A stretch of DNA of 61,637 nucleotides, the filler included, from Rhabdomonas costata (taxonomy: Eukaryota), in NCBI GenBank assembly GCA_019059605.1. It is 23 parts of 23 records of this genome, joined end to end, with 100 filler letters (N's around TTAATTAATTAA, not from the genome) between each part and the next. Parts side by side here need not be neighbours in the genome. Positions count along the whole stretch, not along the records: positions 51,013 to 53,594 come from JAHMHO010002755.1; 22 more parts are not named here. One strand, 5' to 3'. Below are positions 1-61,637 of this stretch, piece after piece; the stretch's first letter is position 1, and each line of letters begins with the position of its first letter. The position numbers and the translations under genes were made by a program. Under the pieces are notes generated by a model. That model did no database searches and was not told the DNA's origin. It worked only from the letters and a program-made list of their open reading frames with translations.

Positions 1-572
1 GGTTGGGTGTCTCGATTGTTGATGCGGTGAATCTATGAACTAATTTGTTTTGAGCTTAGCTCCTTCTCACAGGCCCCCATGCGCCATCGAGATTTTCATG
101 GAAAGCGAAGTTGGTTTTGTTGTGTCGAATAATTTGAAAATAGCCACTTAATATATTGTTCCTTGGTTCCTTTATCCAGTTGACCACCGTTCTGAAATTT
201 TGATTATTTTTTCGGGCCACTGGGTATGCCTTAGTGCACATGCACGGGATAAGGGTGCGCTGTGTTTTCATGTGCTTCATGGCTTTTGACAGGCAATCCG
301 TCATGTCCACCGGGAGGCCGGAAAGCTGGACTCCAGGGGGATCTTGCAGCTTCTACCTGTAGCAGAAATGGAAAGAGTTCGAGCACGCTTTCAGCAAGAC
401 GACGGGGTATCTGACCTCGTTTTTGCATGTGCAGATACCCACCGCATCAGGGTTCATTTTTCAATCAATCACTGTGGACGGTGACGCTCAGGAAGACGGT
501 GACGCCCATAAACGATCACGCCGCTGGTATTTTTCTTGACCCGTCTTGATTCGACTGCGACTCTTCACACAG

Positions 573-2558
573 GTTGACTTGGACACCTTTGTCAAGGAGA
601 TGCTTGGGGGCGTCTCCCATACCAAGAACATAACCTCCGAGGAGCGGACTCAACTGGCCAGCTATCTCACCGACCTCTTTCATTCCATTGGTGTGCAATG
701 GTGCTGTGTCGAATACAGATGGATAGATGCCTGTGGATCAACCCGCCCCACCGCATCATCGTCCTTACATAAATCCGTCACCAGAATTTGTTGGGACGAA
801 TTCCGCTCCCCTATTGGTTGGTAAACCGCTCCTTTGGCCCAGGATGACGGAGTAAGAGTCACAAAAAAATGGAGCCTCGGGTCATTTTACTTTCATGAAT
901 CGATGAGTATGGGCTTTCACCAGAATATGATATCTCGAAAGCTCAGAGTGAGGCACCACGGACATGCGCTCCTTGGCTGGCAATCGTTTTTGCTTTTTGG
1001 TGGGATTGTGTCAGATGTCAGTGCGAACGGAAGAGTGGACTGGAACGAGCTCTCGGAGTACCTCGTAAACACACACGACCGCGACATGGAGACCAGGTGT
1101 GTCTGTGTGACTCTTCCAAGCAGCCATTCAAAGCTTCGCCACGGAACAAGTCTCGGGCCATTAAAGCGCTCCGAGGCAACTTATGTCCCCAACCAGGCAC
1201 CTGCTGTCCCCTCATGTTCCACAGGTGAAGTCCTGGTTGGGGTGGGGCCAAAGTTGCCTTCAGCATAACACCTGAGCGAGACCAGCGTGTTAGACCGTCG
1301 ACGGATTCGAGCCCATTGTGGTGCCTGACAGTACCCGTACCAGTGTTTATCTTTTACACCCAACTCTGTGTGCGTGCACATCCACTCGGAAAAACGTGCT
1401 AAAATAACAGGTAAAGCTTCTTCCTGGACCAGACATCTCCTCCCATCTCCGGTCCAATTGTCTGCTGCTGCTCGTATGCTATTCCGCCTTGCCCACTTTT
1501 CTTATTCATTGCACTCTCCTATGACACATAAAATGCTGTGAAATGCCATAGGTTAGCTTGGCAGCATAGAGCCCTAACGTATTTGGGTGGTGCAATTCGG
1601 GCTCGTTGCTGCGGTGAAAGTATGGTCGCAACATAAGGCTTGCAAAATTGAAAGGACATCTGATTGCAATTCATTTTTTGTCTCTGGCTTTTGCTGTGGT
1701 GGGAAATGCATAATGCTACCATTCATTTTGCATCACTCCTCTCCATTGCTTTCCTTGAAGGATCTGAAGCAGGCCCGCACCTACCTCATGCTTCCAGGTC
1801 TGTATTGTGTAGAGTCGTGACTTGTGCGTGACTTGTGCGTGAGTATTTTTGTGGTTGAGAACATCGGGGGTCATACCTCCTTGGATTACCTTTGTGTTTG
1901 AAGTGCTTGCGCTTGTGGCCGCGACTTTGGCACAGGGGTACACTGATCGGAAAAGGGGGGAGAAACTAAATTGCAGAGGGATAGTACAGACACGAAGGGC
2001 AGGAGAAGGGACGAGCGGTGAGAAACGGAAAAAGGGGAAACTGAAGAGCGACGAGCGAGCAAGCGGCACAAATGGGGAGGAGGGGAGAAGGTGCCACGAG
2101 TTGGACGAATCGTTTCACGAAATGGGAGTGTGGGGGCGAGAGAGATGGAGAGAGAGAGAGAGAGAGAGAAGAGATGCGTATTAACAAGGTGGGGATTGAA
2201 GAAAGGGAAGGCGTCCAAATCTCTGCAACATCTAGAACCTGGGAGTTGCTGCCTATGGCCACGCAGCATGGGAAGAATGCGTCACGGTCGCGGTGATTAT
2301 GATATCGATTTGTTTTTCGACAGAACAGTTCTTTCTTTCGTCTTGAATGGTTTGCATACGGGTCTGCTCCTCTGTTGTGGGGCTGTCGCCGGTAGGGGGG
2401 GGGTAGCCTTTCGCACATGTTTCTCTTTTTGTAGGGAAGAGCTTCCTGCAGGGTGGGTTCTTTCCGGACAGCGACATTCGGGAGCTTTGTGAAGAGTTTC
2501 TGGAGGGAAGGCTGGAGGCCCTGAACCACCGTGTGGCTGGGGCCAACCGGCACCCCAA
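573..2558 (+). CDS. Partial multi-exon gene containing an EF-hand
   Basis: Exons 573-690 and 1015-1096 join across a GT-AG intron to give LTDLFHSI-DVSANGRVDWNELSEYLV, a canonical EF-hand loop. Further AG/GT-bounded candidate exons lie at about 1761-1797 and 2435-2558. Confidence 0.55.
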
Positions 2559-2587
2559 GTACCGCCTGCTGTAGCATATTCCCCTAA

Positions 2588-2687
2588 NNNNNNNNNNNNN
2601 NNNNNNNNNNNNNNNNNNNNNNNNNNNNNNNTTAATTAATTAANNNNNNNNNNNNNNNNNNNNNNNNNNNNNNNNNNNNNNNNNNNN
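2588..2687. other. Artificial contig spacer (N-run + TTAATTAATTAA + N-run); first of 22 such linkers recurring about every 2.68 kb
   Basis: TTAATTAATTAA gives stops in all six frames and is flanked by about 44 N on each side. It recurs at about 5316, 8002, 10687, 13372, 16058, 18731, 21415, 24102, 26786, 29469, 32152, 34861, 37544, 40227, 42909, 45591, 48276, 50957, 53639, 56320 and 59001. Confidence 0.99.
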
Positions 2688-3671
2688 CAGCCCAAGTCTG
2701 GACGCGGTGTCCTGGTACCTGGCGTGGAGCTTCGTCGTGAGAGACCTCGAGGAGGCCTCCCTGACGGTGACAGTGGGTAGGCCGTCCCGCCTGCGGCCAG
2801 GGGAACGCTTTGCCAGTACACAAAAGCTCTCAAGGGTGGTCTGCCCGGACGTCGGACACCGACTTTTCAATTCGAGAAGGCAGGAACTGCTCATTTGGGT
2901 GCTCTGTGTTGTCTGGCACTCAGCATGTAAACCACACCTGCAGTAAACCACATGCTGCTTCCACCCGAATTTTTGTCTGTTGACGTCTCGGGGGGTTTGC
3001 CCTTAATGCCAGATCCTGAGGACCCTTACCTTTGCTGCTTCACTTCTGGCCTTTACGGGCGAAAAGGGGTTTTTGCGACGACCTTGGATATGCCTTAAGC
3101 CGGGGTTTTGCGTTTGCCGTGTGGAGTCCCGCCTCCTACACTTAGCATCCAGCTGACCTTTTCGTCGAGTGCACAGTGCTTCACTTGCTCTCGACAGCTA
3201 CCGCGTTCATCCCCCGCATCTCAGCTCTTCTTTTGCGGGACGTTCGGTGCCCCCCAGCTAGGGCACATTGAGAGTGGTCGGGTTGAAAACAGGCATGGAA
3301 TTTTCTGTCGGAAATTCCCTGAAATTGGCTGATAAAATGAAAATGGACCTCAGCGGCCAACCAACTCATCTTAGTACTGTCTTATCAAACGTGAGCCCCA
3401 ACCCCTCATTCAGTTCTGACGACGGCGGTATATCTCCGGGCCGGGCCGGGCCGGATTGTCCGATCTCGGACCGAAACAAGTGGTCCAGCCCCTACACTAG
3501 TGCGTTTCTCCCTGGCCCTTACTCCCTACGCACTATTGGCAGCTCTCTCTTTCTTTGTGTCTTTCCTCCTCAGGTCATTCCCCTCGGGAACCTCCGACTC
3601 GGCGCGGCCCATACTCAACGTGTTGCCCTTCCGATGGGCACGCTCTCCGTCTGCCTACAGCCACACCCCAG
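2688..3671 (+). CDS. Partial spliced gene, possibly C2-domain-like
   Basis: GC-rich segments bounded by GT/AG read WSFVVRDLEEASLTVTV and VIPLGNLRLGAAHTQRVALPMGTLSVCL, reminiscent of the C-terminal strands of a C2 domain. The resemblance is weak. Confidence 0.25.
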
Positions 3672-5946
3672 GTCCGACTCTACACAGCCCAGGAAGGCTT
3701 TTGTGGTGGCAACCTCCTCCCCGATGGCTACCAGCAGCAGGCGTGCCCGGTTGTCCAGCTGGGCAGCCCACCTGCGAGGACTATGGGATCGAAGGTCCGT
3801 CTCGGAGGCTACTCCGCAGATTCTCAGCGTGAGCAGCACCTGCACGGTAGAGGTCGGTCCCCGCCTGCCGTAGTGGCGAGTGGATTTTGTGTGTACTTCC
3901 CCCCCCCCTTTTTTGTGTGTACTTCTCTTTTAGCCCTTGTGTGAGTTGCCCAGCTGTGCGAACGCTGACTCTGTGAGACTTGTAGCTGTCGCCATGACAC
4001 CCCTTCTTTGAAGTACACCTTTTTCGCGTCTCTGGAACGATTTTTGAAGGCTTTCTTGCCACCTTCTATGAATAAACGAGGAAATATTGCGTCACGGGGG
4101 GAGCAGCGGCAATTGGCTCGTTCTCTAAGACGAAAGCTCACCATACCACACCACCCCTCAACACACCACATGACACTGCACCGCATCAACTGGGACCTGT
4201 ATGCTTTCGCGGTCCTGTATCGGAGGTACACACTTTTTTTTGTCATTTTAACTTTTCTCCTCCCCCACTCTCCCCACCTCCCGCTCTCACTTGTAACAGC
4301 GCATGTCGCCTTCACCTTTGCATCGCTGGCAGATGGCCCAGCGGACCCCCATTTCGCTTCAGCTCAACCACAGGGATGGCTTGCTAGGTTGAGTAGCTGA
4401 GACCTGTGGATGTGATAACCCAACATCTCCAGAGGACACTTGGTTTTGATCTTTTGAAACTCCACACCCTCTCCCTATACAAACTTCTTTCCTGTCCTGT
4501 TCGCTACGGGCTGCTCAGGTGCAGGTGTCAGCACGTTTTATTTTGCTGAAAGAGAGAGAGAGAGAGAGACAAATGGTTTTGTGGTCGTGGATCCGGATCC
4601 GGATCTCGCCGATCTTTTGGGTCTTTTGAGCAGACTTCGGGTTGTTTGCTCTGTGCACAGCATGCCCAGCGGTGTCCACTTACACTTCACAAGCTGGGAG
4701 CCAGCACTAGCTCTAGGCGTACTGCGTGTATCATGAGTCCCCTTGCGTTCACTGCTGAAGTAGATTCCAAAACACCCTTTGTGGCCCCGTTCGGCCCCGA
4801 TACCCGCGCGTACACAACATTCCTGTGTGGACGTATATCCTTGAGGCACCCGAGTTGTATCCCTGTCACTGTGTTTGCCAAGCTCAGGCTTCTTGGTCGC
4901 GGGGAAGAAACTGAAAGGCAGCGGATGGAAAGGCCACCTGGTTTAAAATGTGTCATCCCCGTGGACCCAGATGTCAGTCCCCCCCCCCCGACGATATTTC
5001 AGCCCTCCCACACAAAAGGAGCAACGTTCGTTCGGGATACGTTTTCATGGGTTTCGCGAGTCCTGACTATGGAGATCGCTTTACCCTCGGGGCCCATTTA
5101 TTTTTCGAGCGACCCGACTTCGCCCGATCCCACCCATTAGCAATGTTGCAGATTAGTATTACTGTTGAATTACGGCCTCTCATTTGGTGTTGGTGTGAAA
5201 TCAGGCTGCAGCTCTACGCCTTGATATCTGCACATGTGGCAGTGGTTTAGCCATCTGCGGGCCAGAAATCGNNNNNNNNNNNNNNNNNNNNNNNNNNNNN
5301 NNNNNNNNNNNNNNNTTAATTAATTAANNNNNNNNNNNNNNNNNNNNNNNNNNNNNNNNNNNNNNNNNNNNGTGGGGTTTTCAATTTTACAGTCGGCTGT
5401 GCATTTTTGCGCAGGATCCTTCCTGACTGCTCTTTTTCTTGCTTTGTTTTCTCTGCTTGTGTGATCCGTTTTGACTCTGTGCTGACTTCGCGCTCAGCGT
5501 TCGATGCCAAGTCAAACCTCGGAAAGTAGTGGAGACGTCACTTCGGTACCACATTTCTACTGCGCTGTGTTTGTGCTTATTTCGTGTGCTTTCCTGTCCT
5601 TGAGCTTGAGCACGTCTCGTGCGGCGCCCGCTTTCCTTCGATTCCGCCTGTTGTGGAAAGAGTTCTCCGGCAGCCTTTGGGCGTCGGTGGCGACTTATTT
5701 GTGCACAAGTGGAGCGTTCGGTTCCATTCAAATCTGATTCGATTGAGGTTCTACTCTTGGAATGCTTAGGTGTATGTTCTCTGCGCGAATAGCAACGCAG
5801 GTCGTCGCCATACCAAAGAGTAAGTGGTGCCAGTGGACTTGTGTGTTGATCCAAAATATATTCCACGAAAGTAATATGAAATCAGCCAGGGAGTTCCTCT
5901 GCTCCACAGCGCTGTCCAAAGATGATGTGAATCATACAATTTTCAG

Positions 5947-6500
5947 GTGAAGGACGACGCCTCGCAAGCATCGCGGCAGAGTGGTCTGGAGGTTCCACCT
6001 GCCTCGGATGCCAACCGGAAACCGTCGAGCGGCAAGTACCGCCCCGAGGCGTCTGCACTGTCCAGCGATGTGCATTGCGTGAGATCACGTGCAACCGCAA
6101 ACGTACCTCGTCAACCGTTGTTAAGCGTGATGCGCTTCGAATGAATTCGGATGAACTTTGGCCTCGTCTGTGCTCCTGCTCCCTCCGGGTGCGGCTTCCT
6201 TGCGATCCGTGCAATGGTATTTGAATTGTGAGGTTTGGGAACCTTTCATGGGACGACCCTTTGAGGGGGAGGGAGTTGTGAATCCTGGTTGTCTGCTTCC
6301 CAGCCTTCACGCAGCTCGTTGGCCCCACCCCGTGACGACATGGCCCCTCCCCACGACGGCTGCGTTGACGGACTAGCAATTCCGGTGCCCAGCTCCGGAC
6401 TCGCTAAAGCCCCTGCTTCCACCGGTCCACCAGCGGCAGCCTCTCCTCCCGAGGCAGAGGAGGAGGAGACCGAGGAGCTCCTGCAAGGCCTCGACTCCAG
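5947..6500 (+). CDS. Candidate exons of a hypothetical low-complexity (Pro/Ala/Glu-rich) protein
   Basis: AG-preceded, GT-followed GC-rich blocks at about 5947-6035 and 6304-6500 (PPAAASPPEAEEEETEELLQGLDS). No recognisable domain. Confidence 0.3.
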
Positions 6501-8454
6501 GTCAGCAGTGGGTCTCGGGTCTCAATCGAAGAGGAGGGTTCATTTTTGTTGGATGATTGATCCGCCAAAAGGACTGCCGGTGAGACTGCAGCTTGTAGTC
6601 CCCATCGTGTGAAGTGGGTGGCATTTGAGGTGCGATGGTTGCTGTTTTGCTGGAAGGCTGTGTTGTGCAATACTCTGCAGTACAGTAGAAAAACGATCAT
6701 CTCCAGAACAAGAAGATCAAACATAGGGCATCTGCAAAATGAAAATGGCGTAAAAGAAAAAGAGCCGCTCCACTTGAAAGTCGCTCCACATGTTTAACAT
6801 GGGGGTGCGCGCCCTTGCTTCGTTTCGGGTGCGAGCGAGTCTCATGGGTTTTGCTTCCAGGCTTTAATCTTACAACACACAAAACTCTTCCTGGGGGACC
6901 CCGGCTGACTAACCCTTACCCTCTGCAATGACCCAGCCTCACTTTGGATGTGCACATTAAGACTTTGAGCTTCAGTTCGCTTCCTTCTCTGGAGGATGTG
7001 CCGGACTGTCGAGGGAAGGGGAAGGCCCTCCTGAGGAGTCAATCCTGGCTCTCGGGGAACCTGGTAGTGTCTTGCGGTCTCTTACGTTCGATGGTAGTTC
7101 CCTCTCTGCCCTTATCTTCCCGCCGAGCGTGATTTAGATAAGCTTTGCGTGAATGCCTTGTGCTGCTTTGTCTTTTTGCCCCTAGACCGGGGTAAATAAC
7201 CCTACCTTCGTCGCCGTCGCCAGCAGCCAACGCGTTGTGCATCCAACACACGTGGATCGTACAGATCGTACACTTTACACCGTGAACTCAGAACACTTGC
7301 CTATTTTTTTTTAAAGTATGTCATTTGCTTACATACCAGCCTGCCGGCATTGTTCAGTGTTCCCAGGACTTCCTGGGAAACTCGTAACGTAAGGGTATTT
7401 GCGCCCCAAAACCCAGAAGAACGCAGGTGACGTATGTAAATACCATCAACTTCGTCTGGCGATTGTATGGTAAAGTGGGTGTTACCTGCCCTTTTGTCTA
7501 CTTTTATTTAAAGACCCATTTTAACCCATTGGCGCCGAAGGCATATTTTTTGGTTAGGTGGGTATTGCAGTCAAGAGGCTGCACGTCCGGGAAGGTCAAA
7601 TAGGGAGTTTTTGATTGTTGGGTCGAAAATGGAAGTGGCCGTTCTGAGCTTGCTGTGTGTCGTTCTCTACTAAATTCTGCGTGTCTTTCAGAAACTGCTG
7701 TGTTCTCAGAGAGCAGGGAACACTTTCCACGACAATAGTTGTGCACAGGGCCAACGTTCATAGTTCTAAGACGACACAAAAGGAACGCAGCTGCGAGAAA
7801 ACAACAACTTCGGAATGTGTATATACATGGCAACCCTTCTTTGGGGGCAGTGAGGCCTTCAGCCTGGCTGAGCCTGAGCGGGCCCCGGTGGGCTCGCGGG
7901 GGGCTGAGGCGCGGCGGGTGGACTTCCGGGGGCTCCCCGATGCGCTCCGCAGGGCCGNNNNNNNNNNNNNNNNNNNNNNNNNNNNNNNNNNNNNNNNNNN
8001 NTTAATTAATTAANNNNNNNNNNNNNNNNNNNNNNNNNNNNNNNNNNNNNNNNNNNNTGTTGGTTGGGAATCCAGGAGGTCTTCCGGTCCTCCAGCGTTC
8101 CCAACCAACGCATTGAGCTTCTCTTGCTAGCCCTGGACACTCAGGAGAAAAAAATGCTTCGCCCAGATTTTGTTGATGATTATTCTCGAGATTACTCGAA
8201 GCATCCTCTCAGCTCCAGGTTCGTGTCTTTCAAGCGTTTGATGAGGTGCTTTCGACTAGTGGTGTCCTTTTGACATCTTCCTGATTTCCGGGAGGAATAC
8301 ACTGACACACGGGAATCGACACCAGACGCACCTCAGGTAGGGAGCTCGAAGGAGTCGATTCAGCTGGAGAGGGCACGAAGGGGCAGCAATGCAAACTTAG
8401 ACATGTGCTGGCACAGTAACGCCTGCAGCACCGGGCAACAAAGGGAGGTTACCG

Positions 8455-8616
8455 CACGTGGAACGCTCGGCGGTGACCTGTCGATACCCCACGGCGTTCT
8501 CTCCATTGGTGCCTCTCGTGAGCTCTCGTGTGGCCGACAGTACGTGCGCCCGTCAGTCTACAGCGGTCACCTACAGTCCATTAGGTAGCAGCCAGCGCGC
8601 CATGAGCCCAATACAT
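8455..8616 (-). repeat. Dispersed repeat family A, copy
   Basis: The reverse complement carries the family motifs gcgcgctggctg, ggtgacc, gactgacgggcgcacg and tcaccgccgagcgttc. Confidence 0.8.
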
Positions 8617-9468
8617 AAACAGGCATCCATTTCAGTTTGGTTTCTATTTTTGATGGCAGGGGTCCCCCCGAATCCATTGCCATACCCTGGAACGTGGCCG
8701 TTTGCCCTGCTGTGGTGAAGGCGCTGAAGGAGCGCGGGTACACTCAGACCAACAAATTGAATCGTGTGCTTCTGGGGAAGGCTAACTTTAAGAAGGTCTA
8801 CGGCTTGCAGCTTCACTCTGACTCGGCGGCCGTGGTGGCTGTCTCCAGGCTACTGGGGCGCTGAAAGTAGGGGTGCGGCGTCTTCACAGTGTCCTTCGCG
8901 TACTGTTTCCAGACTCCCGTTCCGCGCGCGTGTGATTCACCGTGGGCGGCGTTTTGATTTATCAAATGCGTCGGAGTTAGGTGGCGGTGGATGGCGCTTC
9001 GGAGGAGCTCCTTGTGTTCTGTACTGCTGTCCTTCTGTCCGGCATCTCTGCCTTCCTTGGAAATCGGTGGAAATATGCCCTCGAAATATGCCCTCAAACG
9101 AAGTGCTTTTCAATCCGGTTAGAATGCTCAGAATAAACCAGTAAACCGGTGCATCAAATTGGGAGAATGCACCACTTCAGGGTTTTTATGCGGAGCATTT
9201 CACTTCTGAAAGGGTTTCTCTTGTTGTTTTTTTGCTTCTGATTTGCTTGCTGTGTTATATTTCGTTCTGTGCTCCTCTCCTCCCCCCTCTCCACCCGCTC
9301 TCTCTCAATCTCTGTGTGTGTGACACCGAGAGGCTAGATGCTCTTTTGGTGAGTTCTCGTACCGCTAAGGGAAATACTCCGGCCTCCACACGCTTCTACT
9401 CTTAGCCTCTACCACCTGCCCGTCTTCTCTTCTGACTTGCGGCCAACTCAAGGAAGTCTGTGCAGAAA

Positions 9469-10445
9469 ATGGGCGGCGCATGCTCATTTGATAGCATCCG
9501 GCTGACCAAGGCCTCCCACCAGGACGAGTTTGAGGAGGAAGAGGATGACCTGCTTCCCCCGCACACCGTGCTGATCATTCAGCGGTGGCTGAAGCTTGTG
9601 CAAGAGCAGTACGTCGGCTCCTCTCTCGGGGCTGTGGGGGTGGGATGGGTGCACTGGATCCAGACCCCTGGCTTTTTTCAAGTTTATCGTCCCCAACCCT
9701 CTTCTAGCCCCAGAGGCAGTCCGGAACTCCCCATATCGCCTCGATCCCACAATGGGTTGGGATTCGAATCCAGGGAGCCCATCAGTCTCTAGTAATATTG
9801 TAATAAAAGCATATAAAATATAAAATATAAATAAAAGTTTGCAAGTGTTGCTGCCCCCTTTACTTTTCGCGGGTTTGGCCAACATGCCACCCCTAAGCCG
9901 TGGTTCCTTCTTGAAGGTCTATGTGTTTCTCCTGCTTCATGGATTTTTTTGCATGCCCGCTTTCTTCTGGACTTCCCGGAAAAACCAAGGTGCAAGCCCA
10001 GCATTGACGAACTGGAACATAGTCCCCCACCAGCTGCTGAGGAAACCGACGACGTCCTATCCGCGAAGGACTCCACCAGCGCCATGGACGAGGATTCCGC
10101 GCTGCGCTCCCGCGAGCGCTCCGACTCCCTGTCAATCATCAACGTCCAAAATCATGTCAGACTGCTGCAGCAGCAGGTGGGCTTCTCCCCCCCCCTCCCC
10201 CGGGCAATGGGACCACCGATAGTTAGCGGTCGACAGATGATGTACTGACGGATGAGTTTTGTCTCCGTTTTATTCTTCCTATTCATTTGGCATGTAATTC
10301 GTTTTTGGCGCTCTTTCAGGACCGGGCCAGTGGTGGGGCGCCGCCGGACGGCAGCTTCCGGATCATCGCCACACCCGCCCGCAAACGGGTGCCTGGGCCA
10401 GGCAGCCCTCCCGCCGTTCCCGCTGAGCCCACGTCTGCTGACCGG
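9469..10445 (+). CDS. 5' part of a spliced gene with an MGGACS N-terminus (possible myristoylation/palmitoylation)
   Basis: Phase-consistent GT-AG exons at 9469-9608, 9990-10176 and 10320-10445. An AG lies 3 nt before the ATG, downstream of pyrimidine tracts. Confidence 0.5.
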
Positions 10446-11266
10446 GTCGCCACGGGCAATTCCTTGGTCTGTCTGTTTTGCATGTAAAATGTTTCTTTGG
10501 ATTCTAGAAGGTTGATGCAACTGCCGACCACCAAATATTAAGAACCTGCACAGTTCCTTGCAAAAAAAAGGCTACAGGAGGTCTTTGGTGCACATCTCCC
10601 GTTAGCCCCCTTTGCTGGACGCTGGACGGGCATGAATCATCGNNNNNNNNNNNNNNNNNNNNNNNNNNNNNNNNNNNNNNNNNNNNTTAATTAATTAANN
10701 NNNNNNNNNNNNNNNNNNNNNNNNNNNNNNNNNNNNNNNNNNGGGTTTTGGTAGCGCATCAGAGCTGGACGTTGGGACAGTGTACTTGTTCCCGAGGAGG
10801 GGTTTTTGGGCTCGCAGGGGGTTGGAAGCGATGCATGTGCCCAGCAAGAGTTCATTAAACTTGCAAGGCGTTTGGGGGCGATGCAGGTGATAAAGCGAGT
10901 TGCGTACGAGCTCCAAGGACCATTTCGGTGCTGTTGCACTGCATTCCCTCTTTTGTTTCATTTGTTTCATCAGATGTGCTAATTCCTTGTTCCTGCGTGG
11001 GCTCCAGCGGGCGCATGTTCGTTAGGAGCTGGTCCTTAGTCAGCGGCCGTTTTGAGACGCTCACTCCCAAAACTAATCCCTTTTCTTCGCAGCGACTGTG
11101 GTTTTGTAGCCAATCTCAGGTCCTTACCTCGCGAAAGGGCTACAATCCCGCACACACATGGCGGTGGATAAAACCTAAAAAGAAAACAATTTATGTAGAA
11201 CACGCCAAAGAACAAGAGATGCACAGACCTGTCCCCTGCCCCTCCGAGGGCGACACGCCCGCACAC

Positions 11267-12378
11267 CTGGCGGCCCTCTGGACCAGCCCCTTCAGCTTGG
11301 CCAGGTCGGCGCCCATGATCCGCCCCACCTCTGACTTCCCCGAGAAGAGAATGAACGTGGGCATCGCGGTGATACGGAAGGCCTTTGTGAGCTCAGGGCA
11401 CTCGTCAACGTCCACCTGTTTGTGCGTGGCCGCGGTGGAACTCATGGGGTGCTGATAATAGCAAATTCTGAACATATCAGAAGACACACTTCCCTGTCCC
11501 AGCATGAGGGCAACTGCTGAACCCCTCAGTCTGTGTGTTTGTGTTGGCAACGCGCCTTGGCTGTCACCTGGCTGGCTGGCTGGGGGGGACCTGTCGACTG
11601 ACGGACGCACGCACAGGTGTTCGTGGGAGGTATCTTCGGAGTTCGCGGTGCCGTCGGGGCATCGCGGACCGGCTCACCGCCGAGCGTTCTGAACGCAATA
11701 ACATCCGTCTGCCCCACGGGTCCCGGGCCTTTGTCGGGCAGCCACTTTGTGATTGGTTGGTTGGTTGGTTGGTTGGTTGGTTGGTTGGTTGGTTGGTTGA
11801 CTGATTGTGCACCAGCTACTACTCCTGCGGCCCACGCTTGCACGTATGTGTTGGGCGCATTGCGCGCTGGCTGTTGCTTGCTTGACTGGTTGCTTAGTTG
11901 TTGGTGACCAGTGTGGACTGACGGGCGCACGCGCTGTTGGCCACGGGTGCTCGCGAGAGGTGCCGTTGGAGCGAACGGCGCTGTGCCTGTGTGTGCGGCC
12001 CCTGAAACACCTTGAATACACCTTGGATACACCTCGTACTCGTAGGCAACGAGAGAATAAAGGAGAGAATCCTTAAAAGCTACACAGCATCTCCCTTCGG
12101 CGTTAGTCCAAAGGGAATATCACTCCGACAAGCAAAACCGAGCCCTTTAATCGCGAGGACTGAGGCTGAGCTTCCCAAACATCAAAGGTTGGAAGTCTTT
12201 CGCCGACCTGAAGGAAGATGAGATCGGGGTTCTGCTCGGACAGCTCGTCCACATGCGGCGCAATCTGCTTGCACGGCCCGCACCACTCCGCCGAGAAGTC
12301 CACCATCATGAACGGCATGCTCTCCAGCGCACGCTGGAAGGCCTCCACGGGGGTGCCGGCATCGACCCGTTTGGCCAT
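11267..12378 (-). CDS. trx: Thioredoxin (WCGPC), at least two exons
   Basis: Exon 12378-12208 reads MAKRV...VDFSAEWCGPCKQIAPHVDELSEQNPDLIFLQ. After a GT-AG intron, exon 11415-11267 reads VDVDECPELTKAFRITAMPTFILF...IMGADLAKL. The 3' end is uncertain. Confidence 0.93.
11540..11745 (+). repeat. Dispersed repeat family A, copy inside the thioredoxin intron
   Basis: Contains gactgacggacgcacg...accggctcaccgccgagcgttc...gccccacgggtcccgggcctttgtcg, matching the reverse complement of 47860-48086. Confidence 0.8.
11753..11799 (+). repeat. (TTGG)n microsatellite
   Basis: About 11 tandem TTGG units lying between two family A copies. Confidence 0.95.
11846..11987 (+). repeat. Dispersed repeat family A, second copy in the thioredoxin intron
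   Basis: tgtgttgggcgcattgcgcgctggctgttgc...ggtgaccagtgtggactgacgggcgcacgcgctgttggccac...gaggtgccgttggagcgaacgg. Confidence 0.9.
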
Positions 12379-14433
12379 TATATGTTCTTTTATCTCAGAG
12401 AGCACAGAGAAAAGTTCCCGCGGCGCAACCCGACACACAGACGCACACAGCACAAGAGAGAGAAAGGCACTGTAGGGAAGGGAAGATGCTTTTGTGGTAA
12501 GGACAGGCGTGATTGGGGTGCTCGCAGCTGCGGATGCATCAGTAGGTAGGTATTGGGGAGAAAGATCGTGCCATGGCTTTGCCAACAGTGAAGCCGCATT
12601 GAAAACCCACAAATGTCAAGCTCTGAAGAGCTGTCGTCAAGAATGAAGAGCGATAGTGCCATCGCCTTTTGATGGGTATCATCCCTGGCACCCGCACGAT
12701 GTCGGGTCGCTGAGTTGGGTAGCAGGAACTCATCCAACATCGCTCAAAACCCGCGGCACCTGAGTCGCTGGCCGAGCTGCGGTCGTTGGCAAAGCTGTCA
12801 AATTTTTAACCGAACGCCACCAAAGTCTCCTCGGGAATAGGCACTGCAAGCGTGGCCTTAGGATCTGCGAACCAACAACAACTAAAACCGCTTCCACCGG
12901 TGTGGTTGGGATTAAACAATAACATGCTTGAGGTCGTTAAGTAAGAATCCAGCGCGATCCGTCTGCCATTCGAAAGGCGCTGGTACCACTATGACACTCT
13001 CCTCTGAATTGCAGCGGTGCGAAGCTACAGCGGTTTGGTTTGTAGAGGCAGTCACAATCACCATAACCCTTCTGAGTCTTCACAAGGTTCCCAAATGATG
13101 TTGTTGATCAAGGCTGAGCAGCGGCCGCGTATCACTCTACCACTTGTAGGGAGTGTGACGGGAGCGTTGAACTTATAACAGACTTATGCTCCGCTTTTCG
13201 CTGTAGCACCCACCATCGAATTTCGGAGCCAATATTATCCGCAACGCAAAGCATACTCTCCCTGGAAAAAGCCTCAGGAAGCCCACGCGCACGTCTGGCG
13301 CCTCCGACACCGCCTGCACCACACCCCNNNNNNNNNNNNNNNNNNNNNNNNNNNNNNNNNNNNNNNNNNNNTTAATTAATTAANNNNNNNNNNNNNNNNN
13401 NNNNNNNNNNNNNNNNNNNNNNNNNNNGTCGCGGGGGAAACGCGCCGATGCGAATGGGCCGCCCCCACCGTGAGACTCTTGGGCCCTGACTGCGCAACCG
13501 AAGCAACCCACCGCGGACGCGACCGCCTTCACGGGAGCCTTCGCCCAATCAACCATATCTAAGAACAAAAACCTTGGAACCCGGTTCTCAAGGCGAAATT
13601 TCCGTTTCAAACATCCCCGTTTCTATGGGCATTTTCCGGTTCATCCGGTTGGATTTGTGTGCCATGGTCCCACTTGCCACCCTGTGTTGCCGCCGCCCAG
13701 AGCGGCAGAATAAGTAGCCCCAGCCCGGCGCTTCACCAAAGCAGCTTGAAGCTCCCCAAGGATGCTACGTAGAATACCTTCAAAACAAACATCTCAAATA
13801 TCTACCTTCCGTTGGCGGCTAGTCGGCTCATATGTGTTAATTGCCAAAAAAAATACAGGCGGTTATTTTGGGGCCTTGAACCTCCGGCCCATGGGTCGCT
13901 CTGGGAGCGTCCAAATTTTAGTACTGATAGCCGCTTGTCTTTGACATGCGTTTGGTGGAGAATCTCAAAGCGTTTCTATTTCCGGGTGGGTGTTTGGGTT
14001 TCAAATTCTGGGCTGGGAGTTTGGGTTCCCTTTTTTGTTCCGGGGTTCTGGGTCCGAGTTTTGTCTTCAAAGGTCTTCCGTTTTGTGTCGGCCCCGGCGT
14101 TCGTTTTGCGTCTTGGTTCCGTTGTGTTTTGGATTGGTCGTTGGGATTCAGTCTCGACTGGGTTCTTGACTGGCGTAAATTCTCGCGTCGTCGTTTGTGC
14201 TTCGCGTTCCTGGTTCGTTGGTTCGGTCTTCGGGATTTGGGCCCTTGGGAAGGCCACACTGCTGAAGGGTTCGGGGGGCAAAGGCACACGTGCTGATTCT
14301 GAAGGAACCAAATATACCCGTCTACACCCAAGGCGCAAGGCGGGGCATCAGCAACACCTCTAAATCTCCAAATGCCTGGACGCCTCGTCAGTAAGCAACA
14401 AAACGCGCAAGAATACCCTGTATGCGCTTGCAG

Positions 14434-14632
14434 GGTTCCGGTTGAACCAAGGGGGTCCCACTTGGGGCAATGTGACCTGGCTGCCCCGGCAGGCTCACGC
14501 AGGCGCCCACACCTCAGCCCCAGAGGACTTGATGTACGGTCAGCCCCCGAAGATCCTGGCCGACGAGTCCAGCAATGTCGTCAAGTTGATGTGGCCCGAG
14601 GGCACGGAAATTACCCCATCGGAGTCGGCCTC
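14434..14632 (+). CDS. Candidate internal exon of a hypothetical protein
   Basis: A GC3-rich open block between ttgcag| and |gtagtt reading FRLNQGGPTWGNVTWLP...KLMWPEGTEITPSESAS. No domain recognised. Confidence 0.35.
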
Positions 14633-14712
14633 GGTAGTTTTTATTTCGCTCTGAAACCCCACCCCACACCAACTCTCACACCCACGTCCACAGGTCCGGT
14701 CTGTGGGGGGGG

Positions 14713-14870
14713 TTAAACGGTATAACGCCGTTATCCGACATAACGGTTTTATATGGTTTAAGGGCGTTATACGGCGAAGAACGAAACTGAACCACGGGGG
14801 CCAGGCCCATCTGGACCTTAGTGTATATGCAATGGTTTGACGCGTATCGCCACATAGTATTACAATCTAC
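14713..14870 (+). repeat. Dispersed repeat family B, copy 1
   Basis: ttaa..gtataacgccgttat...cgaaact...agtgtatatgc..ggtttgacgcgtatcgccacatagtattacaatctac aligns by eye with 50757-50895. Confidence 0.85.
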
Positions 14871-16282
14871 TTCCCACCTCAGCTGCCCGCTCCAGCCCCG
14901 CCGCGGAAGCCCCCGGTGCTTTGAAAGCACCAGAAGAACAGAACCTCACAGAACCTGAAATTGTCCTCGCCTCCCAAATCTAGTGCCATACGTCTCGGCT
15001 GCTTTTTGAATGTGAGGCTCGTGAAGCTGCGATGCTATTTTCCATTGCGTTAAACGTTGTCTTCGACAAGCAAGCTCGCCGCTGCGTGCAGTATAAAGTG
15101 GCACAAAGGACCCGCCTATTTTAGCGTATTGGGAAGTGTTGAATGCAAAATCCCGTCCTGCTTCTGTTTCGCCCCCGTGAACCTGACAGCAAAAAAATGG
15201 CGGATGTCGCTTTTTCATTGAAGTCGGGAAGCCCTTCTGCTGCTGTTTCGCACAGGTTCTGGTCCGGATCTCCAACTTGAAGACCCCTAACAACTGCGAC
15301 CCCCCGCGCTGGACTCTAAATACATACCGATGCCGCACCTTGGACCTGCTTGGACAAGGTCTCGTCACCCCTCACCCCTCACCACCACACATCACATACT
15401 CAAGTCCCGAACGCATAGCTGCCCGCCACCCTCCCATGCATCCTATCCAGCTGTTTCCCTGTAGATTTCCCTTGGCGCACACCTCAGCAACTCCTTCTAC
15501 CAACATCTACGCTTTGCTCTGCTTTGCTACAGCCGCCAGCGCATCCACTCCTGCCGTGCCCTCCAGTCTGCTTCACGCCTCTCATTTTTTTTGTGGGGGG
15601 GGAGGATTTGTGCTGCTTCGCTTATGCCGTGCCCTCCCCTCTCACTCCTCCGCTCTCTCTTCTCTCTTCCTGACCCCTTTCCCTTTACTCTCCTCTTTTC
15701 CCGTGTTCCTTCCCACTCCTCAGGACATCCTTATTGTTTCTTTCAGTTCAGTAGCTATTTTCCTTCGAGTGCTTATGTGCGACAATATCGTAGGGATGGG
15801 GGGGCTTCCACACAGGAGTCCTTTTCGTGCCCGTGTGCGACGGTCCGATATTTTCGGTTGACTCCAAACCTTCCACGGGCGCTGCTCAGGGCTGCAGTAT
15901 GTCGCCAACCTCCACTCCCCACCCATCCCACCCATATACGCACGCTTATCGACAGAAGTGGCGGCATGTCCCGCGGCAGCAGTGGATGAAGACAGAAACA
16001 CGCCACAACAAAANNNNNNNNNNNNNNNNNNNNNNNNNNNNNNNNNNNNNNNNNNNNTTAATTAATTAANNNNNNNNNNNNNNNNNNNNNNNNNNNNNNN
16101 NNNNNNNNNNNNNGGTGTGTGGGCAAGGTCAGGCAGGTCAGTCTTTTGGAGGCAAATGAAAATCGTTTCCAGCGCAGTTTGGCAACAACCCGACACTTCT
16201 GATCCAATTTGTTTACTGTGGGAAGGACAGTCACGGCGCTCACTGTGGTCTTTTGTTTGCCATGCTCCGTCCTATTTCTTAG

Positions 16283-18439
16283 GGCAGTGGAAGCAAGGCA
16301 TCATGGCAGGTTTGCGCGCTTTGTACCATCGTGGACCAAAAGCCCGAAGGACTAACTAGCACTGTGGCCAATGATTTTGTCCTGAAAGTTCGTGTGCAAG
16401 TTTAGTGGATGTGTGTGGGCTTGCATGCAGAAGTCAATACCTGCGGTTCCCTTTCCTTTCTCTAAGCAGCCTCCCTCACCTGGCGCATGTCTAAAGGACC
16501 ACCTATATCCTGTTTAAGTCCCCTGCCCCCCTGCGGAACTTCTGTGGAATCTAAGAACGTGAACACGTCATTTCGGGTTTTGGCTGCATGCTGCAGTTGT
16601 TTGTCGGCTCGTGGGTGCAGGGCATGGGGTGTACCGCTGGAACAACGGTGACGTCTACGAGGGGCAGTTTGAGAATGGCTTCATGCATGGTGTTGGCGTG
16701 CGCACGCTGATCAACGGAGACAGGTTGGCGCCACGCATACCCATTTGCTTCCATATCCCGTCTCTCTTACTCTACCTCTCTTTCTCTCTCTTCCCATCAC
16801 TCCCTCCACCGTGTATGCATTGCCATGAACCTCGCCCCCCGCCATGGTGGCCTGTCCCACCGAGCCCTTGTCATCAACCCACACAACCCGTACGGAATCC
16901 TGTGATATGGTACAACAGCCATCTTTCCTTGTCGGGAGACTCGAACGTACGCTTCGGCTTTGGCTTATCGCCGCCCCAAGACAGGGGCAGAGAGGTAGGG
17001 GCCTGTAAATCCCATGCGCCCCAAATACCGCAATTTTAGATCAAGGCTGAGGGCTGCTTTATATTGGATGAAATTTGGAGGGGTAAGACATTGCAACCGT
17101 CGTCCGTTTGTCTAATTACGCTCCATTTCTCTCTCTCTGTATGTGTGTGCTCGCTTAGGTATGCTGGGCAGTGGCAAGGAGACAAGGAGCATGGCCAGGG
17201 GGTGTACACGTTCGCCGACGGCAACGAGTACGACGGGAGGTACGCCCACGGGCAACGCAACGGCTTTGGGGTGTACCGCAAGACGGACGGCTCCCGCTAC
17301 GAAGGCGTGCAGTTGCGTTGTTGCTTCCTTGTGGGCACACACTCCTTCATTGCGGTGGTCATTTTCTGAGATCAATTGATGCAACCCCCCCTCCCCGCAT
17401 TTGCGTAAGCACCCACGCAAACATGCACACGCTCGCAGTGAACAGGTGTGTTCAGCTGAAAGATGGTCTTCTTCCTTGCAAAACTCTGCTGTCTGGGCGG
17501 CCATAATATTAAGCAAGTGTATTTTGAGCTTCATCTGACCTGGCCAAGGGCACGTTTGCAAAAATAGACCAAAGGCGTACATTCCACACTTTCATGGATA
17601 TTTGGCATATCTGGAACTCTGTTGTCAACCTCATCCCTGGAGTATCCATAACCGCTTCTTCCTATGTCTGTGTTTGGTTTCCGTTGCTATGTGAGTATTG
17701 CACCACCACACTGCGATGTACCGGTACAGCACCCATCATGCCTCCCTCTTGTTGGACATGGTTGTTGCTGGTTAGTTTGGACACTTTCGTGTCCGCACGC
17801 ATTGTCTCCTATTCAGGGGAATGGAAGGACAACATGATGCACGGCCGGGGAACCTACTTCTACAACCTGGACGGCGGTCCCTCGTACAAGGGGGACTGGT
17901 TTGAGAACAAGATGCACGGCCTGGGGATCTACACCTACGAAAATGGGAAGAGGTAGGAGGGAGCCTGCGGCTCTTTTCTGTGAGAGCGCTTGCGTGCAGG
18001 ATGCACAGGGTTGGTATGTGTGTGTGGATGTCAATGTGGAAGATGAGGGGCAATGACTGGTTTCTGTGAATGCGTGTGAATGCTGACGCCGTCTCAATGG
18101 ACTTCGTCTAGCTTTCTGCTGGTTCTGGAACAGTTGAATGTCACAGAAGCGAGGGCGTTAGGGTTGGGGGTATCATACGGCGGATCCCCTGAGGCAGCAT
18201 TTCTCCCCTAACTCTCTTACTCTCTTTGTCTATGCCCAGCGTCGGTGCGCAATTATATGCTCTGGGCTCGTGCATGTCCGGGCATGCATTCAGAGCTGCT
18301 CAGTGTCACCGCAACTCCGCACAGGTTCGCTGTGTCTTACGACAATGGCAAGTGCATTCGTATGGTCGCCTTTACTGCCGCCAGCCCCCTGGCGATCAAG
18401 CCCAGCACCAACCCCGACAGGAAGGATCCTCCGGAGTAG
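16283..18439 (+). CDS. MORN-repeat protein, 3' part (5 exons visible)
   Basis: Exons at 16283-16309, 16621-16723, 17159-17304, 17817-17952 and 18325-18439 give repeats such as YEGQFENGFMHGVGV, YAGQWQGDKEHGQGVY and YKGDWFENKMHGLGIY, ending in TAG. Confidence 0.9.
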
Positions 18440-18686
18440 TAGCCCCCTACCCCACAGGGAGGAGAGGGGAAGTGCGGGAGCCCTGCCGCATAGGTCCCCT
18501 CTTTGTTCGCACTGTCAAGACTTCCCCCTGGTTTTGCTCTTTGTCTGCGTCGTCCATGGTCTTCCTATGTCTGTGTTTGGTTTCCGTTGCTATGTGAGTA
18601 TTGCACTACCGCACTGCGATGTACCGGTACAGCACCCATCATGCCTCCCTCTTGTTGGACATGGTTGTTGCTGGTTAGTTTGGACA
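17657..18686 (+). repeat. 127-bp direct repeat (17657-17783 and 18560-18686)
   Basis: The copies are identical except for two substitutions (caccaccacactg vs cactaccgcactg). The second copy runs to the contig end. Confidence 0.95.
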
Positions 18687-18919
18687 NNNNNNNNNNNNNN
18701 NNNNNNNNNNNNNNNNNNNNNNNNNNNNNNTTAATTAATTAANNNNNNNNNNNNNNNNNNNNNNNNNNNNNNNNNNNNNNNNNNNNCAGCTGAGAACCAT
18801 CGCTGTTCCTGAAGAAGAAAATGGAAGCAATCTGCGCCGCTTCCTATTCCCCTTCGTCATTAATTCAGATACAGTTGCTTGGGAGGGAGTGAATGTGTCG
18901 GAGACAAACAGAAACATCT

Positions 18920-19230
18920 CAACCATATCATTCATTTTATCCGGTTGCGGCGCACGCCAGCACCAACCTAAATCGATGGCCTCACCACTGGCCATTTTTT
19001 CAACTCCACCTGAGAAGAGCACTAAGAAACAATGCAGAAAAGAAAAACGCTCACAAGTTCATGAAGGACCTCAACGCATACAATGGGACAGGGGACCCTT
19101 CGGGGAGAGCTCACAAAGACAAGGGACCCGGATGCGTCATCGCGTCTGCCAGTGGGTGAAGAAGGTCCACGACAATAATAATGATGATATTCGCAACAAA
19201 ACGAATGAGGCCAAGCCTGCAGTCCAGATC
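18920..19230 (+). mobile_element. Possible decayed pogo/Tigger-like DDE transposase fragment
   Basis: Stitching across frames gives SFILSGCGARQHQP / IDG / FQLHLRRALR / MRHRVCQWVKKVHD, resembling the DDE_1 C-terminal pattern FIPxGCTxxxQPxD...FKxxLR...VxxWVxxAW. Several frameshifts are required. Confidence 0.3.
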
Positions 19231-22119
19231 ATACAGATTGAAGGTTTAATGGAAGCTTAACTTGCTGCAAACCGTGAAACCGGGATCCGACTCAAAGCGC
19301 TACAGAACCGTTTCTCGAGACTCTTTGGAACAGGCGTTTGATAGCCCCATCCTTTGAAGGCAATCCCTCTTCTTCGTCCTGAGCCGTTCACGGGCGAAGA
19401 GGAATTGTGACCTGAGTTTTTGTTTGTTCTGCCGAAGCTCCGGGCTCGCAATGCTCCTCTCTGCTTTGGGACTCGCTTCTTCACATTCAGTTGCTGCAGG
19501 CACTCCTTTGTACCGTTGCCGTGAAGATTTAGTAGGTTGAGACCATGCTCTCTGTGAGCTTGTTTTGCTTAATGAGCGCGAACTAACTCGGGAAAAATCT
19601 CCGACTTTTTAAAAATTGAAAATGCTGAACTGCCGTAAGTGGCAACTGCGGTTTGTGAGTTTCAAGCCTCTTATCGCCGATTAACGGTGCAGTCCCTGCC
19701 ACCGTCGCCCAGCTGGCGTTCCGGGGTTTTCTGCCCCCCGCTTTGGCTGCACCCCTAAACTGCCTTCTAAACGCAGCTTGTCAAAGCCCTACAAGGGGTA
19801 AGTCCTCATCGGGAAGAGGAAATTAAACCTGAAATGTAAGCCACTCTCAGAGCGTATTTGAATTAACCCTCCTGTCGGTTTGGCTTTTTTCTATAACAGG
19901 GCGTATTGTTTCGAATTTTGCTCTCCTTGTGCCTTGTGTCGGCATCTTTGTATTTTTTAAATGCCTCGGCAGAGCAAAGTGGTGAGGGGTCGTCGCCGTG
20001 CGCTTGGAAAGAGGCGTTCCTCTGAAGTTCAGCAGGACTTAATCACGGGTCAGAAAGCTGACGATGTCGCCTCGTCTGCAGATAATGGACTGGCATGTGT
20101 GTGAGGGGTTGGGAACTGGCTGCAACCATTACTCCCATCGTGATTTACAACATTCGCCTGTCCCCAAATTCCAAATCCAGCCCTCGGATATTCCATGACC
20201 TTCACTTCATGGTCTGTGTAAACATTATGTTGAAGTGTATCGCTCTGAATTATAGTTATTTTTTGTCTGGTTTGCAGAAAGCTTTGGAGAAGGCAGCGAG
20301 CGGCATGGATCTGGATGAGTCAGACAAGGCCGCTTGCCCAGAGGAACCGACTGCTGGTTCTTCTTCAGCAGAGCCTGGCAGTTCTTCTTCACCTCTTTTC
20401 TTCAGAAACAGCGAGGTCAGCTCTCATATAATTTTCAATGAAGTGCTTCCTTTCTCCAAGGTGACTTTCAAAAATCGAATTCGTTTTTTATGCAGGGAAA
20501 GCTCGAGTGCCACAACCGCGCCTACGACATGTTTCACATCCTTAACACCGAGTTCCCCTGCATGAGCCTTGACATCGTTCTGGACAACTTGGGCTTCAGT
20601 CGGGTGAAGGTTGGTGATGTTGGGTGTCCGTGCCATTGCACCTGAATGAGAACCTGCGGTGGCCTACAGGGAAGAATTTTAGCGAACCTTTTTAACGAAA
20701 AATTTTCTATGAAATGCTGAATTGACCAACTCCGAACACCCCAGTGCGCCGAGAACGGACCCATTTTTTTTGTTTTGGGCCTCTGTACGTCGCCGCTGTG
20801 AGACTCTTTTTCACACTCGCACTTTTTTACACCCGTTTTGAACATGGTTGATTGAGCTGATATTACTTTCAAGCTTGGTGACACACGTACCTGACCGTGT
20901 TGTTTTTTTTACCTTTGGTGATTGTTTTAATGTTGATGAGCTTTTCTCCTTATTATTTTCCTGTATTTCAGTATCCTCTGACGTGCTTTCTGGTCGTCGG
21001 TACGCAAGCTGAGCAGCCCAAAGACTGCTCTGTCATCCTGAAGAAAGCCTCTGCGTTGCATCGCACCCGCTTCGATGAGGATGACAGTGAAGAGGAGAGC
21101 GACAATGAAGACGACGACGAGGAAGGTCTGAGGGAACGCAATGGTTACATTTCGGTTCTTTGCACTTTGATCAACTCAAAAACGTTTAATCCTGAAGGGT
21201 CGCAAAGGCTTTGCTGTGGAGGGAATGCGGCTATTGTGGTGGTGGTGGTTCCAGGTTGCACCAGTGAACAAAGGTACATGTGTTAGCCTGAAACACAACT
21301 CTCCCCAAGTCAAAGAAGAAAACATCTGTCAGCCTCCAAACAACACCACAATAGCCGCATTCCCCCCACANNNNNNNNNNNNNNNNNNNNNNNNNNNNNN
21401 NNNNNNNNNNNNNNTTAATTAATTAANNNNNNNNNNNNNNNNNNNNNNNNNNNNNNNNNNNNNNNNNNNNGTGGTGGTGTTACCCTTTCGGCGTGCAGTG
21501 CGGCGGGGCGGTCGCCTCCTCCGCTTCGTGTCTGCTCCCGTGTGGGTGGCTGTGCGCGGGTGTGCCCTTATGTTGGCTTGCTTCGGTGGTCGGGCTGGCC
21601 CCGACGGCTGGCGCGGGAACTTGGGGTCGGACAGGGCGTCCGCCAGGATGGGAAAGTGTTGGATTTTATGACGACTATGCATAATACCGGCAAGGCGATA
21701 AAAACTTATTGAAGCTGAGGTGTTCTTTTTGCGGGTTATTAGCCAATTCAGGCATGACGTCCTACAAAATGCACGGACGAAACGGGCTTTGCCTTCGGAG
21801 TGGCACATGAAACCCGCACATGTGCATTCTAACTCCACATAGACGAGTGTGTCGGTGAAAACAGAGGGGCACACTTGAAACAGGGAAACCCATTCCATTT
21901 CTGGAATTGCCGGCCGCAAATGCGAGAGATGAGCCCCAAGACATCAGCTGAGAAACCGTGGGCAGATACTCACGAACTCAACCAGTCACCACAAGTGGCT
22001 ATATACCAGTGGCCACCACGTACCACACAACAAGAGTCTTCCAAAGGTGTATATATGAGCCTGGGTGCTTGAATCTCCTGAAAACACTGAAAACTCATTG
22101 AACAGTTCCGCTGTCTCTC

Positions 22120-23835
22120 TTACTTCTTGGCCGGAGCCTTGAAGGTGGCCAGGGCAACTCCGCTGGTCACCATCTGCGCCAGGGTACCGTACAGGACCCG
22201 GTTGAGGTGCTCAGTGAAGGCAAACGCCGCCTCGGTCACGGGGTACTGCAGAATGGGCGGAATGGAGGTCTTGACCCCAGGGATACGATCCTCGGTGGAG
22301 GCACGGGCAACGCAATTGCCGCGAAGCCCCTCTCGGCCGGCGAAGCGGTCAAAGCCGGAGATCTTCACCCCGCCAAAGGGCAGCGACTGGCAGAGGTAGT
22401 TAATTCCTGGAATCGCATGAGAATACGGAAGCGCTGCAACTGATTACGTGGATAACTATTTGTCCCAGGAAAATTCATTGACAGGTGTACATGGAAAGAA
22501 CATGTGGCGATATGCACCAAGAAGCAGAAGCAGAAGCAGAAGCGGTGCAGCGGGCCCGGCGCACGCACCGAAGTCATTCACGTTAACCATCCCTGTGACG
22601 ATGCGGTCCGCAATTGCCCGTGCCCGCGCCACATTCCCGGAAAATACACTGGAGCCAAGGCCGTAGGGACACCTGCGTAGAGGCAGTCGGGGATGCAAAG
22701 CGACTGAAGCAAACCAAGAACTGCAGCACCTTACACGCGGGTTCTTCTCTGACAACTGGGGACACCACTTTTCCTCTTTTCAGATGCAAAATGGAGCAGG
22801 TGAGTACAGAATTGTAGAGGGGCGAGGTGCGGGTGCGGACGTACATTGGTGAGTCCCTCCGCAAATAGTGACCTTCTGAATAAAAGCAAGCAACCGTGTC
22901 CATCACTGTCACAATTTACTGCCCTCATCCCATGTCCGGAAATTGTGGGGACCACTACCCCACATGTAGAGTCGCTGCGAGTCACGGTTGCACAGTTGCA
23001 GGGGGGGAAATCGAGGGCAGGATGAGGGGTGGCCAATTCCCACCCCTGCCACCTGTTCACGATCTCAGTCGCCTCCTCGTCGGACTCGAACTTCATCACA
23101 ACCAGGATGGGCCCAAACACTTCCTCGTTCGCAATCGGGGTGTCCACGGTGACGTTCTGCGCACAACAAAAAAGACCACGCACAGAACAGGACGAAACAC
23201 ATCAGCTCCCAAGGTCCGCTTCGGCTCTGCCCTCACTGTTACCGTTAAGCAAAGCAAAAATGGCATGGGACAGACGTTTCCAAGGGGGAGGGGGCAGAGA
23301 CCTTATGTCCACCTTATGTCCGTCCTCAGTCAATCCATAATGGGCTGCCCAAAAGTTTCAACTCTCCGCCAGAGCTATCGCTTACCTTGGTTCATCCCAC
23401 TTGTGAGGGTGCGCAGCTACTTTGTGCAGACAGTAGCGGTTATTCCAGCGAAAAGAAGGGGCCCGTGCCTCCTCCATCGTTGCCCATCTTGAAGAAGGGA
23501 TTCGAAGAGATATGAGGTGATGCTTGGTTTCGCTGGAAGTCCAACATATACACCCCCCCCCGGGTCATTAGGTGCAGGACATACGGTGATGAGAGTTGGA
23601 GGGAAGAAGTTGTCACTGGTGGCCTTACCCCCGGCCAGAACTTTGGCGCCGGCCTTGACGGAGTCGTCCAGCAGCTTCTGGATCTTCTTCACGGAGGCCC
23701 CACCCATGGTCATCGCGCCCAAGTCCTTCACCGGAGGGGCGGAGGAGGGACCTTGGGACAACCCCTTCACCGTCTCCAGCAGTGCACTAACCACCTTGTC
23801 GTGGATGGAAGTGTGCAGCAGCACCCTCTCTAGCC
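22120..23835 (-). CDS. Aldehyde dehydrogenase, ALDH22/Msc7-like, 3' four exons
   Basis: GT-AG exons give [14 protein letters not shown]..., [31 protein letters not shown]...GMVNVNDFG and [28 protein letters not shown]...[18 protein letters not shown]. Stop at 22120-22122. Confidence 0.9.
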
Positions 23836-24161
23836 CTGCAAGGTGGGACAGCAAAGTACAGCACCTCAAGCACCTGCGAATGTCACCACAAGACCGAAGA
23901 CACAAAGACAAATGCACGGGAACCCCACCCAGCAAAAAGAAGACCACCAGCACGAACCACGAACCACGAACCCACAAAACACAAAGCTCACCAACCACAC
24001 CAGCCAATGCAGCAACCAACACCCGAACCAAAACACGTACAGAGACCGCTAAGAGCTNNNNNNNNNNNNNNNNNNNNNNNNNNNNNNNNNNNNNNNNNNN
24101 NTTAATTAATTAANNNNNNNNNNNNNNNNNNNNNNNNNNNNNNNNNNNNNNNNNNNNGGTG

Positions 24162-24309
24162 TTTTTCATAACCTGAGAGCTTGAACCCAAAAAAATAGCA
24201 TCGCTAGGACTATTCACTCCCTTTCTTACTACTGAGGGATGGGTTGGAAAAGAGTGAATAGTCCTAGCGATGCTATTTTTTTGGGTTCAAGCTCTCAGGT
24301 TATGAAAAA
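24162..24309. repeat. Perfect 58-bp inverted repeat with a 32-nt loop
   Basis: 24162-24219 is the exact reverse complement of 24252-24309. It sits at the contig start. Confidence 0.95.
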
Positions 24310-24623
24310 GACAACGCGTCAATCGACGAATTGCTTTAAGACCACGAAATCCAGAAGTGCTTTCCATTGTCAGGGACTCAGTGGATGGAACGAAAAATCA
24401 GTTATGGTACTTTGAGATGTGTGAAAGGGACGAGATGTTATTGGTTCGGTAGGCGGGATCCTTCCTTTCCCCCTGCACTGGAACCGACTCTGCGAATGAT
24501 CTCCGATCGCGTTTATGAGTTCGAGCAGTATCGGTCGTCCTTCGAAATTTCGAAAGGGACATCTAGACAGAACAAAGAGATCACTTCCCCCACCCCCATT
24601 CCCCTCTATGGGTATGCCCTCAG

Positions 24624-26478
24624 AGGAGGCCGAAGCCGATATGCTGGCTTCCCAGCTGCCGAAATACCTCACCACGCGGAGGCTGATGGGCCTGCAGCTT
24701 CGAGACAGCCACTTCCGACGGTGCTCTGCCCCTGTTCACCCACAGTGGGAGTTCTTCGCTTCCACGCACACTCCTCATACTCTCCTCCTCACCCTTTGTT
24801 CTCAGGCGGTGTCACCCCGAGATACTCTCCTCCTTTCCGCCTCCTCTTTCTGTACTCTTTCAGCGTTGTGCGCATGATACCTCCTCCACCGTTTTCCTCC
24901 CCGTTTTCGTGGCCTCGCTCCCCCAAAACACACCTTTTGGAGGAGCGAGTGCGGCAGTGCCTGCGGAGGATCCCGCCCAAGGGCGAGGCCTTCCTGCGCG
25001 CCGTGGAGCAGGCCCCTCTCCACCCGTCCCTCCGTGACTGAAATTGTTTTCATGCGATTTTGCAAACGATTCGAACTCTTTCGAAACTTTTCAAATAACA
25101 TAGAAAGAAATGCACGAGCACACGCATACGCACAATTGAAACAGCAGGTGTTGTTAGCTGACAGGAATTCAACGTTTGGGGTCAGGCCAGCAAAAATGCA
25201 CCCCCAAAAAAATGAACAATGGCTAGGAAGGCAAGAGCTTGGCGGAACCCGCCTGACGAAGTTCTCGCAGATCGGGGAAGCGCGCAAGTCGTGTGCGTTC
25301 GTGCGAACGTTTCGTGTGGCCGCCTTTTTCTGAATGGGATGGGGGCCAGGCTCTGCGCAAGGAGCAGCACTGGGTGGCTTGGAAGCATGACCGCTGCCCA
25401 GACATTAAGAGCGGCAAGCCCGGAGCCAGTGAGCTGTTGGACCGCCATCTCAAAGGTCTCTGATCAGAGCTTTGTGTCGGGTGGTGTCCCACGACGCGCG
25501 CGCACTCCGTCTCGGCAAGCGGGTCCAATATCCAGTGAGGCATCCAGTGAGGCATCAGATCATTCAGCTGCTCAACTCAGAGTTCACCCCTTTCACCTCA
25601 CTTACACTCTCTTTCAGGCGGGTCCCAAGTGCCCGTGTTTGTGTGCTTGTAATTTAACAATTGACAAAAGCAAGCCTTTGTTTTTTGCTTGGCAGGTTTT
25701 CTTTGGATTATTTTTGTGATATGTTGTGATTTGACATTTGCCGGAATTTCTGGTCTGTCGCCGGTTAGCTGGTTAGCTGGTTTTGCCTGTCTCGGGACAA
25801 CTGGAGTCGAATTTTCTGCACCGCTAAACGTTTAACAGTGCTGAACATAAAAAAATAGAGTCTCGCTGTTTGAAAAAAAAACATAATAAAAACATACAAA
25901 ATAGAGTCTCCCTGCTTCCTTCCCTCTCTCTCTTCTCCTCCAGCGCAGAAGGATGGATCCAAGCGGCCCTCCAGCCCAAAGCACTGCCTGGGTAACCCTG
26001 ACCTCTCTGGGCTGTGGGACGACACCGCCGGAACCGCTGAGGTGACCCCCACCCGCTGTCTCTCGACCTCTTTCCTGCCATCTTGTGTCCAGTCAAATAG
26101 ACAACCTGAGTCTCACCTCCTTTTAGCTCAGGTGTCTCCGTTGCGTGTGTTTGGGTTTTGGAGGCTTTTTTCCTATAAAAATGCAAGGCGCCCGATATAC
26201 GGAACGAAATCTCATAATGGGTTCTGCAGCCCTAGTTCTCATGCCATCTGGAATGACTGTTGCACTCTTGCATGGGTCGGAGGTCTGCCCAGATACGTGT
26301 CAGGCGGGGAAGATCGTGAGCGCAGAGATTGTGATTTCCTCGCTCTGTTTTTTCTGTTGCAGGAGAACTGCAGGCTGCTGGGCGCGGGACACGGCGCCGA
26401 GGACTTCCTGCAGGAATTCCGGGACCAGCTTGCGCCGGACTGTGGGGTAGAGAAGCAGTACTTCCTCTCCCAGAACCG
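24624..26478 (+). CDS. THOC1: THO complex subunit 1 (THOC1/Hpr1), internal exons
   Basis: Exons read PKYLTTRRLMGLQLRDSHFR, LRRIPPKGEAFLRAVEQ-ALRKEQHWVAWKHDRCP, LGNPDLSGLW and EDFLQEFRDQLAPDCGVEKQY. These match THOC1 motifs as I recall them (KFLTS..L..LQL.D..FRR, PP.G..F...V..IL..E..W..WK..GCP, GN.EL..LW). Exons at 24624-24720, about 24930-25011, 25350-25428, 25944-26041 and 26363-26478. Confidence 0.82.
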
Positions 26479-27120
26479 GTCCAGTGCAATGGGAGGGAGG
26501 GAAGAGAGCCTGCCTTTTCGGGGAAAGAGTTCTCGGGTTATGACCAGGGTGATGACGGTCGTTATAACCAGGTTTATCACCACCGGTCTAGAATTGCGGA
26601 AAATATAAGCTGTCAAGGAAAGAAAGCCCCCTTTTGATGACTGCAAGACCAAAAAAGTCTTCCCTGCCCTGAAAAGAATCTGTCTCGCACTCAGGGCTGC
26701 CTTTGGGCACTTCAGCCAAACCTTCTCTGTTCCCACCCACANNNNNNNNNNNNNNNNNNNNNNNNNNNNNNNNNNNNNNNNNNNNTTAATTAATTAANNN
26801 NNNNNNNNNNNNNNNNNNNNNNNNNNNNNNNNNNNNNNNNNTGTGGTGGGTGTGTTGGGTGGCGATGGGGCGGCTTCGGGGCAAAGCATAAATAAGCTTC
26901 AGAGGCTGATTTTTAGGATTGCTGCATTTAGTTCTTGCGTCCCCGTGTATGACCAGTTCCAAGGGTGGGGATTTACGTTTTTGTGAAGTCCGCGGTAATC
27001 GAGATCAATAATTGATAAAAAGTGCAAAGATGGTGTTCGTTTCAAGTTGTGCCCTTTACGGAAGGAAACAGATTTATTTGAGACGAGCGATTTGCCCTCA
27101 ACAGGACTCTGAGCCTTCAC

Positions 27121-27297
27121 CTTGCCGCGAGCCCGCAAAGCTGAAGCATTGACTGCAGAGGGCAGCAGCAAAGAGCGTGGGTTAGAATGAGCGGCGTCCC
27201 CTGCCTCACCATCCGCCGCACAGGGTAATGGGTGAACCAGGAGCAGGACCACAAGTAGAAGCAGGGGCACGCAGAGGAGAGGCGCAGTGACCCACAT
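27121..27297 (-). CDS. First exon of a secreted or membrane protein with a signal peptide
   Basis: MWVTAPLLCVPLLLLVVLLLVHPLPCAADG has a hydrophobic core and small-residue cleavage site. The exon ends at aag|gtgaag. Confidence 0.5.
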
Positions 27298-30026
27298 CCG
27301 CTCTGTGGGAACGCGGCAAGGCGGCGGGAGGTCTGTCTCCCCACACTGAGGGCAGAGGGAAACCCGGGCAGCACATGCGCCGAAGTCACAGAGATCCTCA
27401 CACTACCCGACCACAGCAAACACAGAACAATCAAACACAGCAAACCCTGAGACACATCGAATCGCAATCGATTGGAAGAGAGCGACAATGACCGAGCAAA
27501 ACCTGAACACCTTCTAACCACAGCGCGTTGCTGTGCGGGAGCAACGCAAAATTGGCTGTGCATTCAATTGGCAGTCGTGTCTGCGGACTTATCGGGACCC
27601 AGAAAAAAACGAGAAGGTTGAATGGAGCTCATAACCGTCATACAGTCACAACAGATGACAGGAAATATGGAATCTCACTTGAATGATGGCTTTAAATGCA
27701 CAAAAAGTTCAAAGTATGCAAGTATGCAACTCAAACTACAGAGGGCAAAGCAATTTCTCTCATTATTCCGCAGTGGTATATTTAGCGTACGATTCAATCA
27801 GAGACCTGTGCTGGGGTTTCGGTTGTTATGTGCTAAGGTCGTGATAACGTCAGCTAACTAGCCAATGCAGAATTTTGGGTGGAGAGGTGCTACGCGCCGG
27901 CTCCAACAGCTGCAGAGCAAGCCCTTTGTGCACGTCGTCTATGTCAAACATAAGCGAAGCCACACCCCGAACTGGAGAACTTAGTCTGTAAGCTTTCGAA
28001 CTGAAGTCTTTTTGTCCCGTGTTTATCGGCATTGGTAGCATATGCTGTCCCTTCACGACTACGCAATGTAGCAAAACTCTCGATTTACGGTGCAGACTGC
28101 TACTAGAACAGAAGATTGCCTTTACAGAAGCGAAAAGAGCCACTCTGGCATTCCCCGACAAAATGCCGAATCCATGCACAACAGACACAAGTAGGTGCGA
28201 AACTGAAGTTCCTGAAAAGACCAGATAGAACACAGGCAACAAACAGGAAAAAAAATCGCGCACACAAGCCTTTTTACATGTTCAGACCGAAGACCGCTGT
28301 AAACTCCTGTGTCCTGGAGACAGTCCCTCAAGTAGCCAGACAATAGGCGCAGAATCGCACGTCAGAACATCCCCAACACGCTGCTACCAGATACTTGCAT
28401 CCTATCGGCAATTTTGAAGGACGACGGACGACAACGGATAGTACGGGCTCTTGTAAGAACATTCTTCGTTAGCAATGAATGTGGGCGCCCGTGGGAAACT
28501 GGGTCCGGATGTCAGGAGGACCTAACCACGCCTCTGAGGTGCTTGCCGTACACATGCCGCCAACCCGGAACCATCAGGTCAAAGACGAAATAAACTCCAG
28601 TTTCATATCTTTTCTCCGTCCGTTGCTCCGAGAAACACGATGGTGAGATGACCTAATCTCACGGGTTAAATGGGACGTAACTCCAGGCACGGTCGCCAAT
28701 CTGAAATATATGCCAGTGAGAAACAACACACATTTACAGATTGAACATGCAGAAAATCGGGGGAAATCGAGGAAAACGCAATGGAGTAAGGATCCTCACT
28801 TTTTCTTTGCCTTGGCAGCTTCCTTCGCCGACTTCTGTTAAAAAAAAGATGTCGAGGTAACAACAGGTGTAGTCCATAGTTCCTCAAGTTGCAGGGCAAA
28901 ATTGTACAGGGGAAATAGCGGTAATACTGGTGAGGGGAAAACGCGCAACATATGTATTGTTTTCACGCCATCGCATCAATTTGCAGCCAGGTTTTACCTT
29001 TCCATCCCGGAGAATCACCGCCACGACACTAGACCTTACCAGTTTTTCCAACGCCTCAGAGAAAACGTCCAAAGCAAGCGTGAATGTTTAAGGTGCGCAT
29101 CGATCTGTGTCAACGTCATCTTCTCTTTCAAATTAGTCGTTCTAATCCTCCTCTTCACTCACTGCTCCTTCACTGCTGGCGTGGGGTGATTAAGAAAAGG
29201 TTGGGGTTCACAAGAAGAGCAATTCAACAGATTTCAGGCCAAAAAAAAACTTACCATACCCATCCCTCCGCACAGTGAGTTGAGGACCCTGACACAAAAT
29301 GTCAACCTCCCCCGCAGCATACACACAGGACATGCCGCGTCCATCGGTGGCGCCCCCTCGCGCTGGCGGATGGGCAATGGCGGGGGAACTCGCAGCGGTG
29401 GGGGAGACGGAGCCACCCCCAACANNNNNNNNNNNNNNNNNNNNNNNNNNNNNNNNNNNNNNNNNNNNTTAATTAATTAANNNNNNNNNNNNNNNNNNNN
29501 NNNNNNNNNNNNNNNNNNNNNNNNTTGTTTGGGGGGACAGCAGGTTAGGGTGTGTTATTTGGGGTAACGAGTTTTGTGAATTGGCGAGAGGAGTGAAGAA
29601 CTTTCTGCATGCACACTTGAAACGGGAAGGGGCTTACCTTGGAAAGGGAGGACTGTTCCCAAACAAGCTTGATCGCTTGGGCTGGGTAAAAATTCGGCCC
29701 ATTGGCTGCTGCTAACTTAAGCCGAAGACCGAAGCGGGGCACAACGTCTAAATTTCATTTTGGCGGCTGATTTATAACGTAAAATCTTGTGCCCTTCCCA
29801 CAGCAGCAGGAGGGTTTACCGGAATGACGGTCGGTTTGACAGCAAGGAATGTGCGCCGACCACGAGGTCGCGTGGGGAACACAACCCGGCAATCCTGAAA
29901 ATCACACAAAAAACGCGGTAATCTTCAGGAGAAGGGAGAGAGGTAAGAGTATGTACGCGCATAGGGTGGGGGTGCACACCCGTCGCCTTGCCGTTACCTA
30001 ACCCTAAAGGCGAACCCTAAAGGCCT

Positions 30027-31547
30027 TCATTCGGGTTGGTTTACGAAGTTCTCCCTGACTTGAGTCAGAAAGCGGTGCACATCCTCAAAAGTGGTGGCAA
30101 GTCCGATCGATACCCGAACTGCACCTGCGACGCCAAAAGAACCCTTGATGCAGGCCGCCACGTCCTCGTCGCCAGAGAAACCGCAAGTTCCAGGGGCTTT
30201 GCCCTTGCCCTTGCCGGTGTCCTTGTCCATGATCGCGGCCTTCAAGGCTCCGGGGTTGCAGAAACACCCGTACCGCAGTGAGATCTTTGCACGATCACAG
30301 GCCTGCTGAATCTTGGAGTGGTCCACGAACTTCCCGCTGGGAGTGAGGAGATTCAGAGCCACCGTCCCGCCCCGGCTGATGCCATTGGCTGGGCCATACA
30401 GCAGAACCACACTGCGCCCCGTTCTGTGGCGAAGGCCGGTCAGCTGGATAAGCAGCCATTCCGCGAGGGCCATCACGCGCTGATGAATGGAGGTCATGGT
30501 GATCTGAAGAAAAAGGGGAGTGTTATTTCCTCATGAAGAGACTGATCAAGGCATTTCGCTTCGAATGCTTGCTCGGATATAGATGAGAACACTAGGATAC
30601 GAAATCATGGCATGGGCCTTGCTGAGCCCACCACCCTTGTTTCCAACCGTACTATTTAACAACGGAAACTGTCAAAAAAGTAACAAAGGTGTTTACACCC
30701 AGCCCACCCCCAAAGCATCGGACTATTCTTGAAGGTTTGGGTTGCTCGAAAGTTCAAAGAGAGAGCGAACATGAGGCTAGCATCCCGGCCGATCTGTTGC
30801 TGTCGGCGGCCGGCTGGGGATGGGGACAGAAAAATGCCCGAAGCCCCGATGCGTCCGGATTTCTTTCTTCCTCCTCACTATTTGCAGTTTTGTGCATGTG
30901 CTGTGTGCCGGACTTTGGATGCGGGACTGTTTTGTTGACAAGTACAAGAAACAAGTGTTTCATTTTTTGGTGTTTTTTTTTGGGAGGGTCCCCCAGGCTC
31001 ACCCATCTGTCTAGCCTTCACCTCCGGACCTGTGAGGCGTGCAGAAAAAAGGCGTCGGGGCTCCCTCAAGAATGGGGGTACTTCATTGAAGTCGAGGCTT
31101 GAATCTCACGCGTTAAAGCTGGGTGACCTCATTCAGGTGACCCCGAACAGGAGCAGGAGACCCAACATGACCTCATAACTTGAGCTAGAGTGGCGGGTTG
31201 GGGCTCATATTTGGTGGGGTGGTAGTACTCCTGAGATGAGTTGGTTGGCCACTTCCTGGCCTCGGAATCGTTCTTTACACCGAGATCTGGGGCATTTTCG
31301 GGGCATGTTGGGCGATTTTTACGGCATTTTCGATTCAGCCGCATTTGCCAGGCCTGGGGAAGCCCATGGACAAATTCTAGCATATAAAATCAAAAGGAGT
31401 TGAGGGAGGGGGGGGGGGCAGAACCCTGAGCAAATATTGCAGCCCTAGCTTTACGGCCGGGATATCGAGGTAGTTCAGCGTGCCGTCCTCAAAGCCAGCA
31501 TGGCCGTCCCTTAGTAGAAACAAGCCTGGAGTGGCCGCATCCACCAC
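30027..31547 (-). CDS. Molybdenum cofactor sulfurase-like PLP enzyme (aminotransferase class V), last two exons, no MOSC domain
   Basis: Exon 31547-31425 contains FEDGTLNYLDIPAV. Exon 30503-30027 contains RGGTVALNL, ISLRYGCFCNPGA and GAVRVSIGLATTFEDV, followed by a stop. The intron is GT-AG. Confidence 0.85.
31170..31305 (+). repeat. Dispersed repeat family C, copy (others at 38045-38178 + and 3345-3410 -)
   Basis: Shared core gttggggctca..ttggtggg.tggt.gt.ctcctgagatgagttgg.tggcc..ttc.tgg.ctcgga. Confidence 0.8.
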
Positions 31548-32235
31548 CTGCATGGAAAGTGGAATGCGAAAAGACACCTCCCTCTTCGCCCCGCTGGATA
31601 GTCACAATGAACTCGAGAACAGGCCTCCACGCCGGTCCGCTCAATGTTGGCGACTGGCACAACTTTGGGCATTCAGTCGAGGTTTTGACACTGATCATTT
31701 TCAGCGGGCTCTTTATCTGAGAAGGGCATCCGCCTTCTGGACATCCTGTGACCTGTGAAGTAAGGAAGGTGAATTATAGGGAGACATGGCCAGCTTGGCT
31801 TACGTCTGACCATTGCCACATGCAATGTATTCGTGATGTTGCACTATTGGTGGTTTTCACGGTCTCTCGAACAGTTTGACAGGTCATGGGTGATGATAAT
31901 TCAATGTCTCCCCGTACACAAAAAAGCCCCAAGCAGCAGCGCTAAGGCCATGTCTTTTCCCTGTAACTCTCAACCTCGGCCAAGAGTGTGGTCGCTAAGG
32001 TGTGGGTTTACGTGGATCACCCCACAAAAAAGCTGACCTCGACGGTTCCCCCAGAGAATGCAGGACGGGTCAGGCCTCGAAGGGCCTCCTTCCGCACCAA
32101 CCCACCCNNNNNNNNNNNNNNNNNNNNNNNNNNNNNNNNNNNNNNNNNNNNTTAATTAATTAANNNNNNNNNNNNNNNNNNNNNNNNNNNNNNNNNNNNN
32201 NNNNNNNTTTGTGGTGTGTGTGTGTGTGTGTGTGT

Positions 32236-32326
32236 GTGTGTTGGGCGCATTGCGCGCTGGCTGTTGCCTGGTGGACTGGTTGACTGGTTGGTGGTGACCA
32301 CTGGGGACTGACTGGCGCACGCGCTC
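32236..32326 (+). repeat. Dispersed repeat family A, truncated copy flanked by (TG)n
   Basis: tgtgttgggcgcattgcgcgctggctgttgcc...ggtgaccactggggactgactggcgcacgcgct. Confidence 0.9.
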
Positions 32327-33017
32327 ACGTGTGTGTGTGTGTGGGGGGGGGGTTAATCCACAGGCAGGAAGAACGTAAGCAACCAACAGAAAATATATCA
32401 ATGAGCCCCCATCAAATGCAAAGACACCCAGTTTTCACAGCGATGACACATACTAGCAATATTCACGAAGAAGCGAGGGTGGCACTGTCAGGATGGTTCA
32501 CATAAGGTGGCCTCAGGAAATGGAAGATATATAGGGGGAGATTCACCTGTCACTGTCAGCGTGTCAATGCATGGCAACCCACCATTCTACGTTTGCTTTT
32601 CTTCAAGCAAAAAAAAAAGAAAGAAAAGAAACCACTGCCGCCCAGCAAGGCCCCCACGTGAACATCCTTTCACAGATGCAAAAGGGAGTAAAACAAGGGA
32701 TGAACAAGTGGGAAAACCACACCCCAAGTTAGGGCGGGGGGACGGCGCCGAAGCCAGCAAGAAGTTGTGGAGGTGGGCCAGCTCCAGCTCGTTGGGCTTT
32801 ACCCATGCCAGCCGGGGCAGCACACCGGCCCGGGCAGCCTGTTCACTTTTCACCACAGAAACGGGCTCGAAGAAGACCAAAGGGTGGCCGACACGAGGGG
32901 TCGGAGGAGAGATTGGCGATGACTGAGAGATGCCCAACTTTTAATAGCGGAGTGCAGCAGGCCACAGCTGTGGTTTCAAATTTGGCGGACGCGCTCGGGT
33001 CCTGCGTAGTTTTATTT

Positions 33018-33182
33018 GGCACTCCTTCAGCAGTGTACCTTTTTTTTAAGGCTCCTTTCATTGCTCATGTTGACACTTTATGATGACCATTGGCCTTGAT
33101 CGTATCCTTTTATTGATCTCTCAGGGGGTTAGGAGGCGATGCACGTGCCCCCTAAAAAAAGGTACACTGCTGAAGGTATGCC
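33018..33182. mobile_element. MITE-like element with about 30-bp terminal inverted repeats
   Basis: ggcactccttcagcagtgtaccttttttt (33018-) versus aaaaaaaggtacactgctgaaggtatgcc (-33182), with a non-coding interior. Confidence 0.55.
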
Positions 33183-33751
33183 ATTTATTTTTCTTGCAAA
33201 TTTCGGGTTAACATCGGAAGCCCTGGAAGTTTCTTTGACAATGAACTCCGCATTACCCCCGGAACGAGCCCAGCGTACCCACATAAAGTTGCCTATGATG
33301 GATTTCTGATGGAAGATGAGAGTGGCGTGGGGCACTCCTGGGGGTGTCCTGGTCTGGGCGAAGGCTGAGCCATTTCACAGGCCTCGCGAATCACCGCAGT
33401 GTTCATGTTTCCATCTACAAACAGCACCTGAGACAGTGGCAGAGGAGACAAAATAAAAGATACCCGTAATCACCTAATTGGTACAGAATCAACAAACCAG
33501 AGAATGACAATACAATTGTGTGATGCGAGAGCAGCGTGTCTTAAAAACCCCTTCAAGACGCCCATGCTGGGGTGGCTCTGCGGTGTGAGGAGTGAGAACC
33601 AAGGACTACCGCGGAAGATATCCCGTGGGGTGGGGATGAGTCTGGATTCCGCTGGATCACCATTTCATCACTATTCAGGCCCCACACAAAAGCAGAGCAC
33701 AGCTCACGTGCCAAATGGAGAGGAAACCAGAATCCCAGGTGGCGTAGTGAG

Positions 33752-34596
33752 TTGTTCAGCCAGGTCGTTCGCTTTGTCATACGAAAACGGTTCAGTGGGT
33801 CAAAGCCTAACGATGTGTCACAATCACACCAATATATACCAGAGGTCTTGTGCATGTCTAGGTTGATCTTTATACCTCCAAGTGCCTCAAGCTTGGGGCG
33901 TATAAAGCTTTGCACGTGGCTAAAGAAAGAGGGTGACTTTATCAACAAGGGGGATGTAATAGTCTCCTTTCGTATCAACGGGACTGAACAAAATATAGTT
34001 GCAGAGGATAGTGGGAAGCTTGCTAAAACCGCACCAGGGAACACGCCAAATGGTCCAGTGCATGCTGCTGTAGGGGTTTTGTTGAGCGAGGGGGAAGAGA
34101 GCCCAAGTCCTACATCAGGGTATACAAATTTTGTGGTTTTTAGACGCGGAGCGACTACAGAGCAAAACTAGACAGATGGGCCAGAGCTCAAGGTGGTCGA
34201 ACCTGGATCGGTCTACCAGAGCCTAAGTCAGGGAGGGATGAGTCGTGGTGCGGGGGAATCTCATGACGTAATCGGTGGAGTAGAGCAACGGCATGAAGAG
34301 GTGCCCATTAACCTTGAACATAGTCCTGTTATCGCTAAGAATGATGAGAATGATCCTGAAGGAGGGAAGTCGGTCGCGATCTATTAGCCGCTAGGAGCTT
34401 CTATAAGCTTGGTCCTGGGTCTGCAGAGGAGGAAGCATGGGGCACTAAAGAACTGCAGATGCTTGTCACTTTCGCGTCAGATCACGGTATCACGTTCAAT
34501 ACCATAGAGAATGCCGATGATAAAAGCCTTGTCGACATTGCTGGAGAGTTGAAGAGTACAGGGCCATGCAAAAGAGTGCAAGATCAATTGGCGTGA
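33752..34596 (+). pseudogene. Decayed intronless 2-oxoacid dehydrogenase E2 (dihydrolipoamide acyltransferase)-like sequence
   Basis: The lipoyl-domain pattern WLKKEGDFINKGDVI...AEDSGKLAK lacks the ETDK lipoyl lysine. There is an in-frame TAG at 34169-34171 and a frameshift near 34370. Later, VTFASDHGITFNTIENADDKSLVDIAGELK resembles the E2 catalytic domain. Confidence 0.6.
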
Positions 34597-35715
34597 TTCT
34601 TGCAGGTGCGAGATTTCTTTGTGCTATCTGAACTCGCACCAAGTTAGGAATGTTTCTCTACGTTGTACGCATGATTGTGTGGCAGTCTCTTTAACAGCTT
34701 TTTAATCACTGAAGATCTCTAGACTCGGTACCCCCATAACGAGGTAGTACAGGTGAAATCACAGTGAAAGAACCCCCCCCCGCTCACACACTTTGTGCAC
34801 TTGGCACCCAACAACANNNNNNNNNNNNNNNNNNNNNNNNNNNNNNNNNNNNNNNNNNNNTTAATTAATTAANNNNNNNNNNNNNNNNNNNNNNNNNNNN
34901 NNNNNNNNNNNNNNNNGTGTTTGTGTGTGGGTGTGTTCGGACCATTCCAGCAGTAGCTTCACCTCCCCATCGGTGAACCGAGACCGGCCCTGCTCCTGCA
35001 GAACCAGCTCTCCAGGGCCCCGGGAGGCGATGGTGACGTTGCGCGGGTCAGGCACCGAGGCCGGCGGAAAGGCCCCGTTCATCAGCGGGTGCAGCATCGA
35101 GTCCATGCTCGTGGCCATTCCAGGAGGTGAGGCGGATACAGATGTGCACGGATCAAGGTTACCCTCCTAACCTCAGCTTGTAGGGGAGAAAAGTTTGCAA
35201 AGGATTGCGGTGAATAAACAGATACGCAAGAAAAGGCAGAGCAAAGTTCTGGCACACACGAAACAAGAGAGGAAGAAAAGCTGCCCCTTTGGGTTTGTAA
35301 GGCGTGGGCTTCGTGTTTTTGTGTGGACTTTGGACACTGGACGTTTGCTATTTCCGCTCTTCTTGCCCGAATACACATCTATGTACGTTCACATTTTAAC
35401 GCAAGCATTGCTGCACGTACGAGTGTCCCACCTTACCTTGGCTTGGCGGCGCCCTCACCAAAAAGAATAATGCGGTCCCATTAGTAATGCGCTCCCATTG
35501 GACCAATGCAGTACAGGAACAACAAGAACCGTTTGACATCCCCTCACCCCCAAAAGAGCTTGTGTACCCTGTGAACCCGTGACCGGGGGGATTGTGTGCA
35601 TGTGCATTTAGTCCCTTGTCCATGATCCGCACTAAATATTTCACACAGAGCAAGACGCTGCTCAAGTCCACATCACAACAGCGTGGATTTGAAACCAAGT
35701 TATGTGCTGGCAAGG

Positions 35716-37113
35716 TCAACTCCCCTGGGACCCTCGCTTGCGGTTCCGAGCTCGAGCTCGCAGATCTGCTATGTAAATACTCAACACAGCGTCCAGCTCA
35801 TCCTCAACCTTGTTCCCAAACGCCTCTAATGACGTCAGGTTGGGGAAGAAAGAGGAAGCCATGAACGCTTGCATTCCCGCATCCCCAATCAAGTTGCGAG
35901 ATACATCCAACGACGCCAGCATGGGGAAGAAAGAAGATGCTGCAAGGGCTTGCATTCCCGCATCCCCGATCCTGTTGGAGTTCACATTCAAGTACGTGAG
36001 CTTAGGAAAGAAGGGCGAACTCGCAAGCGCTTGCATTCCGGCATCCTCGAACCAGTTTGCTATCAAATGCAACGAGGTGAGGTTGGGCAAGAAGGTTGAT
36101 GCCGCGAGCGCCTGCATTCCCGCCTGTCGGAGCTCGTTGCTGAACAAATCCAGGGATGCGAGGTTGGGGAAGAAAGGCGAATCCGCAAGCGCTTGCATCC
36201 CATCAGCCTCGATCCGGTTGAAAACCAAACCCAGGGACGTGAGGTTGGGGAAGAAAGAGCTGGCAGCAAGAGCTTGCATTCCCGCAGCCAGGATCCCGTT
36301 CCCCCCCACGTCCAAGGACGTGAGGTTAGGAAAGAAAGGGGAAGCTGCGAACGCCAGTATTCCTGCGTCCCCGATCGAGTTCTGAGCAATATGCAGGGAC
36401 TTCAGATTCGTAAAGTAAGAAGACGCCGCAAACGCTTGGATTCCTTCGGCGGAGATCCGGCTGCGAGTCACATCCAAGGAGGTTAAATTGGGAAAGGACG
36501 TTGTAGATGCAAGCGCTTCCATTCCCGAGTCCTCGATTTCATTATTGGACACATCCAAGAACCTGAGACTAGGGAAGAATGGGGAAGCTGCCAAGGCTTC
36601 CATGCCTTTGGCCCAGATCTGGTTGAAGCTCACATCCAAGTACGTGAGGTTGGGGAAGCAAGATGAAGCCGCAAGCATTTGTGCACCTCCCACCACGAGG
36701 ATATTGCGGGACAGGACCAACAACTTCAGGTTGGGGAAGGCAGAGGTCGCGAGGGCTTGCAGTCCCGCAAGCCCATTGTGATTCTCGCTAACATCTAAGA
36801 AGGTGAGATTCGGGAAAAGAGGTGTAGTCATGTCCACCGCTGCAGTCTTCAACAAAAGCGTCATAAGCTGCTTTCCTTTAATGGAGATTTCGGCAGCGGA
36901 GCAGCCCAGCCACATGCTCCCTCGAGCGTTGACCAACTCGAAGGGGCGAAGAGTCTCTGGAAGGCGGAGCACAACTTTCCACTTTGGGACAAAGATCTCA
37001 TCCACCAGAGACCGAAACTGCTGACAAACCAGCCGAAGGAAAAGCTGAGGATTCAGCTCCAGGAAATTGAAACAGCATTCTAGTGTGTCGACAGGAAGTG
37101 CGGAAATTGACAT
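35716..37113 (-). CDS. Intronless F-box + leucine-rich-repeat protein (13 repeats of about 27 aa)
   Basis: The N-terminus ISALPVDTLECCFNFL...LFLRLVCQQFRSLV is an F-box pattern. The repeats read FPNLTSLDVxxNxIGDAGMQALAASxF. This is the only long ORF in the window; ATG at 37113. Confidence 0.88.
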   Translation of the reverse strand: MSISALPVDTLECCFNFLELNPQLFLRLVCQQFRSLVDEIFVPKWKVVLRLPETLRPFELVNARGSMWLGCSAAEISIKGKQLMTLLLKTAAVDMTTPLFPNLTFLDVSENHNGLAGLQALATSAFPNLKLLVLSRNILVVGGAQMLAASSCFPNLTYLDVSFNQIWAKGMEALAASPFFPSLRFLDVSNNEIEDSGMEALASTTSFPNLTSLDVTRSRISAEGIQAFAASSYFTNLKSLHIAQNSIGDAGILAFAASPFFPNLTSLDVGGNGILAAGMQALAASSFFPNLTSLGLVFNRIEADGMQALADSPFFPNLASLDLFSNELRQAGMQALAASTFLPNLTSLHLIANWFEDAGMQALASSPFFPKLTYLNVNSNRIGDAGMQALAASSFFPMLASLDVSRNLIGDAGMQAFMASSFFPNLTSLEAFGNKVEDELDAVLSIYIADLRARARNRKRGSQGS

Positions 37114-38044
37114 TGCACCACAGAAGCAAAGAAGCGAAATTCTGACGAGTTCAAAAAAGCCCAACTGTCAACTGCAAGATAAGTAATCTCCTGTGGAAAG
37201 CTCTCAGGCCTCTAGTAGTTTGCTCTTTGAAGGGGGTTAAACGTTCAGCCCCAATAAACGGTCAAAATTATCTTAACCCCCTTCATACTAAATTATGTTT
37301 GTCTGTTTGGGCATAAAACAGTGTGCGCAACCGCGTGTTGCTAGATGCTTTTTGAGGTGGTTAACACAGTTCACCAAACCCCCGAGTATTAAATCCCCCC
37401 CCTCACAAAAACAGCCGGCAACAACAATTCCACATATCCGCAAAAGCCCAAAACCTTCGGCAGTACTAAACGTCTATCGCCCCCCCCCACCCCAACACCN
37501 NNNNNNNNNNNNNNNNNNNNNNNNNNNNNNNNNNNNNNNNNNNTTAATTAATTAANNNNNNNNNNNNNNNNNNNNNNNNNNNNNNNNNNNNNNNNNNNNG
37601 GTTTTGTTTTCTTTCTGTCTCTCCGTGGTGACGATGGTACGTAGAATAATATAGACTTGGTTTTGCCGGTTCTGATCTCTTCGACGCATTGATGGGGATT
37701 CGACCATCTCATTGGGCCCACTTTGATCTTGCTTTGACCTTTTCATCGCCTTATAGCCCTGTATGTTGTGGTTTCTTCTTCTCCTCTGTGGTTTTTTCTC
37801 TTATCGCTGTTCTGGGTTCCTTCCAATTTCACTGTGGCGGTTGCTCTTTCGTCTCACCCGAAGCAAAGAGCAAAAGGGGACGTCTTCAGTAGAAACAAAA
37901 CCTGCACATGAGCAACAGTGTAGAAAAGTGCTACGTGCGGCCGGTTTCCGCGGTTTCCCCGATCCACACAGAAGAATTGTGCAAGATGCAGAGGTCACCC
38001 CAGTGAGAGACCGGACCGGAAATGAAACGTGGACAATACACAAA

Positions 38045-38178
38045 CCCTCGAACTCGAGCCAGAGTGACAGAGCGGTGAGTTGGGGCTCACTTGGTGGGAT
38101 GGTTGTTCTCCTGAGATGAGTTGGGTGGCCGATTCTTGGTCTCGGACTGTATCTCCGAGTTCTAGGCCTTTTTGAGGC
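38045..38178 (+). repeat. Dispersed repeat family C, copy
   Basis: Aligns by eye to 31170-31305. Confidence 0.8.
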
Positions 38179-39947
38179 GGTGTCTTTTCGGAACTTTTAG
38201 GGGCTCTTTTCACATACTGAGCGCTTCTTAACACCCCCAAGGAAAAATCTCCATTGTAATTTGTACATTGCACATTGTACATTGTATTACTAGCCCCGAA
38301 TGCGGCCGAGGTGGAACTTCGAGCAAGAGAAATACTTGCTGATCTGCACTTGCGCAATGAAAACAGTTCTGAGATGGGGTTGTTTTGTCCTCGATGTAAG
38401 TGCAGTCGCTACGACATGAGCATCTCTCTAAGCCAAGGACTACACTACAAGGCCGCAGTGACCTACCAGCGGCGAGTCTATGAGACGCAGAAAACGACGT
38501 ATGCACTCTGGCGAGCACCCCCTTACCATTTTTGTCTGTGTGTGTTGTGTGACATGGCACAGAACGAGGAGGCATGTAGAGGGGGCTGAGAAGTGGAGAA
38601 TGTAATTTTTGCGGTTAAGGAATGGAATGGAAGTACCCTTACGAGTTGCATGAGTTGGAAGCGGAATTCTTCCGTGTCTTCCTTGAGGAAGAGTAGAAAT
38701 GACTACATCGAAGTATGAGTGTTCCAGTGCGTGTACCCCCGGTATTTCAGTGTTCGAAGTGATCTTTGCTATTTAGGCAGCCAATCGCTTTGTCAGCAAG
38801 GGATCATCGCTGTTGAGGTGGCGCTGGGATTTCAACCCATTTAATCTTTGACGTGCGTATCCAAATCAACTTGACGTTCTTCTTTAAATTCTGAGGTGTT
38901 ATGTCAGTCTGCAACTTGAGCCTTTTGCTTACTGGCACCTGAGGAGCCAGTCGCTGTTAAAAACTGCTGATTTGTGAGCTTCCAGCTTGCTACAATGCAG
39001 TAACCAGGTAGACCTGACACGGCACGTGCGGTGCGCCGTCGGCTCCAGTGTAATGTCGTTCTTAAGTCGAAGTGAACGAAGAAAAAAGGGAACCAGGTGG
39101 CGACGAAGGGCTAGCTTCACGCCTATTCGTTTTGTGATGAGAAAGGGGAAACATCACACAGGCGTAAAATCGTTGAGTGGCTGAGACCTAGTTGAACGAT
39201 GCCTCCTTTTCTCACCTGCTGCCTCAGATGTGGACCTACCGCTCCCACAACCTTGGAGGCTGAAAAGTGGCTGTCCACGCTGCTGAAGCTGGCGGTGGAG
39301 GTGAGCATTTTCTCCTTCCTCCTTGCTCATCCGTATACCCAATCAGACTGAAACTGAAGCTGAATTCCAAAGAGCTGCTATTTTTGACCGGTTTCGGTTT
39401 TGATATTTAGCCCTTAGCGGTTCCATATGATGTGTTGTGTGAATAAAGATGCCCATAGCGAGTGTTGCCCTTGTCGCGGCTCCGTGCACGCGTGTGCTGC
39501 ATGGATATTAGCATCACACAGTCGTTTTACATGCACCGATTTGCCTGAATTCGGAAGGATTGTTAGTTGTTGGTCTCCAGTGTGCTCTTCCGTGCGGTAT
39601 AGCCCCATACTCTCCATTGTCTTATGGGCTCAGGCGCAGAAGCACCATTCTGGTCTGCCTGCTGCTATCGCCCCACGCCCAGCGGCGGCGAAACTACTGT
39701 GGCCAAACCTCAGGGCCATTGTTTAAAAGAAGAATGCGAAGGGAAGAAAGAGGAGGACGGGGGGCGGGGGCGGGTTTCGCATTACTTTCTACGGGTTCAG
39801 CTGATGTTCGCCCGTGGCGTTGAACAGAGCAATGCGGGTCCTTTGGTGCACGCAAGCGCCACGGATGGACTGAAACTAGCAGCCAGTCTTTTTGCGGTAC
39901 TAACAGCTATTACCTTGGTGACGATACAGTGTGGTTCGGTATACTCT

Positions 39948-40036
39948 GGGTTACACTTTAAGATTTCGGCTTTGATGTTTCACAAGTGAGGAGGGGTACT
40001 GTGTTACATCAAAGCCGAAATCTTAAAGTGTAACCC
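39948..40036. repeat. Inverted repeat with a perfect 31-bp core and 27-nt loop; imperfect pairing extends outward
   Basis: gggttacactttaagatttcggctttgatgt (39948-39978) and acatcaaagccgaaatcttaaagtgtaaccc (40006-40036). Confidence 0.93.
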
Positions 40037-43000
40037 GGCATACCACCGAGCACACCACTAAGGCATCACCCCAAAACCGCGAACCCCGACACCAGAAGGC
40101 CAGAAACCATGACGACAGGCACCGCTACCTGAAGTCCAAGACCGAACCCCAACCCCGAAAGGGGAAAAGATAAACCCAAACCNNNNNNNNNNNNNNNNNN
40201 NNNNNNNNNNNNNNNNNNNNNNNNNNTTAATTAATTAANNNNNNNNNNNNNNNNNNNNNNNNNNNNNNNNNNNNNNNNNNNNGGTTGTTGCCACCCCCCA
40301 TTATTGAATTCCTTGCACCATAGCAGTTGTGTGATCCGCGGGAATGGCGCAGGTACGAGCAACTGTATCCCTGGACACATTGAGGGGTGATGTGCCACGA
40401 TCTGTGGATCTTTACAATGCCGCGTTCTTGGAGAACTCGTGGCAGTGCCACGTGAGTGTCGCTTCCTCATATGACGACGCGCTTTTCGCTCCTCGCATTC
40501 AGGAAACTTACTTGGCAGCAGGAGGCGGTGGACCCTGAGTTGGCGGTTACCTGCAGGTTTACCAGCCGCAGCGCTTGAGTTGTGACACAGAGGCGCCTGA
40601 TCACGTCTGTGAAGCTGCCTGCGATCTACGCGTTGGGTTGCAGCAAGGCCCAACATCAAGGAAAAAAACGCGGAACACCTGGGACACAGCATTCCTCAGG
40701 AGCGCAGGCCAAGCTACTGCAGTACGTGGAGGAGGGATTGCGGTGGGGCAAGTAGTTCTTCGGGCAGGAGGTCATCGAGGCGCACGTTGGAACTGAGGCC
40801 CCACGAAAGAAAAACAGGCTAAAAACGGGCAAACCTTAGGTAAAAGATCTATTGAAGTGGGGTGAAATGGATCAGGTAAAACGAAATGTCACTCCCTATT
40901 TGTGCCGCTTTTCCCAAGGACTGTTCTGAATCAATGGCCCCCGCCTGAGTTGCTGCTGCCCGCTCAGGCCGCGCGACATACGACGGGGCCTTGTTTCACA
41001 TCTGTCCCACCCCTCCACGATTGCCCGAAAGCAGCTTGCTTTCAACCAGCAAATATCATCAGCCAGCCTCACTCGAGATACGTCAAGATAACCCATAGAT
41101 ACCCTGCTAACCCGTTGAGCAAAGGGAAACCGTGTCGCAATCCGGAAACCATAAAGCACAACCACCCTAAATTACTCACCACCAAACCGGCCGAGGGTCT
41201 TATCACACCGTCCGGAGGACTGGATTCCCATTCAAGACCCCGAGCCGCCTCCACATCAGAAAGCCATCGCGCGCACGGACAGCCGCCCTCTTTCCTACAA
41301 ATATACCAAGTTCGCAGCACTCCTTGGGCATACACACGTTGCCCGCACAGTACGTGGCGGCAGGGTTATCCACGGGTCTGCTGCCAAAAGGGCACCATGT
41401 ATCAGGCCTCGTGTCACAGGTCGGTGCTGAGAGAGTGAATGGCCGTAAATAGTCTTCTCCAATCTCCACAGGACGAGGGCCGCCAACCTTTCCCAGATAA
41501 CTTCATCATCAGCCCAGCACTAACGAAGAAATTTCGGGCTTTTGCAGCAGAGCTCGCCCCAGAAAAAGCACGGCTGCAATCACAAAGTGAGTGCTCAGAG
41601 ATTAAAAGAAGCACGCTGGCAACACAAACTCACGGAGTGACAGCCCTCAACCAGCAATCCTATCAAAAGCATCATAGAAGGCCAAGTATATCAGATTCGC
41701 TTTCCATCCAGCAGTTCACCAGAATGCAAGCAATTTTGCTCTCACTCCATCCCCCCCCTTCTCTTTTCCTTCCTTCCCTGCTTCCCAATGCCCTCTGCTC
41801 ACGCATCAAACGCACCAGCGACGCAGCACTCCTCCGCCGTACACCCGCTGCCTCGGCAGAGCTTCAGGGCAGGGCTCGGGAGGAGAACGGTGCGCTCGGG
41901 ACAGGACCTCATTGTGACGCAGCTCCGCGCTGTGAGTCGGGATCAAAAATTCTGGTCATTGAAGGGCACTGTCCAATTTCGCTTTCCCCAACGAAGACAA
42001 TGTATTAGGGTAATCGGCACAATTACTTGGAATAACACCCGACACCCGACAGAAGAAGGAGGGAAATCTAGCCCCAAGGAGGTGCTGGCAAATGGCAAAA
42101 AGGTAACACGGCGGACGAGAACAGTGGATGCCTGCCAGCGTGACCGACCTGAGTGCTGTTCGGGGGTGCAGTACCTGGCCTTCGTGTCCGATCGTCTGCC
42201 TTTGCCCCATGCACGAAAACAGAGAAGAGCACGGCGAACGGCAAGTCCTGCACAAGGTAGATCACCGCGGCGAAGAACACCAGAAGAATACCCATGTTTT
42301 TCTTCAAAGATGAGCGATCAGGGTGCGAGTGGAACTTCGCCATTCCTCGGGGTGACCGACAAGCTGTGGGGAGGGCAAATGCCAACCAACCCTGCCGCTG
42401 AAGAGGCAGCAAAAAAAAAGCGGGAAATCAAAATAAAAAGCACTGCGAACAACGAAGAAACCAAAACAACACCAACCAAGGATTAATGAAAGGCAAGCCG
42501 AAAGTGCCGAAACTGAAAATGGCATGTGCCCCGCCCCAACACAAAAGAGAGAGGAAGACGCGACTGATCGCGCGCCAAGCAGTCACACATCAATTTCACA
42601 CCACCCAAATAACAACACATCCGCAAGCGAAAAAAGAACTCGTTGCTGTACCCAGGGCTGCTTCTTTCATCGCAAAAGGATGTGAGACAAAATACACCCC
42701 TACACGGGTAAGGCCCAACGCCTCTCATATTTCAAAACATTTTACGTAGCGGCAAAATGCATGATGACAACGAGCGAGAACTACACACACACACTTGGTG
42801 CACTGGGCAAGGATGTTTTTTCTGGGGAGGACTCGAGGTCCACTTCCCCCCTGGGGCTCCCACCNNNNNNNNNNNNNNNNNNNNNNNNNNNNNNNNNNNN
42901 NNNNNNNNTTAATTAATTAANNNNNNNNNNNNNNNNNNNNNNNNNNNNNNNNNNNNNNNNNNNNGGTTTTGTGGGAAGAGCGTGAGGGCATAGAGGCTAT

Positions 43001-43236
43001 GGGAAAGCACAGGTATATCCGCTCCCATTAAGAGCCGTTTTGGCTGTCCAAGGAAGACCGGATTGTGCTCAAAACCGGGTGCAGGAGCCCCAACCCCGCA
43101 TGGACCCTCAGCGGCCACACGATCGACACGGTGGAGACGAGCTCGGTCAACCGAATGGCGCGCACACGAGCAGAGTGCTCTTTAGAAACAGGATATCATG
43201 ATTAAGACCACTTCGAGAAGTTTGACCCAGGCCTAC

Positions 43237-45546
43237 CTGGGTCCTGCCCGCACTTGTAGTAGTACCACATGAACATGAATGTGGAGATGTCGAAGAAGGA
43301 GGACAACGGGCCGATGATCATCATGAAGCGGAGGATCCCCGTGGTCTTCCAGATTTTGGGCTTCATCAGGAAATCCTCGTCCATGTTGTCCCAGGGGATG
43401 GGCAGCTGGGAGATGTCGTACAGGAGGTTCAGCAAAATGATCTGCAGCGGATCCATCGGCAGAAAGGGCAGCCACAGCGCGGCGAACATCACACTGAGAG
43501 CGGGCGAAAAGAGTAACAACGGAGGTTTCACAGGGCTCACCAACACGGGGGCGCCGGGAACACCCGGGAACCCCTTTGTTAATAGTCCAAGAGAAATCGA
43601 GAAGCGGAGCACAGTAAGCAACTCGCCCAAACAGTCCTTCACCTGAGAAATTATCTTTCCAAGGCCAACACCATAATCGGAGACTTTGATTGCGCCACAG
43701 GTCGGCGAACAGCAGGGGACACTGGAAGGGTAACTGAGATTCTTCAGAAAATAAGCGATGCTCCAACTGAGCCTGAAGCAACGTGCTTCGGCTGTATCTG
43801 AAAAGGAACCGTGACAAACATTGCCCTGTTCCTCCCCTTGCAAAAGGTTCACACAGACGCACAAGGAGGAGTCGAGAGCCAGGAAGCGGACACCAATACC
43901 AGAGAAAAAGGGAGGGAGAGAGGATGCACAGAACTCAAAATACTCAACAGTGAGCAGCAAATATAAAGAAATATAAAAACAGCTAACGACCTGAACATGT
44001 TTCCAAAGTTCGAGGAAACGGCCATCTTGATGTACTTGCTGGTGTTGCCGTAGGTCAGCCTGCCCTGGTACACCCCCTGCTCCAGCACCATCAGGTCCTT
44101 CTCCAGGAGGATGACATCCGCGCTCTCCCTGGCGATGTCCGTCGCGGAGTCCTTTTTTGGAGGTGTGTGGTGTGGTGAAGAGGGGCGTGTTGTGAGTAGC
44201 TGAGGAAACAGCCCAGACGCAGCAGGAATGATAGTGAGCAAGCAATCAAGTGAGAGAGACGCATCATTGGGTGCAGAACGTCCTCATCTTATCATGGCAG
44301 CGCACACAGGAAAGTGGGGTGACTTCAACAGATCACAACCAATGTATATATGGTCGGCAAAGTCTGATTGTACAGGTGGAGAGGGCCCTCTTCCGGGGGG
44401 CTTTAAGCATAACAGAGCCATTCCAATCCACACACGCGTGGTTTGGTCACTTCTACCTTCTTACCACTAGACTGTGTTCTAAGTTGGATATTAATCAATT
44501 CTGTTTAATCCGTTCACGTTATCGGCTCCGTCCCAGAAAGAGCAGTAACTTAAGACGTCTTCATAGAAATCGCCATCACAAAACCCAATAAGAAGCACAC
44601 CACAGACACGCCCACGTCGCTCTCCCGAAGCGCAGGGGCGTCGTTGATGCCATCCCCCAGGAATCCCACAATGTGGCCCGCTCCCCGCAGCACGTTCACC
44701 ACACGCGCCTTCTGCAGCGGCGTCAGCTTGGCGAAGATCGTCGTGGCCTCCGCCGCCACACGCAGCTCCTCATCCGTCATGGCCTCCACTTCGGTCGAGG
44801 TCAGCGTGCCCGTGACCTCGAAGTCCATCGTCTGGCACACCTTCTGGCACACCCGCAAAGAGTCCCCGGTCAGCACCTTCACTGCAACCCCACGGCGCTG
44901 CAGCTCCTTGATGGCCGGGGCGGCGGTATCCTTCGGGGGGTCCAGGAAGGCCAGGAAACCCGCCAGCACCAGCTCCTGCTCCCGTACGCTGTGTACGGGG
45001 AATCGATGGAGTACATGTTTGGTGAGTGAGATTGGCACGAGGCAGTGAGGAGGAGGAGAATGTTTTTGGGGAAGAAGGAGGCGATGGAGTTGTCGCGATA
45101 TCCGCTGTGGTTGGCCGCGATGGGAAGGGGAACCCTCGATCCGCACACCCACCATTACCAAAAGTGCATCTCCGATAGGAGAGGAGGCGCAAGTTACCGG
45201 AGAAGCGTTGCAAAAAGAAGGAGGACACAGCAAGGGCAAAATAAAGATCACTAACAAGCAAAGGAGGAGGAGAGGAGAGTTGTGTGGAGAACGAGTTCTT
45301 GTGCCCAACCCATAGACACGGCAGGTAACACCTCAAATAGAAAATCTTGCGGCCCAAACCCACTGCAAAAGATGTGCCCACCTGTCGTTGGGGCCCAGAA
45401 CGCGGTACGCCACCGCTACCGCCCGCAGCCCGTCCGCGTTCAGGTTCTCGCTCCTCTGGCGGGCCTGGGCCTTGGTCTCCTCAGTCAGCCCAACGGTCAT
45501 GTCCGCGCCAGACCCCAGGAAGGCATCCGCCGAGTCCTCGTCCCCA
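43237..45546 (-). CDS. mgtA: Mg2+-translocating P-type ATPase (P3B, MgtA/MgtB-like), four internal exons
   Basis: Exons at 45546-45382, 44988-44601, 44151-43991 and 43493-43237 with GT-AG introns. Motifs: [88 protein letters not shown]. Confidence 0.9.
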
Positions 45547-45843
45547 NNNNNNNNNNNNNNNNNNNNNNNNNNNNNNNNNNNNNNNNNNNNTTAATTAATT
45601 AANNNNNNNNNNNNNNNNNNNNNNNNNNNNNNNNNNNNNNNNNNNNGGGTGTGCCAATGCTGTTTTTCGATTGGGTTGCACCCTGTAACTAATCCAGGAG
45701 GAGCAAGCGATCATCTCAAATTTCTTCTTTCTTCTTTTCAAATGTGCAGAGTATTGGCGCTTTATGTTGCACTGAGTCATGCAATTGTGCTGTTTGCAGT
45801 GAACGGTTGCTATCCGTTGTACTCTCTCTGCTTCGGGTGGTAG

Positions 45844-46745
45844 GTATTTTCCTCCCTGAACCTTGGCCTCTCCTCCGGCGTTGAGCTGGTCGACGCCCTG
45901 ACGGGAACCTCCCTTATGATGCTGCAGGGCGCGCAGGTGGGCGCGATGACCTTCGCCGCGGTCAACAATGGCAGTACGGGGTTGGGCAGCATCTACAAGG
46001 TGGACACCCAGACCTCCGAGGTGGTGTACCCGAGCAGCCGGTGCTACCTCGGCGACGCTTTCTTCTGTAACTACCCTGCGGAGGATGCGCGCGTGGGGCC
46101 GGATTTTCAGCTGGCCGCTTCCCTACCTGCAGGAGAATCTGCCTGGGGCCCGGTGAAGTTTACCTATATGTCCTTGTACATCAGCCTGGTTTCTCCCGTC
46201 CGAGAGAAGGTAAGCCTCCTAAAACTGCACAACCTTGTAATGGCAAGCTTGAATTCCAATCGACATGAGGGAGATACTGAGGCGTCTTTGGAGGTTTATG
46301 AGCTGATTGTAGAATATCGCAAAGGAGCTTTTCATGTTATGATGGTTACAGCCCCCAAAAGTTAAACTCCTCTAGCCCGAAGTGAGCAGGCAGGCACCGG
46401 CCCGCATGGGGACACGGAGATGGGATGGTCGAGCGGCTCCGCGAAAGGCGAGGTGGGTCCCCCCCAAAGGACGGCTCTCAGCTGTGTTCCGATGCTTTTG
46501 TGCAAGGCGACTGATCTTCGCTGCCAACACTCCTCCTGCAGCGGGCGTGGGCGGGCCAAGTCTTCCTTCCCGTTTTCCAATTTCAGGAGGCTCCGCACCG
46601 CCTGCTGGGGATCGTGCAGCGAGATCTTCTTCTGGTGAGTCTCCAGCAGGAGCTGGCTTCTACGGTGAACTCGACTGCTGGGCAAATGATGTACATCGTG
46701 GATCTCTTCGGCACAGTGGTGGGCAGCAGTCACGGGGACAGCGGG
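45844..46745 (+). CDS. Exons of a probable Cache-like extracellular sensor domain (receptor cyclase/kinase type)
   Basis: Exons at 45844-46152 and 46587-46745. LLGIVQRDLLLVSLQQEL...GQMMYIVDLFGTVVGSS resembles the dCache pattern GVxxxDxxLxxL...YIVDxxGxxxxSS. Confidence 0.45.
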
Positions 46746-47299
46746 GTGTGCGCCAGTTTTTTGTCCTCCTTTCGTATTCTTTTTTACCTTGCCCCAAGGC
46801 GGGGAGTAGATTGCGAGTTGAACTTAGCATCAAGGCAACAGCTTATGATCCCTGACTTCCCGACCATCCTTTGCTTGTGATCGCCACAAGATGGTGACGT
46901 GGGTAATTACTGAGTGACGAGGTGGTAGAGGACCGGACACAATCTTCCTTTTCGTTTTTCCGTGAGCTGTCAGGTGTGAGTGAGAACTGTGTCAGCATTT
47001 TGTCATGGTTGGGTTTGCTCAACAATGTACGGAGAGCACTGGTCAGACTCCTTCCTTCCTTATTCTGTTTAAGTTGCTTGGGTAGGGCTGTGCCTCCCAG
47101 AACGGCCCACGATTTTACCACCCCCAGCAGTGTATTTCGTGTGACAGATTCCTCAAAAGTTGAGCAAGTGCCCAACTCGGGCTTTGCGCGCTCGTCGGAT
47201 TTCTCGCTCACTCTTACCCCACCCATGATCGGGGTACCCGACCCAGCAATGTAGCAGCACGAGTAGCCGGTGGAAAAAGACTTTCGCGAGGTCACTGCA

Positions 47300-47445
47300 C
47301 GTTCACCGAATGTTCAGCGGTGAATCCGAAGATACCTCTCGCGAGCACCCGTGGCCACAAGCGCGTGCGCCCGTCAGTTCGCAACGGTAGCAACGGTCAC
47401 CAGCAGCCAGTCAGATAACGGCCAGTGCGCTGTGCGCCCAACCCA
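47300..47445 (-). repeat. Dispersed repeat family A, copy
   Basis: The reverse complement has ttgggcgca..gcgcactggc...ggtgacc...actgacgggcgcacgcgct..tggccacgggtgctcgcgagaggtatcttcgga. Confidence 0.85.
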
Positions 47446-47859
47446 AGGCGCCCGCACACACATAGCGCCTTGGCGTGGTTTGCTGTGGCGTGTCCTTGTG
47501 CTGCTGCACACAGAGAGCCAGTGCGCAGAAGTAAAAGCAGACCATCGAGATTCGCAAGAAATCAGAACCCTATGTTAGGGCCAACGGGAAGCCAAAGTAT
47601 TCGCAGACGCACCAGGGCAAAAATTCAGTGAGGCAACGTCGAGGAACCGGAGGCTCAGCGGAAGAGGGCAGAAATAGCCCGCAACGCAACGATAGAGCGA
47701 GGTGCTGGAACGGCGACGCCTGTAGATACCGTTCACCCAACCGAAAGAAAAGCTCCAAGGGTCGTTCCCGCGAGAAAGGGCCCCACCCCCCAAGGAAGGA
47801 GAGTGGAGTCGCAGAGACCTGAGCAGCAATGGAGCAATGCACGTAGCCGCTGGAAAAGA

Positions 47860-48086
47860 GCAGCTGCGCGACAATGGCCCGGGACCTGTGGGGCTGAAGG
47901 GAGGTTACCAGATGTGGAACGTTCGGCGGTGAGCCGGTTCCGGGTCCCCATGGCACCGTTCGCTCCAACGGCACCTCGCGAGGAGCTGTGGCCAACAGCA
48001 CGTGCGCCAGTCAGTCCACAGTGGTCACCAACAACCAAACAACCAGGCAACCAGGCAACAGCCAGCGCGCAATGCACCCAACACAC
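47860..48086 (-). repeat. Dispersed repeat family A, longest copy (about 225 bp)
   Basis: The reverse complement matches 11846-11987 at its 5' end and 11650-11745 at its 3' end. Confidence 0.9.
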
Positions 48087-48689
48087 ACATACACCAATTC
48101 CAGCAAAAGAATTTCATATCCGGTAGTTGCAAAGCCGGGACAGAATTACACCTCAAGAACTTTAGTGAATGTAACAACCTTCTTCATTTTTGGAACACAA
48201 TGGCGCTCACTGTAGGCACTTCCCCACCACCNNNNNNNNNNNNNNNNNNNNNNNNNNNNNNNNNNNNNNNNNNNNTTAATTAATTAANNNNNNNNNNNNN
48301 NNNNNNNNNNNNNNNNNNNNNNNNNNNNNNNGTGGGGGGTGCAGGGGATAGAGGTCGTGGTCTCGCAGCGCGAGAGCTGTGGCCGTGGCCGGCACACCAC
48401 TTGCATTAGCTCCTGCGGAATACGCGAAAGATGCAGAATGAGAAAGGGGTCGATACAGTTACCCAGCAGCTGTTTTCATACCGTATATGTGTTATCCACT
48501 CAAGAGGAGGGGAAGGGGGGTGCAAGATAGGGCAGCTGCAAAGTATTCTTCCCATAGCCTTCCCACTACAATGGTGTCCACCAATCCATTGCCAAGTTTG
48601 CACAAGGATTAAATACGAGAGACGAAGTCGCTGAGATCCAACAAACGATGCGTCATAAGGCTTGCACATACACACACATACACACATAC

Positions 48690-49620
48690 ACACAGGGCGG
48701 CCGCGTATACCGAGATTCCGACGGTCTTCACCGTGAAGCGAAAGAGGGGGCGCAGCTGCAGGTGCTGCCTCAGCTCAGCCCGAACGGTGCTGAGCCTGTA
48801 CTCAATGGTGCCCACCAGAACCACGGAATCGCTGGACCGCAAACCTTGCATTGACCTGCGGCGCCCCAGCCAACCCTACAACCAACATCCACCGCACAAA
48901 CTTGCACTCACTCAGGAGCACAGGAACATGCACTGAAGGCATTGTTTCTCCATGCAGCGCATTCCTCAGCTTCACTCCACCACATATCGTCCACACTCCA
49001 CTGAACAAAGAGACCGCTGAGACAACCCGTAAGATGATCCCAAACAAAAATTGGTGGTAGGAAGCGGTGAAGCGAAGAGTGAGACGCCAACCGACCTCTC
49101 TGAAACTATCATGTCACCCCCCTTGGCCTGCCGCAGGTGATCTTGCACCCGCTCCAATTCCTGTCTGAGGGCAAGCAGGCTGAAGAACCATCCGTGGAAC
49201 TTCGACCGGAACTGCCTCCTGCAACAGGGGGGGGGGGGCGAGGCGGGCAGAGAGCCAGACCCAGACGCTAAAGGGACACTCTCCATTTCCTCTCCCGGGA
49301 CAACAACCATAAGCACATTAAATATCAATTATGCCTTCTGGCGACCAGCGGCTGCAATTCACCCCAAGATCTACATTGTTTACCCAATACGGCGGCAAGG
49401 CACACCACCGCGCACCAATGAGATACAACCCCACCACTCTACAACGGAGATCTGGAGAGAAGGAGTAGGGTGGGGTGAAGTGTGTAGGCGGGAGAGTGGG
49501 AGGGGGGACACCTCTTCTCCCAGTACAGCTCCAGCACAGCGGCTCGCATGGCCTCTTCAGAGTTGTGCAGCCGGGTATAGGACTGCAGCCGGGACTTGAA
49601 CGCCCGTGGGCACAGCCTAA
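48690..49620 (-). CDS. Candidate exons of a hypothetical protein
   Basis: GC3-rich AG/GT-bounded blocks read LCPRAFKSRLQSY...LELYWEK, RQFRSKFHGWFFSLLALRQELERVQ and SMQGLRSSDSVVLVGTIEYRL. No domain recognised. Confidence 0.35.
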
Positions 49621-50756
49621 ACGTCAGGACGAAAACAGAAATGCGTCTCAAATTCACAAGAGGGAGCAGAGAAGAGCTCAATTCATCACCAGAAAGGAAA
49701 AGAGCAAAATAGCACGGGTCAGGTGGGGGGGGAAGAGTGAAGAGGGGGCTAACACCAACTGTCTCGGTAAAGCTCCGACTGCAGGGCTTTCTTCTGGCTG
49801 GAGTGGACCGTAGCCCATCGCTCGAAGATCTACAACGATACGCGCCAAAGCGGAGGAAAAAAACAGGTTTCCAGAAATTGCCACGCCTGCGGCAATGCTG
49901 ATTGAGTCACAGAAGGCGGGGTTCGATGGCACCCACCAAAAACAACGCACGTCACTCAAAAACGCAACCTCTACCAATTACGGGAGAGGATACGTACCTA
50001 TCTAGGGGCAGCACACTTGAGGGACACGGGGCGCTCCACACGCCTAGACAGGCGCGGGGATAGGCGTTAGTCTGAGCGAGGGTGTAGTTGTTATTAGATG
50101 GGACTCAATCCCACCGAAAATATTGCACTCGAATCGAGTTCAGGACAGGCCTACCAGAAGACCAAGGGTCAACCTCACACACAATCTGCGTGCACGAGGT
50201 GCAGGCTCACATACAGACACATGAAAGCGGCTGGAATTAGCACATCCAGGGCGGGCAAGGGGGGAGGGGGAGGGACAGAGATGTGTTGCGAGGATCTCAG
50301 ACCTGCCGGAAGGTTTCCTCACGAGCTGTGAGAACTTCCCGGAACCACGCCTGGATCCTTCGAACTTGTGCAAGTAAAAGCCCAACCCGCATCCGCATGT
50401 ACGCCGGACACCGCGGAATCTTCGGCAGAGAGGGAGAGAGGGAGGGAGAGAGGGAGGGAGGGAGAAAAAGCTGAGCCACCCTTATTACACTCCCAAAAAA
50501 CAGGGAAGAAAATCTTAATCCCGGAAAGCACTCACCGGTCCCACAGCTCCCATACTACTACCACCACCACCATTCTGTCAACGACCAACTTCCACTGGTC
50601 TGCTGCCTGCTCAACTACCGCCTCTTTCCCCAGCTACCACAATACACAAGACGAACGATCACTCGCAACTACAGCGGAAACGGTCCCTTGGAGCCTTATT
50701 CAATCCGAGGCCCGTTGTTGCCACAGAACGCATACACAGCGAATATAGGTCCGCAT

Positions 50757-50895
50757 TAATCGTATAACGCCGTTATACCGGATAACGGTGTTGAACGAAG
50801 AAGGACGAAACTACATCACAAGGCCCAGACCCACCTAGACACCAGTGTACATGCTTCGGTTTGACGTGCATCGCCACGTAGTATTGAAATCTACC
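50757..50895 (+). repeat. Dispersed repeat family B, copy 2
   Basis: Aligns by eye to 14713-14870, with an internal indel. Confidence 0.85.
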
Positions 50896-51211
50896 GGAGG
50901 CAACCCCCCACCNNNNNNNNNNNNNNNNNNNNNNNNNNNNNNNNNNNNNNNNNNNNTTAATTAATTAANNNNNNNNNNNNNNNNNNNNNNNNNNNNNNNN
51001 NNNNNNNNNNNNCCAGCACCGGCACGAGCACGAGCACCATGACCCACCCCATGGATGTGGATGGCGTCGTGGATGGGTGCTGGCTGATGGTTTCGTTGTT
51101 CTTGCTCTTCTTCTTCTTCTTCTTCTTCTTCTTTGCTATGCTATTTTTTTTTCGACTTTTTCCTGCATCGATTTTTAAGGGAATGTGTAGATTTTTGCCT
51201 TCTTTATATAG

Positions 51212-53506
51212 AAACATTCAAGGACATGAGTGAGGAGGAACTGAAGGAGTTCTGTACATTGGTCTACTACCCAGAGGTGCGCGACGTGTGTGTGTGTACT
51301 TTCCACGATGGAGTACTGGGCAAAAAAATACCGTTTGCCAACTCCATCATTGAAGGGAATGCAGTCGCACGTTGTGCTTTCGTGTTCTTCTCCCCCGCTG
51401 GTGAGTCAGGGTAGTATCACTGCCCCAAAAACCTTGGCCAAGGACGCGGGAGTGTTGATGAAATCACACAGCACCTCCGGAGGAGCTCATGCCTTTCCCA
51501 AACCGGGTGTATCGGTTGAGTAACGGGCCTGTATGCAGGAGAAGCTCCCGCTTCTGCTGGAGAAGTCCCACGACAGGAAGGCCCTGTTGGGGAGGCTGCT
51601 CAGCCAGGTTGTCATGCTGTGCCGTGTGTTCAGCCGGAAGTACACCCGCTCCTACGTTCGCAAGGCCATGCCTCCGACCTTCGCCCACGCCATTGAGGAG
51701 CTCCTGGTGTGCCTTAGGGGTTGGCGCTGAGTGATAAGTGACCCCCTGCAGCTGCAGTACATCCGTTGAAGCGTTCTTGGTTGGTGTGCGAGGTTGCGTC
51801 CTGCATGCAGAGTGCAATGTGCGGTTTGTGGCCCGCGTCTCCGAATTCTATGGGCGGGGGGCACAGCAAGAGCTTCCTTCTGACACCACGGCCTCGGCCA
51901 ACAACTACGACCGGGCACAGTACATCTCCACGATTATCAGCACCATTGTCAGCGTGGGTGAGGCCGAAGACTTTATCTGCGCCGTGGCCCACCTGTGCCA
52001 GCGCCTCGCGGTGGCCAAGGTGCACGTCATTGGGGACATCTGGGACCGAGGCCCAGGCGCAGAGATCATCCTGGATACCCTGTGCAAGTGAGTACACCCC
52101 CTCACCCCCTTAAACCTCCTCCTGATCTCTAATCTAATTCCATTCAAACTACACCCCTGTAGCAAAGAGCAAAGGTGGCCCGCTTCCCACCGTTATCAAG
52201 GAGGCAATTAACCTTGGACCCTAAAAACCACCTTTGACGATGAATGGAAAGCCCCATTTCACCTAAGATAGGGCACGGTTCTTCAGGTGCCTTCACATTT
52301 TTGTGACGCCCATCGCACTAAGCGTGTCCATGCTAACAAGCGATTCTGCTTTCTTTCCTTTGTGTGCAGGTACCACGCGGTGGATATTCAGTGGGGAAAC
52401 CACGACATCGGTTCGCCCCAACCCCCTCGCCTTCCTCTTCCCCATTGTTCTGCTTCCCAGTGCTTTCGTTGCGGCTGCCCACAATGTGAAGATCATGGCC
52501 TAAAAGATTTTTTCTAAGCAGCGCTTTTTCTCGGATCCCTTTTGCAATTTGTAGGTTTTGGGCACGTGTTGTATTCAAAGCTAGCCCATGGTGTGTATTG
52601 AAAATGGTAATTCAGGGAAGGATTTAACGTATTGCAGACCATAAACGGCTTGCAGTTTCATCAACGTTTCCCGGAAATAACATGACGCAATGTCCTCCTG
52701 TCGTCTTGGTGTGTGTATTGCTGCGTTGGATATGACGGACGTCCTCCGCATCGAAACATTAAAATTATAGTGTGGATGGGTGCCGCGGCGGGCTCGGACG
52801 TGTGCATCGCGAACAACATCCGGGTGGCACTGCGGTACTCTAACATGAAGACCCTTGAGGAGGGCTACGCCATCAGTATGCTGCCCCTGGTCTCCTTCGC
52901 CGAGGAGACCTACAAGGTGTCGGAGTGTGTTTTTGCTTTACTCGCGCGCCTTCCAGGAACATAAAGCAATTTCTGTTCGGCAGGCCGCTCTGGCTGTAAT
53001 ACGAATGCCGCTTTGGATTTGGCCTGTGTCTGTCCTCCGTACACTTGCACTGGTTCAGTCATCTGCCTCTTTTCTGCGACAGGCGGACCCATGCACCAAC
53101 TTTATCCCGAAAGCCTCTGCCGATGAGCCTTGCACGGCGAAGGAGCGGGAGCTGATCGGGAAGATGCACAAGGCCATATCGATCATTCAGACCAAGGTGC
53201 GGTCAGGCTCCTATGGGCGTGCTTCTCCGAGCTGCTACAACGAAAGTCATTGCATTTTCATTGCACCGGAAAATATAGGCAAGCGCTCCCTTTTTTTTGG
53301 TGTGCTTAGCTCGAGGCTGAGGTGATTCACCGGCACCCGGAGTGGAAGATGGACGACCGCCTGGTTCTGCAGATGATTGACTTCACGAACTACACCATCA
53401 AACTACCTGACGGGAAGGTCTACGAGCTGAACGACAAGAACTTCCCCACGGTGGACCCCGCGAACCCAAACAAGCTGAGTCCCGGAGAGCAAATCGTCGT
53501 GGAGCG
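51212..53506 (+). CDS. fbp: Class III (Firmicutes-type) fructose-1,6-bisphosphatase, seven internal exons
   Basis: Exons at 51212-51276, 51539-51706, 51867-52087, 52370-52410, 52771-52916, 53083-53196 and 53310-53506, all phase-consistent GT-AG. Motifs: TLVYYPEEKL, KYTRSYVRKAMP, HVIGDIWDRGP, VDIQWGNHDIVWMGAAAG, TLEEGYAI, KMHKAISIIQTKLE, FPTVDPANP. Confidence 0.93.
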
Positions 53507-54433
53507 GTACGCCAAGGATTCGGATATAAAGTGAGAGAAAAAGGAGCGCATGTAGCTCTTTTTCATCCCAACCCCAACCACACACACCCAACACNNNNNN
53601 NNNNNNNNNNNNNNNNNNNNNNNNNNNNNNNNNNNNNNTTAATTAATTAANNNNNNNNNNNNNNNNNNNNNNNNNNNNNNNNNNNNNNNNNNNNTGTTGT
53701 TTTTCTTTAAGGCAATGAAAAGGATCTCCCCGCAGCCTTAAAGAAAGACAACAGCAGACTAAGGGTGCACAGATACTGAACTGAAAAAAAGCTATAAAAA
53801 GCACAGCAGACGGCCCGAAATGGCCCGAAAATGGGAGTCCATGGGCCACTATTTTATTCAAATCATTTTTGGCACTGACAAAATGTCCAAAATGTCCAAA
53901 AGTTTGTTCAACTGACTGGGCAAGAATGCGAGGGGGAAACCAAAGTTAAATAAAGAGCGGGAAAGGGGAGAGAAAGGGAGGAGAAAAAACAACCAAGACA
54001 ATGAATTCGCGGGGTATGCAAAAGAGGTGGGCCTCAGTGAGCTTGATCCACTTCAATTTTGTCTGGTGTCTGGTGTAGATTGGCATTACTGTATCACGTT
54101 GGAAGTTTGCACTGTCCGCTTAACTACTTACTTAGGTGCAGGTTTCTCGTGACCTGCCGTGCTCCGTCATCCAGTTTTATCTGCATTTTCCTGCGTGCTT
54201 TTGATTGGTTGCTTTTTCCTTGCCCCTTCTGCCTTCCACCTGACACACCCTTTGCTTCGGACCTACACAAAAACCTACTACTCTCAAAATGAAACGGGCC
54301 AATGATGGCACGGCATGGAGGTGTTACGGTCGCACCTCGCAGAGGTGGAAAAAAAAACGCAAATGCACAGGCCTGAGCGCTTTGGAGCCGCAGCAGAGCG
54401 GCATCTCCGGCCTCACGTCTACGGCCAAGGCAT

Positions 54434-55805
54434 CTACGGGGCGAGGCCCTGGCCCAGCCCCTTGAGCAGCTCGGTCAGCTCGCGCTGCTCCTGCTCCACC
54501 GCGGCCAGGCGGAGCTGCACGGCCTGCAGCAGCGCAGGGACCCGCGCGGAGTTCCCCGCGGCGATCCACTGCGCCACACTGTCTACGCTCAAGAACTCGG
54601 AGGACACGATGTCATCGGGAGGTGGCACAGCGGCTCCGCAGCAGAACTGCTGAACCTGAAGAGGAAGCAAGCGAAGAAAAGGACACATCCCACTTTATCT
54701 GAATAGAGTTTTCTTTCACTGTTAAAAGCTTCGATTCCAACCCACCAGCAAATCCTTCTACTAAAATCCCAGGAGACCCCTGCATCACCTCCTAATCCAC
54801 AGCACTCTCAGAAAGGGGCCCAAAAGGGGGCACAAATGGTTAGGGGGTATAATTGCATTGGCACCCTGAACTCATACTGCTGTTCAGCACCGCCTGAAAA
54901 TCCCGACTTGCGCTCATTTCCCGTTTCTTTTTTTCACTCTGTCTGCACATATAACACACAAAGCCTCACCTACAATGAGTCCAACATTGGAGGAGGACTC
55001 AGAGAAAACAGCGGCCGCCGCGGTCGCCGAGGTAATCGTCGTCGTCGAAGAAGAGTTGGTGGTGGCATTGGTGGAATTTGTGATAGGTCCGAAGGAGCAC
55101 TGGTACGCCACGGAGAGGTTACCCCCAGATACAACGGTGGTACAGGTGCAGCCCAAGGGGCAGCCCGATCCCGGAGCGGGCGGTGTGCCGGAAATTGATC
55201 CACACTCCAGCACAGGAATGGCGAGGCTGCTGCAAACACCCACAAGCAAACACTGTGCCACGACAGATCAGGAATTCAGGGTTGGGAAAATTCAGCACTG
55301 AAAGAGCGAATAATGGCGCGCGTTCATGGTCGTAAGAAGGAACTGAAGCAAACGGAAAGAAAGGCAACCCAAAAAGACAGCGTAACACATGAGTTCCGCC
55401 AACCAGCGTACAGAACATCATTTGGAGCGGAGTATCAAACAAAACCGTGGGTATTTTCTAAAACACTGAGAAAAATTCATGTGCCTATGTAGGTGCGCAA
55501 TGAAAAGTCTTTCCTTTTGAAAAGTGAAGTCTTGTTTGCGTTTGGCATGTCTGCTGGTGGCGGTTGCCAGCGGGCGCCAACCTGGAGACCGCGGTGTCGA
55601 ACGTGAGGACGTTGCTGCCCAGGAAGACGCAGTTGTCCGCGAAAGGGGGCCTGGAGCCTGCGCTGGCAACTTCAGAGATCATCAGGGTGCTGCTCCGGTC
55701 CATCTGCAGCACCGAGGAGCCTCCCACAGAGGCCCGGGAGAGCACCAGTGGCCCTCCCCCCGCCCCGCAGCCCAGCCTAAGGCTGAGAATACCGTCCGCA
55801 GGAAC
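54434..55805 (-). CDS. 3' exons of a putative cell-surface protein (Cys-rich region, Thr/Ser stalk, coiled-coil tail)
   Basis: GCPLGCTCTT...TNSTNATTNSSSTTTITSATAAAA...NVGLIV, with a last exon LLQAVQLRLAAVEQEQRELTELL followed by a stop. The transmembrane exon was not resolved. Confidence 0.4.
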
Positions 55806-57495
55806 CTGAGGGAGAAGGCAGGCAAAGGGCGTGCTGACCCGCTGAAACGGAGAGGAACCCCGGATAGCTTGACCACAGTCGTGCAGAAGGAAGTAAGAAG
55901 GATGCTTAGAAAGGGGGGGGGGGGTTCAAGAACCGCATCCTGGTGGTATTTCGGCTTTCGGTGTTTCACCCCCTCCCCCCATTACTCGCACAAGATTACC
56001 CACCAACCTTTACCCAGAGCACTTGGTATTGTGTGTCTGCTGCTTTGATGCCTTGATCAGCTGGGCTAAGCGGAAGCAGGCCTGGTCTTTTGTATATACA
56101 ACAGACCTCCCGAAACGCTGCGTGGCCGGTCCTTGGGGTCAGGAGAGTCCCGACCTTTCACCCTCGGCCGGTTATGGTGCCCCTTGGCGGCTCTCTGGTA
56201 TCCCTTTTGTGCCGCTTCTTGCCCCACGCAGCGGAGGGTTTACGACAGCACCCACAACGTATTTACATAAAACAANNNNNNNNNNNNNNNNNNNNNNNNN
56301 NNNNNNNNNNNNNNNNNNNTTAATTAATTAANNNNNNNNNNNNNNNNNNNNNNNNNNNNNNNNNNNNNNNNNNNNCCAGCAACGTCACGGGTCCAGTATT
56401 TTGTGGGCCGATATTGGAAATGTTTCGTCCTGGGGTGGTCGGGATGAGTTGCCTCCACCAGTGAATTCAAACAGAAAGGCGGTTGTCATAGATGAGGAAG
56501 TGTGTGCGTGCGCGGGAGGGGGGGAGCCGAGGAGACCACCAGCACGACACTTTCAGTCCGCACTGGAGCTGGAGGTGTTTCTCCACCTCACCTTGCATTT
56601 ACCTATACAGACTGCGTTCAAGTACAAAGAAGAAGGAGACTGCACCTAACCTGTACATCGTGACCAAGTTGGACAAGCTGCTCGTACGTGTAAACCAGTC
56701 TTGCAGGCATCCAACAGCTCAGGAAATGAAAAACAAGTGCATACTTCAGAAAAAAGAATGGAAATGTAAAAAACGGATATGCTGCTGAAAACGTAAGCAG
56801 AAGGAGAAAGCACAACTTGGCCTACTTCTGGAACATGGCAAAGGCTCTCTACGAGCTGAAACCGAAGGGCTCCCGAGCTCTTTTCGCTTCCTCCGAATCT
56901 CGAATGGCTACAGACTGATTATTCCCACCACCGCTTTCCCCTCTCGCACCAAATTTCCCCGCGTCCTGAGGACCGGCAAATATACAAACTGATCGAAAGC
57001 TATGTCATTTTCATTCTAGTAGTTCTATTCTATGTAAAAGTGACAAAGTGCAGTATGAAGAACCCTGATTCCAACGATACCGAGGCACGTCTTTTCAAGC
57101 CCCTTTTAACGCAACTAAATGCACTGATAGCCTTCAACCTTTTCGCCTTTCGGCCAAGGGACAGGCTACATCTCACCAGAGCTGGACAAGCTGTGCGTCT
57201 TCACAGGATGGGACTGTGGCAACGGCAGCCGGTCAACAACTGCATCCCCTTTTGTCCAGAAGCGCAGAAAACAGGAAAAGCTCTGTGAAAGCTTGCCTCC
57301 TCCCCAATCCGTCAAGTTTCCATATGGGCCCACAAGAAATGCAAACACCTTCTAATAGTACACGCTCTACAATTTACAAACCGCAGAAACTGAACAAAAA
57401 ACTTATTTCCACCTGATCCGTGCGCACAAAAGTGCGAACAACAGCTAAAAAGCAGAGCACGGCTTCCGCAGGAAATCTCCAAAAGAAAAAATTAC

Positions 57496-58505
57496 CGGTG
57501 AGTGTGTGGCGCCGGAGCGAACGTGTTCACGCCAGGGTCGTAGTCTCCTGGACCTATGACCAGGAAAAGCTCTTCGAAACCGGTCTTAGCAAGAACATCC
57601 GGGTCCTCAAGCCAGAGGAAAAATCTCCCAATCAACAGACGCTGACGCAGATCAACGTTACCCCCATCGAACATATTTCCGGACTGCATTGACAGGAAGG
57701 ATCTGGAAAACAGTCTGGGCTTCAATACAAGACCTCTTCAACGGCATGGATCCAAACATAGCAGTCTCTCATGCACTACGGCTAAATAAAAAGACACCGC
57801 CAAAGCACAACCTGGTGTTGACCCCCGCTTGGGGGGTGCTGGCTTGCCCTTAAGGGAGATCCGAGGGCCGCCCCAGGGGAGCTTCGGGTCGTAGTTACCA
57901 GGACCAGGAGTCTCCAGGCTCTGCAAGTCCTACGAAAAAGCCACTGGAATGGTCCAGTCTCAGCCGCAAAAATACCTCTCCTACAAATCTGCTCCCAATT
58001 CCAACTAGAAGTGGAAAGGTGACAGTCAGCGAATGCTGGCTGTGCGGACGCAGCAACGGTGCGGGCAGATCAAGCCCCAAGATCCAAGATGGGTGGTCCC
58101 GCGCGAGAAAGCAGGCACGATTATGAAGACCTTTGCGTCGGCCTTCCCCACGAAGGGCGAAATCAGGGAGAACAGGTGTATGTGTGTGCGGCTCATTGTG
58201 GCATATGGTGGGTTCAGCAGCATAAAGAGACTCTAACATAGTTGGACATAAACACATCTGCCTGCCGCTTACGGTGGGACTACTTCTGCATGCAGTCGAA
58301 AGAGACACTGGTCTCACGGATAGGTCCCCTCCGTATATGTGAGAGCTTAACTTAAGAAAAGATCGCTGGAAAGCCTGCGCCGATACCTTCTTTGGCGGCC
58401 CACCTTTGCCACCCCCAGTTTCCGAGCGGGACCGCTGGGCGGACGATCCAAAGCTGAAGGCCGGGCCCTTTTTCACGGTGACCTTGGGCTCGTACTGACC
58501 GGGCC
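57496..58505 (-). CDS. SHIPPO/ODF3 (STPG, PGPGxY) repeat protein, internal exons; likely axonemal
   Basis: Phase-consistent GT-AG exons 58505-58387 (GPGQYEPK...GPAFSFG), 57920-57812 (TPGPGNYDP...GPRISLKGK) and 57553-57496 (GPGDYDP). Confidence 0.8.
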
Positions 58506-58774
58506 CTGGGGGGGGACATCCGCGGCCAAACCCTCGGACTCAAATTTCACATTTCAACCAAACCAGCGCCATGCAGTGCGCAGCACACGCACAACTACTT
58601 CTCACCACCACCACTACAATAGGTTTGCACTCTCTTCACAGGACAGGGGGCGCACAGAGCAAATGTGCCTTGAGTTGATCCTTTTGTAAATGCCCAGCAG
58701 GACGACCTCGTGCCAGAAGTTCAAATCGCGGGCAAGAAAAAACAATGACGTAAATGCACCCTGCTTTTGCGGAA

Positions 58775-58954
58775 GTTGGAGAAAACCAAATCATCACCCC
58801 CCCTCACCCTTAAAACTCAAAAAATAATCTGCACGGAACCCTGGAATGTCAGTTTGTCACAGTCATGTGTCGCAAAAGAAAATTCCATGGTTCCGTGCAG
58901 ATTATTTTTTGAGTTTTAAGGGTGAGGGGAGGTGATGATTTGGTTTTCTCCAAC
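58775..58954. repeat. 73-bp inverted repeat (2 mismatches) with a 34-nt loop
   Basis: 58775-58847 versus 58882-58954, at the contig end. Confidence 0.93.
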
Positions 58955-59376
58955 ACNNNNNNNNNNNNNNNNNNNNNNNNNNNNNNNNNNNNNNNNNNNN
59001 TTAATTAATTAANNNNNNNNNNNNNNNNNNNNNNNNNNNNNNNNNNNNNNNNNNNNTGTTGGGGGGCGTATAAACGCCCGTTCAGTGAACTCCGCAAAAA
59101 GCTGAGTCGAAAAGAGTACTTTCACACTTTTTCTCAGCGCTCCGGTGAGACCACCTCACCCTGGTCTCAGCTCAGATCACACTCAGCTCCCTCTTCGCGG
59201 TGCCCAGGTGACAAGTGCTCACTTTTGTGAGAAACGGCAGAGAACACAAGGTTTGCTCTGCCGCCGCCGACCTCTCCCCTTCCCATGAATTTTCGACTTC
59301 AGACGAATGTAGAATTATGCGAAGTTCCCGTTCGTCGACCCATTTGATGTGTTTTCTCTCCCCCAGGCAGATACCC

Positions 59377-61333
59377 ATGCCTGAGAACTATCAAGACCCC
59401 CTGCATTGTTGGTGACACGTGACACCCAGAGAAAGTTGAAACCCTTGTCCGCCGTTGTCCCTCTCCTCACCATATATCAATGAAAACATGCGTTTGACGA
59501 TCTTTTTCTTTGCTCTGCATTCTCATCAAGAGGTGAAGGTGAATAAAGGTGATTCACCAAACCCAGAAAATGCCTTAAAACAGGAAATTGGTCATGACGA
59601 ACTTTTAGCAAAATGTGGTTTCCCCATGATCTCAGATAGGGAACAATCAAGCGATGTGGAAAGAACCACGTATAGGTTACAAAGATTCCTTTTATTTTTA
59701 CATTGTTGTTTCACAGTTACGTGGAAGAAACTCGGACAATGGCACTTTGCAATCCTATCCAATTCTCAGGCTAAATTTTTCAATACCCACAGCGTGGGCA
59801 GCTCTTTTTAGCCTTCACACCGGCTTGCAAGGGCCCAATTTGGCTTTGCAGGCCTGCGTACTGAGCCTTGAAACGGCCCTTTTTTCAGTTGAAAATTACA
59901 AAAAAAAAAGTTACAGTTAGCGCCATTTAGCGCCTTTTAGTTTCCATTAGATCAAATCTTCCAGAGTTGGGAGCGGCGTAAAGGTTTAATCGCAACTTCC
60001 AAGAGACAAAATGGGACGGCGAGTGTGGTTTGTGCACTTTCTGAACGTTTCCATTTCCTTCATGGCAGCTCAAAGAAGTTGGTGCAAAACACTTGCTGTT
60101 TGATTTACTTTGGCCACACCCAAACAACGGGTTCCAGTAAGCTGGGGAAGTGTTATTGTGGTGGTTGCTCTCGTTCCCTCTGTCTGTGGCTGTTGGGAAC
60201 GGGGTAATTTGTTTGACAATGCGTCCAGACTGCACTTCTGCAACGAGGGCTAAGGCGAAGCAGCCCTGTGGTAATACAACACGGCTCTTGGATCGGAATC
60301 TTCTGGCTCCACTTCCGCAGTGAGGTGGCGCACAAATTGTGACGTTTTTAGCCACTGTTAACCACACAGCCACGCGCGAATGGTAAAGGATGCAAATAAC
60401 ATCCATGCAGCTAAATAAGTTACATCCAACATTACGTAAAGGACGTGCGGCGCCGACTCACTCCCGCCAGACCAAGTAGCAGGATTCTTGGATGCATGCA
60501 AAAGCGAGCGCGGCTGCAAAATATAACCGTGCTTGATCATACTCCGTTGTAATCTATGCAGTGCATCAGCGCAAGCATCCGTGCTGTGCACCCCCTTTTT
60601 TTCTCATTGACTTCTTTTTTGTGTTTGTTTTGTAGGGTGAAGCGAATTCACTATCTCGGGAAGGAAGTTGCGGTCATTTGCCAAAATGTTAACGGCCCCT
60701 GTCCTTTAATTGCAATCTCGAACATTCTCTGTCTTCGTGGACTGATTCCAATTCATCGGGACTACCAGCAAGTGACATTTGGGTATCTATCGAACGTGCT
60801 CAGTGACCAAATTTTGGAACGGAATCTTGCGGTTTGCTGTTTTACACTTTGCTGAAGACGCTAGATTCGCCGCCCGCCTGTGATCTTGTTTGTATGCATG
60901 TCTCAGGGCCGTCACGATGCAAATGCAGAGTTCAACATAAACGGTAAGTCGCCTTTGTGGTTTTGTGCATTCCCGTGAGTCGTGTTTTCCGTTTTCTTTC
61001 ATGTTCTTTGTCTTGTTGTTAGAGGTCCTTGCGCTGATACCCAGCCTTCAGTTTGGACTAGATGTCAATCTCCGTTTCAACGGGTTAGCCATTTCATTTC
61101 CTTGAGCTCCTTTCCCCCTTATTCCCCTGTGGAACCTTTTCTCTACCTTACTTTTCACTCAACTTTGCGTTGTCACAGCGTGCGAAAGTTCAGTTCAGTT
61201 CAGTTTCCTTCTCTTGTCACTCAGAATTGTGGATTTCGAGTACACGCGAGCGCAGCTAATATATGATCTGCTCGGCATTCGGCTCGTGCACGGTTGGATC
61301 GTGGACCCTCAGGATACTGCTACTGCCAACGTC
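59377..61333 (+). CDS. MINDY-1/2 family deubiquitinase (FAM63/DUF544), 5' exons
   Basis: Probable first exon 59377-59411 (MPENYQDPLHCW), then from 60636 VKRIHYLG...QNVNGPCPLIAISNIL with the catalytic Cys, LQFGLDVNLRFNG and DFEYT...YDLLGIRLVHGWIVDPQD. Introns are GT-AG. Confidence 0.9.
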
Positions 61334-61637
61334 GTAAGTATGCCAATTGGCTCCCTTTTTTTTGGGCTTTAATCCCCTGAGAAACTAAGCTAGCTAACTA
61401 AGCTCACCTCGGGAACGCGTGCACTTCCTCCTAACTCGGGGACAACTGCGCCGCCCAAAATAACTCATCGCGGACCTACACCGTAGCCCAACCCAAAGCA
61501 TCACAGCATCAGTGTACATGAAAAAGCGTCGCTATTTTTTTCTGAGCGGTCCTGCATTTGTATGCCCCCCCCCTGCAAAAAACAGACCGGACTTCTTTGT
61601 CAAAGTGCAATCAGTTGCACGTTTACCACCCCACTCC

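Follow-up and report, generated by a model that had tools for sequence, protein, structure and literature searches.

An intron-rich class III fructose-1,6-bisphosphatase gene fragment of probable bacterial ancestry in the euglenid Rhabdomonas costata

In the literature, class III fructose-1,6-bisphosphatase (FBPase), the Fbp-type enzyme of Bacillus (family FBPase_2), is regarded as bacterial. It is typically a single-domain enzyme with some 640 residues that spans the whole family profile. As a metallophosphoesterase, it is recognized by the metal motifs D-x-H, GD-x-x-DR and GNH(D/E), followed by a later H and by GH. The usual eukaryotic enzyme, class I FBPase (PF00316), is unrelated to class III in fold and family, and belongs to the superfamily of Li-sensitive sugar phosphatases. 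Going by its title, a study of Jules et al. from 2009 reportedly found the class III Fbp of B. subtilis to be functionally equivalent to the class II enzyme GlpX. Class I FBPase catalyses the same reaction as class III with the same pathway role, and is glycosomal in kinetoplastids and diplonemids (passages of PMC9512073). Among the papers found by full-text search, none deals with class III FBPase in a eukaryote.

Here, an intron-split fragment of a bacterial-type sugar-phosphatase gene is described at positions 51212-53506 (+ strand) of the window, i.e. the whole stretch of 61,637 nucleotides that was analysed. The fragment lies on a short contig of 2.6 kb (51013-53594) and is read, with a probability of roughly 80%, as part of a nuclear, intron-rich class III FBPase gene of a euglenid (R. 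costata or a very close relative) that ultimately came from bacteria by lateral transfer. Its coding part comprises 316 codons (952 nt), open once spliced and free of stops and frameshifts. The reference for comparison was RCo007679, a 710-residue protein of R. costata (EukProt EP00906_P005121), of which the fragment covers residues 96-411, the middle third of the gene. According to passages of PMC8219788, the protein set of R. costata was predicted from the transcriptome and not from the genome. The fragment touches eight introns, six complete and two cut by the contig ends. As both ends of the contig fall inside introns, the C-terminal half of the gene is absent from the window, as is the first metal motif, and 316 of the ~640-710 residues of the protein are present; residues 1-94 and 412-710 of RCo007679 have no match anywhere in the whole window.

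All features lie on the + strand. The contig opens in the 3' part of an intron (51013-51211, phase 1, acceptor AG at 51210-51211), at the border of which residue 95 (E) of RCo007679 is split as G|AA. Exon 1 (51212-51276) ends in LVYYPE, is identical to residues 96-116 of RCo007679 (21/21) and covers positions 66-86 of the PF06874 profile. Intron 1 (51277-51538, 262 nt, GT..AG, phase 0) separates it from exon 2 (51539-51706), which reads from EKLPLL to IEELL, covers profile positions 87-142 and matches RCo007679 in 56/56 residues. After intron 2 (51707-51866, 160 nt, GT..AG, phase 0), exon 3 (51867-52087) begins with QELPSD, contains motif II and covers profile positions 145-208, with 73/74 residues identical. 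Intron 3 (52088-52369, 282 nt, phase 2) has the borders GTGAGT..CAG and is followed by exon 4 (52370-52410), which in 41 nt encodes 13 residues, 12 of them identical, including motif III. Exon 5 (52771-52916; profile 224-271; 49/49 identical) lies between intron 4 (52411-52770, 360 nt, GT..AG, phase 1) and intron 5 (52917-53082, 166 nt, GT..AG, phase 0). Exon 6 (53083-53196; profile 273-309; 32/38 identical) ends in MHKAISIIQTK, and intron 6 (53197-53309, 113 nt, GT..AG, phase 0) leads to exon 7 (53310-53506; profile 310-376; 58/65 identical), which starts with LEAEVIHRHPEW, reads to VVE and ends at CG|gt. Past 53506 the window continues with gtacgcc and then a stop codon, while RCo007679 continues as VVDRLRMSHL; this is the 5' part of a further intron (53507-53594, donor GT, phase 2), cut by the end of the contig.

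GT..AG borders are thus seen in all six complete introns, and each partial intron shows the single border expected of it. According to passages of PMC8219788, the introns checked in six R. costata genes were all conventional GT/AG. The initial annotation had proposed seven exons splicing in phase and at least six spliceosomal introns. Both counts stand, with two further introns cut by the contig ends, but the start of exon 3 had to be moved from ~51812 to 51867, intron 2 having been ended about 55 nt too soon. The 18 residues before 51867 are missing from RCo007679, and residues 1-27 of the reading from 51813 do not align to the profile.

PF06874 (FBPase_2) is the best Pfam family for all six exon translations scanned, and the profile ranges of the exons abut in order, spanning 66-376 of 639 positions overall. 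The gathering score of 27 bits is passed alone by exons 2, 3, 5 and 7 (39.8, 72.5, 65.7 and 68.6 bits, respectively), with 25.4 (exon 6) and 14.3 bits for the other two. Exon 4 is too short for a Pfam scan, but fills profile positions 209-223 and carries WGNHD. Full-length RCo007679 scores 884.9 bits against the same profile (positions 4-637 of 639), and an NCBIfam scan of this protein returned zero families. Based on this colinear set of matches, which lies well outside the reach of chance, the proposed identity of the predicted product as a class III FBPase of the Bacillus Fbp type is confirmed at the sequence level. The full motif series that had also been claimed is present in part: GDIWDRGP (52032-52055) and WGNHD (52392-52406, with GNHD at 52395-52406) are intact and MHKAISIIQTK|LE straddles the junction of exons 6 and 7, while the D-x-H motif, the C-terminal H and the GH motif of the enzyme lie outside the window. 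In an alignment of RCo007679 with 10 bacterial sequences, D70/H72, H447 and N566-G567-H568 are invariant.

An AF2 model built from an 11-row alignment has a mean pLDDT of 67.9, with values below 50 in the active-site loops. Foldseek against the PDB gave a single match at E<=0.001, 9a7j_A, an integrative model ('F16PC') of the same family with 43% identity. As the AF2 model is mediocre and the sole significant PDB match is itself an integrative model of the same family, the putative calcineurin-like metallophosphoesterase fold rests on the motifs. PF00149 (Metallophos) is found on 95% of the members of one Atlas cluster. A sequence search of the PDB gave zero matches and no experimental structure for the enzyme family, for which reason a well-behaved eukaryotic member could have some practical use.

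The gene lies in a eukaryotic nuclear context, and its base composition is host-like. The exons have a GC content of 58.7% (83% at third codon positions, GC3) and the introns one of 50.6%, and F-box/LRR, P-type ATPase and SHIPPO-repeat proteins are encoded on neighbouring contigs. That bacterial DNA has contaminated the assembly has to be considered for an enzyme family that is overwhelmingly bacterial, found here on a short, unplaced contig. However, six complete GT..AG introns interrupt the frame, with stops in every frame between the exons. The GC3 of 83% also contrasts with a median GC of 40% in the genes of bacterial homologues, and no bacterial protein among the matches listed exceeds 54-55% identity. 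The chance of contamination, already called very unlikely on account of the introns, is therefore negligible, and on these sequence features it can be regarded as excluded.

The window copy and RCo007679 belong to one gene family and come from organisms that are the same or almost so; they share 301 of 316 residues (95%), with no gap across any of the six junctions. For the splicing of these junctions in RNA, the colinearity with a transcriptome-derived protein is indirect support, as that protein departs from the window copy in exons 6-7. The 15 substitutions are unevenly spread, 2/213 in exons 1-5 and 13/103 in exons 6-7 (Fisher p 1.5e-5), which suggests that the transcript stems at least partly from another copy, or that its assembly is chimeric. 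RCo007679 would then represent either another copy or allele, or a transcript joined from two copies. That the window copy is a non-functional, decaying paralogue, with the functional gene being the source of RCo007679, would fit the concentration of differences in exons 6-7, the lack of an exact match between the two and the fact that the window copy is visible as a fragment only. Such a decay is nevertheless unlikely, given 316 codons with neither stop nor frameshift, six intact pairs of splice sites and two intact catalytic motifs within the window. Moreover, most of the 15 changes are conservative (L/V, S/A, T/S, D/E), and at least two of the window-copy variants recur at the corresponding alignment positions elsewhere in the family (YHAVD in Chilomastix, KAIS in bacterial rows).

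Concerning its origin, the closest relatives of the protein are bacterial, with 48-54% identity among the matches listed. Among the best 120 listed, 117 are ordinary proteins of bacterial length (51-54% identity), the remaining three being the query itself and two internally duplicated models of bacterial type. All 80 kept loci of named relatives are bacterial, as are the Atlas clusters listed. The named relatives include Bacteroidota, Balneolota, Chloroflexota and Pseudomonadota besides Bacillota, so the initial description of the family as mainly Firmicutes does not hold. The R. costata protein belongs to the same family as the bacterial class III FBPase of the B. subtilis Fbp type over its whole length and has the same metallophosphoesterase motifs. 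It differs by N-terminal and C-terminal extensions of ~34 and ~20 residues, by a 7-residue insert after EELL and by a 9-residue insert near the C-terminus; at the gene level, many spliceosomal introns and a GC3-rich composition set it apart, next to an identity of 48-54%.

Two groups of matches were considered and set aside. The 804-aa (P0005) and 799-aa (P0026) matches looked like candidate eukaryotic relatives, but on alignment proved to contain internal tandem duplications of bacterial-type sequence, and both models were left out of all trees. The fused long forms P0143, P0144 and P0150 (1419-1706 aa) cluster with bacterial-type rows, and a Pfam scan of P0143 and P0150 shows FBPase_2 only.

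In successive unrooted trees, the attachment of the R. costata sequence was weak throughout, with a support of 91 (SH-like) and 82 (SH-aLRT), then an unresolved polytomy, and 72/82 followed by 46/5 in the most careful tree. Its stem is long, with 0.9-1.4 changes per site. Because of this single long branch and the lack of a root, nesting of the euglenid sequence among bacteria is not provable. A donor of the Chloroflexota, Balneolota or Pseudomonadota type was hinted at by the first trees, but this affinity dissolved with wider sampling, and therefore no donor lineage is named. The lateral transfer first proposed keeps its basis, in that the close relatives among the matches listed are bacterial only, while a firm placement in any bacterial group was not obtained. 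Judged from these comparisons, bacterial ancestry through gene transfer is the best reading. The bacterial gene would have been acquired long ago, which would have left time to gain numerous introns and small inserts, to be extended slightly at both termini and to adopt the codon usage of the host.

The proposal of a bacterial enzyme in one eukaryote needs to be widened, since, next to the many bacterial relatives, class III FBPase is also present in Pelomyxa schiedti (KAH3763831.1), Aduncisulcus paluster (GKT25804.1, with a second copy, P0276) and Chilomastix cuspidata (EP00767_P001110). These are full-length FBPase_2 proteins (713-817 bits) with 43-47% identity to the R. costata protein, and they are distributed in the same patchy, bacteria-like way. 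Large inserts are present in the fornicate sequences and lacking in the R. costata protein. Pelomyxa, Aduncisulcus and Chilomastix are anaerobes, and Rhabdomonas is a facultatively anaerobic osmotroph. In a search with a eukaryote profile, the entries that are eukaryotic by name among the 120 matches listed are Chilomastix and the two of Aduncisulcus. No other euglenozoan occurs among these 120, among the 120 best matches of the first search, or, checked by name, among ten representatives, long or multi-stretch, that were chosen out of 150 matches listed; nor is there a second EukProt entry besides the query among the 120 best matches listed.

These carriers raise the possibility of one acquisition for all of them, i.e. 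a single bacterial gene that entered one eukaryote. The gene would then have spread between eukaryotes, or have been inherited with many losses. The euglenid gene would in that case sit in a clade with those of the fornicates and Pelomyxa, and not be a direct import from bacteria. When six eukaryotic or eukaryote-like rows were constrained to group together, the resulting tree improved on a quick free tree by 31.15 lnL (p-AU 0.905), and the same constraint on eight rows cost 5.49 lnL relative to the careful tree (p-AU 0.401). One quick tree makes the R. costata row sister to the fornicate-type clade (SH-aLRT 16), and KLP follows YYPE in all six eukaryote-type rows; of the three bacterial rows shown, one has the similar KIP and two differ. 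However, in the careful tree Pelomyxa falls within a bacterial group (97/97) and R. costata elsewhere. R. costata also has no indel in common with the others, the large inserts being confined to the four fornicate-type rows. All rows involved are long branches that attract each other, and three unnamed rows joined the group after the tree and the inserts had been seen. A single acquisition is thus possible but rather doubtful. Slightly more tentative still is the view that the euglenid, fornicate and archamoebid enzymes form one eukaryotic clade, captured once and passed among distant, mostly low-oxygen protists, or else very old in eukaryotes. If it were true, the densely introned euglenid copy would be its most integrated member.

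Should such a clade exist, it is a sparse one and not a broad one. A broad, vertically inherited eukaryotic clade had been named as the finding that would speak against transfer, and breadth is not what is seen, although a joint eukaryotic clade comes at the small likelihood cost given above. Vertical descent from the last eukaryotic common ancestor, with massive loss thereafter, could account for carriers in three supergroups (Discoba, Metamonada and Amoebozoa), and the AU test on the eight rows does not reject eukaryotic monophyly. Even so, it is highly improbable: four named eukaryotic species were found among the matches listed, from which most deep eukaryotic lineages are missing, the eukaryotic sequences are no closer to each other (39-47% identity) than to bacteria, and dozens of independent losses would be required.

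Read as a nuclear euglenid gene of bacterial ancestry, the locus is a genuine, if unsurprising, case of a borrowed metabolic gene. Metabolic enzymes are commonly transferred into protists, and the general view is for that reason unchanged. What is added is a class III FBPase whose gene is fully integrated in the nucleus of a euglenid, with database entries in at least three other protists, and one more step of core carbon metabolism in protists that is filled by a bacterial gene.

Judging from its family, the protein would be a metallophosphoesterase that depends on divalent metal and cleaves the C1 phosphate from fructose 1,6-bisphosphate, a reaction that should be the same as that of bacterial class III FBPase. 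The enzyme might thereby provide gluconeogenesis with its irreversible step, as would be needed by an osmotroph storing the glucan paramylon. To call this an alternative step, as first proposed, would presuppose a class I enzyme in the same organism. PEP carboxykinase and three copies of paramylon synthase are reported for R. costata in passages of PMC8219788. This raises the question whether paramylon in Rhabdomonas is made through the class III enzyme instead of class I, or beside it. The enzyme is probably cytosolic; the C-terminus of RCo007679 (LPPM) is not PTS1-like.

Based on in-frame translation of each proposed exon followed by a Pfam scan (cut-off 27 bits), FBPase_2 (PF06874) is the best family for all six scanned exon translations of the class III FBPase fragment at 51212-53506 (+), with consecutive, non-overlapping profile ranges of 66-86, 87-142, 145-208, 224-271, 273-309 and 310-376 of 639. 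Four of the six exceed the cut-off alone, while two short ones fall below it (25.4 and 14.3 bits). Exon 4 (13 residues) is too short for scanning; it bears WGNHD and covers the profile gap at 209-223. The script-set borders place exons 1 to 7 on the (+) strand at 51212-51276, 51539-51706, 51867-52087, 52370-52410, 52771-52916, 53083-53196 and 53310-53506, respectively. All six complete introns are of the GT..AG type, with lengths of 262, 160, 282, 360, 166 and 113 nt in order, and splicing leaves 316 open codons. The FBPase_2 exon series and six introns proposed in the initial annotation thereby hold with corrected boundaries: exon 3 starts at 51867 and not near 51812, since the 18 residues that the earlier start would add fall outside the profile alignment and have no counterpart in P0001, a 710-residue transcript-derived R. 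costata protein. The seven exons stand, but the gene is not complete, being truncated inside introns at both contig ends. An upstream intron tail (51013-51211 (+), AG at 51210-51211, phase 1) precedes exon 1, and a downstream intron head (+) begins at 53507, where the contig end cuts the gene. Intron density is high: the 952 coding nt are touched by eight introns (six complete, two cut). Neither the first metal motif nor any of the C-terminal half has a match anywhere within the window. GC content is 58.7% in exons (GC3 83%) versus 50.6% in introns.

The window of 61,637 bases consists of 23 separate pieces of about 2.58 kb each rather than one chromosome stretch. Their sizes range from 2573 to 2609 bases, mostly 2581-2587, and they are apparently ordered by size. 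The spacers are identical, with TTAATTAATTAA flanked by 44 N on either side (e.g. 50913-51012 and 53595-53694). Since the window is a chain of separate contigs, adjoining pieces are not genome neighbours and no gene can be read past about 2.6 kb. The FBPase fragment lies wholly inside the piece 51013-53594, so at most 2.6 kb of the gene is visible. On other pieces, long open frames match eukaryotic families, indicating a eukaryotic flagellate setting: F-box with leucine-rich repeats (35719-37167 (-); LRR_6, 180 bits), a SHIPPO flagellar repeat (57898-58539 (-)), aldehyde dehydrogenase (23420-24055 (-)) and a P-type cation ATPase (43205-45332 (-)). The latter comprises two long frames on one contig (C-terminus, PF00689; HAD hydrolase, PF00702), probably a single intron-split gene. 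The F-box frame is unbroken for 483 codons, and its lack of introns over 1.4 kb is unusual in this window.

A search with exon 3 retrieved P0001 (EukProt EP00906 Rhabdomonas costata RCo007679), which matches the contig exon after exon. Its residues 96-411 align to the spliced fragment without gaps, with 301 of 316 residues identical. According to PMC8219788, R. costata proteins were predicted from the transcriptome (GC content 58.25%), the draft genome being too fragmented for the purpose, and hand-checked introns in six genes were all conventional GT/AG. With the exons here at 58.7% GC, the host is most likely R. costata or a very close relative. P0001 would lend indirect RNA support to all six junctions. 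The 15 differences are unevenly spread: exons 1-5 hold 2 of them over 213 residues and exons 6-7 the other 13 over 103 (Fisher p 1.5e-5), the difference-rich stretch being window 53083-53506 against P0001 residues 309-411. This pattern points to at least two gene copies and fits two readings: the assembled transcript may be a mosaic of such copies, or the copies may have swapped their 5' halves. Signs of decay were sought across the 316 codons of the window copy; no stop or frameshift was found, and splice sites and motifs are intact.

P0001 matches FBPase_2 with 884.9 bits over profile positions 4-637 of 639. In an alignment with ten bacterial members, five groups of residues are invariant: D70 and H72; G228-D229 with D232-R233-G234; G255-N256-H257-D258; H447; and N566-G567-H568. 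These are the residues expected of a metallophosphoesterase, and the second (GD..DRG) and third (GNHD) groups lie inside the window. Compared to bacterial class III FBPases, the R. costata protein is extended by short stretches at both termini and carries two inserts, one of 7 residues following EELL and one of 9 residues close to the C-terminus. A PDB sequence search gave no experimental structure, and class III FBPase appears to be without one. The AF2 model is only fair (mean pLDDT 67.9), and its lone significant PDB match is 9a7j_A ('F16PC-GLPD', 43% identity), an integrative cross-linking and deep-learning model and the sole PDB entry resembling the family. Because of this, the assignment of a metallophosphoesterase fold draws on the motifs, together with an Atlas cluster where Metallophos is also present in 95% of the proteins.

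Among the 120 matches listed for P0001, 117 are of bacterial length (640-675 aa) with 51-54% identity. The others are P0001 itself and two longer proteins, P0005 and P0026, which were dropped as bacterial-type with internal duplications. When one genome per prokaryotic species was scanned, each of the 80 loci retained was bacterial; they belong to Bacillota, Bacteroidota, Balneolota, Chloroflexota and Pseudomonadota. Given this spread over five phyla, the family is far wider than the mainly Firmicutes distribution initially assumed. The two R. costata rows pair on a long stem, of 0.9 changes/site in a FastTree tree of 107 rows and 1.38 when 57 of these were analysed with IQ-TREE C20. They fall outside Bacillota in both trees, weakly attached beside a Chloroflexota/Balneolota/Pseudomonadota-type group (91 SH-like, 82 SH-aLRT). 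As first claimed, the gene encodes a class III FBPase of bacterial type and is fully integrated into its eukaryotic host; contamination is excluded.

The narrow eukaryotic distribution assumed at first does not hold. Cluster representatives searched exhaustively with HMMER yielded 3291 matches, and three of the ten long or multi-stretch matches looked up by name are eukaryotic: Pelomyxa schiedti (KAH3763831.1, annotated 'fructose-bisphosphatase class III'), Chilomastix cuspidata (a EukProt entry) and Aduncisulcus paluster (GKT25804.1). A eukaryote-built profile search added a second Aduncisulcus copy and an unnamed relative, P0275. With the unnamed P0145 and P0129, P0275 groups with the two named fornicates (support 99/95); large fornicate inserts are common to P0145 and P0129 in an alignment made without P0275. 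No further euglenozoan was present among the matches listed (best 120 or 150 per search). Three very long proteins from Logan assemblies (P0143, P0144 and P0150; 1419-1706 aa) form a tight clade with P0139. In P0143 and P0150, the Pfam scan finds FBPase_2 alone, in two C-terminal stretches with about 700-1000 unassigned residues before or between them. Another Logan protein, P0136 (808 aa), carries HD_4 (PF13328, 48 bits) N-terminal to a bacterial-type class III FBPase, which may be a regulatory fusion.

When eukaryotic rows were added to a quick tree (45 rows), the position of R. costata was lost in its unresolved base. In a careful tree (42 rows, IQ-TREE C20 PMSF, 1000 ultrafast bootstraps), the fornicate-type clade is solid, Pelomyxa lies within a bacterial group (97/97) and R. 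costata groups with divergent unnamed bacterial-type representatives (72/82 and 46/5). Forcing the eight eukaryotic or eukaryote-like rows together is only 5.49 lnL worse than this tree (p-AU 0.401), and forcing six such rows together in the 45-row set improves on the quick free tree by 31 lnL. The class III FBPases of all these eukaryotes may have one origin; as branches are long and three of the eight rows joined the constrained group after the tree was seen, the AU result says just that one origin is compatible with the data. No indel in the alignment joins R. costata to the other eukaryotic sequences.

Full-text literature searches found no discussion of class III FBPase in any eukaryote. 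The text of PMC8219788 contains no mention of fructose, FBPase or bisphosphatase, nor does that of a euglenozoan metabolism comparison mention FBPase or bisphosphatase. A glycosome review treats FBPase only as a glycosomal enzyme of kinetoplastids and diplonemids, a retortamonad paper describes fructose bisphosphatase as seemingly replaced by PPi-PFK, and a Giardia paper reports no convincing FBPase. The R. costata protein is already in public collections and protist homologues are annotated by name; the enzyme is so far undiscussed, yet no new kind of system. Judging from its sequence, it would likely dephosphorylate fructose 1,6-bisphosphate at C1, probably in the cytosol; the C-terminus of P0001 (...LPPM) is not of PTS1 type. 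R. costata is an osmotroph, and PMC8219788 reports PEP carboxykinase and three paramylon synthase copies. Since both enzymes are present, a gluconeogenic FBPase step would be needed on the route from absorbed small organics to storage glucan.
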